From NCBI GenBank assembly GCA_017610205.1, contig JAFCCL010000006.1:58553-122552 (forward strand): a stretch of DNA of 64,000 bases, given 5' to 3'. Source of the stretch: Candidatus Iainarchaeum sp. (GTDB lineage: Archaea > Iainarchaeota > Iainarchaeia > Iainarchaeales > GCA-2688035). Numbering within the stretch: the first letter of the stretch is position 1; every line of letters starts with the position of its first letter. Under the pieces are notes generated by a model. The model had not been told where the DNA came from, searched no databases, and saw only the letters and a program-made list of their open reading frames with translations. This document shows, piece by piece, positions 1 through 64,000 of this stretch. Made by a program: the position numbers and the translations under genes.

Positions 1-1
1 T

Positions 2-253
2 GAAACACTTTCAAACAATCAGGCAAGGGCAATAAAAAATTATGCAGCTGAGTTAAATCTGTGGATTTTGGTTTATTTGCTTTTGGCAGTAGCTATTCCA
101 ACTATGGGAGTAACCTTTTTGGTTATTCTTTCCGCATTAGGCGGTGTATCTATTGGACCAGAACTTATTATACTGATTGTATTGGGGGCATTTGCAATGC
201 AAATTATTTTGATTGGATTTGTCAAAAACAGAATGCCAAAGGTGATTGCATGA
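2..253 (+). CDS. Type II secretion/type IV pilus platform protein (TadC/ArlJ-like), 3' part only
   Basis: Frame open from the window edge (ETLSNNQARAIKNYAAELNLWILVYLLLAVAIPTMGVTFLVILSALGG...). TM helices; stop overlaps the next ATG (ATGA). Confidence 0.75.
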   Translation, partial: ETLSNNQARAIKNYAAELNLWILVYLLLAVAIPTMGVTFLVILSALGGVSIGPELIILIVLGAFAMQIILIGFVKNRMPKVIA

Positions 254-1290
254 GTAAAACAGCAAGTGGAACATATGAAAGGGTGTGCAAAACAGTCTGC
301 GAAATTGTTCCACAGGAAAGAAGAGTTGCAAAAGTTTTTCCAAAGCTTAAGTATGCTGGCATAAAAGAAAATTTTGATGTCTGGATTGGAAAAAGAATGA
401 TTTTGGTTTTCTTTGCAGGAGTAATTGGATTTCTTTTGCCTTTGGCTCTTGGAAGATACTTTGCATTTCTTGACTTTTCAGCCTTTGTAATGCCTTTGTT
501 TGAAGCAATAGGTCTTGGAATTGCTTTTGCACTTGCAGCAGTGCTTGCAGTTTACCTTCATCTTTATTACACAATTGAAGGCCGTGCTTCAATGGTTGAA
601 GCAATTTTGCCTGACTTTTTGATGCTTGTAGCAAGCAATATTAGTGCAGGAATGACTCCTTTTTCAGCATTTAGGGAAGGTGCAAGGAAAGAATTTGGGC
701 CTTTAAGTGAGGAAATAAAAATTGCTTCTGCAAAAAGCCTTGGAACAAAAAGCTTTGGACTAGCCCTAAAACAGCTTACAGTAAAAATAAATTCAAAGAT
801 TTTGAGGGAAACAGTTTCATTCTTTGCACAGTCTCTGAAAAGCGGAGGCAAGCTCTCAAAGCTTCTTGAAACAAGCGCCCTTGACTTAAGAAGGACACAG
901 GAAATGAAAAAGGATTTGGCTTCAAGTACAAGAATGTATATAATGTTTGTTGCATTTGTAATAGTAATCGCAACCCCATTGCTTTTAGGAGTATCAATTC
1001 AATTCCTTGAAATGATTTCCACTGTACAGGGAGAGCAATTGTCACAGGGAAGCCAAGGAATTTCAAGCGTTACGTTTCTTTCATCAGAATTGAATGTAAA
1101 ACCAGCCTTTATGCTAAACCTTTCCTATATTTTGCTTACTGGAAATGCAATTCTTGCATCGCTCTTTATAGGAGTTATTGGAGGCGGAAAGGCAAAAATG
1201 GGCTTAAGATATACTCCTGCAATTCTAATTTCCTCAATAATTGTGTTTGTTTTCCTTGAACAAATTCTTAATTCAATGTTTGGAATTTAA
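250..1290 (+). CDS. Type II secretion system F-domain (TadC-like) pilus assembly membrane protein
   Basis: Start at ATG 250 after a GGTGA RBS. Motif ILPDFLMLVASNISAGMTPFSAF...EFGPLSEEI...SGGKLSKLLE and multiple TMs. Confidence 0.85.
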   Translation: MSKTASGTYERVCKTVCEIVPQERRVAKVFPKLKYAGIKENFDVWIGKRMILVFFAGVIGFLLPLALGRYFAFLDFSAFVMPLFEAIGLGIAFALAAVLAVYLHLYYTIEGRASMVEAILPDFLMLVASNISAGMTPFSAFREGARKEFGPLSEEIKIASAKSLGTKSFGLALKQLTVKINSKILRETVSFFAQSLKSGGKLSKLLETSALDLRRTQEMKKDLASSTRMYIMFVAFVIVIATPLLLGVSIQFLEMISTVQGEQLSQGSQGISSVTFLSSELNVKPAFMLNLSYILLTGNAILASLFIGVIGGGKAKMGLRYTPAILISSIIVFVFLEQILNSMFGI

Positions 1291-1475
1291 ATTAATCAAA
1301 CTTGCTCAAAAAGTAAGTATTTAGTTGGGTCTATCTTCAAGGCTCAGAAATGCGTTAAAACTGCCAAAATTGAAAAATAGCACTCAGTGACTAAATACGT
1401 ACCTCAAAAAAAAGCTTTATATAGAAGAAAACACTAATTAAAACCAGTTTTATTAAATTAAACGGAGGGAAAAAG

Positions 1476-1934
1476 ATGAAGTTTAAAGGTCAAGGGACAA
1501 CAGAATATCTGATAATCCTTGCAGTTATAATTGTAGTTGCATTGGTTGTTGTCGGCGTAATGGGCTGGTTTCCAGGACTTGGAACAGGCATTACAGAAAG
1601 CCAGAGCAAAGCATACTGGAAAAGCGCTTCGCCAATAGCAATAACCGACTGGAAAATCACAGGAACTGCAGCAGATGCCACATTCTCTTTACAGAATCTG
1701 ACAACCGACAAAATATCGGTTACTGAGATAACAATTGATGGCGCAGCAATTGGATTGGCAGACGTCAACATTGCAGCAGGAGACACCAACGGAAGCGTTA
1801 CAGGCTCAACAGGCATTGCATGCTCAAGCGGCTCAAGCTACCAATACAATATATCAATAAGCTATGATGTTGTAGGCGGAATTTCAGGCAAGACCGAAAC
1901 AGGGCAAAAGCCATTAGTTGGAAGCTGTCCATAA
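1476..1934 (+). CDS. Archaeal type IV pilin with class III signal peptide
   Basis: MKFKG/QGTTEYLIILAVIIVVALVVVG: KG|Q cleavage site, Glu at +5, hydrophobic helix. GGAGG RBS; next to the TadC genes. Confidence 0.9.
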   Translation: MKFKGQGTTEYLIILAVIIVVALVVVGVMGWFPGLGTGITESQSKAYWKSASPIAITDWKITGTAADATFSLQNLTTDKISVTEITIDGAAIGLADVNIAAGDTNGSVTGSTGIACSSGSSYQYNISISYDVVGGISGKTETGQKPLVGSCP

Positions 1935-1953
1935 AAAAAAGTGTTTTATTCAA

Positions 1954-1990
1954 TGGGAAGCATTGTACTTCCCACTATTTTTCATTTTGT
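1954..1990 (+). terminator. Hairpin plus T-tract after pilin
   Basis: tgggaag...cttccca stem followed by a T-rich run. Confidence 0.5.
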
Positions 1991-2011
1991 TAAATTTAAG
2001 TAGGCTATATT

Positions 2012-2308
2012 CTAAAATATTGAAAAACCCATAAAAATAAAGTAAGCATAGAAAAACACCTGCGCAAGAATTAATGCAGACGAAGTAAAAATTGTCGACT
2101 TCCTGTTTTTTGAAAACCTTTTAACAAAATTCAGCAATAGTACAATAAGAAAAAGAATTAATGGAAGTGAAAGAATAAAAATGTTCAACACCCACTTTTC
2201 AGGAATTCCCCAAACAAACCAAGTTGAAATTATCTTGTAGGCAAAATTTACCCCAGGCAACACAGCCAGAAAAGAAATTACTATAAAGGCAAGGTTTAAT
2301 TTTTTCAT
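2012..2308 (-). CDS. Small hypothetical membrane protein
   Basis: 98 aa, three hydrophobic segments, fills the intergenic gap. Confidence 0.6.
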   Translation of the reverse strand: MKKLNLAFIVISFLAVLPGVNFAYKIISTWFVWGIPEKWVLNIFILSLPLILFLIVLLLNFVKRFSKNRKSTIFTSSALILAQVFFYAYFIFMGFSIF

Positions 2309-2347
2309 TCAAAAAAAGAAAAGGAACAAAACCTATTTAATTGAAAT

Positions 2348-2365
2348 GCCTCAGTCCGCCCATCT
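2348..2365 (-). repeat. Direct-repeat copy of the 3' end of C/D sRNA-1 (att-like)
   Basis: gcctcagtccgcccatct, identical to 4699-4716. Confidence 0.85.
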
Positions 2366-2396
2366 TATTTGAAAGATGAAGATTTAATTCCATTTT

Positions 2397-2846
2397 TTAA
2401 GAGTTCTTGGATTTAACGATGTCTTTTGCTTTTTCAATGAATTTTTCCGCTTTGTCATATAACTCGCTTAGGTTTTCCTCAAACTTCACTCTTGTGACAT
2501 TGTATTGAACTTCCTGTCTTAGTCCCCTCAACAAATCAAATAATGATAAGTCCTCTGAGCTGAGCATTCCTTTTTCGCTGAATTTTTCTTCCAGGTATTT
2601 CTGCAGGCAATAGTGGCTTTTCTCCTTTACTCCATGCAAATAAAGTATTGCTCTTGCTGCATGAAAAGCCGCATTGTACATTGCTATTGCAGCCATCTCT
2701 TCCTTTTTAATGTTTATTAAATCAAAACTTTCATTCAGAAAAAATTCAGCTTGTGCAAGATCCTGCAATGCAAGCCTCTTGCTTTTAGTGGTTTTCTTGA
2801 GTAATCCTTTCTCAAAACAATCATCAACCTCAGTCAAGTTCTTCAC
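2397..2846 (-). CDS. HEPN domain protein (toxin of an MNT-HEPN pair)
   Basis: AMYNAAFHAARAILY...KSH...LRQEVQY; overlaps the MNT gene. Confidence 0.85.
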   Translation of the reverse strand: MKNLTEVDDCFEKGLLKKTTKSKRLALQDLAQAEFFLNESFDLINIKKEEMAAIAMYNAAFHAARAILYLHGVKEKSHYCLQKYLEEKFSEKGMLSSEDLSLFDLLRGLRQEVQYNVTRVKFEENLSELYDKAEKFIEKAKDIVKSKNS

Positions 2847-3387
2847 CTTCTAAGACAATTGATTTAGCCCTTATTTGCTGCAACAATTCTGTTTTCTCTT
2901 TTTCCATTAAATCAACTTTGCTTTTAGTCAACGTAATTAACTGCACATCTCTTTTTAGCTGGTTACTCAGCTCTCTTTTGATTTGGCTTATTAAAAGCGA
3001 ATCTGGCTTTTTTTTAAAATAAATTGCCAAATCAATATCACTGTCACCAGTCATTTTTCCGGTCGCAGCACTGCCAAACAAGTAAACGCCTAAAGGCCGT
3101 AACTTGACCAAGTTTTTAAATGGCCTGGTTATTGTGATTTCATGCACAAGAATAGTTCTCAGTATGCTTGTCGTTAGAGGATTATTATAATTCAGACTGA
3201 AAATTTTTCGGTTCTTTTGTTTTGCCACCACAACAATTTTTTTTAGTGCAAGCTTTGTCATTATTTTGTGAACAGTACTTGGAGCAAGACCTGTTTTTTC
3301 AGCAAGCTCTCGCAGATAGTATTTCTTATTCAAAAGAAGCTCTAATAGTCGAAATGTGCTTTCATTAAGAAAATCAATATTACCCAT
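2830..3387 (-). CDS. HTH-fused minimal nucleotidyltransferase (MNT antitoxin)
   Basis: N-terminal wHTH (YLRELAEKTGLAPSTVH) and YLFGSAATG...DSDIDLAI. Start taken at MGNID. Confidence 0.85.
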   Translation of the reverse strand: MGNIDFLNESTFRLLELLLNKKYYLRELAEKTGLAPSTVHKIMTKLALKKIVVVAKQKNRKIFSLNYNNPLTTSILRTILVHEITITRPFKNLVKLRPLGVYLFGSAATGKMTGDSDIDLAIYFKKKPDSLLISQIKRELSNQLKRDVQLITLTKSKVDLMEKEKTELLQQIRAKSIVLEGEELD

Positions 3388-3445
3388 GTAATAATACCAA
3401 ACGTTCATATATAAAAACGTTTCGTTCACACAGAAAAACAATAAA

Positions 3446-3463
3446 GCCTCAGTCCACCCATCT
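3446..3463 (-). repeat. Direct-repeat copy of the 3' end of C/D sRNA-1 (att-like)
   Basis: gcctcagtccacccatct, 17/18 identical to 4699-4716. Confidence 0.8.
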
Positions 3464-3505
3464 CTCTCGAAAAATGAAGAAAGACTTACAAGACCTTGAA
3501 AAGCA

Positions 3506-3736
3506 TTATTTTAGAAACTTAGCCAGTTCTTCAATGTCAAGGTTAGCTTGCCTTAGAATGGATTTCATTGTACCTGTTCTAATCACTTGTTTCAAAGGAA
3601 TAATAACAGTAAGCTTTCTTCCGCTTGCAAATTTCCTGAGCTTTACATGACTCCCCCTCTGCTTGACAGATTTAAAGCCAGCCTTCTCCAAAGCTTTAAT
3701 TACTTCCTTTCCTGAAAGAACTGGAAACTTAGGCAC
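3506..3736 (-). CDS. hicA: HicA family toxin
   Basis: LSGKEVIKALEKAGF..VKQRGSHVKL...GTMKSILRQA. Confidence 0.9.
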   Translation of the reverse strand: MPKFPVLSGKEVIKALEKAGFKSVKQRGSHVKLRKFASGRKLTVIIPLKQVIRTGTMKSILRQANLDIEELAKFLK

Positions 3737-3938
3737 AGGCTTTCACTTCAAAAGTAGTGACAAAAGGAGCAATATCTGAAAGCTTTATGTCCTTCTTGTC
3801 TTCCAAATAGAGTTCAACAGCCTCTTTCAAATTAGCCAGAGCATCTTCTATTGAATTGCCTTGCGAAGCAACATCAAGCTCAGGGCACAAAGCAACATAC
3901 TCGCCCTCTTCTTTACTAATTACTGCAGATAATCTCAA
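3729..3938 (-). CDS. hicB: HicB family antitoxin
   Basis: YVALCPELDVASQGNSIEDALANLKEAVELYLE; TTG start with AGGTGA RBS. Confidence 0.9.
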   Translation of the reverse strand: MRLSAVISKEEGEYVALCPELDVASQGNSIEDALANLKEAVELYLEDKKDIKLSDIAPFVTTFEVKACA

Positions 3939-4079
3939 AATATCACCTAGTATATTTAATGGATAAACAGTATAAAAAAAGATTTGTTTCCCACCAATTT
4001 AACTCTAAAAATGAGCTCAGGCGTGCAATATGGTAGAAAGATAATATTTAATTGTTTAAGATGCATCATTCTGTTAAAG

Positions 4080-4679
4080 ATGACTCCGAAGAAAGCAATT
4101 AGAAAAAGAGAAGCTAGAGTAACACAAAATCTGAAAAAAACGCTTGCGAGATTAAGACCGAAGCTGAAACCTTTCTTAGCAAATCCAAAACCCATAACTG
4201 TCGAACAACTTCGAGCAGGCGACATACTATTTTTTAGGCCGAAATCTGATTCAGCTATTATAAGAAAGTGCCTTGCATATGGACACCCGTTTTCGCACAT
4301 GGCACTCTACATTGGAAATGGTAAAATGTTTAATTTGGCAAAAACCGCAAGACTGCCACTGGCCGAAACCGTGTTAGCAACTTATGGGGCACCCTTTGTT
4401 TTAAGACCGGAAATTACTAAGAGGCAAACAGAAAAAATTGCTGAAAAAGCAAAAGAGGCTGTTGGAGAAAAGCATAATAAAAAAGTAGAGAAGATGGTTC
4501 AGCTAAGCGAATTGACAAACATCGGATTCAAAAAAGCAAGAACCAAAGGATTCAACTGCACAAATGTAATATCATTTATTTTCTCAGAAGCAGGAATGGA
4601 CGTGACACCAGGGGTGCATCCTCTAAGAGCCGGACCCTCACATTTCCTCCGAAACAAAAGACTCAGAAGAATAAACTAA
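4080..4679 (+). CDS. Permuted papain-like NlpC/P60 (YiiX/YebB-like) protein with a basic N-terminus
   Basis: LRAGDILFF...FSHMALYIGNG...FNCTNVISFIF (His precedes Cys); very K/R-rich. Confidence 0.7.
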   Translation: MTPKKAIRKREARVTQNLKKTLARLRPKLKPFLANPKPITVEQLRAGDILFFRPKSDSAIIRKCLAYGHPFSHMALYIGNGKMFNLAKTARLPLAETVLATYGAPFVLRPEITKRQTEKIAEKAKEAVGEKHNKKVEKMVQLSELTNIGFKKARTKGFNCTNVISFIFSEAGMDVTPGVHPLRAGPSHFLRNKRLRRIN

Positions 4680-4698
4680 CCCAATAAAAATATTCACA

Positions 4699-4761
4699 GC
4701 CTCAGTCCGCCCATCTTTCTTCATTGCTTGCGCTCTGTGTCATCGTCAGTTCATCATCGGC
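4699..4761 (-). ncRNA. C/D-box guide sRNA (sRNA-1)
   Basis: Minus strand: gccg ATGATGA(C) actgacgatgaca CAGA(D') gc-gcaa-gc a ATGAAGA(C') aagatgggcgga CTGA(D) ggc. Terminal gcc/ggc stem; 12-13 nt guides. Confidence 0.8.
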
Positions 4762-4869
4762 AATTAAATTGTACTGCGAATGGCTTTAAAGAATAGGTAT
4801 TCTTACAATTTTAGAGGCTACCACGCCTCTCGGTTATCTTTTAAAGAAGTTTTAAACCCATTTTTTTTA

Positions 4870-6261
4870 ATGCTAACTGTAATGAAGTTTGGTGGTAGTA
4901 TTCTTTCAAGCGAAAGCCAGCTTAAGCGGGTTACCCAAGTTGTTAAAAAGCGCAGGGAACGGGAAGATGTTTTGATTGTTGTCTCTGCATTGAAAGGGGT
5001 TACCAATTCTCTTATTGGGATTGCAAACAAGGCACTTGAAGGCAGCGACTTCAAAGAAGAATTTGTAGCAGTAAAAAAACTGCATCTTGAAATGCTTTCA
5101 GGCATCAAAGCCAAGAATTATGTGAAAGAGACTGAGAAAGGGCTGCTTGAAGAGTTTTCTCTGCTTGAAAGGGCACTGCAGGGAATTTTGTGCCTTAAAG
5201 AGCTTTCTCCGAGAAGCCTTGATCTTGTGCAGACAGCGGGAGAGAGACTATGTGTTTTGCTTCTATTCGCCTATCTTTTGGATGAAAACATTCAGGCAAT
5301 TGCCTTTGACGGAAGAAAGCAGGGCATTGTAACAAACTCTGATTTTGGCAGAGCTAGGCCTTTGATGGATGAAACCAAAAAAAAGCTGGAAAAAACGAAG
5401 GGATTTGTACACAGCAATGTCCTGATTTTCCCAGGCTTTTTTGGAGTTGACAAGCAGGACAATGTTGTCAGCTTTGGCAGGGGTGGCAGTGATTTCAGCG
5501 CAGCAATTCTTGCAAACTTGTTCAGAGCAAACTCCTTGGAGTTGTGGAAGGACGTTGATGGCTTTTTAACCAGCGACCCAAAAATTGTTGAGGATGCTGT
5601 GGTTTTGTCAAATCTGAGCTACGAGGAGGCGGAGGAACTTGGCTATTTTGGGGCAAAAATCATTTACCCGCGAACAGTGGTTCCCTTGAAAGAAAAGGGT
5701 ATCAAAATCGTGATAAAAAACATCCAGAAACCTGACAAAATTGGAACAATTGTAAGTAATGAAAGACTTGAACAGAAGATAGTGGCCAAGTCAATTGCAG
5801 TCAAGAGAAACATTGCGAGCATAACACTAAGAAGCCCTATCTTTGTTGGTCAGGCAGGCGTTCTGGAAAAAATCTTTTATGAAATCGCCAAGGCTAACAT
5901 AAGCGTTGGCCTTGTTGCAACAAGCGAAACTGGGATTTCTTTCACAATTGACGAAAAAAGCCTGCCAAGGACAAGGGAAGCCATTTCCAGAATCGGCCTG
6001 GTTCTCGAAGAAGCTAGCTTTGACAAGGATCTTGCAATGGTGGGAGTAGTTGGAGAGGGGCTGAAGAAAAAACCTGGGGTAGCAGGATTTGTGTTTGGCT
6101 GCCTTGCAGAAAACAAGGTAAACGTTGAAATGATCTCTCAGGGAAGCAGTGGAATAAACATTTCTTTTATAATAAAAGAAAGTGATCTGCACAAAACAGT
6201 AAAGGCACTTCACAAGAAAATAATACAAAACCCAAAGATGAAAAATAGCCTTATTAAGTAA
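4870..6261 (+). CDS. lysC: Aspartate kinase with ACT domains
   Basis: VMKFGGS, VVSALKGVTN, FGRGGSDFSAA, WKDVDG, two C-terminal ACT domains. Start taken at ATG 4870. Confidence 0.92.
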   Translation: MLTVMKFGGSILSSESQLKRVTQVVKKRREREDVLIVVSALKGVTNSLIGIANKALEGSDFKEEFVAVKKLHLEMLSGIKAKNYVKETEKGLLEEFSLLERALQGILCLKELSPRSLDLVQTAGERLCVLLLFAYLLDENIQAIAFDGRKQGIVTNSDFGRARPLMDETKKKLEKTKGFVHSNVLIFPGFFGVDKQDNVVSFGRGGSDFSAAILANLFRANSLELWKDVDGFLTSDPKIVEDAVVLSNLSYEEAEELGYFGAKIIYPRTVVPLKEKGIKIVIKNIQKPDKIGTIVSNERLEQKIVAKSIAVKRNIASITLRSPIFVGQAGVLEKIFYEIAKANISVGLVATSETGISFTIDEKSLPRTREAISRIGLVLEEASFDKDLAMVGVVGEGLKKKPGVAGFVFGCLAENKVNVEMISQGSSGINISFIIKESDLHKTVKALHKKIIQNPKMKNSLIK

Positions 6262-6316
6262 AGTAGGGTAAAAGTGTTTGGTTTTAGTGCCTCAAGCCAA
6301 ACTTACAAAAAAAGAG

Positions 6317-6353
6317 TATATTACCCTGAGCACATCAAGCTAATTATCAGATT
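6317..6353 (+). repeat. Imperfect 37-bp direct repeat, left of the VapBC pair
   Basis: 29/37 identical to 7133-7169 (tatattaccct...gctaatt.tcagatt). Confidence 0.7.
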
Positions 6354-6445
6354 GGCAGTGGCAAAAGAATCAGGTTGCATAGGAGTTTAAAGAATAACAT
6401 ATACGTATATAAAGACTTTGTAAGTATATAATTATAGGTGATTTT

Positions 6446-6688
6446 GTGGGAAACGTGACAATTACCCTGGAAAATGAGGACGAGGAAACCCTTAGGTCAA
6501 TTGCCGGAAGCAAGTATAATAATAAAAAAGGCTCTTTGGCAAAAGTAGTCGGTGAGTCTATAAGACTACTTTCCAGCAAAACCGGAAAAAACAAGGCAAT
6601 GAAGAGGCAGTTCAAGTGGATGGACCAAGGATTTAACCTAGGAAAAATAAAAGTAAAGAACAGAGGAGAAATATATGACAGAAAGTAA
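6446..6688 (+). CDS. Putative VapB-type antitoxin (RHH-like)
   Basis: MGNVTITL... and C-terminal GFNLGKIKVKNRGEIYDR typical of archaeal VapB; overlaps the PIN gene. Confidence 0.75.
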   Translation: MGNVTITLENEDEETLRSIAGSKYNNKKGSLAKVVGESIRLLSSKTGKNKAMKRQFKWMDQGFNLGKIKVKNRGEIYDRK

Positions 6689-7115
6689 GGAATTGAAGCT
6701 TCTTGATTCAAACATCTTGGTTTACGCTTACGACAAAAGCGAGACAAAAAAGCATCCGATAGCAAGAGAACTTGTTAAAGAAAGATGGAAAAAAGAAGAT
6801 TCGGTTCTAAGCATTCAAAACCTGGCAGAATTCTATTCAGTTATCACAAGCAAAATAGAGAGACCTTTGGAGATTGACAAAGCAAAGCAAATTGTCTTAG
6901 ATTACATTGACGGCTTTGAGATACTAGGATACAACGAAAAAACAATCTTGGAAGCAATTAATGTGCAAGCAATTTACAAAATTCCTTTCTGGGACGCATT
7001 AATAGTTGCCACAATGGAAGAAAACAGCATTGACACAATAATAACAGAAAACGAAAAAGACTTCAAAAAAGTCAAGTGGATAAAAACAATAAACCCGTTT
7101 AAAAAGGCAGAATGA
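6675..7115 (+). CDS. vapC: PIN-domain toxin (VapC)
   Basis: LLDSNILVYA...QNLAEF...FWDALIVA...TENEKDF. Confidence 0.9.
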   Translation: MTESKELKLLDSNILVYAYDKSETKKHPIARELVKERWKKEDSVLSIQNLAEFYSVITSKIERPLEIDKAKQIVLDYIDGFEILGYNEKTILEAINVQAIYKIPFWDALIVATMEENSIDTIITENEKDFKKVKWIKTINPFKKAE

Positions 7116-7132
7116 AACAACAACAAAAAAGT

Positions 7133-7169
7133 TATATTACCCTTAATACTCAAGGCTAATTGTCAGATT
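7133..7169 (+). repeat. Imperfect 37-bp direct repeat, right of the VapBC pair
   Basis: Second copy of 6317-6353. Confidence 0.7.
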
Positions 7170-7198
7170 ACCATTTTGCAATGTTTTGCCAGATTATT

Positions 7199-8779
7199 TT
7201 AAATCATTTTTTTGTCGATTTCTTTGATTGTTCCGTTGCTTACTTTTAGAATTCGTTGTGCAATTTTTTCAATGAAGTATCTGTCGTGAGAAATTGCAAG
7301 AATTGCACCGTTGTAATTCAAAAATGCGTTTTCAACAATTTCGCAGGCGTCAATATCCAGGTAGTTTGTTGGCTCGTCAAGCAAAAGCAAGTTTGGTTTT
7401 TTAATGAGAATTTTGAGAAGGTTTAGCCTGGATTTTTCACCCATTGACAGTTGAGAAATTGGCTTGGATACATCTTTATCAGTAACAAACCCAAGCATGG
7501 ACAATTGCTGGCGCGTTTTAGCACGGTCTTTAAACAAGGAGAATATTTCGTCGTACAAGGTGGCTTTGATTGTTAGGTCTTTGAGTTCCTGGTCTACATA
7601 ACCAAGCTTTGCCTTTGAGTCCAAAATCACTTTGCCAGAAATTGCCGAAACGCGGCCTTCGATTGTTTTGAAAAGCGTGCTTTTGCCTATTCCGTTTTCC
7701 CCAATTAAAACAGTTCGTTGGCCAAGACCAGCATTAAAATTTATGTTGGAAATGAGCGGTTTTTCATACCCTACACACAGGTCAACCAGGTCCAAAATCA
7801 CAACTGAATTAATTGGGGTTGCTTCAAAGGAGGTTTTGAATCTTGACTGGTCCAGGTCTGGTTTTTCAATAATTTTGCGCTTTTCCAAAAGTTTTTCACG
7901 ATATTTTCCTTGCTTGACTTTCTGGGGGCTTTTGCCAAGGCGGGCTATTTTGTCTTTTTGAATAGCAATGTATTTTTCTTCTAATGAGTAGGCTGCTTTT
8001 TGGGCTTTAAATGTTGCTTCACGCGTTTTTATGTATGCTGAATAATTGCCGTTGTACTTAATCCATTTTCCATTCTCTATTTTTAGAATAGTGTCGCACA
8101 CACTGTCCAAAAAATACCTGTCATGTGTGACCATAAGCACAGTTCCTTTAAAAGCGCGCAAGTGGTTTTCCAAAATACCTAAGCGTTTAAAATCAAGGTG
8201 ATTGGTTGGTTCATCAAGCAACAAAAAATCTGCGTCAGAGGATAAAATCTGGGCCAAGGCAATAATCGCGCGTTGTCCTGTAGAAAGTGAGCCAATGGAT
8301 TGGTTGAGCCATGATTCTTTAATCTCAAGAGTTTGTAAAGCGTATTTGATTTTGTTAATAGGAGGCAGGGTTTGGTGCTTTGCAATTTTTGCCTGCAATT
8401 CCACATAGAGCTCCATTAGCTTGCTTACTTTATTATTGTCTTGATGGATTTCTGGGCGTGAAAGAAGCTGCTCAATTTTGTGCAATTTTTTTTCAAACTG
8501 ATTTTGATGATGAATTGTGGCGCTTTCTCCAAGTGTTTGACACACTGTTTTATTCAAGTCCAAATCAACTTGTTGGGAAAAATAAACTGCTTTGCCATTG
8601 AATTCAATCTTGCCGTTGTAATCCACTTGGCCTAAAATTGCTTTGAGAAACGTTGTTTTTCCAACTCCGTTTCTGCCAATAAGACCTACTTTGGAACCAT
8701 CTGCAAGCCCCACGCTTTCGTCAAGCAGTATTTCCTTGCTGCCAAGAGAGATTGAAAGGTTTTTAACAGAAAGAGCCAT
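7199..8779 (-). CDS. ABC-F family ATP-binding protein (ribosome-associated)
   Basis: Two ABC domains (GRNGVGKTT...LLDEPTNHLD...THDRYFLD; GENGIGKST...LSMGEK...DEPTN) and no TMs. Confidence 0.9.
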   Translation of the reverse strand: MALSVKNLSISLGSKEILLDESVGLADGSKVGLIGRNGVGKTTFLKAILGQVDYNGKIEFNGKAVYFSQQVDLDLNKTVCQTLGESATIHHQNQFEKKLHKIEQLLSRPEIHQDNNKVSKLMELYVELQAKIAKHQTLPPINKIKYALQTLEIKESWLNQSIGSLSTGQRAIIALAQILSSDADFLLLDEPTNHLDFKRLGILENHLRAFKGTVLMVTHDRYFLDSVCDTILKIENGKWIKYNGNYSAYIKTREATFKAQKAAYSLEEKYIAIQKDKIARLGKSPQKVKQGKYREKLLEKRKIIEKPDLDQSRFKTSFEATPINSVVILDLVDLCVGYEKPLISNINFNAGLGQRTVLIGENGIGKSTLFKTIEGRVSAISGKVILDSKAKLGYVDQELKDLTIKATLYDEIFSLFKDRAKTRQQLSMLGFVTDKDVSKPISQLSMGEKSRLNLLKILIKKPNLLLLDEPTNYLDIDACEIVENAFLNYNGAILAISHDRYFIEKIAQRILKVSNGTIKEIDKKMI

Positions 8780-8929
8780 GTATAATTATCATTTGCACAA
8801 ATTCTTTAAAGTATGTTAAAAATTATTTTTTTTTCCAGATTTCGTACTTATTACCAACTTACCATTGGCAAAATGTTGTCTTGCAAAAGAATTAAAAGCG
8901 TGGAATGCGTTATTTTTTTGGTTTTTTTA

Positions 8930-10030
8930 ATGCTTGTTGAGGAAAAGGTTTTGCTAAGACCAAAGGATGTCAAGCCTTTGGTAAGGGGCTGGGTTGTTAT
9001 GGGCGTGCTGAATCCTGCAGCTGTGAGGCTGCCGAATAAGAAAATAATGCTTTATACAAGGGTTTCTGAAATGCCAAAAGGACATATTGGAACAGGCTTG
9101 AAATGCCCGGTGATTGTTTCAGACAAGCAGGTGAAAAGAAAGGGCTACAAGCTTAGCAGCATGAAAATAAGCAAGGCAAAAATTGTTGGTGAAGAAGAAA
9201 ACGTAATCTATCTGAAGGATGAAACATGCAGGCTTAAAACAAGCTCGCATTTTCGCAGAATAATTTTGGACAAAGCAGGATTTGAAGTTGAAAAAATTGA
9301 TATGCTTCCAATTTTTACAGGAACCCATGAAGAAGGACAATTTGGTGTTGAAGATCCAAGCATTACAAAAGTCGGTGACAAATATTATATGACATATGTT
9401 TCTGTTTCACTGCACGAAGGAGTATGCACTTCAATAGCTGTTTCAAGCAACCTCAAAAATTGGAAAAGAAAGGGAATAATTTTCAGGGAACAAAACAAGG
9501 ATGTAGCCCTTTTTCCTGAAAAAATCAGGGGGCGTTTTGTTGCATTGCACAGACCGGAAGGATTTTTTGAATTCAGCCGCCCATCAATGTGGATTTCCCA
9601 TTCACCTGACTTAAAATACTGGGGTGAAGAAAAAAGCATTATGCAGACAAGACCTAATTCCTGGGAAACCGAAAGGGTTGGGGCAGGAACAACCCCTATA
9701 AAAATCAAAGAAGGCTGGCTGGAAATATACCACGGGGTGCAAAAAGACAAAAAAGGCAACAAGATTTACAGTGCCGGAGCAGTACTTTTTGACAGGAATA
9801 ATCCGACAAAAATAATTGCAAGAAGCCCAAGAACACAGCCTTTGTTCAAGCCTGAAAAAAGCTATGAAAAAAGTGGTTTTGTAAACAATGTTATATTTCC
9901 ATCAGAGGCAATTCCTGATTTGAATGGAAAAAATTTGCTTGTGTTTAGCGGGGCAGGCGATTCTGTTACAACTGTGAAAAAAGTTGCAATAAAAGACATA
10001 TTAAACCACATGCATTTTATTGGAAATTAA
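8930..10030 (+). CDS. GH130-like glycoside phosphorylase/hydrolase (five-bladed propeller)
   Basis: GVLNPAA, FGVEDPSIT, NKDVALFPEKI, LHRP, GWLEIYHGV, NVIFP. Confidence 0.85.
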   Translation: MLVEEKVLLRPKDVKPLVRGWVVMGVLNPAAVRLPNKKIMLYTRVSEMPKGHIGTGLKCPVIVSDKQVKRKGYKLSSMKISKAKIVGEEENVIYLKDETCRLKTSSHFRRIILDKAGFEVEKIDMLPIFTGTHEEGQFGVEDPSITKVGDKYYMTYVSVSLHEGVCTSIAVSSNLKNWKRKGIIFREQNKDVALFPEKIRGRFVALHRPEGFFEFSRPSMWISHSPDLKYWGEEKSIMQTRPNSWETERVGAGTTPIKIKEGWLEIYHGVQKDKKGNKIYSAGAVLFDRNNPTKIIARSPRTQPLFKPEKSYEKSGFVNNVIFPSEAIPDLNGKNLLVFSGAGDSVTTVKKVAIKDILNHMHFIGN

Positions 10031-10196
10031 TAAATGCCTAATTTAGCCAGATAATACCTACCTTTAGGGCTGTTTTGAGAAATTTTACAAAATAGTGCAT
10101 CAATTTTTACAATGGAAAGGCTTTAAAATCTGAATGTTTGATAAGATATTTGCTTAATTTTTAATGCTAATTGGGAAAATTTGGGAGGCTATTAGT

Positions 10197-10616
10197 ATGA
10201 CAGACAAACAAAATGACGAAAAAATATTGCCAGAAAATGGTGAAGAAACACCAGGAACAGAGGAAAAAATTGTTAAGGAAGAGGCTGCTGAAGTTGAACG
10301 TGATGATTTGCCTTTCCCAAAAGCAACAATTGTTAACATGCTTAGAAAGCATTTAAGCTCTGGAAAGCAAATTAAGGGCCAGGTAAAGGATGAAATGAAC
10401 CTTTGGCTTGGAAAAATGGTTGAAAGAATTGCCAAAAAAATGGACTCTCACCCTTATGCATATGTTGACGGCGGAATGCTAAGGGATGCAATAGAGCCAT
10501 ATGAAACAGTGCAGGAAATAGAGCTTGAAAAGGAAAGGATAGTAAAGCAGCTTGAAAGCATTAAGGCAGCTTGTGACATTCTGATAAGCGAAGTGGACAG
10601 GAAATTTAGAAAATAG
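10197..10616 (+). CDS. Histone-fold (NF-YB/HAP3-like) protein with an acidic N-terminal tail
   Basis: LPFPKATIVNMLRKHL...QIKGQVKDEMNLWLGKMVERIAKKM...YVDGGMLRDAI fits the three-helix histone fold. Confidence 0.65.
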   Translation: MTDKQNDEKILPENGEETPGTEEKIVKEEAAEVERDDLPFPKATIVNMLRKHLSSGKQIKGQVKDEMNLWLGKMVERIAKKMDSHPYAYVDGGMLRDAIEPYETVQEIELEKERIVKQLESIKAACDILISEVDRKFRK

Positions 10617-10619
10617 ACC

Positions 10620-11180
10620 TTATTCTTTTTCAATTGCCTTTGAATATACCTCTGCGGTTCTTCTAAGGCCACTGAGAAAATTGTCTATTTTGCCGCTTTT
10701 TCTGAGGGCTGCATCAAAGCTAAGCAGGCCTGTCCTGCCCATCCCACTGGCAAAAGACTCAAAATTATTGGAAATCCCTTTTCCAAGTTGGAAGGCATCT
10801 ACTCCAAGAGCAAACCTGTCCTTGTAAAAGATTCTTTTGACAAATTTGGCAGAGTCTGGTCCCAATTTCCTAAAAAGCAGGTTAACGCTTGTGCCAAGAC
10901 CCATAAAGAAAAAGGACGTGTTGTTCTTTCCAAGCCCCATTGCAAACTTTACAGGCTGCCTGGCAATCAAAGCAATTATCAGCCCCTTTTGCCGCATTGA
11001 GTACTGCGTTGCCTTGTTTTGCTTTAAGGATTCGGCAAGAATGAATGCTTTTTCTTTTGTGGCAAGGTTTTCCCATTTGCCAGCCTTAAGATATAGCCTC
11101 CTTGTTTTAAGGCGCTTGAAGAAAAAGGCCTGAACTCCCCTTGTTCCAAGCACTCTTCTTTTTTGTTTTGGTTGATGCAT
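10620..11180 (-). CDS. Hypothetical highly basic protein
   Basis: 186-aa ORF with a K/R-rich N-terminus (MHQPKQKRRVLG); no recognised domain. Confidence 0.6.
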   Translation of the reverse strand: MHQPKQKRRVLGTRGVQAFFFKRLKTRRLYLKAGKWENLATKEKAFILAESLKQNKATQYSMRQKGLIIALIARQPVKFAMGLGKNNTSFFFMGLGTSVNLLFRKLGPDSAKFVKRIFYKDRFALGVDAFQLGKGISNNFESFASGMGRTGLLSFDAALRKSGKIDNFLSGLRRTAEVYSKAIEKE

Positions 11181-11252
11181 TCTTTATCACAATAAAATAA
11201 AACTTGTTTTTCTATTTATTTAAATCTTTTCTTCCAAAATTTCCACAAACCT

Positions 11253-12161
11253 TTATTTTTTCGGTTGCCGCCAGTGAATTCCGCGCAAAGATAAGGAAAA
11301 TCTTTTTATAATTGCTCCAGCATCTTTTTTGGAAAATGTTTTTCCTTTTGGCAAGCCTATGGCAAGCTTGAATTTTGGATTGTTCAAAAGCTTCAGCAAT
11401 CCTGAATTAAGCAAACTTGAAACCAGCGAAGGACTTATTTCCATGATTTCGGCAATTGCCCTTGTAGGAAGAGATTGCTTTGAAAGAAACCTAAGCCTTA
11501 AAACTCTGGCAGTGCGCTTGTCAAGGTATTGGACAAACGCCTTTGAAAGGTATTCACGCAGGTCATTTGCCTCTGCACGCTTGAGTGGATTGGAATGCCC
11601 TGCCTTTCCTTCAATAAGGTCAAAAAGCTTGCTTCCTTTACCTTTTCCGGTTTCAACAAGTTTATCCCCTGAAAAAGGCCTTATTCCGCGATGTGCAGAC
11701 CTTAGCCTTGAAATTAGGTTAATGGCAGAATCTCTTTCAGCAATTGTTTTTGATTCAAAAACTACTTTGTAAAGCCGTTCAATTCTTTTGTTTAATGCAA
11801 CCTCGTTTGAAATTAATCTCAAAACCTCTTTTGAAAGAGCAATTACCGGAGCTTTTTGCTCAAGCATTGTAATGACTTCACCCTTTGCCCTTGAGTAAGC
11901 AAATGTATTAAATTTAATGCCTTGTGATGGCTCAAACCTTGTATAAGCATCCATTACCCCAATAAAAGCCGCCTGTTTGAAATCATTTTTGGAAATACGC
12001 CCTGATTTTGCTACAGCATTATATTTAAAGAAAAGCCTGTTTGAAACATTGTCTGCAATCTTGTAAGCCTTCTTTACAAATTTTACATCAAATGTCTTTT
12101 GAACTTTCTTTTTCCTTGGTTTTGGTTTTTTTTGTTCACTTGGTTTTTTTTGGCTCATCAT
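11253..12161 (-). CDS. Sigma-70-family (FliA/SigF-like) sigma factor homolog
   Basis: Region 2-like DFKQAAFIGVMDAYTRFEPSQGIKFNTFAYSRAKGEV; region 4-like LDKRTARVLRLRF...TRAIAEIMEISPSLVSSLLNSGLLKL. Confidence 0.8.
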   Translation of the reverse strand: MMSQKKPSEQKKPKPRKKKVQKTFDVKFVKKAYKIADNVSNRLFFKYNAVAKSGRISKNDFKQAAFIGVMDAYTRFEPSQGIKFNTFAYSRAKGEVITMLEQKAPVIALSKEVLRLISNEVALNKRIERLYKVVFESKTIAERDSAINLISRLRSAHRGIRPFSGDKLVETGKGKGSKLFDLIEGKAGHSNPLKRAEANDLREYLSKAFVQYLDKRTARVLRLRFLSKQSLPTRAIAEIMEISPSLVSSLLNSGLLKLLNNPKFKLAIGLPKGKTFSKKDAGAIIKRFSLSLRGIHWRQPKK

Positions 12162-12239
12162 TCTAAAGAATAATTCCTTTTTAAGGATTTATAATCCTTG
12201 CTGTTTCAGCAAAATTCCAAAATTTGCAATACCTGGTTA

Positions 12240-12797
12240 CTACCCCAAAATTGCATTAACTTTTGCTGCAATTGCCCCTTTTGGATTTCTGAGCAGGAAT
12301 CCTTCAATTACTGAAAGATTGTGGCATTTTCTGTTGCAGGAAGCCTTTTCAAAGTCAATTATTACAGGCATTCCTTTTCTTACCAGAATGTTTTTGCCGC
12401 TTCCTGCAAGCTGACCGTGGTCCAGACCAATTTTGTCAAGGACCTTTGCCTGCCTTTGCAGCTCTTTGACAAAACGCTTTAGTCCTGTTTTTGAAGGGCC
12501 CGCAAAAATCCATTCTGAAAAGCACGAGCCTTCAATGAATTCCATTAAAACAATTCTTTTTTCAAGATCTGCATCAAATAATTTTGGGCCAATTCCAACA
12601 CCGTTTGCCTTTTTCAAATTTTCAGATTCCCTTTCAGCCATTTTAAATCGCGTACTGTCATGCCGTTCCATTTTGATTACAAAAAAAACTCCTTTTTTAT
12701 TCCTTGCAAGAAAAAGGTGGCTGCTAAAGCCCCTGTCAATCTTTTTTTCAAAGAAAAGCTTTTTTTTGAGCAGGAATTCTTTCAAAGTTGAATGCAT
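12240..12797 (-). CDS. Atypical (RIO/Bud32-like) Ser/Thr protein kinase
   Basis: IDRGFSSHLF, VIKME, IGPKLF, MEFIEG, HGQL...KNILV, IIDFEKAS. Confidence 0.75.
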   Translation of the reverse strand: MHSTLKEFLLKKKLFFEKKIDRGFSSHLFLARNKKGVFFVIKMERHDSTRFKMAERESENLKKANGVGIGPKLFDADLEKRIVLMEFIEGSCFSEWIFAGPSKTGLKRFVKELQRQAKVLDKIGLDHGQLAGSGKNILVRKGMPVIIDFEKASCNRKCHNLSVIEGFLLRNPKGAIAAKVNAILG

Positions 12798-12857
12798 AAT
12801 CTATTTATAGAAGAAAAGCAATTAATTACTTGTTTTGCTTTAAAAGGAGTGATTTTT

Positions 12858-13550
12858 ATGGAAGGAAAAATAACACTTGTGAAAACAGGAACACCTGGTT
12901 TGGACGAACTTTTTACAAAAGGCGGATTTGACCACAGTAGCAGCATTCTTGTAAGCGGAGAGCCAGGAGCAGGAAAAAGCATTGTTGCATTGCAATACAT
13001 TTACAACGGCGCACGTATTTACGGAGAAGCAGGAATTTATGTCACCAGTGAACAAAGCATTGAAAAAGTAAGGGAAAACGCAAAATCTCTTGGAATGAAT
13101 TTTGCAGAGCTTGAAGAAAAAGGGCTTGTAAAGCTAATGAAGATTCCAATAAATCGCGGCTATGAAATGGCTGACGATGAATTAATGCGCGAAATCAAAA
13201 AGGAAGAGGTAAAAAGGGTTGCAATTGACTCAATAACGCCTTTGGAAAATCTTTCACCGGACATTAGAGGATTTAGAGTAAGAATACTTGGATTTATTGA
13301 AACAGTTACCGCAAATAACATAACACTTTTGGTTACAGCTGAAAAGCGCAAAACAGATTTTGACAACATGGAGTTTTCTCCGGAAGACTTTCTTTTCGAC
13401 GGACTTATTATGATGGGAAGGCTTCGCAAGGCAGTAAGCTTTGAAAGAGTATTAAGCGTTATAAAAATGCGTGGAACAAAGCACAGCGAGGAACTGCATC
13501 CTGTTGAAATAAGCAATTCAGGGCTTGTGATTAAAAGCCTTGAAGAATAA
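12858..13550 (+). CDS. KaiC/RAD55-like RecA-superfamily ATPase
   Basis: TGTPGLDEL..GG, GEPGAGKS, VAIDSIT, VIKMRGTKHS; GGAGTGA RBS. Confidence 0.9.
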   Translation: MEGKITLVKTGTPGLDELFTKGGFDHSSSILVSGEPGAGKSIVALQYIYNGARIYGEAGIYVTSEQSIEKVRENAKSLGMNFAELEEKGLVKLMKIPINRGYEMADDELMREIKKEEVKRVAIDSITPLENLSPDIRGFRVRILGFIETVTANNITLLVTAEKRKTDFDNMEFSPEDFLFDGLIMMGRLRKAVSFERVLSVIKMRGTKHSEELHPVEISNSGLVIKSLEE

Positions 13551-13672
13551 AGTTTTGTTAATTGCTTAAAAACAACTAAGTTTATTAAAAAAAAGCAATT
13601 AAGTTTGTTTTTTAAAAAAAAAGATAATTTGGGCATTTTCATTGAAACACCCTTTAAAATAAAGCAAAACAT

Positions 13673-13828
13673 TTAGTCTGCTTCAGGAACTGCATCAGCT
13701 TCTGTTTCAGATTCAGTTTCCTCTTCAGATTCAGTTTCCTCTTCAGATTCAGTTTCCTCTTCAGATTCAGTTTCTCTATCTGTTTCTTCGTTAGGTGCTT
13801 CGCCTTCTTTCTGAAATTTTATATTCAT
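13673..13828 (-). CDS. 51-aa hyperacidic repeat peptide (not in the ORF track)
   Basis: MNIKFQKEGEAPNEETDRETESEEETESEEETESEEETESETEADAVPEAD; GGAGTGA RBS upstream; 18-bp tandem repeats. Confidence 0.65.
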   Translation of the reverse strand: MNIKFQKEGEAPNEETDRETESEEETESEEETESEEETESETEADAVPEAD

Positions 13829-14036
13829 TATAAATCACTCCCGATTGTTTTATTTTTCTAAAATAAATAGTTTAAAACTATTAAGCAACATTTTTACAAA
13901 AAAGCTTAAAAAAGGAATTTGGAGCAGGTTTCCCATAAAAAAAACGAAAGGAAATAAAAATGGTTGCAATGATTATTTTTCAAAAACTTTTCATTGTAGG
14001 AAATATTTAAGTAAGGGAAAGGGCTTTAGTTATTTC

Positions 14037-15509
14037 ATGCCTCTTTTCTATGGTGAAAAAAGGGCAATGAATGAAATTGCCTCAGTTCTTTCTTCGCAGT
14101 GGAGCAATGGAATGCTTCCGCAAATAAGATTTGTTCCAGGACAAACAGGCTACAGCCCTGATGAAGAAGAATGGGGAGTTACTGCAAAAATAAGCGGAAA
14201 CAAAAAAGTAAGGACTTCAGGAATTACACAGCCCCCGAACATTGCCTTTGCACTATGGAAGGTTTTTAACAGCTCGCAGAACAAGGAAGAGCTTGTGCCA
14301 GCCCTCAAAGAATTTTACCCAAAGCTCAAAAAATACCATTCATTTCTTTTAAAGGAGCGTGACCCTAAAGGAGAAGGTCTTGCGTCCGTTTTTCACCCAT
14401 GGGCAACTGGTTCTGATAACACTCCGTGTTATGACGAGCTTGTAAAAAGCGTGGGAAAAGATCTTAGAGAAAATGGATTTGAACAAAGAATAAAAAAAAG
14501 AAAAGATGCGATTTACGTTGACAAAAGCCAACGACCAAAAGAAAAGGATTACGAAACCTATGGAAGGCTGCTTGGCTTTTTTGTTGCAAAAAAGTATGAC
14601 CAAAAAAGACTCTGGAAAGAATGCCCTTTTGTTGTTCAGGATATTTTGTTTAACTGCATTTTTAAGGAATCACTTTCCGCAATGGCAAAAATTGCAGACG
14701 CTCTTTCTTTGGAAAAAGAAAAAAAGCTTGATGAAAAGCTTGCGTTAAAGGTTAAAAATGCAATAAAAAGCAAATTGTATGATGAAGAAACAGAACTGTT
14801 TTATTCTTTTGATGTAAAAGGGAACAAGCTGATAAAAATTGCAACAGTGCATTCACTTGCGCCACTTTTTGGAAAAATTGCATCCAAAGAACAGGCAAAT
14901 GCATTGATAAAGCATTTGAAAAGCGAAAAAGAATTTAATCCAAAGAACGGTTTTATGGTTCCAAGCGTTCCACTTAACGGAAAGGAGTTTAATCCAACAG
15001 GATATGCACGCGGACCTGTTTGGCCTGTGCGAAACTGGATTGTTATAAAAGGCCTGGAAAATTATGACAAGAAGTTTGCAAGAAATCTTAAAGAGGAAAC
15101 AATTGCATTAATTTCACAAGGCTTTAAGGGAATTGAAGAACTTGAAAGCCTTGCAGCTTCCCTAATGGAATACAACAGCTTTAATGAATCATTTACTACA
15201 CCCTCCAAAACACAGTACTGCCACGGATGGCTTTGGGATTCTGGATTTGCAGCAATTGGATGGAGTAGAGTAAGAAAAAAACCAGACCCAAGGATTTGGA
15301 AAAATGTGGAGTTGCGAAAGAAAGTACTTAGGAAAGAAGGAGCCAGTTCCGCTGAAATTAAAAATGCTCTTGGAAAGGAATTCCAAATGCCTTTGTTTGA
15401 TGAATACTTTACCCCAATTGCTTCAAAGAAAGGAGTGGCTGGAATGCCTTTGGGCTCTGAGAAAATGACCTGGACAGCTGCGCTGCTTCTTGACTTGCTT
15501 CATTCATAA
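14037..15509 (+). CDS. GH63-like (mannosyl/glucosylglycerate hydrolase-like) glycosidase, rearranged
   Basis: QWSNGMLPQI, TSGITQPP, HPWATGSDNTP, YARGPVWPVRNW, FDEYF...MTWTAALLLD. The WLWDS motif is displaced to the C-terminal part. Confidence 0.8.
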   Translation: MPLFYGEKRAMNEIASVLSSQWSNGMLPQIRFVPGQTGYSPDEEEWGVTAKISGNKKVRTSGITQPPNIAFALWKVFNSSQNKEELVPALKEFYPKLKKYHSFLLKERDPKGEGLASVFHPWATGSDNTPCYDELVKSVGKDLRENGFEQRIKKRKDAIYVDKSQRPKEKDYETYGRLLGFFVAKKYDQKRLWKECPFVVQDILFNCIFKESLSAMAKIADALSLEKEKKLDEKLALKVKNAIKSKLYDEETELFYSFDVKGNKLIKIATVHSLAPLFGKIASKEQANALIKHLKSEKEFNPKNGFMVPSVPLNGKEFNPTGYARGPVWPVRNWIVIKGLENYDKKFARNLKEETIALISQGFKGIEELESLAASLMEYNSFNESFTTPSKTQYCHGWLWDSGFAAIGWSRVRKKPDPRIWKNVELRKKVLRKEGASSAEIKNALGKEFQMPLFDEYFTPIASKKGVAGMPLGSEKMTWTAALLLDLLHS

Positions 15510-16559
15510 CAGTTTTTCTTTAAACAATTTGAAAGCAAGCTTTGACTTTTTCTCAGCCTTTTTCCTTTTTGCAAGAAGCCTTTTTCTTGAAGCAGGCAAA
15601 TTTTTGTACAACTTTGTTGTTTTTCTCGCAAGCTCTTCTGCCTTAAAACCCTGTTCCACTTCAAAACTTTGCCAGCCAAAAGCCTTTACAAGATTTCTTG
15701 TTTTTGCAGTAAAATCAATTGCAACAAACGGCTTTCCGATTACGGCGGAAAAAACAAGTGAATGAAAACGCATTCCGACAACAAGGTCAAACTTTTCAAA
15801 AGTTTTTGTCAGTTTCATTCCAAGAGGCTTGTATTTCAAAAGCCTTACCTTTTTGCTTTTAACACCTGAAAGAATTTTTTTGCAGAAGATTGTGTCATAC
15901 TTTTTAAAGAAAGGAAAAATTTTAATTCCTGCACTTGTGTCAGAAGAAACAAGGTCAATTGCTTTTGCAATCTTTTCCGCAAGTTGCTTGTCTTTTTTTG
16001 GTTTGAGCTCAAAAATTTCATAAAAGGGAATGGGACAGAAAAGAATTGCGTTCCTTTTTCTTCTATCAGGCTTTTTGCTTTCAGTAAAAGTTAAATCTGC
16101 AGAAACATAAATTTGCTTTTTAACATTAGCTTTCCTAAGCTGGTCCCTGCTTTCATTGTCCCGCATAATAATCAAATCGGAGTTTTCGCAAAGCTTTCTT
16201 GCAAGAGCCCTTCCTTTTGCTGTCTTAAGCTTGGTGGAACCAATTGAAAGCAAACAGGTTTTGACACTTGGTTTTTTTGCCTTCAAAAAAAACTTTACCA
16301 GATTTTCAAAACCTTTCAATCTGTAATCCTGGATTTGTGTTCCGCCGCCAAGAATAAAAAAATCATACTTTAGATTTGCAAGATTTGCTTTGGGGTTTAT
16401 GGCCTCAATCCCAAAAGCCGTCCTTGTTTTTGCAGGGTTTCCTGAAACAGCAATTGTTTTGATACTAAGCTTTTTGAACTGTTTGGCAATAACCTGCAGC
16501 ATTGCGTCATCACCAATATTATCTTTGCCATAATACCCATAAACTAAAGCGGTTTGCAT
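15504..16559 (-). CDS. Polysaccharide pyruvyl transferase (CsaB/WcaK-like)
   Basis: GYYGKDNIGDDA, ILGGGTQIQD, MRDNES, SADLTF, GMRFHSLVFS. Confidence 0.88.
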   Translation of the reverse strand: MQTALVYGYYGKDNIGDDAMLQVIAKQFKKLSIKTIAVSGNPAKTRTAFGIEAINPKANLANLKYDFFILGGGTQIQDYRLKGFENLVKFFLKAKKPSVKTCLLSIGSTKLKTAKGRALARKLCENSDLIIMRDNESRDQLRKANVKKQIYVSADLTFTESKKPDRRKRNAILFCPIPFYEIFELKPKKDKQLAEKIAKAIDLVSSDTSAGIKIFPFFKKYDTIFCKKILSGVKSKKVRLLKYKPLGMKLTKTFEKFDLVVGMRFHSLVFSAVIGKPFVAIDFTAKTRNLVKAFGWQSFEVEQGFKAEELARKTTKLYKNLPASRKRLLAKRKKAEKKSKLAFKLFKEKLL

Positions 16560-16609
16560 GAAAATAAGAAAGCACATGGAATAATAAAAGCCTTTCTGCA
16601 AGCAGGGTG

Positions 16610-17788
16610 TTAGCCAAATTTTGCTTTGAATTGGACTTTCAATGATTGTTCTTTGCCAAGAACTTGGACAAGCTTGACCCAGTTTTTCTGCAATTGCTGG
16701 TATTTTTTCTTGTTCTTGTCTGCAAAGCTTCTTGCATCAAACAATGAAACCTTGATGTTTGCCAAGTGGATTTTTGCTTCAGAAAATTTTGCCGTGAAAA
16801 CAGAGCCTAAAAAAAGCAAAAGGTCTGTCAGCACAAGCTTTATGTAAATGCTTCTTTTGAGAAACATTCCAGGATAGGGGTCAAGCTCTTCTATTACGTT
16901 TGAAGGCAATTTTTTTTCTTTTATAAATTCAAGAATCTTCTTTCTCTCATAGATGAACCTGTAAGCATCCTTTCTCATGTAAACACACCAGTCAGACATC
17001 TTTTTGGGAGGAGGCAAATGCGTTATTGCAAGCTCTTTATCAAGGAAGAAGTACAAACCATAAGCTCTTGCGTTAATCAAAAGGTCCATATCCTCTCCAT
17101 AGGGAATAAGGGAATCAAACATAAGCTTGTGAAACAGGTCTTTGTGTAAAACTATGTTGCCTCCAAATGCAAAGCTTGTTTCCTTCAGCCTTGGTTCCTT
17201 GCCAATAATTGAAAAGGCCTTGTTCATGTTCTTTATTTTGTTCCAGAAAACATCCCACCAAAGCTTTTTCCAGTTCCAAGGCACAAGGTAAGAGCCGGAC
17301 CTGTCAACATAATAGCCTGCAACAGCCCCAACAAACTTTCCATCAAAGCACTTTCCAATGAACTCCCTGGCTTTCTTTAGGAATTTCTTGTCTTCAATCA
17401 ATTCATCATCATCCAGAAACATTATTATTGGCGAGCCAAGGAGGATGCCTATTGCAAGCCCAAAATTTCTGAAACAAGAGTAGTTGCCGATTGCTACAGA
17501 GCCCTTTAGGTCAGCTAAGCCTTTTGAGGAAATAAATTGGTGAAATTTTTTGACATCACGATAGCTTACTTGTGCAATTGGAAAGTGTTTTCTAAAAGGA
17601 GAAATTATTTTATCAATTTTTCCCCTTACCCTCTCATTGTACTCCAAATCATAGGTATTATTTATTATCAAAACGCGGAAATTTTTTTCGTTAAGTGAAC
17701 GAATACTTTCAAGCAACTGAACAAAGGTATTGTGCTTTAATTCGAGTCTTTCTCCAAAGGTTGCAATCACTATAAGCATTTCCTGCAT
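16610..17788 (-). CDS. GT-A (family 2-like) glycosyltransferase
   Basis: RNFGL...FLDDDE (DxD), AFGGNIV, FD..IPYGEDMD. Confidence 0.75.
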   Translation of the reverse strand: MQEMLIVIATFGERLELKHNTFVQLLESIRSLNEKNFRVLIINNTYDLEYNERVRGKIDKIISPFRKHFPIAQVSYRDVKKFHQFISSKGLADLKGSVAIGNYSCFRNFGLAIGILLGSPIIMFLDDDELIEDKKFLKKAREFIGKCFDGKFVGAVAGYYVDRSGSYLVPWNWKKLWWDVFWNKIKNMNKAFSIIGKEPRLKETSFAFGGNIVLHKDLFHKLMFDSLIPYGEDMDLLINARAYGLYFFLDKELAITHLPPPKKMSDWCVYMRKDAYRFIYERKKILEFIKEKKLPSNVIEELDPYPGMFLKRSIYIKLVLTDLLLFLGSVFTAKFSEAKIHLANIKVSLFDARSFADKNKKKYQQLQKNWVKLVQVLGKEQSLKVQFKAKFG

Positions 17789-17907
17789 ACTCAAAAACCA
17801 GAAATAAAGAAAGGCAAGCTTAATTATAACCTTATCCCCTAAAGCAAAAGCCAACGGCTTTTTGCAAAGAACATGTTTTTATAGTAAAAAGGGATTCTTT
17901 TTAATGC

Positions 17908-18672
17908 ATGGCAAACGATATCAAACCAAGGGTAACAGTAATAATGTCTGCTTACAATGCAGAAAGATTTGTTGCCGAAGCAATTGAATCTGTTTTGAAC
18001 CAGACAATGAAAAATTTTGAACTAATTGTAATTAATGACAACTCAAAAGACAAGACAGGAAAGATTTGCAAAAACTACAAGGATAAGAGAATCCATTATT
18101 TTGAACACAAGTACAACAAGGGGAAAAACCATGCAGTAAACTTTGCATTCAAAAGGGCTCGCGGGAAATATGCCTGCATTTTTGATGCGGACGACGTAAT
18201 GGTAAATTACAAGCTTGAGGCAAGCAGCAAGCTGCTTGACAAGCACCCGGAAGTAGGGCTTGTTTATGGAGACGCATGGATTATTGACGAGGCTTCTGAA
18301 ATTACTGGTCCGCTGTCTTTTCCTTCAAGGGCTAAAAAAAATATTGACGACAAGTTCCCTGATTTGAAATTTTCTATGGCAAAGTTGTGCAAGGGCGCTC
18401 TTTTCTCACAGGGCAGCACATTGTTTAGAATGGAGGCAATTAAGAAGGTTGGTGGCCTTGACGAAAAGTTAAAGGTTGCAGAGGACTGGGACCTTTGGAT
18501 TAGGATTGCGGAAAAGTACACTCTTTACTATATGCCAGTTCCAATGTACCTTTACAGAATAAACCCAAAAGGGCTCTTAAGCCAGGCACTGAAAGGAAAG
18601 TTTCACGAAAAAAGCAAGAAATTTGTTTTGAAGAAAATGCAGGAAAGGGCAAGGAAAGCGAAGAAATGTTAA
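17908..18672 (+). CDS. Family 2 glycosyltransferase
   Basis: VTVIMSAYNAE...VINDNSKD...FDADD...EDWDLWIR. Confidence 0.92.
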   Translation: MANDIKPRVTVIMSAYNAERFVAEAIESVLNQTMKNFELIVINDNSKDKTGKICKNYKDKRIHYFEHKYNKGKNHAVNFAFKRARGKYACIFDADDVMVNYKLEASSKLLDKHPEVGLVYGDAWIIDEASEITGPLSFPSRAKKNIDDKFPDLKFSMAKLCKGALFSQGSTLFRMEAIKKVGGLDEKLKVAEDWDLWIRIAEKYTLYYMPVPMYLYRINPKGLLSQALKGKFHEKSKKFVLKKMQERARKAKKC

Positions 18673-18678
18673 TTCTTT

Positions 18679-18717
18679 TAAACATTAAACACTTGCAACC
18701 GCTATAAGGGATACAAC
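18679..18717 (+). repeat. 39-bp direct repeat (copy 1) in the TA array
   Basis: taaacattaaacacttgcaaccgctataagggatacaac, 37/39 identical to 20172-20210. Confidence 0.85.
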
Positions 18718-18721
18718 AGTT

Positions 18722-18994
18722 TTAATCAACTTTAATGCCAAGCAATTCATAAATCATTTGCTTTATTTCTGGAGCCCTTTTATGGTTCAAGGAAACATGC
18801 AAACCATAGCCTGTAGGCTTTTTGAAAAGAAGATTTTCCTTGATTAATTCTTCAGCAGCCCTTTTCACCAAAAGATGCTCTCTTGGCTTGAAACCCTTCT
18901 TAAGGTTGTCAAAAGCAGTATGGGAATTACCCCAGTTTCTTCTCCTTGCCAGTTTGAAAAGAAGCTTTGTCTTAACTAGCTCAAGAGAGTCCAT
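18722..18994 (-). CDS. Small basic wHTH-like protein, putative toxin/partner of a divergent pair
   Basis: 90 aa, RRRNWGNSHT...KKPTGYGLHVSLN; divergent from the wHTH gene inside a repeat-bounded block. Confidence 0.55.
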   Translation of the reverse strand: MDSLELVKTKLLFKLARRRNWGNSHTAFDNLKKGFKPREHLLVKRAAEELIKENLLFKKPTGYGLHVSLNHKRAPEIKQMIYELLGIKVD

Positions 18995-19058
18995 TTGAAT
19001 AGACTTTGAAAGTATATTATTATAAACTTTGCTTTCAATAAGTTAATTGGCGAAAAAT

Positions 19059-19373
19059 ATGGAAGAAGAAACAAATTTGGTAAGATTTTTTGGAGACAAC
19101 CCTTTTGTGAGAATGCTAGACGCATTCATAGACAACATTGGCGGAGAGTACAGCAAAAAAGAAGTACAAGAACTTGCAGGAATAAGCAAGGGTGCCTTGT
19201 TTAAGCACTGGAAAAAGCTTGAAGAGCTTGACCTTGTCAGGATTACAAAGACCTTTGGAAACACAAAGCTTTTCACACTAAACAAGCAAAACCCCCTAGT
19301 AAAAGACATCCTTCGCTTTGAAGCAAGAATGATTGAAGAAACAACGCCAAAGTCAGTAAAAGCAGTTGCTTAA
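19059..19373 (+). CDS. Winged-helix DNA-binding protein (putative antitoxin)
   Basis: FGDNPFVRMLD...YSKKEVQELAGISKGALFKHWKKLEELDLV...TKLFTLN. Confidence 0.75.
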   Translation: MEEETNLVRFFGDNPFVRMLDAFIDNIGGEYSKKEVQELAGISKGALFKHWKKLEELDLVRITKTFGNTKLFTLNKQNPLVKDILRFEARMIEETTPKSVKAVA

Positions 19374-19516
19374 AGCCAAAATAACCCAAAACCTACTTTT
19401 CCAAGGTTTAAAAACTTAAAACAAGTAAAGGCTTTTAAACATTAAAAACTTACTTTTTGGGAAAGTATTACTTTTTACAATAGTAATATTTATATATAAG
19501 TTGCACCTATATTGTA

Positions 19517-19768
19517 TTGGTGATTTGTTTGGGCGAGAATGTTCTTGAAACCAGAATGACGAGCAAGGGCCAGGTCCTGATTTTAAAGGAAATAAGGGAA
19601 AGGCTTGGTTTGAGCAAAAGGCAGCAGTTCATTGAGAGAACCAAAGACAACAAGGTTATTTTGGAACCTGTGCCAAATCTAGTAGACCTTGGAGGAACCC
19701 TGAAAAGCATGGGCAAAAACAAAAGCATTAAACAGCTTATGAAAGAAGTAAAAGAAGGCTGGGATTAA
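19517..19768 (+). CDS. AbrB/MazE-type antitoxin
   Basis: TRMTSKGQVLILKEIRERLGL; start codon uncertain. Confidence 0.85.
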   Translation: MVICLGENVLETRMTSKGQVLILKEIRERLGLSKRQQFIERTKDNKVILEPVPNLVDLGGTLKSMGKNKSIKQLMKEVKEGWD

Positions 19769-19769
19769 G

Positions 19770-20156
19770 GTGCTTGTGCTAGATACCTACGCACTCTTCG
19801 AATGGCTTGTCTACCAAAACCAAAAATATAAGAAATACTTTGTAGAAATCAACGAAGAAGGCGCCCTCATCACCGAACTGGTTCTGATGGAATTCTACCA
19901 CAAGGTCCTGCACGGAAAAGGAAAAGAAGAGGCAAACCAGCTGTTCAACACCATAACAGCAAAAACAGAAACAATCAAGCTAAACAACGAAAGAATCAAA
20001 AAAACAGGCATAAAAAGAAGCCAAACACTAAAGCAAAAGAAAAAACTTTCCTACGCAGACTGTCTCAACCTTGTAATAGCAGAAGAATTCAACGCAAAAG
20101 TCCTGACAGGAGACAAAGAATTCAAAGGAATGCAAAACACGAAATTCGTGGAATGA
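19770..20156 (+). CDS. vapC: PIN-domain toxin (VapC)
   Basis: MLVLDTYALFE...LSYADC...VLTGDKEF. Confidence 0.88.
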   Translation: MLVLDTYALFEWLVYQNQKYKKYFVEINEEGALITELVLMEFYHKVLHGKGKEEANQLFNTITAKTETIKLNNERIKKTGIKRSQTLKQKKKLSYADCLNLVIAEEFNAKVLTGDKEFKGMQNTKFVE

Positions 20157-20171
20157 CAAACCACAGGGCAG

Positions 20172-20210
20172 TAAACATTAAACGCTTGCAACCACTATAA
20201 GGGATACAAC
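20172..20210 (+). repeat. 39-bp direct repeat (copy 2) in the TA array
   Basis: Second copy of 18679-18717. Confidence 0.85.
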
Positions 20211-20281
20211 CACTACTTTTCCACTACAAAAACAGGGGGCTTAAATAATGCTTGCCTCACAATTAATGTAGTGATTTTGTA

Positions 20282-20566
20282 GTGGAAGTTTTTTGGACAC
20301 AGCACGCATTGGAAAGATTTACTGAAAGGACCTTGCTTTATGGACTTTCAAGAACAGAGTTGGAGTTCGTAATCAAAAAGCAGGAAGTGAGAATTTCCAA
20401 AGGATTTGACAAAAAGTATAGAAAAGAATGCTTTGAAACAATTGGCATGGTTGCCAACAAGTTTTTCACTGTTCAAAAAGCTGAAGACAAAAAGAAAATA
20501 ATTGCGATTACCCTTTGGCAATCAAGCAAAAAGGAGGTTGAATTATGGTTTTCAAAACAAAAATAA
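20282..20566 (+). CDS. DUF4258/RelE-fold-like putative RNase toxin
   Basis: WTQHALERF at the N-terminus and IIAITLW at the C-terminus; overlaps the Zn-finger partner. Confidence 0.65.
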   Translation: MEVFWTQHALERFTERTLLYGLSRTELEFVIKKQEVRISKGFDKKYRKECFETIGMVANKFFTVQKAEDKKKIIAITLWQSSKKEVELWFSKQK

Positions 20567-20880
20567 AATGCCCAATTTGTGAGGGTGAAGCAAAACTGTC
20601 AAAAACAAGCCTGAAGATGTTCGGCGGCGTTGTTACACTAAAGGACAACCCAATCTATGAGTGCAGGAAATGCAAGGAAAAGTTCGCAACAGGCAAAACC
20701 GTTGACAAGACCGTGAAAAGAGCAAGAAAGGAATTCAGCTTTGCAAGAAAGCTTATTTCAACAGGCGGCTCTTTGGCAATTACAATCCCACCAGATCTGA
20801 CAAAATTCTACAAACTCAAAAAAGGGGAAGACATCCAGCTTATTCCGGCAGGCGAGCACTTGATGAAGGTTAAAGTGTAG
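20545..20880 (+). CDS. YgiT/MqsA-type Zn-ribbon plus AbrB-like antitoxin
   Basis: CPICEG...YECRKCKE, then RKLISTGGSLAITIPPD...LKKGEDI. Confidence 0.75.
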   Translation: MVFKTKIKCPICEGEAKLSKTSLKMFGGVVTLKDNPIYECRKCKEKFATGKTVDKTVKRARKEFSFARKLISTGGSLAITIPPDLTKFYKLKKGEDIQLIPAGEHLMKVKV

Positions 20881-21060
20881 GATAATATTAGATAAAAACC
20901 TACAGAATTAGCCTCAAAACAGCCTCAAATCCCCATTGTATATCCCATAACAACTATAAGTTTTTAAACATTTATATCCATCAATTTATTATACATTTAT
21001 TGAACGTAGATATCAATACCAAATTTTTAAAAACTAAAACAAACGGAGTGTGAGATATAA

Positions 21061-22704
21061 ATGGCTGAATCACAGCAACCAGTAGTATTTCTTCCAGAGG
21101 GAACAAAGAGAACAAGGGGAAGAGATGCACAGAGAATAAACATTTTGATTGCAAAAGCAGTTGCAAATGCAGTCAAGTCAACTTTGGGTCCAAAGGGAAT
21201 GGACAAAATGATTGTTGACGACCTCGGGGATGTAACAATTTCAAACGATGGTGCAACAATTTTGGACGAAATAAGCATAGAGCACCCTATTGGAAAGATT
21301 ATGGCAGAGGTTGCCAAAACACAGGATGATGCAGTAGGAGACGGAACAACAACTGCAGTTATTCTTGCAGGCGGTCTTTTGAAAGAAGCCGAAGGAATGC
21401 TTGACAACGATATCCATCCAAGCATTATTGTTAAGGGATATAGGATGGCGTCAAAAAAGGCAATAGAGTTTGCAAGAGATATCGCAGAGGAAATAAAATT
21501 TTCTGACAAAAAGGCATTGAAAAATATTGCAATGACTTCAATGACCGGCAAGGCAGCTGAATCAACAGAAGAATTGTCAGAAATTGTTGTAGAAGCCCTG
21601 TCAAAAATTGCAGACAGTGAAGAGGGCAAAATAGACATTGATATTGACAATGTAAAGGTTGAAAAAAAGCAGGGTGCATCACTTGCTGAAAGCAAACTAA
21701 TTGAAGGAATTGTAATAGACAAAGAAATAGTGCACAGCGGAATGCCAAAAAAGGCTGAAAATGCAAAAATTGCATTAATTGACGTAGCACTTGAAGTAAA
21801 AAGCACTGAAACAGATGCAAAGATTGAGATAACTTCGCCGGAGCAAATGCAGGCATTTCTTGACCAGGAAGAGGGAATGCTCAAAAACATGGTTGAAGCA
21901 ATCAAAAAGGCAGGCGCAAACGTTGTTGTATGCCAAAAGGGCATTGACGATTTGGCACAGCACTTCCTTGCAAAAGAAGGAATTCTTGCTGTTCGCAGAG
22001 TCAAAAAATCTGATATGGATGCACTTGTAAGAGCAACAGGCGGCAAGGTTGCAACAAGACTTGAAAGCCTTAACCTAAAAGATTTGGGAAATGCAAAGCT
22101 TGTGCAGGAAAGAAAGATTTCAGGCGACGCAATGGTCTTTATTGAAGGCTGCAAAAACCCAAAGAGTGTCTCGCTAATAATAAGAGGCGGTTCAGAGCAC
22201 GTAATTGATGAAGCCGAAAGAGCAGTGCACGACGCTTTGATGTCAACAGCCACGGCAATAAAAGACGGAAAAATTGTTGCAGGCGGCGGAAGCGCAGAAA
22301 TCGAAATTGCAATGCATCTAAGGGATTATGCAAAAAGCATTGGAGGCAGGGAACAACTTGCAATAGAAGGATTTGCAAACACAATGGAAGAAATTCCAAG
22401 AACCCTTGCTGAAACAGCTGGCATGAACCCATTGGATACAATTGTCGAGCTTAGAAGCAAGCACGCAAAAAATGAAGAAAAAAACATAGGAGTTGATGTC
22501 CTAAAAGCAAAGCTCTCAGACATGAAATCATTGAATGTCATAGAGCCATTGTCTGTAAAGACACAGGCAATAACATCAGGTGCAGAAGTTGCTGAAATGA
22601 TTCTCAGAATTGACGACATCATTGCAGGAACAAGCAAGAGCAAGATGGAAATGCCTCCAGGTGGAATGCCACCAGGAATGGGTGGCGGAATGGGAATGAT
22701 GTAA
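21061..22704 (+). CDS. ths: Thermosome subunit (group II chaperonin)
   Basis: TLGPKGMDKM, SNDGATIL, GDGTTT, GGGSAE, ILRIDD and a Gly/Met tail. Confidence 0.98.
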   Translation: MAESQQPVVFLPEGTKRTRGRDAQRINILIAKAVANAVKSTLGPKGMDKMIVDDLGDVTISNDGATILDEISIEHPIGKIMAEVAKTQDDAVGDGTTTAVILAGGLLKEAEGMLDNDIHPSIIVKGYRMASKKAIEFARDIAEEIKFSDKKALKNIAMTSMTGKAAESTEELSEIVVEALSKIADSEEGKIDIDIDNVKVEKKQGASLAESKLIEGIVIDKEIVHSGMPKKAENAKIALIDVALEVKSTETDAKIEITSPEQMQAFLDQEEGMLKNMVEAIKKAGANVVVCQKGIDDLAQHFLAKEGILAVRRVKKSDMDALVRATGGKVATRLESLNLKDLGNAKLVQERKISGDAMVFIEGCKNPKSVSLIIRGGSEHVIDEAERAVHDALMSTATAIKDGKIVAGGGSAEIEIAMHLRDYAKSIGGREQLAIEGFANTMEEIPRTLAETAGMNPLDTIVELRSKHAKNEEKNIGVDVLKAKLSDMKSLNVIEPLSVKTQAITSGAEVAEMILRIDDIIAGTSKSKMEMPPGGMPPGMGGGMGMM

Positions 22705-22737
22705 CGCTGAAAAAGCGTTACTTTCTTTTTTCTTTTT
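22701..22737 (+). terminator. Hairpin plus T-tract terminator
   Basis: gtaacgct-gaaaa-agcgttac followed by tttctttttt. Confidence 0.6.
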
Positions 22738-23248
22738 ATAATTTTTCCTTTTGTTTCAAATGTTCTTTGATAATTTCAAGAATTTTAAAATATTTTATTT
22801 CACACCCCATATCAGACAAAATATGAAATTCTAGGTCTATAATATGCGGCTTTTTAGTCCAGGTAGATATTATTTGTTTAACCATTAAAGTTGTTGAAGT
22901 GCCAATTGGGATAATGAAGTCCGACTTTAAGGCAAGGTGTTTGAATAAATCAGGAGTATTTCTGTAACCTATATGGTCTAACAGAATATTAACCTGAAGT
23001 GGGTTCTTTGATGCAATGTCTACAAATGATCTTTGTGCATCAGCTGAAGAACCAACACCATCAGCGCAGACAAATAACAGAGTCGTTTTTTTCCTGGTTG
23101 GCTTTTTAGCCCTGACAACATCTGGCATCTTTGAAGCCTCTTCACGCCTTAGCCTATTAAGCAAGGTCTTGCCAGCACCTGTAAGATAAAATTTTCCACT
23201 GATTTTGGAGGCAAGCCCTCTTCTAACTAGACCGATCTTTTTTTTCAT
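22736..23248 (-). CDS. Basic orphan protein with a PTS-IIB/LMW-PTP-like P-loop
   Basis: K/R-rich N-terminal half, then LLFVCADGVGSS...SDFIIP. Start taken at MKKKIG. Confidence 0.5.
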   Translation of the reverse strand: MKKKIGLVRRGLASKISGKFYLTGAGKTLLNRLRREEASKMPDVVRAKKPTRKKTTLLFVCADGVGSSADAQRSFVDIASKNPLQVNILLDHIGYRNTPDLFKHLALKSDFIIPIGTSTTLMVKQIISTWTKKPHIIDLEFHILSDMGCEIKYFKILEIIKEHLKQKEKL

Positions 23249-23329
23249 TTGTAACAAGAAAGTCACTCCGGTTAAAATTGTTTCTTTTGTGATTAATATT
23301 ATTAACCCTTTACACAACTTATTAATTGT

Positions 23330-23860
23330 ATGCAGGCAATTGCATTTACCGGACTGCCTCGTTCTGGAAAGGATACCGCTGCAGACTATCTTGTGAAAAA
23401 GCATGGTTTTAGCAAGGTTGTAATGAGTGACGAGAATGGCTTTGAGTTAAAAAAGCATGGTTTAAAGGATAACAAAATGGGTCGTTCAAGAATGGGAAAG
23501 GAACTTCGTGAAAAATTTGGATTGGACGTAATTGCAAGGCGTTCATTTGAAAGAGCCAAAAAAAGTGGCTTTGAAAGAGTTGTTTTTGTTGGAGTTAGGG
23601 GTGTTGAAGAAGTGAATTTTTTCAAAAAGGAAATTCCTGAATTTAAGCTTATAAAAATTGAATCGGTAAAAGGCAAAAGATTTGAGAGGAAAAGCAAAAT
23701 TGACGGCCAAAGCAAAGAACAGTTCTTTGAAAGAGAGGTCTGGGAAGAGGAAAAGTTTGGACTTGGCAAAGTTTTGAACGAAGCTAATTATACTATCGAA
23801 AATAATTCAACGATTGCCGAATTTCAAAAGGCAATAGACGAATTGATGCAAAACATTTAA
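23330..23860 (+). CDS. P-loop nucleoside monophosphate/dephospho-CoA kinase-like protein
   Basis: IAFTGLPRSGKDTAA...LREKFG...GVRGVEEV...ANYTIENN. Confidence 0.8.
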   Translation: MQAIAFTGLPRSGKDTAADYLVKKHGFSKVVMSDENGFELKKHGLKDNKMGRSRMGKELREKFGLDVIARRSFERAKKSGFERVVFVGVRGVEEVNFFKKEIPEFKLIKIESVKGKRFERKSKIDGQSKEQFFEREVWEEEKFGLGKVLNEANYTIENNSTIAEFQKAIDELMQNI

Positions 23861-23897
23861 AAACATCAAATGCTTTTTAGATTCAGGTGATTAGTAA

Positions 23898-24623
23898 ATG
23901 GTTGATTTAAACCTGACAATAAGCCAATTTCTTGACAGCTTATACCAAGCACTTGTTGTAAACATCTGGGACGAATTTGTAGAAGTCGTTCCAGGAATTG
24001 TTGCGGCAATAATCATTGTGCTTATTGGTTGGGTACTGGCAAGAATAATCAAGCAGATTGTAATCAAAATTCTGCAGAGCACAAAGGTTGACAAATGGAT
24101 TGATGAGCAAAACCTTACGGCTGCAATTGGAGGAAAAGAGGTTTCGGGATTGATTGGAAGCCTGACCAAATGGTATGTTATAGGAATCTTCCTTGCACAG
24201 GCGGTAGGATGGCTCAATCTTGACATTTTTACAATCTACCTTGAAAGAATTTTTGTGTTCTCTAACAGCAACCCAAGCCCGATATTTTTCTCGTTGCTTG
24301 GAGGCATTGTTGTAATGGTAGCAGGATTGCTGGTTGCACGCTACTTCAGGAACCTTATTGAAGCAACAACATTCAGGGTAAAGAAAGCATTAGGATTAAT
24401 TGCAGAAGGAATTGTCCTAATCTTTTCAGGAATGCTTGCTTTGACATTAGTTGTGGGACCGGAAATAGCAAATGTGCTAATACGCTTGATAGAGCTTTTC
24501 TTAACTCCGTTCATTCAAGCCTTTGCATGGGTGCTTGCAATAGTAGTAGGAATAAGCATTCTTGTAAACTCAAAAAATGAACTTAGGAAAATTTCTTTAG
24601 AGTTAAAAAAGTCAATCAAGTAA
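23898..24623 (+). CDS. TM-helix-repeat membrane protein (MscS/CmpX-like N-terminal repeats)
   Basis: VPGIVAAIIIVLIGWVLARII motif; several TMs. Confidence 0.75.
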   Translation: MVDLNLTISQFLDSLYQALVVNIWDEFVEVVPGIVAAIIIVLIGWVLARIIKQIVIKILQSTKVDKWIDEQNLTAAIGGKEVSGLIGSLTKWYVIGIFLAQAVGWLNLDIFTIYLERIFVFSNSNPSPIFFSLLGGIVVMVAGLLVARYFRNLIEATTFRVKKALGLIAEGIVLIFSGMLALTLVVGPEIANVLIRLIELFLTPFIQAFAWVLAIVVGISILVNSKNELRKISLELKKSIK

Positions 24624-24625
24624 AA

Positions 24626-24666
24626 AAAGGGGCTTTTAAAAACCCCTTTCTTTTTTTATTTTTTTT
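24626..24666 (+). terminator. Hairpin plus T-tract
   Basis: aaagggg...ccccttt followed by a long T run. Confidence 0.5.
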
Positions 24667-24739
24667 AAAGCTTTAAAACCCCCAAAAAGCAGGAATTAAA
24701 TAAATTATTAAACAAGTCCCCGTTTCTAATTTATTAGAA

Positions 24740-24828
24740 GTCACATCCTATTGTGCGAGTGATAACGAGCATATGGCATCGAGCGCCGTTAGGCGTGAAG
24801 ATGGCATTCGCACTCGCGGGGCGTGACC
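24740..24828 (+). ncRNA. Putative structured ncRNA/leader immediately 5' of tRNA-Ile
   Basis: GC-rich island with nested stems gtcac/gtgac, gcgagtg/cactcgc, catc/gatg and cgcc-gtta-ggcg. Confidence 0.45.
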
Positions 24829-24830
24829 GC

Positions 24831-24904
24831 GGGTCCGTAGCTTAGTCTGGCAGAGCATTGGTCTTATACACCAAGGGTCAGGGGTTCAAATCCTCTCGGA
24901 CCCA
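24831..24904 (+). tRNA. tRNA-Ile(UAU)
   Basis: Acceptor stem GGGTCCG/CGGACCC plus A; anticodon arm ttggt-ctTATac-accaa; T-loop GTTCAAAT. Confidence 0.9.
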
Positions 24905-25067
24905 ATTCAATTTTTTTTGGAGAGGTAAAAAAATACCCGTGAAAAAAAGCCATTAAAGAGGCTTTTACTGGTTTTATTGCCCAAATAAGGAATTTGTTTA
25001 AAAGGATTAATTAGTTAAAAATAATAAAAATGCGAATTTTTGTAAAGAAAGTAAAAAATGTGTTAAA

Positions 25068-27932
25068 ATGGCAAAAAAAAGGATTTTGGAACAATTTGAC
25101 CTCAAAAAAGAGGAAAGCGTAAGGCGTTTTTGGAAAAAGGACCAAATTCCTGAAAAGGCAAGAAAACAAAGCCAGAAGCAAAAAGAACCCTTTTATTTTA
25201 TGGACGGCCCGCCCTATGCAACCGGGCACATTCATATGGGAACTGCCTTAAACAAGGTTTTGAAAGATGTTGCAATGCGTTCCAAAAGAATGCAGGGATT
25301 TAATGTTTTTGACAGGCCAGGATACGACTGCCATGGGGTTCCAACAGAAAAAAAGGTTGAAGAAAAACTTGGCTTTAACAACAAACAGCAAATTGAAGAA
25401 TACGGAGTTGACAAATTTACAGAGCAATGCAGGCATTTTGCCACACAATTCATTGAAGTAATGAACAAAGAATTTGACAATATTGGAGTCTGGATGGATT
25501 GGAAAAACCCATACCTTACATTAGACGATGATTACATTGAAGCAATCTGGGGGTCTTTCAAAAAAGCCGATGAAAAAGGACTTCTTTACAAAGGGCTTTA
25601 CCCAGTGCACATTTGCCCACGCTGTGAAACAGTTGTTGCATTCAACGAAATTGAGTATACAAAACAAACAGATGAAAGCATTTACGTAAAATTTCCAGTA
25701 AAGGATGCAAAAGAAACATTTCTGGTAATTTGGACCACTACTCCCTGGACACTGCCTGGAAACACAGGCGTAATGGTAAACCCAAAATTCGATTACGCTT
25801 TTGTAAAACTAAGCAATGGCGAAACATGGATTGTTGCAGAAAAAAAAGTACAAAACTTAATGGATGCAATTGAAGCAGGCTATGCAATTGAAAAGATAGT
25901 AAAAGGAAAAGAACTTGAAGGAATGCAATACAAAAATCCATTGCAGAAAAAATTAAAATTGCCAGAACTTGAAAATGCTTACAGAGTTGTTATGAGCGAA
26001 AGATATGTCAACCTTGATGAAGGAACAGGACTAGTGCACTGCGCACCAGGACATGGCAAAGAAGATTACGAGGTTGGAAACAAAGCAGGACTGCCTGCAA
26101 TTTCACCGGTTAAATTAAACGGCTTGCTAAAAGAAGAAACAGGAAAATATGCAGGAAAGAAATGCAGAGTTGTTGACAAGGAAATTATTGAGGATTTGGA
26201 ATATGACAAAATGCTAGTGTACAAACACGAGCACACACATGATTACCCAGTGTGCTGGAGATGCAAAAGCCCTCTTTTAATGCTAAGCGTAAAACAATGG
26301 TTTTTGCAAATAAGAAGCATTCAGGAAAAAATGCTTTCATTAAACAAAGAAGTCAATTGGACACCGGCATGGATGAAGGACAGAATGCATAACTGGCTTG
26401 AAAGCATAAGCGACTGGCCTATTTCAAGAGCAAGATACTGGGGAACACCACTGCCAATATGGGTTTGTGACAAGTGTGAAAGCAAAAAAGTTATTGGAAA
26501 CAGAAAAGAACTCAGGCAATTAAGTGGTGTGAAAGAAATTGAAATGCACAAGCCAGGAATTGACAAAATTGAATTCGGATGCAGTTGCGGAGGAACAATG
26601 AAAAGGGTTCCGGAAATTCTAGACGTATGGTTTGATTCAGGAGTAAGCAGCTGGGCAGCATTGGGATTTCCAGAAAAAAAGGAATTGTTTGAAAAATTCT
26701 GGCCAGCCAATTTAAACCTTGAAGGAACAGACCAGTTTAGAGGATGGTGGAACTCGCAATTGATTCTTTCAACAATTTGCTTTGACAAGGCACCATTTGA
26801 AAACATTTTAGTGCATGGAATAGTACTGGACCTTCAAAAGAAAAAAATGTCAAAAAGTGTTGGCAACATTGTACAACCAAAGGAAATAATTGAAAAATAT
26901 AACAGAGACTACCTTCGCTATTATTTAGTAAGCACAAGCAAGGGAGAAGACTTTGCATTTTCATGGGATGCGTTTAAAGACATTCACAGATTCTTCAATG
27001 TATTATGGAACAGCTACAATTATGCCTTGCTTTACCTGGACATTGACCTTGAAAAGGCGGAAAAAATTGAATTAAAGGGACTGGAAGCAGAGGACAAATG
27101 GATAATAAGCAAGGTTGAAAGCTTGACCAAAGAAACCCTAAACGCTTACAACAATTTTACTTACTTTAAAGCAACAGCAGCAATAGAAGAATTTGTTTTA
27201 GAAGAATTAAGCAGAACCTACATCAAACTTGTAAGAAACAGGGAAGACAAGGAAAATGTAAACAAAACCCTGTCCTATGTTCTTGGCAAAATACTAAAAA
27301 TTATTGCACCAATCACCCCGCATATTGCAGAATACATTTACCAGGGATTTAAATCAGGCAAAATGCCTGAATCAATTCACCTGATTGAAATTCCACTGCC
27401 TGATGCAAAAAAGATTGACAAAAAGCTCGAAGCAGAATTTGAAAAAACAAAACAGGTTACACAGGCAGTGCTTTCATTAAGGGAAGAAAACAAGCTAAGG
27501 AGAAGATGGCCACTGCGTTCTCTTACAATAGTATCCAAAACAGGAAAAGAATTAAGTCACGTTAAAAAAGTTCTTGAAAGCAGCTGCAATGTGCAAAAAG
27601 TTTTGCTTGACAAAAAAAAGCCAAGAAAAGGAAAATACGCAGAAAAGGAAATAGAGGGCATTAAAGCATTTCTTGAAATTGACGCAGACCAGGAACTAAA
27701 AGAAATCTGGGAACTGCAGGAACTAAGAAGAAAAATACAGGATTTAAGAAAGCAGGCAAAGCTCATGCCAGGGCAAAAAGCAAAATTAAAAATTGCCTGC
27801 AGCAAGCCGGAATTTTTGGAAAAATTCAAAAAAGAAATTGAAACAGGAACAAACACAGAATTGGACCAGACAAAGAAAAAGCCCTCAGAAAAACTCCTTG
27901 AAAGGAAATTTGCACTACAGATTGTGAAGTGA
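25068..27932 (+). CDS. ileS: Isoleucine--tRNA ligase
   Basis: DGPPYATGHIHMGT, WTTTPWTLP, GTGLVHCAPGHG, DWPISRARYWGTP, DQFRGW, KMSKS. Confidence 0.97.
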   Translation: MAKKRILEQFDLKKEESVRRFWKKDQIPEKARKQSQKQKEPFYFMDGPPYATGHIHMGTALNKVLKDVAMRSKRMQGFNVFDRPGYDCHGVPTEKKVEEKLGFNNKQQIEEYGVDKFTEQCRHFATQFIEVMNKEFDNIGVWMDWKNPYLTLDDDYIEAIWGSFKKADEKGLLYKGLYPVHICPRCETVVAFNEIEYTKQTDESIYVKFPVKDAKETFLVIWTTTPWTLPGNTGVMVNPKFDYAFVKLSNGETWIVAEKKVQNLMDAIEAGYAIEKIVKGKELEGMQYKNPLQKKLKLPELENAYRVVMSERYVNLDEGTGLVHCAPGHGKEDYEVGNKAGLPAISPVKLNGLLKEETGKYAGKKCRVVDKEIIEDLEYDKMLVYKHEHTHDYPVCWRCKSPLLMLSVKQWFLQIRSIQEKMLSLNKEVNWTPAWMKDRMHNWLESISDWPISRARYWGTPLPIWVCDKCESKKVIGNRKELRQLSGVKEIEMHKPGIDKIEFGCSCGGTMKRVPEILDVWFDSGVSSWAALGFPEKKELFEKFWPANLNLEGTDQFRGWWNSQLILSTICFDKAPFENILVHGIVLDLQKKKMSKSVGNIVQPKEIIEKYNRDYLRYYLVSTSKGEDFAFSWDAFKDIHRFFNVLWNSYNYALLYLDIDLEKAEKIELKGLEAEDKWIISKVESLTKETLNAYNNFTYFKATAAIEEFVLEELSRTYIKLVRNREDKENVNKTLSYVLGKILKIIAPITPHIAEYIYQGFKSGKMPESIHLIEIPLPDAKKIDKKLEAEFEKTKQVTQAVLSLREENKLRRRWPLRSLTIVSKTGKELSHVKKVLESSCNVQKVLLDKKKPRKGKYAEKEIEGIKAFLEIDADQELKEIWELQELRRKIQDLRKQAKLMPGQKAKLKIACSKPEFLEKFKKEIETGTNTELDQTKKKPSEKLLERKFALQIVK

Positions 27933-27936
27933 ACAA

Positions 27937-28164
27937 ATGAAACTGCCAATTATTTCTTCAGCAAAGGCAATCAAAGCACTTGAAAAGATTGGCTTTAAAG
28001 AAAATCACCAAAAAGGAAGCCATATTGTTCTTAGAAAAACAACTTTTCCATTTGCAAGAATTGTTGTTCCAAAAAGAAAAGAATTGCCAAAAGGAACACT
28101 GCGTGCAATAATAAGGCAAGCTGGATTGAACAAAGAAGAATTTACAAAACTTCTTGGAAAATAG
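27937..28164 (+). CDS. hicA: HicA family toxin
   Basis: IKALEKIGF...QKGSHIVL...ELPKGTLRAIIRQAG. Confidence 0.9.
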   Translation: MKLPIISSAKAIKALEKIGFKENHQKGSHIVLRKTTFPFARIVVPKRKELPKGTLRAIIRQAGLNKEEFTKLLGK

Positions 28165-28240
28165 CTTTATTATTAATAATTTATATAACTTGTGTAAGAA
28201 TAGTAATATATACAACTTTTAGCAATAAATGTGATGAAAC

Positions 28241-28456
28241 ATGGATTTTAAAGTGGCAATTTCAAAGGATGAAGATGGTATTTACATAGCCGAATGTATT
28301 GACCTTCCAGGCTGTGTTTCAGATGGAAGCACAATGCAGGAAGCCAAAAAAAATGTCAAAGAAGCAATAGAAGCCTATTTGGAAAGCCTTGAAAAGCACG
28401 GTGAAAAAATTCCTTCAAAACACTCCGAGATTGTAAGAATAAGCGTCTGCACATAA
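28241..28456 (+). CDS. hicB: HicB family antitoxin
   Basis: YIAECIDLPGCVSDGSTMQEAKKNVKEAIEAYLE. Confidence 0.9.
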   Translation: MDFKVAISKDEDGIYIAECIDLPGCVSDGSTMQEAKKNVKEAIEAYLESLEKHGEKIPSKHSEIVRISVCT

Positions 28457-28517
28457 ACGCAAAGTTTTTCTAATTCAACGGTAAACATAAGACTCCCCCT
28501 TTAAGAGGTGTTTTTTT

Positions 28518-29432
28518 ATGGAAAAAATCAAGGATATTGAACTAAACGGAAAAAATTCAAAAGAAATGGTCAATGAAATGAAAACAGTTGGCTTTCAGGC
28601 AACTCATCTGGCACAAGCTGTTGAACTTATAGAACAAATGAAAAAAGAAAACGCAACAATATTTTTGGGTTTTACAGCAAACTTAATGGCCTCAGGATTG
28701 AGGGGAATTGTAAAAGAATTGTGCAAAAAAAAGTTTGTTGACGCAATTGTAACAACTGCAGGAAGCATTGACCACGACATCATCAAAAGCAGCATGCCAT
28801 ACAATCTTGGAACATTCCAGGCAAACGATGTAGAACTGCACCAAAAAGGCATTAATAGAATTGGAAACATTTTTGTTGAAACAAAAGGATTTGAGCTCCT
28901 GGAAGAAAAAATGCAGCAATGGTTAAAGGAAATTTACAGCAAAGAAAAAATTGTCAGCCCAAGCCAGCTTACAAAATTCATTGGAGAAAAGCTTCCAAAA
29001 GAAAGCTTTTTGCACTGGTGCAATACAAACAACATCCCGGTGTTCTGCCCGGGAATAACAGACGGGGCAATAGGAATGCAAATGTATTTCTTCAAACAAG
29101 AACACGCAGACTTTGCAATGGACGTAACAAAAGACATGAAAGAGCTGGCAGACCTTGTTCTGACAGCAGACAAAACAGGCGCAATAATTCTCGGAGGCGG
29201 AATTTCAAAACACCACATAATCGGCGCAAACATTCTAAGAGAAGGACTTGATTACGCGGTTTACATTTCAACAGCTGCAGAATTTGACGGAAGCCTTTCA
29301 GGAGCACAAACAAGAGAAGCAAAAAGCTGGGGCAAATTAAAGGAAAGAGGAAACAGCGTGCAGGTAAACTGTGACGCAACAATTGCACTTCCCCTAGTCG
29401 CTACTGCTTTAAAGGAAAAAGGAGTACTGTAA
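28518..29432 (+). CDS. dys: Deoxyhypusine synthase
   Basis: GFQAT, FTANLMASGLR, GINRIGN, PGITDGAIG, GGGISKHH, DGSLSGA...EAKSWGK, DATIALP. Confidence 0.95.
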   Translation: MEKIKDIELNGKNSKEMVNEMKTVGFQATHLAQAVELIEQMKKENATIFLGFTANLMASGLRGIVKELCKKKFVDAIVTTAGSIDHDIIKSSMPYNLGTFQANDVELHQKGINRIGNIFVETKGFELLEEKMQQWLKEIYSKEKIVSPSQLTKFIGEKLPKESFLHWCNTNNIPVFCPGITDGAIGMQMYFFKQEHADFAMDVTKDMKELADLVLTADKTGAIILGGGISKHHIIGANILREGLDYAVYISTAAEFDGSLSGAQTREAKSWGKLKERGNSVQVNCDATIALPLVATALKEKGVL

Positions 29433-29491
29433 AAAAAAAAGGAATTGCTTGCAATGATTACAACCAGTACTTGCAGTAAAGAGGAATTACA

Positions 29492-30502
29492 ATGATTACA
29501 GTAATAACTTATTTGCTAATGTTTGCCTGCGGAGCATTTACAAAATTCGCAGACAATTTAATTGACGAACCATTCAAATCAAAATTTCCATGGCTGCAAT
29601 ATGCCACAGCTGCAATTTACGGAATTCTTGCAGGATACCTTGCAACAGGCTCAACAGAATTTGCAACACTAATAATTGCAATCACAATAGGAGTGTTGTT
29701 TGCGGGAAAAATTGATTCAAAAGCACACCAGCTTGCAATTGCAATAATTTTTGTAACAATTGCACTGCGAGGTTTGCCCTCAATAGACATTCTTCTGCTT
29801 GCAGCCCTTGTTATTCTTGGATTTCTTGACGACGCCTTAAACGATTTTGTAGACAATGCAAAAGAAAAAGGAAAACACATTAATTCAACAATAAGACACA
29901 TTGTAAGCGCAAGGCTTTCACTGGAAATCGGAACACTTGCATTAGGGCTTTGGACAGGAAACTTTGTTTACTTCCTTTCAATATTTTCATTCGACCTTGC
30001 ATACAACATTGTGGACAAGGCAATGCCGTTGTTTATGAAAATGTTTAATCCAGAATACGGGCCACAGCTGGTTGTTGATTTGTACAAATGCAATGCAAAA
30101 AAACTAGGTGACAAAAATTTTATCAAAAAAACGCTTGTGGAATTTCCTGCAAAAATCGGAATGAGAAAAATTTCCAAAGCATTTGTCTTCAAATACAATC
30201 CAAAAAACAAGGAAGAACAAGGACTAAGCGCATTTGTGCTAATAGCAGAATCACACATTACAATACACACATATCCACTAAGGCAGCTTGCAAAAATAGA
30301 TATAGTTTCATGCAAGGGATTTGATCAGGAAAAGGCAGCAGCAATGCTAAAAAAAACATTCAATGCAAAAGAAGCAGAAGCCAAATCACTCTACAGGGGA
30401 AAACACTATCCAAAAGACCTGAAAAAATCAGCAGAACTTGCAAAAAAAGAGCGCTCAAAAAGCACAGTTTGCAAAACGCAGGCAACTATGCTGAAGGAGT
30501 AA
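29492..30502 (+). CDS. Multi-TM membrane domain fused to a pyruvoyl AdoMet decarboxylase (SpeD-like)
   Basis: About 175 aa of TM helices, then YGPQLVVDLYKC...GLSAFVLIAE|SHITIHTYP...IDIVSC. Confidence 0.8.
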   Translation: MITVITYLLMFACGAFTKFADNLIDEPFKSKFPWLQYATAAIYGILAGYLATGSTEFATLIIAITIGVLFAGKIDSKAHQLAIAIIFVTIALRGLPSIDILLLAALVILGFLDDALNDFVDNAKEKGKHINSTIRHIVSARLSLEIGTLALGLWTGNFVYFLSIFSFDLAYNIVDKAMPLFMKMFNPEYGPQLVVDLYKCNAKKLGDKNFIKKTLVEFPAKIGMRKISKAFVFKYNPKNKEEQGLSAFVLIAESHITIHTYPLRQLAKIDIVSCKGFDQEKAAAMLKKTFNAKEAEAKSLYRGKHYPKDLKKSAELAKKERSKSTVCKTQATMLKE

Positions 30503-30662
30503 TTGCCCTAACAACCAAAACCAGTGCAATAACAGCAATTGCCGCACCAATAACAAATTCTGGCGAAAGCTTTGGACCGCTTGTATCTGCGTCAAAAAAC
30601 CTTACAATTCCCAAACTACTGCTTGGTCCGCTAACAGCAGGACCCCTATTTAACTTAACCAT
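30486..30662 (-). CDS. secG: Preprotein translocase subunit Sec61beta
   Basis: PSSSLGIVRFFDADTSGPKLSPEFVI plus one TM. Confidence 0.88.
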   Translation of the reverse strand: MVKLNRGPAVSGPSSSLGIVRFFDADTSGPKLSPEFVIGAAIAVIALVLVVRAITPSA

Positions 30663-30764
30663 TTTAAAACACCAAAAATGCGCCAAAAAAGGCACAATAT
30701 AAAGATTTTAATAGTTGTTAAGATATAAAAATGATAACGTTTAAGAAAAAAAAGGCTGAAAACC

Positions 30765-31766
30765 ATGCAAAACGAAATACTGATACAAAATGGCATTAGG
30801 GCAATTATTCTAATAGCAATGATTTTTGTTTTACTATTTTTGCTGACATTTACAGGAGTAATAGGATGCAGTGAAATTCCAATGGCAGGAGAAGCATGGT
30901 GCGACGTTTACTGGACAATCAAAACCTATACAACAGGCGGACCACGCGTTCTAATAGTATACGGAGACTCAGGTCTTGGAAACCCAATAGGGTTTAACAA
31001 CGGAAGCCTTGAAGAACTTCTTGCAGACCCAAATCTTCTTTCGGTTCACGCAGATACACAGCATATTGACAACCTAAGCTACGGAGTTCTGCAAAACTAT
31101 GACATAGTAATAGTTGACAGGGCAAAAGAAATTGAAACAAAGCAATTAAGGATGTTTATAGACTATGCATCAAATCCAACAGGCGGAGTACTTGTATGGA
31201 CAGGTGATGCAGGAACCAAACTTGGACCAAATGACCACCCGGTTTACACAGAAGACAAAGATCCTTCCACAGATACAAATACAATCCTTGGACCATGGTC
31301 AAGAAGAGACGAAGATTACATAATTTCGTTTGATGAGCTTTTAGGAGTAAAGCCTGTTGACAATGAAAAAATTACTTTCTGCGAACTCTTTTCATGCCGT
31401 GAAGGAATGCCAATGCTGGCAGGAAATATTGAAACAGAACCAAGCGGAAACCACCCGCTTATAAGAGGAATTACAAGATCGCTGCCATTATATGTCTTCA
31501 AAGGAGAAGACTTTGGAATTGTTGAAACACTTTCAGGAGGAATTACAAACGAAGTCCTCTCCCTTGACTTTGGAAGCAAAATGAGCGTAGCCGGATATGA
31601 CCTCAACAAAAGTGTGCCACTAATTGTAACATCGGGAATCGGTGAAAGAATAATTTACTACGCGCTTCCCATTGAATACTATGCAAACCCCGAACTTGAA
31701 AAGGCAGGAAAAGCAACATACCTGCTTCCAATAGAAAACATGTACTACGGAATCATAAAAGGGTGA
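30765..31766 (+). CDS. Membrane-anchored extracellular protein (GATase-I-like fold possible)
   Basis: N-terminal TM; LQNYDIVIVD...GGVLVWTGDAG; paralogous to 36434-37282. Confidence 0.6.
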   Translation: MQNEILIQNGIRAIILIAMIFVLLFLLTFTGVIGCSEIPMAGEAWCDVYWTIKTYTTGGPRVLIVYGDSGLGNPIGFNNGSLEELLADPNLLSVHADTQHIDNLSYGVLQNYDIVIVDRAKEIETKQLRMFIDYASNPTGGVLVWTGDAGTKLGPNDHPVYTEDKDPSTDTNTILGPWSRRDEDYIISFDELLGVKPVDNEKITFCELFSCREGMPMLAGNIETEPSGNHPLIRGITRSLPLYVFKGEDFGIVETLSGGITNEVLSLDFGSKMSVAGYDLNKSVPLIVTSGIGERIIYYALPIEYYANPELEKAGKATYLLPIENMYYGIIKG

Positions 31767-31845
31767 AGCAACGCATTAAATAAAAAAATCTGGCAATTAA
31801 AAAAAACAAAGCATTAAATAAAAAAAAACCTTTAATTAACACAGC

Positions 31846-34254
31846 ATGCAACAAAAACACATTGCAACAGCACTAATTTTTATAGCCTTGATAAGCACAG
31901 CAAACGCAGCTACTTACTATGTGGCGCCCTACGGTAACGACGCGCATACAAAACAACAAGCACAAAATGCCACAACTCCTTGGGCCACCATAAACTATGG
32001 AACTAGCCAGCTATTAGCCGGCGATACTCTTTTGGTTAGAGAAGGAACGTATAGAGAAAGTGTTAATATAAAGGTAAATGGCACAGAAGCAGATAGAATT
32101 ACCATAAAAGCATATTTAGGAGAAAAGCCAATTCTAGAAGGCACGCAAGTCACAGGTGGTTGGGCAAAGTGCGTGTCTAAAGAGGAATGCCTTGACAATA
32201 TTAATTGGCAGAATATCTACTATGCAAAAACGAACATAAATCCAGAAGAAAAACTGTTTTTTGAAGATGGAGAATATCTACAAATAGCTCAAGAGCCTAA
32301 CCAAAGCGATCCTGCCTTAGAGCAGGTTAGCGAATTTAGCTCTCTTGAGAATGAAGGAAACAATTTTGGGCATCAAATAATAGCAATAAATCCAGGGCAA
32401 GCAGAAGTTGGTTCTTTTAGTATATCAGACCCAGATGGTTTTTATTCAACGTTGTTTAAAGAGGGGGAAACAATTATTGTAGGAATTAAAAGCGGGTCAA
32501 ATAAGAACAATGGAAACTACAGTTTGACAATGGATGCAACTAACCTTAATGGTACCACAACACTTACTGTTGATAGAGAGGTTTTTGATGCACTTTATGA
32601 TAACATTGAAGTTGAAAACCAGAGATTTTTTGTTGATAGTGATAAATTAATTCAAGATGATGATTATTGGAATGGAACAAAAATAAGATTTTGGTCTCAT
32701 GCAGCAAATAACTGGGTTGACACAAAATATGTGAAAAGATTTATCCAAGCCAGACACATGGTTGTTTTTGATGTTCCTCTTGGCTGGGCAGTTTCTCCTG
32801 GAGGAACAAGCCCTGATGCATATTCATTCCAAAACCATCCATTAATTTTAGATAAAGCAGATGAATATTATTATACCACACAGCCAGATATAGATGGGAA
32901 TTATACAGTTTATTTGTGGCCAAGAAATGCTTCAGATTTAGACAATAAAATCGGCATTTCTATTTTCATAAGAGGCTTTTACATTAATTCTAAATATGGG
33001 AGTTATGTAACTATAGACGGTTTTACTATTAGAAGCTATTCTGGGACTGAAGGGGGCACTCGATCAGGCGGAATTATCTGTCCCTATGGTTTTAACCATG
33101 AGAGTTTAATAATAAAAAATAACCTTGTTTATAACAACAAAGGGTATGGCGGGATTGCAATAAGTTCAGGCAATTATGATATAGTTGAAGGCAATCTTGT
33201 TTACAACATTTTGGATGGATTCGGAATTTTACTTGCAGGAACAAATGGAAAAGCAACAGGAAACAATATTACAAAAACAGGGAGGACCTGTCTTTATGTA
33301 AGTTTAAAAAAAGGGTTACTTACGAACAATGTTCTTGGTATCGGCTCTACCCATGCAAATGGAATAAGTATCTATGCAGGGAACGAAAATATTTTAGTGT
33401 CTGGCAACAGGTTTATGAATAACAACTTAACTTTTCAAAGCTGCCGCAATCTTACAATTTATAACAATATATTGGACAGCAAAGAAGGAAACTATGTTAT
33501 CGCAGACTGGAGCAAAAATGGAGAAAACGTTTACATTTTTAACAACATAATCACAGGCACTAGCAATAATGCTGCTCTTTATGCAACATCTCCAACAACC
33601 ACTTCTAAAAATAATATAATTGGAGGAAGCTCTACTATTAACAGAAGCCATAATATTTACATTGCAAGAGCTTGGAACCAAAAACCAAGTTATGGGTGGT
33701 TATTGCAGGAAGAAGAAATTGTTGCAGACGGAACAACAATATACGGTCCGGCATATACAGTTAATGACATTTTTCAGGATATTTCCACATCCTATGAATT
33801 AAAAGAAAACAGCATCGCAATTGACAAGGGGACAAACATTATAACCGAGTTACCGGATTATTTACAAGATCCATTTTTCGCAGAGGTTGATTTTTTAAAA
33901 GATATTGATGGAAATCCACGGCCACAAGGCAATGGATTTGACATTGGACCATACGAATTTCAAAGCAATGCAACGCAAACATGCGCTGGCACTGACTCAA
34001 ACTGTGGCACCTGGCCAAACTGCCAAAACTGCAACAGCCAAGACGGCTGCATTGAAACAGCTTACAGAAACTACAGCTGTGAAGGAACAAACTGCAGCTA
34101 CACAGAACAAGCAGACGACCCAAGATGCCAAGCAGTAGAATGCGTTGACCTAACAGCACTAACAGACCACATTTCCCAATGGAAACAAGGCAACCTAACA
34201 ATGCTTGCTCTAATGGAAAAGATTCAATTGTGGAAAGCAGAAACAGGATGCTAA
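31846..34254 (+). CDS. Secreted parallel beta-helix (pectin-lyase-like) surface protein with Cys-rich and dockerin-like C-terminus
   Basis: Signal peptide; TYYVAPYGND..PWATI...LVREGTYRE; NN-ladder repeats; DIDGNPRPQGNGFDIGPYE; Cys-rich linker; CVDLTAL...WKQG...WK. Confidence 0.8.
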   Translation: MQQKHIATALIFIALISTANAATYYVAPYGNDAHTKQQAQNATTPWATINYGTSQLLAGDTLLVREGTYRESVNIKVNGTEADRITIKAYLGEKPILEGTQVTGGWAKCVSKEECLDNINWQNIYYAKTNINPEEKLFFEDGEYLQIAQEPNQSDPALEQVSEFSSLENEGNNFGHQIIAINPGQAEVGSFSISDPDGFYSTLFKEGETIIVGIKSGSNKNNGNYSLTMDATNLNGTTTLTVDREVFDALYDNIEVENQRFFVDSDKLIQDDDYWNGTKIRFWSHAANNWVDTKYVKRFIQARHMVVFDVPLGWAVSPGGTSPDAYSFQNHPLILDKADEYYYTTQPDIDGNYTVYLWPRNASDLDNKIGISIFIRGFYINSKYGSYVTIDGFTIRSYSGTEGGTRSGGIICPYGFNHESLIIKNNLVYNNKGYGGIAISSGNYDIVEGNLVYNILDGFGILLAGTNGKATGNNITKTGRTCLYVSLKKGLLTNNVLGIGSTHANGISIYAGNENILVSGNRFMNNNLTFQSCRNLTIYNNILDSKEGNYVIADWSKNGENVYIFNNIITGTSNNAALYATSPTTTSKNNIIGGSSTINRSHNIYIARAWNQKPSYGWLLQEEEIVADGTTIYGPAYTVNDIFQDISTSYELKENSIAIDKGTNIITELPDYLQDPFFAEVDFLKDIDGNPRPQGNGFDIGPYEFQSNATQTCAGTDSNCGTWPNCQNCNSQDGCIETAYRNYSCEGTNCSYTEQADDPRCQAVECVDLTALTDHISQWKQGNLTMLALMEKIQLWKAETGC

Positions 34255-34318
34255 AAAAAAACAAGAGAAAACAATTATATAGGAATTTGAAGCAATAGAA
34301 TTAAAGAAAGTGGAAAAA

Positions 34319-34576
34319 ATGGGTAAAAAAATTATTTTAGTGTTTGCTGCCTTAGTGATTTTGGCTGGTGGCAGCCTTGCTTCCGGTGTTTCAAGAAGCT
34401 TTAGCAGCAATGTTGAACCAGGAGCCGACCTCAAAGTAATGCTTATCGTAGAGACTGAAGGCGATGAAACTTACTATGCAATAGACGAATTGGTGCCAAA
34501 AGGCTGGACAGTAAAAAGCAGCGGAAGCGAAAGACCAAATAAGATAAAAGCAATAGAAGGAAAAATCGATGAATAA
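34319..34576 (+). pseudogene. Truncated paralog of the N-terminal domain of the downstream surface protein
   Basis: VSRSFS...ETYYAIDELVPKGWTV matches VSRNFS...ETYYAIDESIPTGWTV, then diverges and stops. Confidence 0.6.
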
Positions 34577-36059
34577 CAAAGCTGTTTTGCTATTTGCAAT
34601 TTTTGTAATGTTTTTTGGAAGCGCTTATGCGTCAACAGTTTCAAGAAACTTTAGTGAGACAACAGTTGAAATTGACAGTAATGTAACTGTAACACTAACT
34701 GTTGACATTACCGGAAGTGAAACTTATTATGCAATAGACGAAAGCATTCCAACAGGGTGGACAGTGGCTTATGCTGATAACGAACCTGATTCAATACAAC
34801 AGTCAGGGCATATAAAATTGGTTGTGATAGAAAACGCGACAAACACGACACACACATACATTCTGACAGCACCAAACCAAGCCGAAACAACAACCTTTTT
34901 AGGCATATACATGCTTGAGGGAATGAACAATGAAGCGCAAATTTCTGGAGAAAACCAAGTAACTGTTGCTTCAGACAGCTGCGCAACAGATGATGATTGC
35001 CCTAGCCAAATATGCTGCAGCAGAATATGCATCAATCCAGCATGCAGCCTGAACTCAGATTGCGACGACGGAGACGCCTGCACAACAGACTCCTGCGGTG
35101 ATGGAGGCACCTGCACAGCAGCCTGCTCAAACACGCCAATAGAAGGATGTGGCGAAGAACCAGAGCCAGCATCAGGGCCAGGAGGCGGAAGCTCAGGAGG
35201 CGGTGGAGACACTGGCAACAGGTTAACCATCAACATAGAAGGAAGCTGCCTAAGGCAACCAATCACTATAACAGTACTAAACCAACAAGGAAATCCGTTA
35301 ACAGGAGCATTTACAAGAGTAACAAAAAACCGGACAACTGTTGAAACAAAAACAACAAACCAGACAGGAAAAAACACATTTGTATTTGAAGAACCAGGAG
35401 AATACACAATCTACACAACCAAACCAGGATACCATGCAAACACCAAAACAATCCAAGTCAGAGAATGCAAACCACCAACAGCACACTTCGAACAAGAAAT
35501 AAAAACAGGCCAAACACAAACAATAACACTAACAACAGATGACGGCAATACAATAACAGACTTCAACGTCCTGATAACATACCCAAACAATACAACAGCA
35601 CTGCTTGAAGCAAAAGATGGGGCGATAATACTGCCAGCAGAGGAAGCAGGAACATACACAGCAACAGTAACAACAACAGACTTTCAAACAACAGTAAACT
35701 TTGAAGCAACAACACCAATGCAAATAATCCCAAACATCAAACCAGACGCAAGACCAGTAGTCAGCGCAGTACTAGGAGAAGAAACAGTCCAAACACCAAA
35801 CTACCTAATCATATGGATACTAGCAGTAGCAATCATAAGTGGACTAATCATAGAAATAACAAAAGTCAAGCCAGGATGGTTCAGAATATTCATGGCAACA
35901 ACATACACAACCCTGCCATTAGTAGTAAATTACTACACAAACATCTGGATAGCCTTCGCAACAATAGCAATACAAACAGTAATCCTAACAGCACTATACT
36001 TCAACCAATGGAGAATAAAAAAAGCACTACAAGCAATAAGCAAACTTGAAAATAATTAA
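34569..36059 (+). CDS. Cell-surface protein (Ig-like domain, Cys-rich module, Gly/Ser linker, C-terminal TMs)
   Basis: Signal peptide, CDDGDACTTDSC module, GGGSSGGGG linker, prealbumin-like segment, three C-terminal TMs. Confidence 0.75.
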   Translation: MNNKAVLLFAIFVMFFGSAYASTVSRNFSETTVEIDSNVTVTLTVDITGSETYYAIDESIPTGWTVAYADNEPDSIQQSGHIKLVVIENATNTTHTYILTAPNQAETTTFLGIYMLEGMNNEAQISGENQVTVASDSCATDDDCPSQICCSRICINPACSLNSDCDDGDACTTDSCGDGGTCTAACSNTPIEGCGEEPEPASGPGGGSSGGGGDTGNRLTINIEGSCLRQPITITVLNQQGNPLTGAFTRVTKNRTTVETKTTNQTGKNTFVFEEPGEYTIYTTKPGYHANTKTIQVRECKPPTAHFEQEIKTGQTQTITLTTDDGNTITDFNVLITYPNNTTALLEAKDGAIILPAEEAGTYTATVTTTDFQTTVNFEATTPMQIIPNIKPDARPVVSAVLGEETVQTPNYLIIWILAVAIISGLIIEITKVKPGWFRIFMATTYTTLPLVVNYYTNIWIAFATIAIQTVILTALYFNQWRIKKALQAISKLENN

Positions 36060-36433
36060 AAAAAAATGTTTGATTAATGCGGCAATTTTTTTCAGCAAAT
36101 CTTTTCTTTGCTTTTTTGGAAACTTTTGTTTTCTTTGAAGCCATCTATAAAAATAAAGGAAAAAGAGAATTTAGTACTTTGCCTTCAAGAAGTTTTTAAA
36201 CAAGGTCCAACTTAAGCAAAATCTAATTAACCAACAAAAGTCCAATCCATGAAATGGCAACAGAATTTACCTACAACGCCAAGGAAAAGAAAAGCTTTAT
36301 AAATAACAAAAGACTTCTATTGACTTAGAGTGCCTCCCTCAAAAAGGAAAGGTTAAAAAGGGAGAAAAGCACCAAATATTAATAGAATTATTAACATATT
36401 AATTGGAAAAAATTAACGAAGGTGAGTATTAGG

Positions 36434-37282
36434 ATGTATCCAGAAGACGCAGGAGGAGAACCGGCACAAGGTGGCGGAATGAAAGCAGGCGTTACAAGAA
36501 ATCTTGAGGCCCTAATTCCGTTAATTCTGATTGTCATAATAGCTGCATTCTTAGGTCACAAATTTGGATTGTGGACAATCCCATTTTTGGGAGGAGATAA
36601 TCAGGTCCAGATGCTGGTAGTAGGCCAGCCAAGTGTTGACCTGCTTGCAGACCTTGACAACCAGCGAGATTTGGTATACTACAGAGTAAAAGATGCTTCA
36701 GATTTAGATGCAGCACCACAAGAGCAGCTAGCTCAATATGACATTGTTTTGCTTGACCAGCATATGGGAATAACGCCATATGACAAAAGTGTCTCAAGGA
36801 CTTTTGGCGAAGCACTTGAAAACTATGTCAAAACAGGCGGAAAGCTAATAACCGTAATGGATTCAGGAATTTATAGATCTGGAGGAATTTACGGAACAGG
36901 GGTTGCATCAGACGTAATAGGTTGGAGAGCAACATTTGGCGATATTATACCAGTTGAATGTGATCTTGGGCCAAACGACATTCCGACATGCAAGCAGCCA
37001 ATTGCAACAACAGGCAAAATTTACAGGTTGGACTTTGACAACAAAATGATGGAAGGCATAGAAGTTGCCCCAGCAGACCCAAGATATGGTCCACTGAACA
37101 TACTAACATTTGATGTCAAACCAAACGGAAATCAGGTTGCCTACATAAAACATATTGCGACTGCAAGCAACTACCCAGGAATAGTTGAAAAAAATCTCCT
37201 AATAGGAAAAAGCATTTACTTCAACTACGACCCAGCTATAACTCCTGGAATCTGGCAAAACACTCTGGAATATCTGCGCTAA
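36434..37282 (+). CDS. Membrane-anchored protein, paralog of 30765-31766
   Basis: TM followed by LAQYDIVLLDQ...YVKTGGKLITVMDSG. Confidence 0.6.
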   Translation: MYPEDAGGEPAQGGGMKAGVTRNLEALIPLILIVIIAAFLGHKFGLWTIPFLGGDNQVQMLVVGQPSVDLLADLDNQRDLVYYRVKDASDLDAAPQEQLAQYDIVLLDQHMGITPYDKSVSRTFGEALENYVKTGGKLITVMDSGIYRSGGIYGTGVASDVIGWRATFGDIIPVECDLGPNDIPTCKQPIATTGKIYRLDFDNKMMEGIEVAPADPRYGPLNILTFDVKPNGNQVAYIKHIATASNYPGIVEKNLLIGKSIYFNYDPAITPGIWQNTLEYLR

Positions 37283-37519
37283 TGCAAAGGCATTCCAGCA
37301 ATTTTTTCTTTTTTAAAAAAAAACCAGGCACAGCCTTAGACAGTGTAGGGAATGATATTAGACATTGCATAATTCACTAATTACGATAAAATGGTAAAAT
37401 AAAACATATTTATAAAAAAAGGTTGTAGGCATATTTTTTTAGAAAAGGCAGTTTGCCTTTAAGAAATTAGATAACAGAATTTCAAAAAAAATAGCGTACA
37501 TCAGGGAGGTGTGCTTTGG

Positions 37520-37792
37520 ATGACTGGGGATAACATTGTTTTCGTTGGAAAAAAAGGAACAATGGCATATGTTTTGGCTGTTGTAACACAAATGAATCAG
37601 GGTGCAAAAATCATTCAAATAAAAGCCAGAGGAAGAGCAATCAGTCGGGCTGTTGACGTCGCAGAAATTGTAAGAAACAAGTTTGTGATAGAGAGCAAGA
37701 TTGACAACATAAACATTTCAACAGAAGAAATCAAAACAGAGGAAGGAACACCTTTGAAGGTTTCAGCAATAGAAATAACACTATCAAAATAA
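37520..37792 (+). CDS. albA: DNA/RNA-binding protein Alba
   Basis: [15 protein letters not shown]...[16 protein letters not shown]...VSAIEI; GGGAGGT RBS. Confidence 0.96.
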
Positions 37793-37979
37793 TTGTTTTT
37801 GAAAGGAATTGATTCTTTCCTTTCAAACTTTCTTATTCTTTCTTGAAATACAGAAAAACAGCATAAACCTCGTTTCTGCACAAAAAGCCTGGTTTGAAAC
37901 CCAAAGTTGTACTCCCTTCTTGTGCAAACATCCTGAAAAGCAAAGCTTTATTAATGTCATGACACTATCATGATACATC

Positions 37980-38483
37980 ATGTCAAGTCATGATTCAACA
38001 AAGCAGCTTGAAGACCTGTTTGGGGACGCGGAGTTAGTCAAGAAAATTTCTCCAAAGTTTTCCGAACTGAGCCTTGATTTGCAGGAGATTAGCAGGCAGT
38101 GCAAAAACCCAATGTTTTTGGCAGTGTTGCTTTTCAAGCTTTCAGAGGAAAGGGAAAAGACAAACAAAATGCTTGAAGACATTCATGACAAGTTTGACCA
38201 AATAATGTTCAAAATGAAAACGGCTGAACTGGATCATACCCCTTTGCAGCAAAGCAGAGTTGACTCGCCTAGCTCAATTCTCTCAGAGCAGGACCAGATG
38301 ATAATGCACATGGTCCAATCAAATGGAAAAGCAACAGCCGAGGAAATAAAAGCGGAACTCGGCTATAAGGGAAGAAACGCAGCTTCCCAAAGATTGAACC
38401 GCTTATTCAAAGAAGGGCATTTAAGAAAACTACAATCAGGGAGGAAAGTATTGTATTTGGCAAGGAATACCCAAATTCCTTAA
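37980..38483 (+). CDS. Coiled-coil plus C-terminal winged-helix protein
   Basis: LSEQDQMIMHMV...ATAEEIKAELGYKGRNAASQRLNRLFKEGHL. Confidence 0.7.
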   Translation: MSSHDSTKQLEDLFGDAELVKKISPKFSELSLDLQEISRQCKNPMFLAVLLFKLSEEREKTNKMLEDIHDKFDQIMFKMKTAELDHTPLQQSRVDSPSSILSEQDQMIMHMVQSNGKATAEEIKAELGYKGRNAASQRLNRLFKEGHLRKLQSGRKVLYLARNTQIP

Positions 38484-38609
38484 CTCCCAACCCCCACCTC
38501 CTTCGCCAGATACATTTCCTCCCCTTAAATGCCCACCTCCTTTGCCTTAATAACTCTTCAAATTTTTTAAGAGATAGGTTTATATTTTTCCAATTCGTTT
38601 GTTTAACTT

Positions 38610-41201
38610 ATGGCAATTAAGGAAATTGGAAAGGGCGAAAATATTATTGGAAGAAGCCTTAAAGATCTTTCAAAATATGGAAAGGAAGGAACAGGATATC
38701 TTGGCAAGGTCTTAATGTCAAGCGGTGAAAGGCCTGTTCTTGGAAGCAAAATTCTTGTTGATGTTGCAAGACCACACCTTATGTTAATTTGCGGAAAGAG
38801 AGGTGGAGGAAAGTGCCTTGCAGGCGACACTCTTATTACAATGGACGACGGTTCGCTTGTAGAAATAAAAGACTTAGAACACGACTCACGTGGTGTTGTG
38901 TCAATGAATGAAAATTACAAAATTGGCAAAACACCAAAGCAAGAATTTTTCAAGCGACCAGTAGAAAAGCTTTTAGAGGTTGAATTTAGAAGCGGGCGAA
39001 AGATAAAGCTTACACCAGAACATCCTTTGCTTACAATTGAAGGCTGGAAACCCTTAGAGCAACTTTCAAAAGGCAGCAGGATTGCAACACCGAGAAAACA
39101 AGAAGTTTTTGGCAACGGGTTCTTACGCGAATGTGAGGTAAAGCTTCTTGCGTACTTAATTGCGGAGGGGCACATGGCAAGAAGGACTGTTTGGTTTAGC
39201 AATACCGATAAAAAAATAGTTTCCGACTTCAAACAAGCAGTACATGAATTCGATGAAAATTTGCAAGTTAATTTGAGCGGACAATACAATTGGCGTGTTG
39301 TAAACTCAAACCCAAAAACTAAAATTATAAAAGCCGTAAGAAAGAATGGAAAGTTTGCAAAAGGAACAAAGATTGCGCCAGTTAACACCCTAAGAAACTG
39401 GCTTAAAAACATTGAAGTATATGACTTGTTGTCACATGAAAAAACTATCCCACAAAAAGTATTGCAAATGCCAAAACAAAAACTTGCACTTTTCTTAAAC
39501 AGACTATTCAGCTGTGATGGCAGTATTTATTCAGAATCAGAAAGATATAGACTTAGTTATTCAAGTGTTTCCGAAAGACTTATAAGACAGGTACAGCATT
39601 TGCTACTTCGCTTTGGCGTGCTTTCAAAAATAAGGAAAAAAACAGCAGTGCTAGACGGAAAAAGCTTTGGTTCTTTTGAAATAGTAATTCAGGGCGAAAG
39701 CCTTGAAACTTTTCTGAAAGAAATCGGATTTTATGGAGAAAAAGAATTTAAACAACAGAAGGCATTGCTTGAAGTTCAGGCAATAAGAAAAAATCCGAAT
39801 CTTGACACTATTCCGAAAGAAATCTGGAAACAGTACAGGCCAAAAAATTGGGCAGAAATTGGAAGAAGCGTTGGATACAAAATACCAAAAAGCATGTGTG
39901 AAAGTATTCATTATGCACCATCAAGACAGAAAATGCTTCAGATAGCAAAAGTTGACGATTGCAAAATAATGGAACTGCTTGCAGAAAGCGATATTTTTTG
40001 GGATGAAATAAAAAAAATTACAGAATTAGCAGGAAATTTTGAGGTTTATGACATCAGTGTTCCTGAAAAACATAATTTTGTTGCAAACGATATTATAGTG
40101 CATAATAGCTATTCTATGGCAGTGCTTTTGGAGGAAATGGCTCGTGTTTCTCCAAGCGTAAGGCAAAGGCTTTCAGTAATAGTTATTGACACCGTTGGAA
40201 TTTTTTGGAGCCTTAAGATTCCAAACAAGGAAAATGTCAAAGGACTTTCAGACTGGGACTTAAAGCCTGCTGCAACAGACGTAAAAATAATGGTTCCAAA
40301 GGGAAAGCTTGGCTTTTACAAAGAAAAAGAAATTCCTGTTGACGGAGCTTTTACTTTAAAGGCTTCAGAGCTTGAGGCAGGGGAATGGATGGCTTTGTTT
40401 AGAATGAAGTGGTCAGAGCCTTCGGCCGTGCTTCTTGCAAGGGCTGTTGAAAACCTTAAGGAAACCCTTGGAACATATTACGGAATTTCTGACATAATTT
40501 CAATGGTAAAAAAGGACAATGAGTCTGACAGCAACACAAAGCAGGCTTTGATTAACAGGCTTAGGGCAGCACAGGCTTGGGGGCTTATTGAAAGGCAGGG
40601 AACAAAAATCAGGGATTTGGTAAAGCCTGGAAAGATTACAATAATTGATGTAAGCAGCTACAGGCAGGCAATTGGAATGGAGGGAACAAAGGACATTATT
40701 GTTGCATTGCTTGGAAAAAAGCTTTTTGAGGACAGAATGCTTTTCAGGAAAGAGGAAGAAATTAAAATGGTAAAGGGAGAGAAAAGGGAATCTTCAATGC
40801 CAATTGTCTGGATGTTTATTGACGAGGCACATATGTTTATGCCAAAGGATGAGGACAACCTTGCGTTAAAAGTATTGCTTGAGTGGGTTAGGGTTGGAAG
40901 ACAGCCTGGTTTGAGCCTTGTACTTGCAACCCAAAGGCCGAATAAACTGCATCCTGATGCAATAAGCCAGTGTGATTTGTTTATTTCCCACAGGATGACT
41001 GCAAAGCCTGACATAGATGCAGTTGGGGCTCTGAGGCCTAGTTATATGCATCAGGATTTTGACAAATATTTTGCAGAAATGCCAAGAAGCAAGGGGTTTG
41101 CATTAATAATTGATGACAACACTGAAAAAATCTGGATGATTAAGGTAAGACCAAGGCTTTCATGGGATGCAGGCGTTACTGCCTCTGCTTTTTTGAAATA
41201 A
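38610..41201 (+). CDS. HerA/FtsK-like (DUF87-type) ATPase containing an intein
   Basis: Walker A GKRGGGK|S split by the intein; IDTVG; Walker B MFIDEAH; GRQPGLSLVLATQRP. Confidence 0.9.
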   Translation: MAIKEIGKGENIIGRSLKDLSKYGKEGTGYLGKVLMSSGERPVLGSKILVDVARPHLMLICGKRGGGKCLAGDTLITMDDGSLVEIKDLEHDSRGVVSMNENYKIGKTPKQEFFKRPVEKLLEVEFRSGRKIKLTPEHPLLTIEGWKPLEQLSKGSRIATPRKQEVFGNGFLRECEVKLLAYLIAEGHMARRTVWFSNTDKKIVSDFKQAVHEFDENLQVNLSGQYNWRVVNSNPKTKIIKAVRKNGKFAKGTKIAPVNTLRNWLKNIEVYDLLSHEKTIPQKVLQMPKQKLALFLNRLFSCDGSIYSESERYRLSYSSVSERLIRQVQHLLLRFGVLSKIRKKTAVLDGKSFGSFEIVIQGESLETFLKEIGFYGEKEFKQQKALLEVQAIRKNPNLDTIPKEIWKQYRPKNWAEIGRSVGYKIPKSMCESIHYAPSRQKMLQIAKVDDCKIMELLAESDIFWDEIKKITELAGNFEVYDISVPEKHNFVANDIIVHNSYSMAVLLEEMARVSPSVRQRLSVIVIDTVGIFWSLKIPNKENVKGLSDWDLKPAATDVKIMVPKGKLGFYKEKEIPVDGAFTLKASELEAGEWMALFRMKWSEPSAVLLARAVENLKETLGTYYGISDIISMVKKDNESDSNTKQALINRLRAAQAWGLIERQGTKIRDLVKPGKITIIDVSSYRQAIGMEGTKDIIVALLGKKLFEDRMLFRKEEEIKMVKGEKRESSMPIVWMFIDEAHMFMPKDEDNLALKVLLEWVRVGRQPGLSLVLATQRPNKLHPDAISQCDLFISHRMTAKPDIDAVGALRPSYMHQDFDKYFAEMPRSKGFALIIDDNTEKIWMIKVRPRLSWDAGVTASAFLK
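38814..40106 (+). mobile_element. Intein with LAGLIDADG homing endonuclease (431 aa)
   Basis: Starts CLAGDT; block B LTPEHPLL; LLAYLIAEG and FLNRLFSCDG; ends VYDISV..HNFVANDIIVHN with Ser at +1. Confidence 0.95.
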
Positions 41202-41221
41202 ATCCTTTGCGGCACAGGCAA

Positions 41222-41935
41222 TTATACTGACAGGTGTTTTTCAATGCTTTTGCCTTCAAGCACTTCACACAATCGGTCAAGCCTGAAAAGCCTTTCCTGA
41301 GGGGCATCAACAGCAAGGGTTTTTTTGTCATGCCATACAAGCTTCAGACCATCGCATTCAAGAGAAATGTTTGAAGCAAGCCTTTTAGAAGACATGTATT
41401 CCACAAACGCCTTTAGGTTTTTTGGCTTTAAAACAATGCCGTTTCCTTCAGCTTTGAGCTTTAGGGCGTTGGCTGTTTTTTCAATGTCAATGGTCCCGAT
41501 AAAACGGGGTTTGAACACCGCTTTTTGGATTGAAAAGGATTCCATTGCCTGTTTTGCAAACTTTGTTGCTGCCTTTCCGGTTTCAAAAGAGTAAAGCCTT
41601 TCAGTTCTGTGCTTTTCAATAAAAAGCCTTGCTCTTGCCTCGTTTTCAAAAAAGCCGTCAATCCCCTTTTTTAGCTTTTCAAGATTGCTAAAAAGAAGCC
41701 TTGCCTGTCCAACAATTTTCTTTCCCTTTAGTTCCTTTTCAAATTCTTTTGCAAGGCTTTGGGTTTTGGCAGATGCTTCTTCAAAAAGTGCAAGGTTTTC
41801 AAAAATTGATTCAATTTCTTTTGGAAGGTCTGAAGCCTCTTTCAGTTGCCTGTTTGCCCTGAAAAGGTTTTTTTCGGTTTCCTTAACCAAGTTGGCAAGC
41901 TTGGCTTTGCCTAAATTCTTTTCCATAACTCCCAT
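41222..41935 (-). CDS. Hypothetical coiled-coil protein
   Basis: 237-aa ORF with host-like codon use. Confidence 0.6.
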   Translation of the reverse strand: MGVMEKNLGKAKLANLVKETEKNLFRANRQLKEASDLPKEIESIFENLALFEEASAKTQSLAKEFEKELKGKKIVGQARLLFSNLEKLKKGIDGFFENEARARLFIEKHRTERLYSFETGKAATKFAKQAMESFSIQKAVFKPRFIGTIDIEKTANALKLKAEGNGIVLKPKNLKAFVEYMSSKRLASNISLECDGLKLVWHDKKTLAVDAPQERLFRLDRLCEVLEGKSIEKHLSV

Positions 41936-41974
41936 TAAACAAAGGATTTTGAAATTATTAATTCTATCGGAAAT

Positions 41975-42046
41975 TGGACCCGGCCGGAATTGAACCGGCG
42001 ACCTTCGCCTTGTGAAGGCGATGTCATACCACTAGACCACGGGTCC
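41975..42046 (-). tRNA. tRNA-Val(CAC)
   Basis: GGACCCG...tcgcc-ttCACaa-ggcga...GTTCAATT...CGGGTCC plus A. Confidence 0.93.
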
Positions 42047-42112
42047 TGACTAATTAATTTTTCTTTAGGCAAATGTTTAAATATTAAATAAGCCCTAATC
42101 TTATTGGTTTAA

Positions 42113-43087
42113 ATGAAAAGATTGCTTTTTGCCTTAATTATTTTGCTTGCCGCAACAGGAGCAGGTGCTGCTTCAATTGATGTACAGGAAAGCATTCCTG
42201 CAAATACTGTCTGGAGCTTTTCAGTTACATTGCCAAACGGAACAGATTTTGATGATGCAGAGGTTTTGGTTGACGGAAGCAGGATTATTTCTTTCGAGAC
42301 TGTTGGTTCAAGCCAGACAATTCAAGCATTTGACGAGGACAGTTCAAGGCTTTTTTCAAGCACAGAGCCTGTTGGCAACACAGTTTATTTCCTTGTATCG
42401 CCTTTGGATGACGGAGAGCACAATATTGTTTTGAAGGTTGATGACAGCGAGGTTGACGAGGAAAGCGTTGACTTTTTTGAAATTTATGACGCTGATGAAA
42501 GGGCTGATTTGCAAAACCAGGTAACCAGCTTGAAGGGAAGCGTTAATACTCTTGTGTCACAATTTAACAGCATTGAAGAAAGTTTGGGAAGTGCTTTGAA
42601 AGAGGAAGACAGGCTTGCACTGCAGGCAAATATTGACAATTTGCAGGCGTCAATGTCTGAAGTTGAAACAGGTCTTGAAAGCCAAACCGGTGATAATCTT
42701 GTAAAAATAAATGCCTTGAATAAGTATTTGAATGAGCTTGAAATGAGAACAAATGAGCTTGTAAATCCACCGGTTACAGGAATTGGAATGGTGTCGCTTG
42801 GAAGCGTTGGAGCAGAAGCACAGGCTGGAATTCTTTTTGTAATTGTTGCCATTATAGCAGCTGTTCTTGTTGTAAAATTTAAGGACAAGCTTCCAAAAAA
42901 AGGTCTTTACAGTAAATCAAAAAGTGAAGCATCTGTTTTTTCACAGCATGATGAAGACATAGCAGACCAGGTTTTGACCGAGTCACAGAACGCTGAGAAA
43001 AGCGGAAAGTGGGCTATTGAAGGAGCAAAACCAGTAAAGCAGGAAAGAAAGCGCTTTAACGTAGGCGACCTTTTGAGAAAGGACTAA
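42113..43087 (+). CDS. Secreted, membrane-anchored coiled-coil protein
   Basis: Signal peptide, acidic beta domain, heptad region, one TM and a cytoplasmic tail. Confidence 0.7.
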   Translation: MKRLLFALIILLAATGAGAASIDVQESIPANTVWSFSVTLPNGTDFDDAEVLVDGSRIISFETVGSSQTIQAFDEDSSRLFSSTEPVGNTVYFLVSPLDDGEHNIVLKVDDSEVDEESVDFFEIYDADERADLQNQVTSLKGSVNTLVSQFNSIEESLGSALKEEDRLALQANIDNLQASMSEVETGLESQTGDNLVKINALNKYLNELEMRTNELVNPPVTGIGMVSLGSVGAEAQAGILFVIVAIIAAVLVVKFKDKLPKKGLYSKSKSEASVFSQHDEDIADQVLTESQNAEKSGKWAIEGAKPVKQERKRFNVGDLLRKD

Positions 43088-43122
43088 GCAGCACTGTTTT
43101 TAAAGATTGATTAGGAGCACTA

Positions 43123-43320
43123 CTACGTTTGGTCTTCAATGAATTTTGCAATGCTTCTGTCATAGCTCGCTTCTGCTTTTTTACCGAAATAACAGGCTGG
43201 AAGTTCGCCCCGTTCTCGGTGGAATTTTATGCATTCGCAGCAGATTCCTTTCTTGTCACAGTCGTAAGTGCAGTTGCATTCGTTCAGGTTTTTTTCCTTT
43301 TGGCACTCCGTTTGAATCAA
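43123..43320 (-). CDS. Small Cys-rich protein (DUF6485-like)
   Basis: [20 protein letters not shown]...LPACYF...YDRS. Confidence 0.7.
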
Positions 43321-43450
43321 AAAAGTAAGGGGTTGAAAAACTATTTAAATTAAGAAGGCATAATAATACTGGTTTTTATGTCTGTTGAAGATTGTGTAAT
43401 TTTCGGATTTTTTTGAAGGGCAACAGACCATTGTTCCTATTTTACCTCCA

Positions 43451-44002
43451 ATGAACGAGATTGTTTTTGCAATAATTTTTGTTGCAATAACCTTGTTTGT
43501 TGCATATGTTGCAATAAAGATTGTGCAAAAAATTGTGAAAAAAGCTGTTGAGAAAAGAGACTTTAATCCAGACATGAAATATCTTGCATACATGGGTGTT
43601 TCCTGGGTTGGATGGTTTTTGGTTGTTCTATGGCTTCTTGGCGAGTTTGGGCAACAGGAACTGGTTGTAGCAATGCTTGCAAGCGGGGGCATAATTGGCT
43701 TTGCAATTGCTTTGTCTGCCAAGGACAGCTTGGCAGGCATTTTTGGAGGGTTATTTTTGCTGCAGGACAAGGACTTTAGTGTAGGGGACAAAATAAAGAC
43801 AGGCAGTGTTGAAGGGAGAATTATTGAGATAGGCATGAGAAAAACAAGAATTAGTCTGCCAAACGGAGTAATAGAAATTGTGCCAAATTGCAAGATTGAC
43901 AATGGCGGATGGACCCTGTTTCCAAGGGAAAAACATAGAAAAGGGCCTTTTTTAAAACTCGAAGGCCGGGCAAAAAAAGATTTCCTTGAAAAAAAGAAAT
44001 GA
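43451..44002 (+). CDS. Small-conductance mechanosensitive channel family protein (short)
   Basis: GFAIALSAKDSLAGIFGG...FSVGDKI...GRIIEIGMRKT...VPN. Confidence 0.85.
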   Translation: MNEIVFAIIFVAITLFVAYVAIKIVQKIVKKAVEKRDFNPDMKYLAYMGVSWVGWFLVVLWLLGEFGQQELVVAMLASGGIIGFAIALSAKDSLAGIFGGLFLLQDKDFSVGDKIKTGSVEGRIIEIGMRKTRISLPNGVIEIVPNCKIDNGGWTLFPREKHRKGPFLKLEGRAKKDFLEKKK

Positions 44003-44094
44003 ATTTTCCAAAAAAAAGACCTGTTTTTTGGAAAAAAAAAGAAAAAGAATAGGGGGCAAAGACCCCACTTTTCAATTACTTGTTTAACCTTCAA

Positions 44095-44313
44095 TTACTT
44101 GTTTAATGCTCCGGCTAAGATTGCACCGAAAGACAGTATTGCTGCTGATAATACAGCAAAGTCTGCACTAGGAGCCATTCCAAAGACCATTTCGCTTCCT
44201 GCACCAATTACCCAAAGAGTTATGCCAAAGAATATTACTGCAAGAATAACCAGCATAATTGCGGCAAGAAGGGTCAAAACAAATACTTCAAGAAATTCTG
44301 TTACTGCGCCCAT
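44095..44313 (-). CDS. Small two-TM membrane protein
   Basis: 72 aa, hydrophobic; GGAGGTGA RBS. Confidence 0.7.
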   Translation of the reverse strand: MGAVTEFLEVFVLTLLAAIMLVILAVIFFGITLWVIGAGSEMVFGMAPSADFAVLSAAILSFGAILAGALNK

Positions 44314-44462
44314 TGTTTCACCTCCTTTTGTGTTAAGGAAATTTATTAATGTTAAAAACTATGCAAGGTATGGTTTTTTGGTTTTTATAAGAGTTTGGAT
44401 TTGGAAAAAAACAGAACTTTTTAGGTAAATGGAAATTTGTGTGAGGGAGGACTCGAACCAGA

Positions 44463-44732
44463 TCATTTGTACATCCTGTCTTTCTTTTTATCAACTTTCA
44501 ACAGTTCTATTTTTTTATCTTTCCAGTAAACGTCATAAATTACTCTGATTTTCTGAAGGCGAACGCGGTAAGTATTTTTGCTTCCGCTTAATTTGACAAC
44601 ATTAAATTCATCAACTGGCACAGGGCTTTCCTTGAGTTTGAGAAACAGGTCAAGAAGTCTCAGTTTGCTTTTTCGTTCAAGTTTCTCAATTTGTTTTCTT
44701 ATTCTCTTTGATGGCTTGAGTTCAAATGCCAC
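44463..44732 (-). CDS. relE: RelE/StbE family toxin
   Basis: KLSGSKNTYRVRLQKIRVIY...KKDRMY. Confidence 0.88.
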   Translation of the reverse strand: MAFELKPSKRIRKQIEKLERKSKLRLLDLFLKLKESPVPVDEFNVVKLSGSKNTYRVRLQKIRVIYDVYWKDKKIELLKVDKKKDRMYK

Positions 44733-44738
44733 ATTTGC

Positions 44739-44939
44739 TCACTTTGAAAGAATAGAAAAAAGCTCTTTCTCGGAAATTGTTTCGCCATTCTTGATTTCTT
44801 GCCTTATCTTATTCAATTCTGCAAGCTCTTTTTTGCTTAGGTTTACTTCTGGAATTAGCTTCTTTTCAAGCTTACCAACCTTTTCTTCTAAGCTATTAAG
44901 CTTCCTATAAACCATTTGCAAAGTAACATTTTGAACCAT
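44739..44939 (-). CDS. Putative antitoxin of RelE
   Basis: IPEVNLSKKE...EIKNGETISEKEL; lies directly upstream of relE. Confidence 0.7.
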   Translation of the reverse strand: MVQNVTLQMVYRKLNSLEEKVGKLEKKLIPEVNLSKKELAELNKIRQEIKNGETISEKELFSILSK

Positions 44940-44988
44940 AATTTCACATAGCAATATATTGCACTGACTTTGATTTAAATTTATCGTT

Positions 44989-45008
44989 TGCAGGGAGGAG
45001 GATTCGAA
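44989..45008 (-). repeat. Duplicated 3' end of tRNA-Leu (att-like)
   Basis: tgcagggaggaggattcgaa, identical to 45074-45093; degenerate third copy at 44438-44459. Confidence 0.85.
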
Positions 45009-45073
45009 AGCCGGAAAAATCCGGCTGAGATTTTCACTTCAATCCATCTCAACAGGGAACCTACGGTTCCCTA

Positions 45074-45157
45074 TGCAGGGAGGAGGATTCGAACCCCCGA
45101 ACGCACTAAGCGACAGCGTCCTAAGCGCTGCGGGTTTGACCGCTTCCCTATCCCTGC
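45074..45157 (-). tRNA. tRNA-Leu(UAG)
   Basis: GCAGGGA...cagcg-ctTAGga-cgctg, long variable arm, GTTCGAAT, TCCCTGC plus A. Confidence 0.93.
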
Positions 45158-45242
45158 CAAACCATTAATTTAAGGTAATAAAAAATGTGTTTGGCAAAGA
45201 ATTAAAGCTTTGCCCTTTTGGCATTTTTCCATTTTGACATTT

Positions 45243-45821
45243 TCAAATTGAGTCAAGCAGTTCGTGCAATGCCTTTTCTTTAATCCAGTCCCCTAGTTTG
45301 TGTGTGGCTTTTGCCCTGTGGGAAATCTTGTTTTTTTCTGCTTTGGTCATTTCCACAATTGCCTTTTTGTACCCGTTTGGAATGAAGATTTTTTCGTAAG
45401 GCATTCTGTTAGCATTTGGTTTTATCACTTTTGAGGTTATCTTTCCTTCAAGTTTTCCTTCAAAGAATTTGTGCTCTGAACCGTCAAAAAAGCATATTGT
45501 GCAAAGGAAAAAGGCGTTTCTGTCCTTGCCTTTAAGCAATTTAAGCAGTCCTTCCAGCCCCAGGCTTTCAAACATTCGTTTGGGCTGGGTTCCTGGAAAG
45601 TTCTTGTAGGCCTTGAACCATACACCTGTGTCCTCTGTTATTACTGAGGTTCTAAGCTGTTCAAAGGCCTGTTTTGCCTTGTCCAAGGCAATCTTTTTAG
45701 GGCTTGTTGAGTCAATTTCTTCAATTTTTGGGTTTGCATGGTCAATTTCAAGACCGTATTCTTTGAGAACTTCTGAAACCTCTTCAACCTTGTGACTGTT
45801 TCCTGTTGCAAAGTAAAGCAT
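45243..45821 (-). CDS. rdgB: Non-canonical purine NTP pyrophosphatase (Ham1/RdgB)
   Basis: FATGNSHKVEE, TEDTG, FPG, EKNKISHRAKA. Confidence 0.92.
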   Translation of the reverse strand: MLYFATGNSHKVEEVSEVLKEYGLEIDHANPKIEEIDSTSPKKIALDKAKQAFEQLRTSVITEDTGVWFKAYKNFPGTQPKRMFESLGLEGLLKLLKGKDRNAFFLCTICFFDGSEHKFFEGKLEGKITSKVIKPNANRMPYEKIFIPNGYKKAIVEMTKAEKNKISHRAKATHKLGDWIKEKALHELLDSI

Positions 45822-45838
45822 TATTTTTTGACACCTTT

Positions 45839-46759
45839 TTATAGTTTGAAATATATTGCTTTAACTGCGTAATTGTACATTATTTCAAATATAAGAATCC
45901 ATGTTATTGCAAAGGCTGCTGCAAGCAAAAATGGCTCTTTTAGGAAGGGAATAAATAAGGCTGGTCCAAGTGTTGAAAGAATGAATGAAATTGCAATTCG
46001 GTGGTTTCTGAAAAAGTTTTTTGAAACCATTTTTTGCTTGTATTTGTGCTTTTCAGCTATTACAAAATCCATCAATGCAGTGTCCTCTGCCTTTTTGCCA
46101 ATTTCATTAATTATTTGATAGGCGTTTTCCTGATTGAACAAAAGGCCCCTTATGGTCATTGCATCCATTTTTTGCGAGGCAACTGTTTTAAGCAAAATTG
46201 GTTTTGGAATCCTGTTCCTGTACTTGCGCATTAAAAGCGAGAAATCTGATTCGTTTAATGGTTCTTTTATTATTTCCTCAAAAATTGCTATTTCCTGCGG
46301 CTGCCTTATTATTGTCCGGATTATTTCCGGCGGAATGCCTTGGCCTTTTGCTCGGTATGCACGAATTATTGAAAGTGTTAAACGTGGCGGAAGCAAGTTT
46401 TTGTTAAGGTGTTTTGCAACCTGCTTTATTGAAATTTCCTTGTTTTTTATTTTGGATACAATTCCGCGGATTTGAGAATCGTTTGAATAGTATCCCAAAA
46501 ACTTTCTTATTGGCATTATGTTTGCAATGCAAAAGCTTGCAAATGCAAGAATTAAAACAAAGGCTTCAAATTCAACAAAGTATTGAAGTATTAAAGGAAA
46601 ACCAAGCCATAGTAAAAAGATGAAGATTGCTGTGTGGTATAGGAATCGTGTTTCTTCAGGAATGTTCCAGCCGCGTTCTTCAAGCAATGTTAGGAAAACA
46701 TCTATTACGCTGAAAAAGGCGTTGTTTATTTTGTCAAAAAATCCCTTTTTTGGCTCCAT
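45839..46759 (-). CDS. Hypothetical membrane protein
   Basis: TM pairs at both ends flanking a helical soluble domain. Confidence 0.65.
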   Translation of the reverse strand: MEPKKGFFDKINNAFFSVIDVFLTLLEERGWNIPEETRFLYHTAIFIFLLWLGFPLILQYFVEFEAFVLILAFASFCIANIMPIRKFLGYYSNDSQIRGIVSKIKNKEISIKQVAKHLNKNLLPPRLTLSIIRAYRAKGQGIPPEIIRTIIRQPQEIAIFEEIIKEPLNESDFSLLMRKYRNRIPKPILLKTVASQKMDAMTIRGLLFNQENAYQIINEIGKKAEDTALMDFVIAEKHKYKQKMVSKNFFRNHRIAISFILSTLGPALFIPFLKEPFLLAAAFAITWILIFEIMYNYAVKAIYFKL

Positions 46760-46934
46760 GTTAAAACAGTAATATTAGGCGATTGGAAATATTAAGCTTG
46801 CCTTTTTGCAAAAAGTGGTATTTTTGCAGGAAAAAAAAGGAAATTATTCCAGTGTAAAGGCAATTACAGATAGTGATAGAAGGTGGCAAAAGCAATAAAA
46901 AGCGAATTAACATTAGTTATTACAGGGTGTTTTT

Positions 46935-48005
46935 TTGGAAAAGATTGATTTCAAAAATGTTTTGGCTGAAAAAAAGGAAATTATTTGGAAAGAGTACCAA
47001 AAGTATTTGCCTGGAAGTACAAAGCCTGCCTATGCACAGGACAGGATTCAAGAATACAAGGCAGAGGATGAATTTTTCTGGAAAACTATTTCTGATTACC
47101 CTGAAAGGCAGGGAAAGTATATTAGAGGAAGCCTGATAATGCTTGCGTGTGAGGCAATGGGAGTTGACGAAAAAAAGGCTGCTTTAACTGCTGCAGCAAT
47201 GCAGGCAAGCGAGGACTGGATTTTAATCCACGATGATTTGGAAGACGGTTCTTTGGAGAGAAGAGGCAAACCAGCACTTCACCACATTTACAGCATGGCT
47301 CAAACAATTAATGCAGGAGATGCATTGCATATTGTAATGTGGAAAATGCTTCGCGACAACGAAAAGATTTTGGGAACTGAAAAAACATTTAAGGTCATGG
47401 ACGAAATGAACAAAATGCTAATGCGAACAACGTTGGGACAAAGTGTTGAAATAAAGTGGATTGAAGAAAACAAGCTTGATTTGGATGACAAAGATGTCTT
47501 TTTTGTAATTGGAGGAAAGACAACCTACTACACTATTTGCGGGCCACTAAGGCTTGGTGGAATAATTTCAGGAATGAACGAAAAGCAGCTTGAGGCATTG
47601 TTTGAATTTGGAGTTCCGCTTGGAAGATGTTTTCAAATAAAGGACGATTTGCTTGACCTTACATCAGACTTTGAGGGATTGAAAAAACAGGTTGGAAACG
47701 ACATTTTTGAAGGAAAAAGAACACTAATGCTTATGCACTTACTTAAAAATGCTAAAGGAAACGATTTGGAAAAAGTAAAAGAAATTTTGGAGAAACACAG
47801 GGAAGAAAAAAGCATGGAAGAAGTCAAATTTATTATTGATAAAATGCACGAGTATGACAGCATAAAGTACGGTGAGCAAAAGGTAGAAGAATTGAAAAAT
47901 CAGGCCCTTAAGGCATTTGAAGAAAAGCTTGGCTTCCTAAGCCACAAGCCAGGCAGAGCAAAGCTCAAGGCGGCAATTGATTTTATTCTTACAAGGAAAA
48001 AATAA
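46935..48005 (+). CDS. Polyprenyl diphosphate synthase (GGPP synthase-like)
   Basis: GKYIRG, LIHDDLED..RRGKP, GQ, KT, FQIKDDLLD, DIFEGKRT. Confidence 0.92.
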   Translation: MEKIDFKNVLAEKKEIIWKEYQKYLPGSTKPAYAQDRIQEYKAEDEFFWKTISDYPERQGKYIRGSLIMLACEAMGVDEKKAALTAAAMQASEDWILIHDDLEDGSLERRGKPALHHIYSMAQTINAGDALHIVMWKMLRDNEKILGTEKTFKVMDEMNKMLMRTTLGQSVEIKWIEENKLDLDDKDVFFVIGGKTTYYTICGPLRLGGIISGMNEKQLEALFEFGVPLGRCFQIKDDLLDLTSDFEGLKKQVGNDIFEGKRTLMLMHLLKNAKGNDLEKVKEILEKHREEKSMEEVKFIIDKMHEYDSIKYGEQKVEELKNQALKAFEEKLGFLSHKPGRAKLKAAIDFILTRKK

Positions 48006-48016
48006 CCTGCCGGTGA

Positions 48017-49172
<1,156 letters not shown>

Positions 49173-49228
49173 GCTTTTTCAAAAGAAAAAGGCAAAAAGT
49201 ATTTTAACTTTGAAGACATAAGTATTAT

Positions 49229-50080
49229 ATGATTGGCTTTTTTGAGATTGCAAGCGGGTTTGGAACCACTATTTTGCCGGTTGTTACAACAATTGCAATG
49301 ATTGCAGTTGTCTATGTTATATTCGGCTTTTTGCTCGGCATTGTGAAAAAAAATCTGCTCAAACTTGCCAAAACAAAAAAACAGGTTTCAAACGTTGAAA
49401 TTTTTTCAACAACAATAAAATACGTTTTTGTTGTTTTGCTTGTTTTAATTGCAGTCTTTTCATTCAGCGGAGACTGGACCGGACTGGGTTTGACACTTGG
49501 ACTGTTTTCAGCAGCAATTGGTTTTGCATTACAAAAGCCTATAACAGGAATCGCGGCATGGATTATGATTGTTACAAGAAGGCCGTTTGAAATAGGTGAC
49601 AGGATAATAATTGGAAGTGTAAAAGGAGATGTAAGAGACATTTCCTTGACACACATTACTCTAAAAGAAATCGGAGGAATTATTCAAACAGAAGAAAATT
49701 CCGGAAGAAGCATTATGGTTCCAAACAACCTGCTGTTTGAACAAAACATAGTGAATTACACACAACAGGACGAGTTTGTTCTATCACAAGTATTTTTTAC
49801 AGTAACATACAAAAGCGATTTGAACAAAGCAATGAAAATAGGAGTTCAAGCTGCAAAAAAGAGCATAAAACAATTTGCTGAAAGCGTAAAGAAAGAACCC
49901 TATGCAAGAACAAGCTTTCAGCCAAGCGGCATCAACATTTCAGTAAGATTTTTTGTTCCGGCAAAAAGAATGACTGAAATTTCAACAGAAGTGACAAACA
50001 CAGTGTTTGAAAAAATTGCAAAAGAAAAAAGCGTTTCCTTTGCCTACCCTCACACAGAAGTCATTTTGAACAAGAAATAA
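49229..50080 (+). CDS. mscS: Small-conductance mechanosensitive channel MscS
   Basis: AIGFALQKPI...RPFEIGDRI..GDV...VPNN...FAYPH. Confidence 0.9.
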   Translation: MIGFFEIASGFGTTILPVVTTIAMIAVVYVIFGFLLGIVKKNLLKLAKTKKQVSNVEIFSTTIKYVFVVLLVLIAVFSFSGDWTGLGLTLGLFSAAIGFALQKPITGIAAWIMIVTRRPFEIGDRIIIGSVKGDVRDISLTHITLKEIGGIIQTEENSGRSIMVPNNLLFEQNIVNYTQQDEFVLSQVFFTVTYKSDLNKAMKIGVQAAKKSIKQFAESVKKEPYARTSFQPSGINISVRFFVPAKRMTEISTEVTNTVFEKIAKEKSVSFAYPHTEVILNKK

Positions 50081-50150
50081 AAAAAAAAAGAACAGGCACT
50101 TAAAGTACCTGTCAAACTTACCTTATTTCAAATTAAATAATTGCTGTTGC

Positions 50151-51011
50151 TTACTGTATTTCGAATTGAACGCTTACTGTTGCACTGAACTCTATGTCAC
50201 CCGGCGTTATTGGTGTTGGCGCGGATTGACCTCCAGCATCCTCCATTGCATAGTTTCTTGCATAGGAAGGAGTAGAATAGCTTGAGCTTTCACTCGCACT
50301 ATAAACCTGCCCGACACCAATACCCAATCCAGACGCAATGCTTTGCGCTTTTATTCGCGCATTTTCAGAAGCATCCTTTAAAGCTATTGTCTTGAGCTCT
50401 GATTGTGTTTCCTTTGTAAGAGCAAAGCTTACGCCGCTTATGCTATTTGCACCGGCAGTCACAGCAACATCAATAACATTGCCTACATTTTCCAAATCAC
50501 GCACTGTTGCTCTGATTGTGTTTGTAGTTTTGTAGCCAACCGAAACCGACTTGCGCATGCTTTCATTCCACTCAAATTCCTCGCGCACATTGTAAGAGCT
50601 TGTCTCCAAGTCATCTTCGGCAATTCCTGCATTTTTCAAAGCAACCATTACCTGATTTGCCTGAACAGCGTTGTCGTTCTGGCTTTTGCTTGCGCTCTTG
50701 TCAAGGGTTTCAATGCTTAGAGTAATGTAAGCCAGTTCTGGACTTGCTGTCTTTGTTACTGTTCCTGAAACAGAAATCAGCCTTAGGCTTTCATCTGAAT
50801 CGGCTTCTGCAAAGCTTACAACACCTTCACCAAGATTTGACAACGAGCTCTCACTTTGTATACTGATTGTCTTTTCAAGGTAGTCTGGAATTTGAACGAC
50901 TATTGGTTCCTGACCTGCAGACTGGTTTGGTATAAGGAAGCCAAATCCTGCAACAATAATCAATGCAGCTGCAATAATCGAAACCGGCAAAATAATGTTT
51001 TTTTCAGCCAT
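50151..51011 (-). CDS. SIMPL (DUF541) domain protein
   Basis: ISVSG...PELAYITLSIET...GANSISGVSF...ARIKAQSIA...PITPGDIEFSATVSVQF. Confidence 0.9.
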   Translation of the reverse strand: MAEKNIILPVSIIAAALIIVAGFGFLIPNQSAGQEPIVVQIPDYLEKTISIQSESSLSNLGEGVVSFAEADSDESLRLISVSGTVTKTASPELAYITLSIETLDKSASKSQNDNAVQANQVMVALKNAGIAEDDLETSSYNVREEFEWNESMRKSVSVGYKTTNTIRATVRDLENVGNVIDVAVTAGANSISGVSFALTKETQSELKTIALKDASENARIKAQSIASGLGIGVGQVYSASESSSYSTPSYARNYAMEDAGGQSAPTPITPGDIEFSATVSVQFEIQ

Positions 51012-51187
51012 TTTGTTTTTACCTCCTTGCAAACTAAGAACGGGTTTTTTATTAAAAAGTCTTTGCTTTTGTTAGGAAAAAACCTTTCAGGGAATTTTTG
51101 AAAAAGATTCAATGAAAGCCCTTTTAATCGTTTATTGGTATTTTTTTGTAGGCAAGAACAAGACAAACCATCCAAAGGCAATAGATT

Positions 51188-51544
51188 ATGAACCTAAAAC
51201 TTTCAATCATGAATTTTCTTAAAATAACTTGGAAGAAAGCAGCCGCAATTGTCTTGTTTCCTCTTGCAGCATTTTTGATACTGCTTTTTGCCTTTGTGTT
51301 TGATGAAATCCTTGGTTTGGGAGGAAACGTAATCGTTAACACAATGTACTTGTTTGCGAATTATTTTTATCTTTTTATTTTCCTGCCGCTCACTTTTGTT
51401 GACATTGATTTTTCTTCCTCGCTTGTTTTAGGAATAGCCCTTGTACTAACAGTTGTCTGGGGGTATCTTTTGTCATGCACCCTAATTTTTGTCATGAAAA
51501 AAATCCTGAAACATAAAAAAATTGGAAAAAAACCAATAATTTAA
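51188..51544 (+). CDS. Hypothetical membrane protein
   Basis: Three TMs, 118 aa. Confidence 0.6.
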   Translation: MNLKLSIMNFLKITWKKAAAIVLFPLAAFLILLFAFVFDEILGLGGNVIVNTMYLFANYFYLFIFLPLTFVDIDFSSSLVLGIALVLTVVWGYLLSCTLIFVMKKILKHKKIGKKPII

Positions 51545-51694
51545 GGCAATAACACCATATGGCACATTAGGCGATGATGAAGTAATAATCTATATTCACT
51601 ATAGGTAATAATAGGTGTTTGTATATTTTTATCTCAAAAAAAAACAGTATTAATACATCTTTTAGGCATTCACTTGTATTAGTACTGTGCTGTC

Positions 51695-52072
51695 CTATGC
51701 TTCGATTATTCCACCAAATCCAACTTTCCTTATACCGATTTTAAGAATTCCATCTGCCGTTCCGCTTACCAGCTGTCCTGCTTTTGGTGTAACGCCAGTA
51801 CTTGTTATTGATACTTTTATGTTTGTGTTGATTTTGCCGTCCTTGGCTTTTTGAATTTTCCCACTTAGCGCGTTCAACTCGAACTCGTTCTCAAACCTCG
51901 CCCTATTTAGGCCGCCGTTCGGTTCATGCAAAATCAACTCAAATTCCTTTATTTTTCCAGACCCACTTACCAGCAAGCCATATTCCATTTCGTTTTCTCT
52001 TACAAACTTTTCAAGTTCTCCAATTACCTCATAACCATCATTCAACCTTAGAATAAACGTTTTTTCAACCAA
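51695..52072 (-). CDS. PPC/DUF296 domain protein
   Basis: FILRLNDGYEVIGELEKF...SGSG...FELNALSG...AGQL; GAGGTGG RBS. Confidence 0.75.
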   Translation of the reverse strand: MVEKTFILRLNDGYEVIGELEKFVRENEMEYGLLVSGSGKIKEFELILHEPNGGLNRARFENEFELNALSGKIQKAKDGKINTNIKVSITSTGVTPKAGQLVSGTADGILKIGIRKVGFGGIIEA

Positions 52073-52266
52073 AAAACCACCTCAATAAAAGGAAAGTTAA
52101 CTGCATCCAGCTTCCCGCCTCCAAAAAAAATATTTGCTAATAGTGTTATCCTGAAAATGTTGTTCTTTTTTCTTACCTTAAATGTTAGCCTTTTTGAATT
52201 CTTTTAAGGCGTTTTCTATTCTACTTATTTTACTGCTATTTTTTGCAGGAGTGTGTTTTTCTAAAA

Positions 52267-52833
52267 ATGCGTTACAGAATTGTTAACCTGGTTGCCTATT
52301 CAAATTTGCAGCAGACACTGGACTTGTATAATTTAGCATTAGCCATTCCAAATATCGAATATGAACCAGAGCAGTTTCCAGGAGCTGTTTTGAAAATTAA
52401 AGAGCCAAAGGTCAGCATGCTGTTATTCAAAAATGGAAAAATCATTGTCAGCGGCGCAAGCAGTGAAAAGCAAATTACTACAGGAATCAGAAAAGCGTTA
52501 AAGCTGCTTCATGAAGTTCAGCCAGAAATAAAGGTTAGAAGGAAAATCGAGTACAAGGTGGTCAATATGGTTGCTTCAGCCAGTTTGAACAAAAAACTTG
52601 ATTTGTTTGAATTGGCTCTTGGCTTAGACAATGTCGAGTATGAACCGGAACAATTTCCAGGAGCAGTAATGAAGATAACAGAACCAAAGGCAAGCATTCT
52701 TCTTTTCTTGAACGGTCAACTCATTTGCGCTGGAGTTAAGAACGAAAAAGACTTAAAAAAAGCGCTAAACAAAACAAGAAAATTTGTGAAACAAGCGTTG
52801 AAGAAAACAGGTGGTCAAGCTGCCAAAATGTGA
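52267..52833 (+). CDS. tbp: TATA-box-binding protein
   Basis: Two repeats of NxVA...EYEPEQFPGAV...LLF.NG....GA/GV. Confidence 0.93.
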   Translation: MRYRIVNLVAYSNLQQTLDLYNLALAIPNIEYEPEQFPGAVLKIKEPKVSMLLFKNGKIIVSGASSEKQITTGIRKALKLLHEVQPEIKVRRKIEYKVVNMVASASLNKKLDLFELALGLDNVEYEPEQFPGAVMKITEPKASILLFLNGQLICAGVKNEKDLKKALNKTRKFVKQALKKTGGQAAKM

Positions 52834-52845
52834 AAGGTATGGAGC

Positions 52846-53013
52846 GTGGATTTCCTCGAGCGTTACGCTATGCGTAAAATGCAGGAAGAGTTTGAAGAAA
52901 ACAGGGCTAAAAAGGATAGGATAAAGAAGGCATTATCCTTAGACTTATCAAAAACCAGAAAAAAATATGAGCCCAGAAAACCAATTGATGCAATTAAAGG
53001 CATAGTAAATTAA
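52846..53013 (+). CDS. 55-aa basic hypothetical protein downstream of tbp (not in the ORF track)
   Basis: GTG start: MDFLERYAMRKMQEEFEENRAKKDRIKKALSLDLSKTRKKYEPRKPIDAIKGIVN; 12 nt after the tbp stop. Confidence 0.5.
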   Translation: MDFLERYAMRKMQEEFEENRAKKDRIKKALSLDLSKTRKKYEPRKPIDAIKGIVN

Positions 53014-53035
53014 ACATTAACACTTATATTTTCAA

Positions 53036-53062
53036 TAGGCAATGATGAGGTTAACTTCTGCT
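53036..53062 (+). repeat. Direct-repeat copy of the 5' end of C/D sRNA-2 (att-like)
   Basis: taggcaatgatgaggttaac is a 20-nt exact match to 54305-54324; 25/27 overall. Confidence 0.85.
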
Positions 53063-53187
53063 TTAACTGCAGGTTTTGATAAAAGACAATTGCAAATTTT
53101 CACTTATGAAACCGGTTTCAAACAAAGCATATATAGTGTTTCAAACAGTAAGGTTAACATTAACAAAATATCTGGAGATGATATTAA

Positions 53188-53724
53188 ATGAAAACAAGAT
53201 ATATTCTAGCCATTGTATGCGTCATGGCCATACTAATAGGCACGGCAAGTGGATCTGCACTATCAGGAACACTCTTTGATAAAAGCATTAAAGGCGACTT
53301 TGATTTGAAAGGAAAAATTGACACTGCAAGATTTGAGGCAAAAGCAGAAGTCATGGGAATGACAGTAGAAGAATTCAAAACATTCCTGGTAGAAGAATTT
53401 GAAGCAAAAGCAGAAGAAATGGGAATGACAGTAGAAGAATTCAAGGAATACCTTGTAGAACAGAAAAAAGGAAAATTCAGAGTACTTGAGGCAAAAGCAG
53501 AAGAAATGGGAATAACAATGGAAGAACTAAGAAGACGTATTGCAGAAGAAGGAAAAGAAGGATGGATGGACAAAAGAAGAGTATTCGAGGCAAAAGCAGA
53601 GGCCATGGGAATGACAGTAGAAGAATTCAAAACATTCCTGGCAGAAGAATTTGAAGCAAAAGCAGAAGAAATGGGAATGACTCCGGCCGAATACAAAGAA
53701 TCTTTTGGAAAGCAGAAAAAATAA
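53188..53724 (+). CDS. Secreted protein with EAKAEEMGMTVEEFK repeats
   Basis: Signal peptide and five helical repeats visible at both DNA and protein level. Confidence 0.8.
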   Translation: MKTRYILAIVCVMAILIGTASGSALSGTLFDKSIKGDFDLKGKIDTARFEAKAEVMGMTVEEFKTFLVEEFEAKAEEMGMTVEEFKEYLVEQKKGKFRVLEAKAEEMGITMEELRRRIAEEGKEGWMDKRRVFEAKAEAMGMTVEEFKTFLAEEFEAKAEEMGMTPAEYKESFGKQKK

Positions 53725-53739
53725 AGACAGCGGTAAGCA

Positions 53740-54252
53740 ATGGAAAAAAACCCTTTTCATAAAACAGACAGTCATATAGATTTTGTCCAGCTAAAAAGAA
53801 AGAAGCAAGCAATCTATATGATTTTTCTATTTGTTTCCCTGTTTTCAATTTCGTTTATTTTCTTTTCAAACGCCATTACAGAAATTGATGTTACAGTAAA
53901 TGGCGAAACACCAGAGTATGTTGAAATACCGGCAATGTTTTCCACAATGCAAGTAATTTTTTTAATGATTCTCACTTTTGTCAGCACAGCGTGTTTTCTT
54001 TTGTTCTATATTGATTTCAACAAGGGCGATAAGAACAATAAGAAACAAAAAATTGCCAGCAGTGTTTTGGAAGGGGACAAGAAAAAATTGTATGAGATTA
54101 TACTGGAAAAAAATGAAATATTACAAAAGGACCTTGTTTACGAATCAGGTTTTTCAAAAGCAAAAGTAACCAGAATTTTAAGAAAACTGGATGACAAGAC
54201 ACTAATTGTTGTAAAGCCCTGGGGCAACACCAACAAAATAATAATAAAATAA
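53740..54252 (+). CDS. Two-TM membrane protein with C-terminal wHTH (membrane-bound regulator)
   Basis: LEGDKKKLYEII...ILQKDLVYESGFSKAKVTRILRKL...WGNTNKI. Confidence 0.8.
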   Translation: MEKNPFHKTDSHIDFVQLKRKKQAIYMIFLFVSLFSISFIFFSNAITEIDVTVNGETPEYVEIPAMFSTMQVIFLMILTFVSTACFLLFYIDFNKGDKNNKKQKIASSVLEGDKKKLYEIILEKNEILQKDLVYESGFSKAKVTRILRKLDDKTLIVVKPWGNTNKIIIK

Positions 54253-54304
54253 AAGAAGCCAGCAAAAGCAACGAGTATAAAAATATTATAACCTATAAGG
54301 ATTG

Positions 54305-54369
54305 TAGGCAATGATGAGGTTAACACCTGCTGACCGAAAGGAATGACGATTAACTCAACTCTGAGCCTA
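54305..54369 (+). ncRNA. C/D-box guide sRNA (sRNA-2)
   Basis: taggca ATGATGA(C) ggttaacacctg CTGA(D') cc-gaaa-gg a ATGACGA(C') ttaactcaact CTGA(D) gccta; terminal stem taggc/gccta. Confidence 0.88.
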
Positions 54370-54405
54370 ATTTAAATTTGTTTCGCTTTTTCTTTTATTG
54401 CAAGA

Positions 54406-54852
54406 ATGGTGTTTGAAAAAGGCAATTTGAAGGTTGCGATTGTTTATGTTGCACTGCAGGTAATCATTTGGATAAAGTGCGCTGCGTTCTATTTGCTGTA
54501 CGGAGCAGGGCGTGTTGCAAACTTTAACAGTTTTTTGTTTCCGGCAGACGCAATTGCGTTCAATTTCTTTTTTCACGAAGCAATGCATGTTGGCATTGGA
54601 ATTCTTGCACTGTTATTTGGAAAGAATTTGAAAAAGATTGAGTGGATTAAGCTTATTGCAGTTATCTTTGTCGCAGTTATTATTCACAACCTCGCTTACT
54701 GGTTTACATGGTCACATGCAAGCATTGCCTATAGCGTGTTTGATTTTGCAAGCGACAGCTTAATGCTGCTCGGAGTTGTGCTTGCAGGATATTTACTTAA
54801 TAAGATTTGGATGCTGTTAAAAAAACGAAAATGTTCAAAGGAAAAGATTTAA
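54406..54852 (+). CDS. Hypothetical four-TM protein
   Basis: Hydrophobic; HEAMH and HN motifs may bind metal. Confidence 0.6.
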   Translation: MVFEKGNLKVAIVYVALQVIIWIKCAAFYLLYGAGRVANFNSFLFPADAIAFNFFFHEAMHVGIGILALLFGKNLKKIEWIKLIAVIFVAVIIHNLAYWFTWSHASIAYSVFDFASDSLMLLGVVLAGYLLNKIWMLLKKRKCSKEKI

Positions 54853-54879
54853 ATTGTTTCAGAGCTTTAGTCTATTAAC

Positions 54880-55950
54880 GTGATTGAAGAAAAAGAACTA
54901 CTTGAAGAACTAAGGATTTCTCCTGTTAACCTTTCCTATTTGGAAACACTTTCAGATAGTGTTGGCATGCGACAGCACGCAATTCACGGAATTCCAATGC
55001 TTGAAAGCGGATACACTGTTGACGACAATGCCAGGGCATTGGTTGCATTACTTGATTTTGGCGACTTGTTCAAAAAGGAGAGGGCAAGAGGGGAGTGTGT
55101 CAGGTATCTTTCGTTTTTGAATTTTATGCAAAAGCCAAACGGCTGGTTTCACAACGTACTTTTGTTTAACAGACAGTTTGAGAATGAGAGAGGAAGTGCT
55201 GATTGTTTTGGAAGAGCTCTGTGGGCTTCCGGAAGGGCGGCAAACAGCTGGCTTGCAGAAAACCACAAAATAAATGCCAAAAAGATGTTTTACAAAGCTT
55301 TGCCGTGGGTGCAGGGACTTGAGGATTCAAGGCCTGTTGCTTTTTCCATTATTGGACTGGCAGAAATGCTAAAAGCTGATGGAAACAATCGTGTTTTGCT
55401 TGAAAAAATAGAATTTTTGGCTGAAAAAATGTTCTGCTTTTTTGCAGAAAACAGTTCCGAAAATTGGAAGTGGTTTGAGGATATTCTTACATACGACAAT
55501 GCCAGGCTGCCTAAGGCAATGTTTGCTGCGTTTCATGCAACCGGAAGAAAGGATTTTTTGGATGTTGCAGAGAAAAGCTTTTGGTTTTTGGCAAGGCAAA
55601 CAGTTAAGGGAGAAATGTTTGAGCCAGTTGGTCAAAACGGATGGTTTCCAAAAGGTGGACAAAAGGCGTTGTTTGACCAGCAGCCAATTGAAGCCGCTTC
55701 AATGGTTCAGGCTGCAACCGCTGGCTTTTTTGCAACAAACAACAAGGATTACAAAAAAATTGCTTTAACCTGCTTTAACTGGTTTTTTGGCGGAAACAAG
55801 CTTGGAGCTGCATTGTATGACAAAAAAACAGGTGCGTGTTTTGATGGGCTTACGCCTAAAAATGTCAATTTGAATCAGGGTGCTGAAAGCTTGGTTGAAT
55901 TTCTGCTTGCAAGATTTTGCATTGAAAGAATGAAAAGACAGAAGATTTAA
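54880..55950 (+). CDS. (alpha/alpha)6 glycosidase-like protein (stand-alone C-terminal domain of GT4 fusions)
   Basis: YTVDDNARAL, DCFGRALW, LTYDNARLP, FDQQPIEA, NQGAES. Confidence 0.8.
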   Translation: MIEEKELLEELRISPVNLSYLETLSDSVGMRQHAIHGIPMLESGYTVDDNARALVALLDFGDLFKKERARGECVRYLSFLNFMQKPNGWFHNVLLFNRQFENERGSADCFGRALWASGRAANSWLAENHKINAKKMFYKALPWVQGLEDSRPVAFSIIGLAEMLKADGNNRVLLEKIEFLAEKMFCFFAENSSENWKWFEDILTYDNARLPKAMFAAFHATGRKDFLDVAEKSFWFLARQTVKGEMFEPVGQNGWFPKGGQKALFDQQPIEAASMVQAATAGFFATNNKDYKKIALTCFNWFFGGNKLGAALYDKKTGACFDGLTPKNVNLNQGAESLVEFLLARFCIERMKRQKI

Positions 55951-56001
55951 AATTCGTGTTACAGGCTAAGATTTAAATTTGCAAAAGCCCTTCTTTTTTT
56001 C

Positions 56002-56697
56002 ATGCAATGTGTGCTTAATTTTTCAGAGAACAAAAAAGAAGTACAGGAATTTCTTAAGGGCTTTTCTTGTCTTGAAACAAAAAGCCAGTACGAACTACTT
56101 AGATGCAAGAGTGGAAAAAGCGTTGTAACCCTGTACAAGAGCGGAAAGGTTCTGATTCAAGGAGAAGATTATGAAAAGATAAAGGAAAGGATTTTGACAG
56201 GCATTGAAGTAAAGGACGAGGTTGTTTTGGGAATTGATGAAACTGGCAGGGGAGAAGACTTTGGGCCATTTGTTGTGGCAGGGGTTCTGGCAAAACCAGG
56301 CAGTTTGAGGGAGCTTAGGGACAGCAAAAAAGTGAAGGATATTGAGAGAAAGATGAAGCTTGTTAAAGAAAATGCTTTGGGAATTGCAGTGATTTCATTT
56401 TCTGCAGAAGAGCTTTCAACAATGCACGAGGCAGGCAAAAACTTGAACGAAATTGAGGCAAAGGCAATTGGAGAAATTTGCTCCTTTTTTAAGGAAAAAG
56501 CAGGCAATGTAAAGGTTGTTGTTGACGGAAGCCCAATTAAGGGTTGTCCCAAAGAGGTTGTGTTTTTGATTAAGGGAGATGACCTAAACCCTGTTGTAGG
56601 GGCTGCAAGCGTTATTGCAAAAAATGTTCGCGATACCTCGGAAGACAATAGAAAAAGAAGTGGGTGGGGAACTTGGTCAAAGAAAAAGAAAAACTAA
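56002..56697 (+). CDS. Ribonuclease HIII-like (TBP-like N-domain plus RNase H2 fold)
   Basis: VTLYKSGKVLIQG; GIDETGRG..FGP; DSKK; VVDG; KGD...VGAASVIAK. Confidence 0.8.
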   Translation: MQCVLNFSENKKEVQEFLKGFSCLETKSQYELLRCKSGKSVVTLYKSGKVLIQGEDYEKIKERILTGIEVKDEVVLGIDETGRGEDFGPFVVAGVLAKPGSLRELRDSKKVKDIERKMKLVKENALGIAVISFSAEELSTMHEAGKNLNEIEAKAIGEICSFFKEKAGNVKVVVDGSPIKGCPKEVVFLIKGDDLNPVVGAASVIAKNVRDTSEDNRKRSGWGTWSKKKKN

Positions 56698-57488
56698 TTG
56701 GAAAAGGAATTTTGGCAAGCACTTGTGCAATTGCATGGAGGATTAAGGCAACAATTGCCATTACCCTGATTTTGTTCGCGGCATATTTTTTCTTTTCACA
56801 GGGCAATCTTTTTATTGAAAAAAATATTCTTCTTTCAATGTCGTTCAGTGCAGGAACCCCCTTTAATATTATTTCATACATGCTGGCACACATGAGCATT
56901 TGGCATTTGATAGTAAATGTAGTAAGCCTTGTTCTTTTTGCGTCAATTGTTGAGCTTGCTTTATCTTCAAAGGATGTTGCAGGAATTTTTTTGTTTTCAG
57001 CAATTCTTACCGTTGCATTTTTTTCCTTTTTTAATCCAGGAATCGCACTTATCGGAGCAAGCGCAGGAGTCTGGGGAATTATGGCATCCGGTTTTGTGCT
57101 TAATGCCAAAAAAGCTGTTGCCGGACTTGCAATTATTATTACCTTGTTTCTTTTTTTGTTTCCTGTGGCGGAAATTGTTGTTCAACAGCAGGAAAATTCA
57201 ATGGTGCAAAACAATGCAGAACTTGAAACTTCTTTAGTGGAGGCTATTGAAACAGGCAACAAGGAACGTGAGGCAATAATTGCAATTGAAAAAAAGCAAG
57301 TGGAAACAGAGCTTAAGGAGTTTGGCGAAAGCAAGCAGCTTGCAGCAGGAGCAAAAATTGATCCTTTTCTACATTCCTATGCAGCCATTTTTGGAATATT
57401 TTATCTTTTGCTTTTTAGAAGAAAGGAAACTGAAAAATGCGTCAGAAATCAAAAACTATTCAGAGTTTTTCACAGGACAAAACACTAA
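56664..57488 (+). CDS. Rhomboid-family intramembrane serine protease with a coiled-coil insertion
   Basis: HMSIWHLIVN, IGASAG, and His in PFLHSYAAIFG; start codon uncertain. Confidence 0.75.
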   Translation: MGNLVKEKEKLIGKGILASTCAIAWRIKATIAITLILFAAYFFFSQGNLFIEKNILLSMSFSAGTPFNIISYMLAHMSIWHLIVNVVSLVLFASIVELALSSKDVAGIFLFSAILTVAFFSFFNPGIALIGASAGVWGIMASGFVLNAKKAVAGLAIIITLFLFLFPVAEIVVQQQENSMVQNNAELETSLVEAIETGNKEREAIIAIEKKQVETELKEFGESKQLAAGAKIDPFLHSYAAIFGIFYLLLFRRKETEKCVRNQKLFRVFHRTKH

Positions 57489-58099
57489 TTTGATGCCCTG
57501 AACACAAGGTCTCTGAGTTTTTTGTCACTTATTTCAGAAATGTTTGGCTTACTCTTTTTTTCAACAGGCTTTATTTTGTCAAGCCTTTGCTTTAAAGCTG
57601 CCATTTCAAGCCTTGTATTTTGTTTGAATTCAGAAAGGCTGTTGAGCTTTTGATTAAAATCTGCAGTATTGATTTTTTGAGAAATTGAACCGTTTTCATT
57701 GAGCTTTAGCAAAAGCTGTTCAAGCCTTGTAATTCGCTTGTTAAGATATTCCACTCGCTCTATTTGAGTTGCTTCTTCTAAAGGCATTGGTTTGACAACA
57801 GGCAAACTTCCTGCATATTTTGACCTCACAACAAGAGCTCTTTGCCCAGTTCCAGTAATTTCTCCTGTTTCCGAAAAATCATACTTTTGCTGAACTGCCT
57901 CCTGAACAGGCCGCATGGTTTCCTGAACAATTGGAAGCTCTTCCTGAACATATTGCCGGCTTTCCAAACCTGTTTCAACGCCATTAATTTCCTGCTGTTT
58001 TGCCATTGCTTTCAGCCTTTTTGGATCTGTAAGGCTTAAAAACGCATTTCCCATAAAAAGGGCAAGAATAAGCACACTTAAGAAAATTGTAGCAATCAT
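57485..58099 (-). CDS. Membrane-anchored coiled-coil hypothetical protein
   Basis: N-terminal TM and C-terminal heptads. Confidence 0.6.
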   Translation of the reverse strand: MIATIFLSVLILALFMGNAFLSLTDPKRLKAMAKQQEINGVETGLESRQYVQEELPIVQETMRPVQEAVQQKYDFSETGEITGTGQRALVVRSKYAGSLPVVKPMPLEEATQIERVEYLNKRITRLEQLLLKLNENGSISQKINTADFNQKLNSLSEFKQNTRLEMAALKQRLDKIKPVEKKSKPNISEISDKKLRDLVFRASN

Positions 58100-58247
58100 T
58101 TTTCCCCAACCAAAAGAAATTGTAATTGCTTGTTTTTTTAACCCTTTGCAGGCAACGCCTAATCAAAGGGCGTTGTTTAAAAACTCCTGGCAAATGATTA
58201 TTTCTGCACTTTTGTTTAAAAACTCTTTTAAGAGCTTATTTTTATGA

Positions 58248-58550
58248 ATGGCTGTCAAAGCAGAAGAAATACCTAACATTGAAACTTTGTTAAAAGAAGC
58301 CAAATGGCTTGAAGGTAAGACCCTTGCACAAGTTGCAGAAAATATAAAGGAAAGCGATGAGGATTCAAGGGTTAAAACAAAAGGTCATGTCGGTTATGTC
58401 ATAGAACAGGGTTTTTTGGCATACCAAAAAAACTGTGGTGCCAAACCAGATATAGAGCATTTGGGTGTGGAAATAAAGACCTGTCCCTTGAAATACAACA
58501 AGGCTAAAACTAGGCTTTCGGTGAAAAATATCACAAGCGAAGCAATGTAG
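58248..58550 (+). pseudogene. MutH/Sau3AI-family endonuclease, 5' fragment
   Basis: AKWLEGKTL...KGHVGYVIEQGFL...KPDIEHLGVEIKTCPL; ends at the junction with transposase DNA. Confidence 0.75.
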
Positions 58551-58750
58551 AAACAACCTTTCACATGATTAAACAAAAATTTGGCTCTGATTTAATGACA
58601 AAAAACCACCTTGCAAATGTAAATGAAATACTATGCAAGGTACTTTGCCATAACCTGTGCTGCCTGATATCAGCATACTATGAATTAAATGTAGAAACGA
58701 GTTTTTGCACACAGGTGCCAGAAAAGGTCAAGGAGGTGTTAGTGTACTGA
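58529..58750 (+). pseudogene. DDE transposase, C-terminal fragment
   Basis: YHKRSNVETTFHMIKQKFG...NEILCKVLCHN (Y-x2-R-x3-E-x6-K motif). Confidence 0.85.
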
Positions 58751-58841
58751 CTTTTTAAACAAAGCCTAATCAAAGCAAAAGCTTATTAAGAATTACTTGG
58801 GGTAAAAATAGTTTAGGACTGCTTTTTTTGCAGGAAGTTTT

Positions 58842-60158
58842 TTGGTGAAAAATTTGGAACAGGAAAGGAAAACAGAGAAAAAGGAAACCGTGCAGAAAAG
58901 CACGGAAAATGTTGTTAAAAGCTCAAATGTCGAAGCTAAAAAGGCAGGTGTTAATACTGCTGAAAAAAGCAATGTTAAAGCAAAAGCAAAAAATGCAGAA
59001 AAGAAAAATTTCGTTGCCTTTTTTGAAAAAAACACTTGGCTTATTGCAGGAATTGCATGCATTGCAATTATTGCCTTACTAGTCGTGTCTATTGGAACTC
59101 CTGAAACTGCAAACGTTAACGATTTTCAGAACACAGGAAGCAATGCTGAAAGCGTTATCAAAATGATTATAGTTTCAAGCAACAGATGCGCAGGATGCGA
59201 AGAAGCCAATTCTTTTGAGGTTCTTTTTAGTGCAGAAGGAATAAGATACAATGTTCAAACAATTGAAGAAAGCACAATTGACGGCCAAAGCCTTATTCAG
59301 GCACTTGGAATAAAAAAGCTCCCTGCATATGTAATTGAAGAAGAGAGCATTGGAAGCGATGCAACAGTTACAACATCTGCCGGAGAATTTATACCACTTA
59401 AGAAACTGCTTCAAATTTACGTAGGACAGGGAAAGGGAACTTACAATGAAGGAATTTTTCAGTTTCCAGAAATGGACTTGGATGAGATTACCAGACCAAA
59501 GATTCTTTTAGAGGAACCATGCGGAAATGCAGAAAATATAAACATACAGCTTTTTGCCGACCCATACGATCCAAACAGCATTAGAAGAAGTATGGATGTT
59601 CAAAATTTTGTTGAAATTCTTAAAGGACTAGACGATGTAAATGTTTCATTTGGTTACAATTATTTACCAACCTACAGCAGGTTGCTTGAAACCTATTGGA
59701 TAAGTCAGTTTGGAGGAAGTCAAGAGGTTGTAAGGGAAAACATAGAGGGAGCTGCACGTTATTTGGTGTGTGCAAACAGGGAATTTGAACTTAAAAATTT
59801 TAACAAGCTGCAGCAGGAAATGTATGCTTTATACTGTGATTTGAATGCAGCGGAAATGCCACATTATGGTGCCGAACAGCTTTCAAAATGCATTGACAGT
59901 AACCATTTCAATTCATTTATTACAGCCGACGAGCTTAAGGAACTTGAAAGAAAGGCAATGCTTTACGACGGCATAAAACTCAGCCAATGCCTTTTTACTG
60001 TTGAAAACACAAGGTTTCCTGCAAGCATTGAACTTGCAAAAAAAGTAGGAATCATTAGAACTCCAACTGTTTTGATAAACTGCCAGTATGAAGTTCGCAT
60101 AGAACACATGGGTAAAGCAGTTTGCAGAATAAACAACAACCTGCCTGTTTGCAACTAG
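58842..60158 (+). CDS. Membrane-anchored thioredoxin/DsbA-like fold protein
   Basis: Charged N-tail, one TM, CAGC, LGIKKLPAY, C-terminal GIIRTPTVLINCQY. Confidence 0.6.
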   Translation: MVKNLEQERKTEKKETVQKSTENVVKSSNVEAKKAGVNTAEKSNVKAKAKNAEKKNFVAFFEKNTWLIAGIACIAIIALLVVSIGTPETANVNDFQNTGSNAESVIKMIIVSSNRCAGCEEANSFEVLFSAEGIRYNVQTIEESTIDGQSLIQALGIKKLPAYVIEEESIGSDATVTTSAGEFIPLKKLLQIYVGQGKGTYNEGIFQFPEMDLDEITRPKILLEEPCGNAENINIQLFADPYDPNSIRRSMDVQNFVEILKGLDDVNVSFGYNYLPTYSRLLETYWISQFGGSQEVVRENIEGAARYLVCANREFELKNFNKLQQEMYALYCDLNAAEMPHYGAEQLSKCIDSNHFNSFITADELKELERKAMLYDGIKLSQCLFTVENTRFPASIELAKKVGIIRTPTVLINCQYEVRIEHMGKAVCRINNNLPVCN

Positions 60159-60182
60159 GGTTTGAAAAGAAGGCGTTTTTGC

Positions 60183-60776
60183 ATGCCGACTGTTTTTTTT
60201 AAAGAAGCAAAACTTGTTGTTCTTTCAAATGTTTATTGCCCAAGTGAAGACAGCTTTCTTTTGGCAGAAAATGTTAAAGTAAAAATTAATGCAAGCATGT
60301 TGGATATTGGAACAGGTTCAGGAATTCAGGGAATAAATGCCGCAATGCAGGGTGCTGGAAAAATTATAAGCACAGATATTAATGAAAGAGCATTGCAAAA
60401 TGCAAAGAAAAATGCCAAGGCAATTGGGTTTGGCAAAAAAATTGAATTCAGAAAAGGAAGCCTTTTTGATTGTCTAAAAAAAGAAGAAACATTTGATGCA
60501 ATTGTGTTTAACCCGCCCTACGTTATTTCGGATGAAAAAAAATACGCCGACATTGACGGCGGAGTTAAGGGAAGAGAGGTTTTGGACAAATTTTTGAAAG
60601 GGTTTGCAACGCATTTGAAAAAAGAAGGAAAATGTTTTTTCCTGCAAAGCAGCCTAAATGGACAGCTTGAAACAGTTGAAATTTTGAAAAAACAAGGGTT
60701 TGAAGCAGAAATTTTATCAAGAAAAAGGCTATTTTTTGAAGAATTGCTTGTTTTTAGAACATTTAAAGCCCTCTGA
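60183..60776 (+). CDS. HemK2/PrmC-related SAM-dependent methyltransferase
   Basis: VYCPSEDSFLL, LDIGTGSG, FNPPY, DGGVKGRE. Confidence 0.9.
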   Translation: MPTVFFKEAKLVVLSNVYCPSEDSFLLAENVKVKINASMLDIGTGSGIQGINAAMQGAGKIISTDINERALQNAKKNAKAIGFGKKIEFRKGSLFDCLKKEETFDAIVFNPPYVISDEKKYADIDGGVKGREVLDKFLKGFATHLKKEGKCFFLQSSLNGQLETVEILKKQGFEAEILSRKRLFFEELLVFRTFKAL

Positions 60777-60812
60777 ATAGATTTTAATTTGTTTTCAGGC
60801 TTAGGTTATTGC

Positions 60813-61706
60813 ATGCCGTCAAATGTTTCCTTCGAATATGAAAACGCAGTGAGTGAATACCAGCAGGCTAATTCTCCAGAGGCAAAGCTTGCCGCCTTGA
60901 TTAAAATGAAGAGTGCTGCTCCAAGCCACAAAGGCGGAGAGAATTTAAGAAAAGACATCAGCAAAAAGATTTCGTTGTTAAAAAAAAGTATTGACAAGAA
61001 AAAAAAGATTGAGAAAAAAAAAGGAAGCAAAGAAAGCATTGCGGTTAGAAAAGAGGGACTTGGACAAATTGTTTTGGTTGGATTGCCAAATTCCGGAAAA
61101 AGCACTTTGCTGAATACGCTTACAGGAGTTGACACAAAAGTAGCACCATATCCTTTTACAACAAAAAAACCAGTTGTTGGAATGATGGATTATTTTGGAG
61201 GAAAGGTACAAATTGTTGAATTGCCTGCAATTGTTAAAGGAAGCAGCAGTGGAAAAGCAGACGGTCTACAGGTTCTTTCAATTGCAAGAAATTCAGACGC
61301 CATTATTTTGGTTGCTTTAGGAAAAGAACAGGAAAAAGCTGTTGCAGAAGAACTTTTAAAAAGTGGAATTTGTCTTGACAAAAAGCAGGATGGGAAAGAA
61401 TTTAAAAAAAGCCTTTCAATTAATGCATTTGAAAAACATGATTTGGAAAAATTAAGAGAAAAAATTTTCAGTCTGCTTGACAAAGTGCTTGTTTATACAA
61501 AAAAACCAGGAAGCAAAGCAGACTATGACTTGCCACTGGGACTGCCACTGCATTCAACTGTAAAAGATGTTGCAAGACAGTTGCACAAAGACTTTGAAAA
61601 AAAACTCAAATTTGCAAGAGTTTGGGGCAGTGCAAAATTCCCAGGGCAAAGGGTTTCAAAAGAATACAAGCTTAAAAACAAGGACATTGTTGAAATCTGT
61701 GCATAA
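60813..61706 (+). CDS. DRG/OBG-family GTPase with TGS domain
   Basis: VGLPNSGKSTL, PYPFTT, VYTK, ARVWGSAKFPGQRV. Confidence 0.9.
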   Translation: MPSNVSFEYENAVSEYQQANSPEAKLAALIKMKSAAPSHKGGENLRKDISKKISLLKKSIDKKKKIEKKKGSKESIAVRKEGLGQIVLVGLPNSGKSTLLNTLTGVDTKVAPYPFTTKKPVVGMMDYFGGKVQIVELPAIVKGSSSGKADGLQVLSIARNSDAIILVALGKEQEKAVAEELLKSGICLDKKQDGKEFKKSLSINAFEKHDLEKLREKIFSLLDKVLVYTKKPGSKADYDLPLGLPLHSTVKDVARQLHKDFEKKLKFARVWGSAKFPGQRVSKEYKLKNKDIVEICA

Positions 61707-61763
61707 GAAAACAACAGCAATTTGTTCAGCAGATTTTTATTCAGCAGGATTTTCTTCAACAAC

Positions 61764-62654
61764 CTATTCTTCAACAGGCTTTTCTTCAACAGGCTTTTCA
61801 AGCTTTTTTGAAGAACCTGAATCCCTCATTCTTGAAATAACTGCAACTGCAATAAGGAGGATTATTATTCCGCCTATTAGGTAAAGAATTGTTTGCCTGT
61901 TTTGAATTTCAACAGCAAAATATTTTTCAATCACGTGAGTTCCTTTGGAATCTTCAAAAACCACCTGCATTAACAGAGGAATTTTTCCGCTTACTTCAGG
62001 GTTTGCCACAAATAAAAATTCTTTTGCTTTATAGCCTTCGCCTGGATCAAGCGATGTTACAGTAACAACGCCTGCATTGGTTTCAAGCCCTTTAAAAACA
62101 ATTAGTTCTGCTTTTATGTTTTGAATCGGTTCTGTTCCCGCATTTTTAAGAGAAAGGGAAACTGAGCCTTCGCCGCCTGTGTCAAGAGCTGTTTTTGAAA
62201 GACTGGCGTTTATTTCCAGAGGATTTTCTTCAACCAGTACATAGGTTGCGCTTAGATTTGTGTATTCACCTATTCCGTAATCAACGTAAACAAAAAGATT
62301 GTTTGTGCTAAACTCTGTTGGCTTAAGTGTTACAAGCAACGATTCTTTTTCATGGGGTTCTATTAATTCAATTGTGGTTGCAAACATTGTTTTTTCCAAA
62401 CCATGGTCAATTAGTTTAAGACTTTCACCAACCGAAATTTTGAGCATTATGTTGCTTACAGGAATTTCCGAATCATTAAAAACCTCAATTTCATACTGAC
62501 CTGTTTCATCAATATAAAGGGATAAAGCAGGAATTCCAGGCTCTTTTGGAGAAATGTTGGCTAAAAGACTTGCATTGGCTGTTGAAAAAAGCAAAATTAG
62601 TGCAAAAGCCAGCAAAATGCAATTCTTTCCGGGTATTTTATTCATTCCAATCAT
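61764..62654 (-). CDS. Secreted Ig-like (CARDB/COG1361-like) protein with a C-terminal TM
   Basis: Signal peptide, two beta-sandwich repeats (LKNAGTEPIQNI...LDPGE), TM anchor. Confidence 0.7.
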   Translation of the reverse strand: MIGMNKIPGKNCILLAFALILLFSTANASLLANISPKEPGIPALSLYIDETGQYEIEVFNDSEIPVSNIMLKISVGESLKLIDHGLEKTMFATTIELIEPHEKESLLVTLKPTEFSTNNLFVYVDYGIGEYTNLSATYVLVEENPLEINASLSKTALDTGGEGSVSLSLKNAGTEPIQNIKAELIVFKGLETNAGVVTVTSLDPGEGYKAKEFLFVANPEVSGKIPLLMQVVFEDSKGTHVIEKYFAVEIQNRQTILYLIGGIIILLIAVAVISRMRDSGSSKKLEKPVEEKPVEE

Positions 62655-63987
62655 TTAATTCACCATCTTCTTTTTCCCCGGAAACAAGCCCTGAAATTTT
62701 TTCCCTGTTTTTCAAGGCATAGATAATTATTAGTGCAATTATTAATAAAACAACACCGGTAAAAAGCAAATCTGTATCAAAAGGCGGATCTGGCTCTTGG
62801 AGTCCGTCAGAATAAACTTTTAATGCATAATTTTTTGAACTTGAGGCATTGCTTTCAGATTGTTCAAAAGAACCTGCTTGATAAAATCCTTTTGCCTTGT
62901 CCCAGTCCTCTTTTGCATTTGTCAAATCCGCCTGATTATTCCACATGAAAAAATAGTCCTCGTTTAAGAGAAGTGTTATAAGCTGTTCAAGCGAAGCCTG
63001 TCCTGTTTTTTCCAAAATCTCAGAATCTGTTCCGTAAAGAGCCTGCATTGCATTGTTTCTTCGCTCCCTTGTTGAAAGGTCTGCTGAAAGGGCATCAACA
63101 TTTGATTGGGTGTTTATGAAAATTTGGTTAAGCCTTTCTTTTAAACTAACAAGAAAATTGGTTTTTGAATTGAATTTTTGGATGCTGTTTGGAAGATTAG
63201 CCAAAGCATTCAGGCCCTGCTTTGTTTCCAACGGCAAATCTGTCGATGCAATTGCCTGCCTCAATTCCTCAAGTTTTTCAAAATAAGAAGGCTGTTTTTC
63301 ATCAGGGTCGTGAATTAAAAGGATTTTCAATTCACTAATCATATCAAAGTCTTGGTCGATCATTTCTTTAAATTCTTTAAGTAAATTTGTGTCTGGATTA
63401 CTTTCAAATCTTGTTTGGAAAGAAGACGTTTCAAGCAACGAGTCACTTAGAGCATCAACAATGTCACGCATTTCGTCAAGCCTTAAGATTAACGAGTCTA
63501 TATCTTGCTGCAGATCCGGAAAATCTTTAAGTTCAGACTTAACCGTGATTAAATCAGTTTTTTCGTTTTTTAAATCAGCGTTGAGTTGCAAAAAATCGCT
63601 CACGCTTGCCGCGTCAAAAAGCCACAAGTTTAGATAAAGCAGTCTGGCTTGTTCAGCAACATCAGTCTTCAAATCAACATAATTCCATAGAAAGTAAGCT
63701 GTCTTAATCAGGTTGCGCCTTGCAATTATTGAATCAGGCAAGACAGGATTTGTTCTGTCAAGAATCGGAATGAAACTAGTAACGCTATCTCCATTGGGAA
63801 CCATTATAACCCAATAAGCTTTTCCAGAATCGATTATCTTTACAACTTGGAGAGTATCCAAAGATTCACTGCTGTAAAAGAAATTATTTTGCTTTGTTGC
63901 AAAATTTATGGCATCCTGTGCACTTATTGCAAAAGCCTGCGAACACAAAAAAAGCAAAGCTAATGCTATCAAAAACCTTTTGACCAT
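62638..63987 (-). CDS. Secreted helical/coiled-coil protein with a C-terminal TM
   Basis: Signal peptide, long helical region, TM and short tail; overlaps the next gene. Confidence 0.7.
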   Translation of the reverse strand: MVKRFLIALALLFLCSQAFAISAQDAINFATKQNNFFYSSESLDTLQVVKIIDSGKAYWVIMVPNGDSVTSFIPILDRTNPVLPDSIIARRNLIKTAYFLWNYVDLKTDVAEQARLLYLNLWLFDAASVSDFLQLNADLKNEKTDLITVKSELKDFPDLQQDIDSLILRLDEMRDIVDALSDSLLETSSFQTRFESNPDTNLLKEFKEMIDQDFDMISELKILLIHDPDEKQPSYFEKLEELRQAIASTDLPLETKQGLNALANLPNSIQKFNSKTNFLVSLKERLNQIFINTQSNVDALSADLSTRERRNNAMQALYGTDSEILEKTGQASLEQLITLLLNEDYFFMWNNQADLTNAKEDWDKAKGFYQAGSFEQSESNASSSKNYALKVYSDGLQEPDPPFDTDLLFTGVVLLIIALIIIYALKNREKISGLVSGEKEDGELNDWNE

Positions 63988-64000
63988 TGAATAGTAATAA

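Follow-up and report, generated by a model that had tools for sequence, protein, structure and literature searches.

A box C/D guide RNA gene as the probable attachment site of integron-like cassette arrays in an order of small-genome archaea

We propose that the 3′ end of a box C/D sRNA gene in Candidatus Iainarchaeum sp. is a chromosomal attachment site, at which gene cassettes probably integrate site-specifically to form integron-like arrays. The gene lies in a stretch of 64,000 nucleotides of contig JAFCCL010000006.1 (the window; assembly GCA_017610205.1, 1.37 Mb as a whole and referred to here as G000), where it heads an array of two cassettes whose ends repeat its own last nucleotides (Table 1). 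A sequence-only reading had suggested that this gene is the integration site of tandem cassettes, and the suggestion is supported by the contexts in which a Fic cassette is found, by comparison of the window with a congener (G004) and by arrays in other genomes of the order.

Table 1. Coordinates in the window of the sRNA gene, the cassettes and their genes, the cassette-end sites and the chromosomal flanks.
Feature	Position	Strand	Basis
Intact box C/D sRNA gene, 63 nt, array head	4699..4761	-	Boxes, orthologues, covariation, guide targets
attB-like core: last 10 nt of D guide, box D and 3′ stem half; identical to cassette ends	4699..4716	-	Repeat search
Cassette 1, repeat spacing 1253 bp; NlpC/P60-like, hicB and hicA	3464..4698	.	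Pfam, comparison
NlpC/P60-like ORF	3984-4679	+	Pfam NLPC_P60, 22.6 bits against a cut-off of 23, weak
hicB	3729-3938	-	Pfam HicB-like, weak, E 0.0055
hicA	3506-3736	-	Pfam HicA, 60.5 bits
Cassette-end site 1: partial sRNA copy 3446-3463 (1 mismatch) and upstream arm TCTTCATTTTTCGAGAGA	3446..3484	-	Repeat search, consensus of 48 ends
Cassette 2, repeat spacing 1098 bp; MNT and HEPN	2366..3445	-	Pfam, comparison
MNT: winged HTH and NTP_transf_2 nucleotidyltransferase	2830-3441	-	Pfam
HEPN	2397-2846	-	Pfam, 54.7 bits
Cassette-end site 2: partial sRNA copy 2348-2365 (exact) and arm TCTTCATCTTTCAAATAA	2348..2386	-	Repeat search
Upstream chromosomal flank: aspartate kinase, divergent from sRNA	4780..6261	+	Pfam AA_kinase and ACT
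Downstream chromosomal flank: 98-aa membrane protein	2012..2308	-	G004 orthologue comes after last site

Read 5′ to 3′ on the minus strand, from 4761 to 4699, the sRNA consists of GCC, box C GAUGAUGA, a 13-nt spacer, box D′ CAGA, a GCGCAAGC hairpin, box C′ UGAAGA, a 12-nt guide AAGAUGGGCGGA, box D CUGA and GGC, and thus has the archaeal C/D boxes (RUGAUGA, CUGA and C′/D′, with guides of ~12 nt) with spacers of 13 and 12 nt. At least 16 genomes have an orthologue that shares these guides, and in the 16 that were aligned both guides and all boxes are kept, with compensatory changes in the terminal stem and the internal hairpin. Over the nine stem pairs, eight of which have changed on both sides, 85.4% of cells were paired compared with 58.1% in shuffles, and none of 500 shuffles scored as high, for a structure that was derived from the same sequences and is favoured by that origin. 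When the partner was slid by 1-3 columns as a control, only 33-48% of cells were paired. The D′ guide CUGACGAUGAC is an exact complement (0 mismatches) of the helix-34 region of 16S rRNA in five of the six relatives whose SSU sequences were fetched, and the 9-nt core of the D guide pairs with the decoding-centre sequence CCGCCCAUC in all six; relatives were used for both guides, and G000 itself has no assembled rRNA. The D target given by the fifth-nucleotide rule corresponds, in an alignment with E. coli, to the C in CCGC*CCGUCA, nt 1397 of a 1537-nt copy, which we take to be C1402. Searches against Rfam gave weak matches below the gathering score to the archaeal C/D families sR2, sR18 and sR1, the best being sR2 with 26 bits against 42, and a fibrillarin gene is present on contig C16 of G000 (profile score 267 bits).

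The sequence-only reading had called a complete C/D sRNA at this position, and its boxes, covariation and 16S-matching guides bear this out; the mapping of its guides to rRNA, which that reading had proposed as a check, gave a target for each of them. Based on the conserved guides and boxes, the compensatory stem changes, the matches to 16S rRNA and the presence of fibrillarin, we conclude that the gene is a real, conserved box C/D sRNA gene and, as far as sequence can tell, a functional one. By eye, a TTTAAAG lies ~29 nt upstream of it and may be a TATA box.

The last 18 nt of the sRNA, AGATGGGCGGACTGAGGC, occur three times in the window, always on the minus strand, at 4699-4716 and 2348-2365 without mismatch and at 3446-3463 with a single base change from the sRNA, C to T. 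The recurrence that had been noted at two sites therefore stands as to orientation, and at 3446-3463 it is not exact. No further copy was found in the window at up to three mismatches, and the chance expectation is 0, with no match in any of 100 dinucleotide-preserving shuffles. Across the assembly there are five copies at up to two mismatches, namely the three in the window and two on contig C1 that lie 1411 bp apart and flank a Fic cassette; a reversed-pattern control across the same assembly returned 0 copies. The proposed scan for other duplicated sRNA fragments thus yielded two in this genome, both at the borders of the Fic cassette, and the 18-mer is not a motif dispersed through the genome, as all five copies sit at cassette or block boundaries. 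Within the window, the repeat positions and Pfam calls agree with the two blocks that had been read between the repeats, the NlpC/P60 gene with hicBA and MNT-HEPN. The inserts are bounded by direct repeats that correspond to the 3′ part of the gene, and the sRNA gene itself is intact. Both partial copies have ~20 more upstream nucleotides in common with each other and not with the sRNA. The window cassettes have their own upstream regions, in which TATA-like motifs can be seen by eye.

Comparison with relatives, also proposed by the sequence-only reading, showed that gene order at the locus is not constant. At the syntenic locus of G004, window positions 3390-4682, which hold hicBA, the NlpC gene and the sequence preceding MNT, have no counterpart, and a Fic cassette follows MNT-HEPN in place of the HicBA block, with the indels at the repeats or within ~60 nt of them. 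Identity to G004 is 85% in the downstream flank (1456-2379) and 92% over 1042 bp between cassette 2 and the MNT-HEPN cassette of G004; two more MNT-HEPN cassettes are found in an array of genome G171. HicBA cassettes at six loci in five other genomes match the HicBA part of cassette 1, terminal site included (3446-3994), at 75-83% identity, and the NlpC/P60 part has a counterpart in none of the fetched loci.

The 1.41-kb Fic cassette follows a HerA-adjacent half-copy of the sRNA on contig C1 of G000, MNT-HEPN in G004 and a glycosyltransferase cassette in G047, and in alignment the similarity runs from the left 17-mer of the repeat to just after ...GACTGAGGC, with unrelated sequence on either flank. 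It is present in the arrays of G171 and G070 as well. Genomes G002 and G003 have different cassettes beside the same ABC-F flank, and G054 and G049 have single-copy sRNAs at places where synteny is not established. One unit thus occurs in different contexts (the Fic alignment), and relatives have occupied and unoccupied sites (the window compared with G004). These alignments indicate that the cassettes are discrete, mobile units and that content differs at a syntenic site. One cassette is ~75-93% identical across genomes, and duplicates within a genome are 77-94% identical; the copies appear not to be recent, and we saw no sign of movement in the recent past.

Across the order, the 17-mer was found at up to two mismatches in 109 of 196 genomes, all of them assemblies of the metagenome type, where mis-joins at repeats can arise, and 32 same-strand arrays were present in 28 genomes (37 loci were fetched). 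The 57 array intervals comprise 46 of 322-2359 bp, nine of 74-105 bp and two of 4.1-5.4 kb, and of the ORFs with 60 aa or more, 71 run in the direction of the sRNA and 16 against it. The largest array, that of G171, has 12 sites and 11 intervals in 9.7 kb. Eleven loci whose contig includes the start of the array open with a complete sRNA that has the D′ guide of the window's gene (the window, G001, G002, G003, G004:C32, G008, G011, G015, G033, G047 and G059). In G032 the C/D sRNA at the head of the array has another D′ guide, and the arrays of G171, G133 and G070 are headed by a full or 5′-truncated copy of the sRNA. The cargo (HicAB, MNT/HEPN, Fic, PIN, PemK with RHH, MazE with DUF4258, an AbiEii-like protein, GT2 and a methyltransferase) consists mostly of toxin-antitoxin or defence-type genes and is typical of cassette platforms. 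Among viral contigs, the exact 17-mer had no match; a degenerate pattern gave 32, none with sRNA or arm context, and these were judged to be chance or unrelated.

At the 48 cassette ends compared, the 17-mer is preceded by an arm of ~30 nt that different families have in common, giving the consensus TGTAAnTAAnnCyTCATCTTTCrrrnAA followed by GATGGGCGGACTGAGGC, and the cassette-end sites are ~95% identical in sequence. The arm lay outside the search pattern, so that its conservation is not built in; conservation of the 17-mer is partly by construction, because the sites were found with that pattern. Cassette-end site 2 contains the inverted repeat CATCTT-N6-AAGATG, which in G000 is confined to cassette sites. 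In the window's two arms, a single-stranded DNA hairpin was not significant (z -0.36 and +1.39). A link between the cassette ends and Xer/dif is neither supported nor excluded.

The cassettes had been described as integrase-less, and indeed none of the arrays examined has an integrase inside it or next to it, nor was any recombinase found within ~3.5-5 kb of them. Integrases adjoin the site only in G124 and G136, which belong to different families; these tyrosine integrases are 61% identical to each other and start ~50 nt after the end of the sRNA on the same strand, a layout also seen in G000, where tRNA-Arg and tRNA-Ser genes precede its own integrases. The integrase locus of G124 was found again, 100% identical, on one 9.7-kb metagenome contig, on which a search for attR gave no second copy at up to four mismatches and no convincing direct repeat. 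That contig was the only close relative of the sRNA-adjacent integrase among metagenome contigs, and the source contig the only one among genome contigs, all other matches being at most 40% identical. A motif common downstream of the integrase-bearing site occurs in five of 215 genomes, and contigs break there in G123 and G168. The array-bearing assemblies searched for this integrase clade, which are 79-92% complete, gave no homologue above 42% identity in G000, G004, G171 and G047 and none at E 1e-40 in G001-G005. The distribution of integrases as such is uninformative, since 158 of the 196 genomes contain a match to the catalytic domain of an integrase from G000, and the other tyrosine recombinases of G004, G171, G047 and G015 are not near the arrays. 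In G047 and G015, a recombinase gene of ~480 aa stands beside a homologous neighbour that we read by eye as ScpA-like. A 296-aa protein from a cassette of G001, which has a left-end motif of the integrase type, proved unrelated to the integrase. We infer that a tyrosine recombinase moves the cassettes in trans, for which the best candidate would be the clade found ~50 nt downstream of the same sRNA in G124 and G136.

We suggest that the attachment site would comprise ~17-21 nt of the distal D guide, box D and stem, and that non-autonomous units of 0.3-2.4 kb would each bring their own 17-mer preceded by an arm of ~30 nt. Integration would rebuild the sRNA at the head and displace the former 3′ fragment to the distal cassette end, where it would be the target for the next insertion, so that integron-like tandem arrays would grow downstream of the sRNA. 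The window would hold two such cassettes between the sRNA and the chromosomal flank. A broader reading, which we put forward tentatively and rate a little short of an even chance, is that small-genome archaea of this order possess an integron-like platform for gene capture that works without IntI. An essential guide-RNA gene for 2′-O-methylation in the 16S decoding centre would provide the insertion point, cassette ends of ~45 nt, attC-like, would mimic the 3′ end of the guide RNA, and a trans-acting tyrosine recombinase, encoded perhaps by the host or perhaps by an unbinned element, would insert, excise and reshuffle the cassettes. Selection on the guide sequence would hold the attachment site invariant across families, and the same cassettes could therefore circulate between distant hosts.

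It is unlikely that no dedicated system exists and that the sRNA fragment with its arm is a short dispersed repeat, across which homologous recombination or gene conversion shuffles the blocks. Direct repeats of 17-45 nt, the divergence of duplicated cassettes given above and the absence of a recombinase linked to the arrays would all fit such shuffling; however, it leaves unexplained why unrelated genes carry the same ~45-nt end, why arrays start at the sRNA or a copy of it, and how one unit came to lie at three unrelated loci with base-exact borders, and integrases do occupy the site in G124 and G136. The partial copies could instead be RNA elements of cassette transcripts, such as a 3′ end, a terminator, a stabiliser or a D-guide/box D decoy, that mark the ends of operons and are not recombination scars. 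Their position directly after the stop codons of co-oriented genes and the conserved arm speak for this, as does the overlap of C/D sRNA genes with mRNA 3′ ends known from Pyrobaculum (PMC6009581). We nevertheless consider it distinctly unlikely, as partial copies that lack boxes C and C′ are unable to form the C/D K-turn, fold prediction for the window copies gave nothing significant, and the occurrence of identical units in different contexts and their presence or absence at or near the repeats would go unexplained. The RNA-element and recombination readings are compatible and do not exclude each other.

That the arrays are ordinary integron arrays, integrase-less attC clusters of the sort reported in archaeal metagenome genomes, is extremely unlikely. 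Unidirectional, short, toxin-antitoxin-rich cassettes with up to 12 sites per contig do resemble them, and archaeal integrons and integrase-less attC clusters, Nanoarchaeota included, are reported in a preprint (10.1101/2022.02.06.479319). Yet in a test of core motifs, attC cores were absent: GTTRRRY was present at three of 48 cassette ends (two in control stretches) and GTTRRRY together with RYYYAAC at one of 48. The integron integrase model TIGR02249 gave no match over the cut-off in any of six genomes (best 131.6 bits against 265), its partial matches skip the IntI-specific insert region, and the near identity of the cassette-end sites is unlike that of attC sites. Elements of the IS200/IS605 type have subterminal hairpins at both ends and a target of 4-5 nt. 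With seven Y1_Tnp and four TnpB matches in G000, and with insertion that is orientation-specific and 3′ of a fixed sequence, the cassettes might be taken for non-autonomous elements of this single-strand, Y1-transposase type, which we judge very unlikely. No conserved left-end hairpin was found, the left ends of the cassettes are unrelated, the right-end folds in the window are not significant and there are no TnpA/TnpB genes near the arrays; moreover, 17 or more identical nucleotides on both sides of the units are a signature of conservative site-specific recombination.

The proposed site-specific integration at the sRNA resembles known elements in some respects and departs from each in others. 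Tyrosine-integrase elements that target tRNA or tmRNA genes, including archaeal ones of the pNOB8 type, likewise leave an intact RNA gene, a displaced 3′ fragment and direct repeats, and the integrase genes of G124 and G136, ~50 nt beyond the sRNA gene and on its strand, have the layout of the tRNA-linked integrases of G000. In contrast, the target here is a box C/D methylation-guide sRNA gene, and the units are 0.3-2.4 kb long, integrase-less and up to 11 deep. A review of archaeal integrative elements (PMC8371274) names as targets tRNA genes, intergenic regions and protein genes; the term sRNA appears in it 0 times. Integrons, with IntI, attI and attC, including the archaeal ones of Ghaly et al. 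2022, share a fixed insertion point and unidirectional cassettes of one or two genes. They also share a recombination site at each cassette end, common toxin-antitoxin cargo and the occurrence of the same cassette in different arrays and at different positions. The arrays described here differ from integrons in having no IntI (or any recombinase beside them) and no attC architecture, in an insertion point inside a functional RNA gene and not beside intI, in a 17-nt core identical with the target and in cassettes with their own TATA-like upstream regions.

Streptococcal cis-mobilisable elements are integrase-less, att-flanked and accrete in tandem beside integrative elements, and pdif modules of Acinetobacter plasmids are Xer-dependent, with pdif sites that alternate in orientation. 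Both resemble the cassettes as small recombinase-less units between sites, presumed to be moved in trans and often carrying toxin-antitoxin genes, and both differ in domain of life, target and site sequence; the sites here are all direct. The CATCTT-N6-AAGATG repeat, with no second dif-like copy in G000, is a further difference from pdif.

The sequence-only reading knew of no account of such a system, and in agreement with it we found in the open-access papers searched no description of a C/D sRNA gene as a target or of this arrangement of cassette arrays. According to a 2021 review of archaeal C/D sRNAs, mobile features of such genes still await discovery. If the interpretation holds, genes for C/D guide RNAs would be a new class of attachment site alongside tRNA and tmRNA genes, and DPANN-type archaea appear to gather and exchange toxin-antitoxin and defence genes without integron integrases. 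The 17-nt core and 30-nt arm could aid the discovery of the recombinase and perhaps serve as a genetic tool in uncultivated lineages, and the repeats provide a simple marker for accessory-gene hot spots in metagenome-assembled archaeal genomes. In Pyrobaculum, composite, transposed and MITE-like C/D sRNAs are described in the study cited above (PMC6009581), and partial or permuted C/D sRNA copies at new places are a feature that the two cases have in common; there, however, the sRNA moves, whereas here it stays and foreign cassettes gather at its 3′ end.

Sequence reading and comparison across relatives indicate that the focal RNA is a real, conserved box C/D sRNA. The sequence-only reading had claimed a complete gene here, and the claim is borne out by the boxes, by covariation across 16 genomes, by targets in 16S rRNA and by a fibrillarin encoded in the same genome. 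Its layout is canonical for archaea: the ends pair as a GCC/GGC terminal stem, box C GAUGAUGA is separated from box D' (CAGA) by a spacer of 13 nt, a short hairpin GCGCAAGC stands between boxes D' and C' (UGAAGA), and a 12-nt guide AAGAUGGGCGGA precedes box D (CUGA). Aligned over 16 full-length copies from 16 genomes, the two guides and the four boxes are conserved, and compensatory substitutions occur in both terminal stem and internal hairpin. Standard pairs filled 85.4% of stem cells compared with 58.1% in shuffles, with 0 of 500 shuffles reaching the observed value, in a test that favours the structure because it was derived from the very sequences tested; sliding the pairing partner by 1-3 columns as a control lowered the figure to 33-48%. 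Rfam returned a resemblance to archaeal C/D families at sub-threshold scores only.

Since no rRNA is assembled in this genome, the guide targets, whose mapping had been proposed as a check, were sought in the 16S rRNA of relatives. Among the six relatives whose SSU loci were fetched, the D' guide CUGACGAUGAC is exactly complementary to GGUCAUCGUCAGCUCG in five and has two mismatches in the sixth, and the D-guide core GAUGGGCGG pairs in all six with CCGCCCAUC within the ACACACCGCCCAUCAAGCC stretch. By the fifth-nucleotide rule, the predicted D-guide methylation site is the fourth base of CCGCCCAUC, whose E. coli counterpart in the alignment is the C of CCGC*CCGUCA, at nt 1397 in the 1537-nt copy compared. 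We take this position to be C1402, a base known to be 2'-O-methylated in E. coli. A strict genome-wide pattern search returned a single other box C/D candidate, reading GGC AAUGAUGA ... CUGA CCGAAAGG AAUGACGA ... CUGA GCC, with a hairpin in the style of the focal sRNA.

Coordinates of features and lengths of repeat-to-repeat intervals (window positions unless a contig or genome is named; L-numbers are fetched loci)
Feature	Location	Strand	Remark
Box C/D sRNA	4761-4699	minus	canonical archaeal layout, read from sequence
Last 18 nt of sRNA	4699-4716	minus	within the sRNA
18-mer copy	3446-3463	minus	one mismatch
18-mer copy	2348-2365	minus
Second C/D candidate	~54308-54367; G000:C10:112863	plus
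Antitoxin-like ORF and PIN protein	6446-7115	plus
HerA-like ATPase	C1:1970-5068		1032 aa in this genome
HerA-like ATPase	L036 (G004:C20)		516 aa
Box C-less sRNA copy	L080 4862-4934 (G171)
Box C-less sRNA copy	L081 7080-7157 (G133)
Box C-less sRNA copy	L082 882-954 (G070)
Box C-less sRNA copy	L103 (G125)
Box C-less sRNA copy	L107 268-346 (G120)
Structured repeat	24777-24830	plus	abuts tRNA 24831-24904 at 24817
Structured repeat	G000:C24:5131		abuts tRNA 5' end
Structured repeat	G000:C1:6725
Structured repeat	15 other places
XerA-like recombinase	G004:C11:865-2925		721-aa open frame
Recombinase beside ScpA-like gene	L148 2988-5189 (G047)
Recombinase beside ScpA-like gene	L149 1875-4080 (G015)
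Intervals of 74-105 bp			9 of 57
Intervals of 322-2359 bp			46 of 57
Intervals of 4.1 and 5.4 kb			2 of 57

The last 18 nt of the sRNA recur twice in the same orientation, as had been claimed, one copy carrying a mismatch. Allowing up to 3 mismatches adds no further match in the window, and none turned up in 100 shuffles of it. Across the whole assembly (1.37 Mb, 24 contigs) we found just two more copies, 1411 bp apart around a Fic block on contig C1, and a reversed-pattern control returned no match; the alternative that the 18-mer is a motif dispersed genome-wide thus fails. Within the two blocks that the repeats bound, the earlier gene calls held for HicA, MNT (winged HTH plus nucleotidyltransferase) and HEPN, all with clear Pfam scores; HicB scored weakly, and the NlpC/P60 call fell just below the curated cut-off (22.6 against 23 bits). 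On the opposite side of the sRNA, between the aspartate kinase and ABC-F genes, the window encodes a PIN-domain protein (52 bits to Pfam PIN) and a small ORF resembling an antitoxin, neither of them flanked by a 17-mer.

Comparison of loci supports the view that the repeat-bounded blocks act as separate, mobile units. On C1, a copy of the sRNA 3' half (C'-like box, guide and box D) directly follows a HerA-like gene and precedes a 1.41-kb block encoding a winged-HTH-Fic protein, which ends at a second 17-mer. The proposed search for other duplicated C/D fragments yielded this half-copy and 17-mer; the 3' tail of the second C/D candidate has no duplicate elsewhere in the genome. The same Fic block stands behind the MNT-HEPN cassette at the syntenic locus of the congener G004, behind a glycosyltransferase cassette in G047, a genome of another family, and again in the arrays of G171 and G070. 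In a three-way alignment of the C1, G004 and G047 loci, similarity begins at the left 17-mer and stops right after ...GACTGAGGC, and the flanks are unrelated. The HerA-like ATPase is twice as long on C1 as in G004, and by eye the additional stretch resembles an intein that carries a homing-endonuclease domain.

Variable content among related genomes, another proposed check, was found at the window locus itself. The window and G004 share the ABC-F gene (83%), the sRNA (81%), the MNT-HEPN cassette (92% over 1042 bp) and, downstream, the flank with membrane-protein and pilin genes (85%). Nothing at the syntenic G004 locus corresponds to window 3390-4682, which comprises the NlpC/P60-like gene, HicBA and the stretch upstream of MNT, and the window locus in turn has no equivalent of the G004 Fic cassette. 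Next to the same ABC-F flank, the congeners G002 and G003 bear still other cassettes. Six loci from five other genomes contain HicBA and its terminal site at 75-83% identity; in at least three of them its partner is a 156-160-aa protein that belongs to no Pfam family and is not NlpC/P60. Duplicate cassettes inside one genome are 77-94% identical, which makes them neither assembly duplicates nor very recent copies.

The arrangement extends across the order. At up to 2 mismatches, the 17-mer GATGGGCGGACTGAGGC was found in 39 of 61 relatives and, order-wide, in 109 of 196 genomes. The 37 fetched loci (the window, C1 and 35 from relatives) contain 32 same-strand arrays in 28 genomes, with 57 intervals; among mechanically called ORFs of 60 aa or more, 71 run in the direction of the sRNA and 16 against it, and G171 packs 12 sites into 9.7 kb. 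The ~30 nt directly upstream of the 17-mer at cassette ends follow the consensus TGTAAnTAAnnCyTCATCTTTCrrrnAA, which lay outside the search pattern, and the cassette-end sequence includes the inverted repeat CATCTT-N6-AAGATG. Cargo comprises HicAB, MNT/HEPN, Fic, PIN, PemK with RHH, MazE with DUF4258, an AbiEii-like nucleotidyltransferase, MqsA/MazE-like zinc-ribbon proteins, a GT2 glycosyltransferase, a methyltransferase and small secreted proteins, and many cassette proteins belong to no family. The 5.4-kb unit encodes an ArsR regulator, an ~886-aa protein (a P-type ATPase by eye) and a 563-aa membrane protein, of which Pfam confirms only ArsR, along with a CBS-domain protein.

In eleven loci whose contig includes the array start, the head is a full sRNA that shares the D' guide; the G032 array begins with a C/D sRNA whose D' guide differs. 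The heads in G171, G133, G070, G125 and G120 are copies without box C (GUGUUCA, AUGUUCA or GUAAUCA at its position) that are intact from the D' guide onward, with cassettes or a mini-unit behind them. On the contig concerned, G171, G133 and G120 also have an intact sRNA close by, its terminal stem longer and specific to the lineage; the box C-less copies may act as a decoy for attachment, sparing the working gene. Arrays also begin at HerA-adjacent half-copies (in G000, the window's genome, and in G004) and, in G004:C55, at a gene-end copy.

Comparative genomics thus supports, at its own level of evidence, reading the sRNA gene as the integration site of these arrays. In organisation the closest known system is the integron, whose arrays the sRNA cassettes resemble; integron machinery appears to be absent, as an integron-integrase model found no protein at cut-off in six genomes (best 131.6 bits against 265) and cassette ends generally lack attC motifs (core motif GTTRRRY at 3 of 48, both motifs at 1 of 48). 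In mechanism the closest are elements that target the 3' part of tRNA or tmRNA genes, which have the same anatomy. A full-text search within a set of open-access papers returned nothing relevant on C/D sRNA genes as cassette insertion sites. The targets named in a review of archaeal tyrosine recombinases are tRNA genes, intergenic regions and protein genes, with sRNA left unmentioned (PMC8371274); likewise, excerpts of a Pyrobaculum study describe duplicated, composite and MITE-like sRNAs, with insertion into sRNA genes not among them (PMC6009581), and those of an archaeal-integron paper deal with IntI/attC systems (10.1101/2022.02.06.479319).

The proposed search for a tyrosine recombinase returned several. 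G000 encodes a XerA-like protein, three tyrosine recombinases of 396-455 aa and a further, broken one; Y1 transposase matched 7 times, TnpB 4 times and serine recombinase not at all. The flanks of all listed arrays contain no recombinase. Two of the three large integrases begin ~50 nt after a tRNA-Arg or tRNA-Ser gene (ARAGORN), and the third is preceded by an intron-containing tRNA by eye, with no ARAGORN call. In G124 and G136, from different families, a tyrosine recombinase gene begins ~50 nt past the sRNA 3' end on the same strand (a translated ORF of 413 aa in G124, a 447-aa open frame running off the contig end in G136). Identity is 61% between the two proteins and at most 42% between either and anything else in 196 genomes, and the intergenic sequence before them is conserved (ATGATGAWAGACTAAC...TTATAAAGG). 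The site plus intergenic core, TGATGAWAGACT, occurs in 5 of 215 genomes, and contigs of G123 and G168 end at it, as expected for strain-variable insertions. Because no second repeat is present on the 9.7-kb metagenome contig that bears the G124 integrase, and array-rich genomes (79-92% complete) have no close homologue of this clade, we only infer that cassettes are moved in trans by a tyrosine recombinase, with the G124/G136 clade as candidate enzyme.

Two other recombinases were noted. The Phage_integrase and IntI models match the XerA-like recombinase of G004 in separated pieces, which suggests an insertion, possibly an intein. A ~480-aa tyrosine recombinase that adjoins a gene ScpA-like by eye in G047 and G015, from two families, looks chromosomal rather than mobile.

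A structured repeat of ~60-90 nt, ending in the hairpin AGCCGGGCGTGACGGCT, has 18 dispersed copies in G000, two of them abutting tRNA 5' ends; it matches no Rfam family and adjoins no TnpB gene. In relatives it forms ORF-less units of 74-105 nt between the sRNA and a second 17-mer (G004, G011, G033, G142, G152, G153 and G157, and possibly G125, where the unit aligns poorly), in tandem duplicate in G157, and its 3' hairpin covaries between genomes.

Follow-up and report, generated by a model that had tools for sequence, protein, structure and literature searches.

The question raised by this locus is why the first 27 nucleotides of a small RNA gene stand a second time upstream of it, with two protein genes between the copies. 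The window that we analyzed is a stretch of 64,000 nt (G000:C10:58553-122552) from a Candidatus Iainarchaeum metagenome bin, G000, of 1.37 Mb in 24 contigs that is 92% complete. The first-pass annotation of this DNA had described a canonical box C/D sRNA at 54305-54369, a partial copy of its 5' end at 53036-53062 that is not followed by D boxes, and, between the two, genes for a repeat-rich protein and a membrane protein of the wHTH type. It had proposed that the sRNA gene is an attB site and that the upstream fragment is a scar of integration. The features of this part of the window are as follows:

53036..53062, plus strand: 5' sRNA fragment and proposed attL-type junction, found by repeat search, alignment, and profile; 14-nt core at 53038-53051
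53052..53187, plus strand: left arm of cassette 3, TAAC-ttctgctttaaCTGCAGGT..., which travels with the cassette and resembles the G092-type arm
53188..53724, plus strand: casA, cargo of cassette 3, a repeat-rich 178-aa protein with a hydrophobic N-terminus (judged by eye)
53740..54252, plus strand: casB, cargo of cassette 3, a membrane protein with a C-terminal wHTH (DUF7343)
54253..54304, plus strand: right arm of cassette 3, common to G003 up to the core
54305..54369, plus strand: complete C/D box sRNA and proposed attR-type junction, from reading, box scan, profile, and Rfam; core at 54307-54320
54406..54852, plus strand: conserved anchor gene of 148 aa, first of three genes (a 356-aa ORF and RNase HII come next) that form the vertical backbone on the right side of the sRNA

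Reading of the sequence and a box scan gave the following order on the plus strand of 54305-54369: TAGGC-A-ATGATGA-12 nt-CTGA-9 nt-ATGACGA-11 nt-CTGA-GCCTA. Box C is ATGATGA (54311-54317), box D is CTGA (54361-54364), and TAGGC and GCCTA form the terminal stem; the internal boxes are D' (CTGA, 54330-54333) and C' (ATGACGA, 54343-54349), and the guides are 12 and 11 nt long. This is the anatomy of a full archaeal box C/D sRNA. At gathering scores the sRNA reached no Rfam family, the only Rfam finds in the window being three tRNAs. With a loose threshold, all nine matches in 52950-54450 fell on 54302-54372 and every one was to a C/D-box family, the best being sR1 (RF01152) with 22.6 bits, compared with a gathering score of 45. 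A profile built from 23 complete orthologous sRNAs matched 54305-54368 over its full length with 68.5 bits. Reading, box scan, profile, and the sub-threshold matches together confirmed the sRNA as it had been annotated.

The repeat search and reading also bore out the duplication. The segments 53036-53062 and 54305-54331 are direct repeats with 25 of 27 positions identical (93%) at a spacing of 1269 nt. The first 20 nt of the sRNA occur exactly twice in the window, and 0 occurrences were expected from 100 shuffles. By reading, CTGA is absent from 53063 to the start of casA at 53188, and the upstream copy has no D, D', or C' box, which speaks against a separate sRNA at that place. The copy matched only the 5' part of the profile (E 7e-4), and no Rfam C/D family matched it at E values up to 5. 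The genes that separate the repeats were likewise found as claimed: casA contains a 139-nt unit repeated three times and has only weak SinI-like repeat matches in Pfam, and the casB product has a C-terminal wHTH-type match to DUF7343 (31.5 bits, compared with a cut-off of 27.6) and N-terminal hydrophobic stretches seen by eye.

Searching all of G000 with the profile gave three full-length copies and 10 truncated ones. Among the three full-length copies, the one in the window is the only one in which reading found intact C, D', C', and D boxes. All 10 truncated copies begin at profile position 2-3 and are 5' parts, in agreement with the earlier proposal that the 5' part is the displaced one; no 3'-only copy was found in G000 by this search.

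The sRNA is not confined to this genome. An 18-mer core, allowed at most one mismatch, was present in 53 of 151 genomes of the order, mostly in single copy, and its reversed control gave 0 everywhere among them. There are nine copies in G000 and seven in G005, and several of the copies found in the scan sit at contig ends. Public records with the 18-mer carry the names Candidatus Iainarchaeum or 'Diapherotrites' archaeon, one complete genome among them; about a dozen bacterial records also match, which is the chance level for such a length. The sRNA or a remnant of it lies upstream of the same 148-aa gene in G003, G005, G006, G016, G002, and G001, and in G017 an sRNA-derived copy with 3' fragments lies approximately 2.5 kb upstream of that gene. 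The whole three-gene block that follows the sRNA occurs in G001, G002, G003, G005, G006, and G017; in G016, dn148 and dn231 were matched and dn356 was not. The sRNA is a conserved host gene and forms an order-specific family.

Because the G000 assembly contains neither SSU nor LSU rRNA, the targets of the guides were sought in four relatives that have rRNA, in two of which the D guide was extracted by script. The best site for the D' guide was in LSU rRNA in all four relatives (10 Watson-Crick pairs and one or two G-U pairs in 12 positions), and the best site for the D guide was 29 nt downstream of the D' site in both relatives that could be compared. Both guides are therefore predicted to pair with neighbouring sites of LSU rRNA, where the sRNA would direct methylation.

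The unit that recurs is a 14-mer, GGCAATGATGAGGT, which comprises the 3' part of the stem, box C, and three guide bases, and which we call the core. Four cores, the leftmost decayed, bound three cassettes in 51150-54369, and the intact sRNA stands at the right end. Two of the four, at 51570-51583 (two mismatches) and 51150-51167 (decayed), had been missed by the earlier reading; because they lie farther upstream, the block that contains the TATA-binding protein (TBP) gene is itself a cassette. The array to the left of 53036 consists of the following:

51150..51167, plus strand: leftmost core, decayed, GGCAAGAACAAGAC+AAAC; it borders the array on the left and by reading has kept 8 of 14 core positions
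51188..51544, plus strand: up118, cargo of cassette 1, a membrane-like ORF of 118 aa from the ORF call, with no Pfam match
51570..51583, plus strand: core with two mismatches, GGCGATGATGAAGT, junction of cassettes 1 and 2, from the core search
51584..51640, plus strand: left arm of cassette 2, ATCTAT-attca-CTATAGGT..., with the motif order found upstream of the G092 and G111 integrase genes
51695..52072, minus strand: PCC-domain protein of 125 aa, cargo of cassette 2 (PF03479, 42.5 bits)
52243..52833, plus strand: TBP paralog, cargo of cassette 2 (PF00352, 169.7 bits)
52846..53013, plus strand: ORF of 55 aa from the ORF call, cargo of cassette 2, with no Pfam match

From left to right the order is decayed core, up118, core, PCC/TBP/55-aa ORF, core, casA plus casB, complete sRNA, and the decay of the core increases toward the left. 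The core at 51150 has positional homologs with the same gene downstream in G003 (GGTAATGACGAGGT+AAAC) and in G005 (GGCAATGATGAGGT+aaac; L041 3482). By reading, an A/T-rich, TATA-like box is found at 54275-54289, approximately 25 nt before the 5' end of the sRNA, and is its putative replacement promoter. The genome has a second TBP gene, at G000:C3:131509-131895 (74% at the nucleotide level). It also has a second array, with six cores, at G000:C20:30960-45983; by Pfam its cargo genes encode, among others, glycosyltransferases, a GH15 hydrolase, an ATPase, and secreted proteins of the propeller type, and several of its cores lie ahead of genes that run on the opposite strand. Two small ORFs after G000:C20:45966 were considered by eye as a RelE/ParE-type pair and were set aside when no Pfam match at E 0.001 or better was obtained.

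The genomes with which the array was compared are all metagenome bins. G003 has the sRNA with its conserved right flank and, each bounded by cores, the three cassettes; the order is casAB, tbp block, up118, sRNA, compared with up118, tbp block, casAB, sRNA in the window. Between the two genomes casAB is 98.7% identical over 1291 nt, the tbp block shows 89.2% identity over 1359 nt, and up118 has 84.4% over 437 nt (80% at the amino acid level); the backbone on the right side of the sRNA reaches only 65.4% over 3470 nt. The casAB alignment begins exactly at GGCAAT on the left and stops after GAGGT on the right, and its outer flanks are unrelated. The left arm of cassette 3 is identical in G003 from the core onward and unrelated upstream of the core. 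The up118 cassette, which in G003 lies between the tbp block and the sRNA, is found in G005 in a different array, adjoining an RPA gene.

A DNA search found casAB in one of six congeners, and there at another array position, with the right flank conserved in all relatives examined; this speaks against vertical conservation of the two genes at this place. The first-pass annotation had expected relatives to show the tbp gene or the small ORF directly followed by a single sRNA. That arrangement was not seen, because the tbp block is mobile as well.

Additional contexts were found outside the congeners. In Logan contigs from one metagenome run (depth 2-3.5), the left end of casAB stands behind yet another upstream arm, and its right end runs on into unlike sequence after 54333; these contigs give a third context for casAB that is weak on its own. 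One cassette of the second array (G000:C20:42827-45405) has a counterpart, with 95.7% identity over 2579 nt, on a contig of G040, a genome from another family, and within the core the G040 contig switches to the backbone that in G000 precedes the C13 paralog of the sRNA. Joint, circle, and empty-site products of excision were not seen in the low-depth contigs (2-3.5) of two DNA runs from one study; these runs cover small shares of the window, and the result speaks neither for nor against excision. Among the runs listed for the window none is an RNA run.

A candidate for the enzyme came from a relative, G124, in which a gene for a 432-aa tyrosine recombinase (PF00589, 65.6 bits; C-terminal zinc ribbon) starts 71 nt after a core. 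The 12.2-kb stretch between the two cores there contains this integrase and a terminase large subunit, and because of the latter we regard it as a provirus. The G124 integrase was used to search the 151 genomes of the order, and the 30 loci returned were examined for a core on the same strand with at most two mismatches. A core was present 67-128 nt upstream of the integrase start at eight of the 30 loci, and all eight belong to the closest 10 homologs. Of the seven homologs with at least 59% identity, six were linked to a core, the seventh having only 37 nt of upstream sequence; at 40-42% identity two of three were linked, and among weaker homologs none of 20. In JGI metagenome contigs, six of seven homologs (55-74% identity) had the core 67-68 nt upstream, and the seventh has 51 nt of upstream sequence. 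By our estimate, the chance of such a 14-mer with at most two mismatches in a stretch of 60 nt is approximately 2 in 10,000.

Two relatives contain complete elements of this kind. The element in G047 is 6.1 kb long, with cores at L127 1643 and 7752, and that in G020 is 12.6 kb long, with cores at 86 and 12664. In both, the upstream arm and a core are followed by the integrase and the cargo, and then come another arm, a second core, and a full sRNA with every box. The region from core to integrase contains, in order, ACTATAGT-like words, a TTTAAAAA-type box, and a second CACTATAGT word. The same order of arm motifs follows cassette cores in G000, among them those before 51584-51640 and, in diverged form, before 53052. 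The arm at 51584-51640 is homologous to the integrase-proximal arms, yet the integrase gene is absent.

ORF calls and Pfam found no integrase gene in the three cassettes of the window, and no member of the core-linked clade was found in G000, a genome 92% complete; its best relative there is 31% identical and has no core nearby. G000 does contain five tyrosine recombinase genes, none of them near an array. The intact long ones (C3, C18, and C24) were considered as the cognate enzyme and rejected, being 26-31% identical to the clade with no core nearby. A search of G000 for the SSV-type integrase family PF16795 was likewise negative. The congener G004 has an intact integrase of the clade adjoining a core. 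The core-linked integrases fall below the cut-offs of all NCBIfam models, XerA and the integron integrase included; they are 28-30% identical to archaeal virus integrases in a phage collection, and no relatives were found in IMG/VR viral contigs.

Four kinds of evidence support the proposed role of the sRNA gene as attB: the nearly identical casAB at another array position in G003 with breakpoints exactly at the core; the position of the core ahead of one integrase clade in genomes and metagenome contigs; the G047 and G020 elements, which have core and integrase at the left and a regenerated full sRNA at the right; and the 10 truncated copies in G000, every one of them a 5' part. We consider it probable that the first 14-16 nt of the sRNA gene are the crossover core of site-specific recombination by a clade of tyrosine integrases of approximately 430 aa, carried on proviruses and integrative elements, and that repeated events of this kind built the array at 51150-54369. 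Conservative site-specific recombination, with strand exchange presumably at positions inside the 14-nt core, would split the body of the sRNA from its promoter. The host promoter and a core would then head the insert, giving the attL-type junction at 53036-53062, approximately 150 nt before casA, and the far arm of the insert with its A/T-rich box (54275-54289) would rebuild a complete and presumably expressed sRNA at the attR-type junction. Serial integrations would produce a three-cassette array in which arms of the integrase type are kept and the integrase gene is absent. Since every junction keeps the core, any pair of cores could recombine, which would account for arrays, permuted order, and cassettes without an integrase. 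Because neither the cassettes of the window nor G000 hold a cognate integrase, it is most likely that an integrase provided in trans moves and shuffles the cassettes and passes them from one genome to another.

One alternative is that the cassettes are immobile relics, left when complete elements lost their integrase, and that the order in G003 reflects independent histories or rearrangement without an integrase. The integrase-like arms that lack the gene, the missing cognate enzyme in G000, and the leftward decay of the core would all be expected of relics. Relics would not be expected to include one 1.27-kb casAB cassette that recurs in three contexts with both ends unchanged and an identity of 98.7%, nor an up118 cassette at two array positions and a second locus; independent deletions should not give identical borders, and an intact integrase of the clade still stands next to a core in the congener G004. 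We therefore regard immobile relics as unlikely.

Recombination among dispersed sRNA paralogs and promoters, homologous or illegitimate and without a dedicated recombinase, is very unlikely. There are three full-length paralogs in G000 among which it could act, some upstream arms resemble the native sRNA promoter, and in G001, G002, G006, and G017 the breakpoints are elsewhere in the sRNA. An identity of 14 nt is, as is generally known, very short for homologous recombination, and such events would leave it unexplained that 10 of 10 fragments share polarity and start and that the core stands 67-68 nt before an integrase start in unrelated contigs.

A function of the copy at 53036 as an RNA element, whether as an sRNA of its own or as a box-C leader with control over casA, is highly improbable. 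Because reading finds an A/T-rich box approximately 25 nt upstream, the fragment could well form the 5' leader of a casA transcript, and such transcription is compatible with site-specific integration. The fragment has no D', C', or D box, no partner for the 3' stem, and no Rfam C/D match at E up to 5, and in the C20 array several cores precede genes on the opposite strand. A misjoining of bin contigs at a short repeat, which the cores at contig ends in several bins and the use of metagenome-assembled genomes (MAGs) throughout might suggest, has a negligible probability, since the repeat is only 14-27 nt long, the junctions lie inside long contigs (122 kb and 62 kb) of two independent bins, and JGI contigs show this architecture again.

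Among stable-RNA genes, those for tRNA and tmRNA are textbook targets of site-specific integration. Flanking direct repeats of the target segment and an intact gene rebuilt at one end, both features of integrative elements, are found here. Tandem genomic islands at bacterial tRNA and tmRNA genes are said to have been described by Williams in 2002 and 2003. The present array shares with them serial integration at one RNA gene, gene fragments that separate the inserts of a row, an intact gene that closes the row, and older, decaying inserts farther from that gene. It differs in its 5' rather than 3' polarity, in its archaeal host, in cassettes as small as 0.4-1.5 kb, and in an order that differs between species.

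A closer parallel in polarity is provided by the pTN3-like tyrosine integrases of Thermococcales, which, according to a 2021 review of archaeal tyrosine recombinases, use the 5' half of a tRNA gene as attB, the rebuilt tRNA being expressed from the promoter of the element (PMC8371274). Common to the two cases are a tyrosine integrase, a target in the 5' portion of a small gene for a stable RNA, and the rebuilding of an uninterrupted gene; as in that account, the rebuilt gene would have to use a promoter brought by the element. Unlike the pTN3 type, the target is a box C/D guide sRNA with a 14-nt core of stem and box C instead of a tRNA, the integrases are only distantly related to named ones, and there are arrays of small cassettes without an integrase. 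The sRNA itself resembles archaeal box C/D sRNAs such as Rfam sR1 (RF01152) in length, in the order and spacing of its boxes, and in having two guides with predicted rRNA sites close to each other, but it reaches the gathering score of no Rfam family. In the 2021 review, which does not cover a box C/D guide RNA gene as target, the term 'sRNA' occurs 0 times (PMC8371274). A search of the open full-text literature found no account in which a box C/D sRNA gene serves as attachment site; a prior mention is possible. The evidence supports the view that a box C/D guide RNA gene is a new class of target for a known mechanism, which was earlier described mainly for tRNA genes.

Integrons were also considered. 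Ghaly and colleagues reportedly found them in archaeal MAGs in 2022. As in integrons, short cassettes without a recombinase lie in one array with one shared site, their order varies, and they spread across lineages. At the cassette borders here, however, no attC-type site was seen. The borders are direct repeats of the 5' part of an sRNA, so that a fragment of an RNA gene is the site, and the cassettes carry one to three genes in either orientation plus TATA-like boxes. With the integron integrase model TIGR02249 the core-linked integrases score 38-43 bits, compared with a cut-off of 265. The end of the core, GGTTAAC, had suggested an attC-like or integron reading, which was dropped because these integrases fail the IntI model.

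On a broader scale we suggest, tentatively and at somewhat less than even probability, an integron-like cassette economy in DPANN archaea of the Iainarchaeales type. The shared site would be the first 14 nt of a conserved gene for an rRNA-methylation guide RNA, and cassettes of 0.4-5 kb without an integrase would be excised, reordered, and passed between families by a provirus integrase clade acting in trans. The promoter of the cassette would keep the essential guide RNA expressed, and the displaced host promoter would drive the captured genes.

The mobile elements and virus-host links of DPANN archaea are poorly known. If recombination at the sRNA core is correctly described, the 14-nt core together with the arm motifs gives a handle with which to delimit proviruses and accessory islands in DPANN genomes. 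It would explain contig breaks and variable regions of these metagenome bins, it would imply gene flow between families at 96% identity, and it would offer, from a lineage that is uncultivated, a compact pair of integrase and att site open to in vitro work. Among the genes that travel as cassettes is an extra TBP gene.

Some events near these sRNA genes have a different form. In G006 a two-ORF insert separates the full sRNA from an additional copy of its 16 final nucleotides, G017 has an insert of approximately 90 nt between D' and C' as well as a duplicated 3' fragment, and G002 and G001 have kept only 3' remnants of the sRNA. These events are not explained by recombination at the 5' core. 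The window itself holds a second sRNA, at 4702-4757 on the minus strand, with two downstream copies of its 3' part. The 3'-fragment events and the copies of the sRNA at 4702-4757 may be the work of other recombinases with 3' polarity.

Core sites, each consisting of the 14-nt sRNA 5' segment with the stem and box C, were found in a second array elsewhere in the source genome, G000, with a conserved 222-aa gene on one side and the RPA gene on the other.

G000:C20:30960-45983 (L013 2961-17984): second array, six cores

The cargo of this array included secreted propeller-type proteins, a DUF234 ATPase, a YdjM-like membrane protein, trehalose-synthase-type and other glycosyltransferases, and a GH15 hydrolase. 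Its left end has a full-length but decayed sRNA copy. A 395-aa ORF lies 3 kb ahead of the array (G000:C20:26481-27668); judged by eye from its N-terminal sequence, it looks like a TnpB/IS605 OrfB-type protein.

A third sRNA locus had a counterpart in a genome from a different family, G040.

G000:C13:116817-116880: third sRNA locus
L131 (G040:C28) 2672-5527: counterpart in G040

The C13 sRNA copy is full-length, with its D box changed to TTGA. The backbone upstream of it was 78% identical to that of G040, where the shared backbone then runs into a different cassette.

In two other relatives, the sRNA was altered at other points.

L025 (G006:C10) 6988-7660: full sRNA, two small ORFs, then a 3' sRNA fragment
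L028 (G017:C13) ~8780-9000, minus strand: interrupted sRNA copy

The G006 fragment is a second copy of the last 16 nt of the sRNA and is joined to the native flank on the downstream side. At G000:C20:45966, a decayed sRNA copy is followed by the same pair of small ORFs; these G000 homologs had no Pfam match. In G017, an insert of ~90 nt separates the D' box from the C' box, and 78 nt downstream there is a duplicated sRNA 3' fragment.

The window contains one other C/D box sRNA, which the first-pass annotation had counted as its first case; its 3' part (AGATGGGYGGACTGAGGC) is repeated twice downstream.

4702-4757, minus strand: other C/D box sRNA
3445-3463 and 2348-2366, minus strand: copies of its 3' part

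These copies bound stretches of ~1.1-1.25 kb. The sRNA and its 3' copies are an array at a different sRNA gene, with polarity opposite to that of the main array.

The 6.1-kb integrase-bearing element of G047 has the thioredoxin-like gene found upstream of the sRNA at both of its ends.

L127 (G047:C27) 1225-1611 and 7344-7733: thioredoxin-like gene copies

Identity was ~90% within the gene, as estimated from the alignment, with a mean column identity of 85% over the whole alignment; the promoter regions diverge. The element seems to have picked up a copy of the host DNA that lies upstream.

An 8.7-kb stretch in G016 (L029, G016:C15, 7930-16677) is bounded by a partial core and a full sRNA and contains genes with G000 homologs on contigs C13, C14, and C22. 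Core-to-core recombination may also have rearranged the chromosome. The core lies <100 nt from a contig end in several bins (G115:C14, G070:C43, G097:C17, G020:C14, and G020:C72). Assembly is evidently interrupted at this site, which would be expected of an insertion point that varies among strains.

G000 has two genes for TATA-binding protein (TBP).

Window 52243-52833: TBP gene on a mobile cassette
G000:C3:131509-131895: second TBP gene, elsewhere in the genome

The cassette was 89% identical to its counterpart in the congener G003, versus 65% for the backbone; the second TBP gene was 74% identical to the one in the window.
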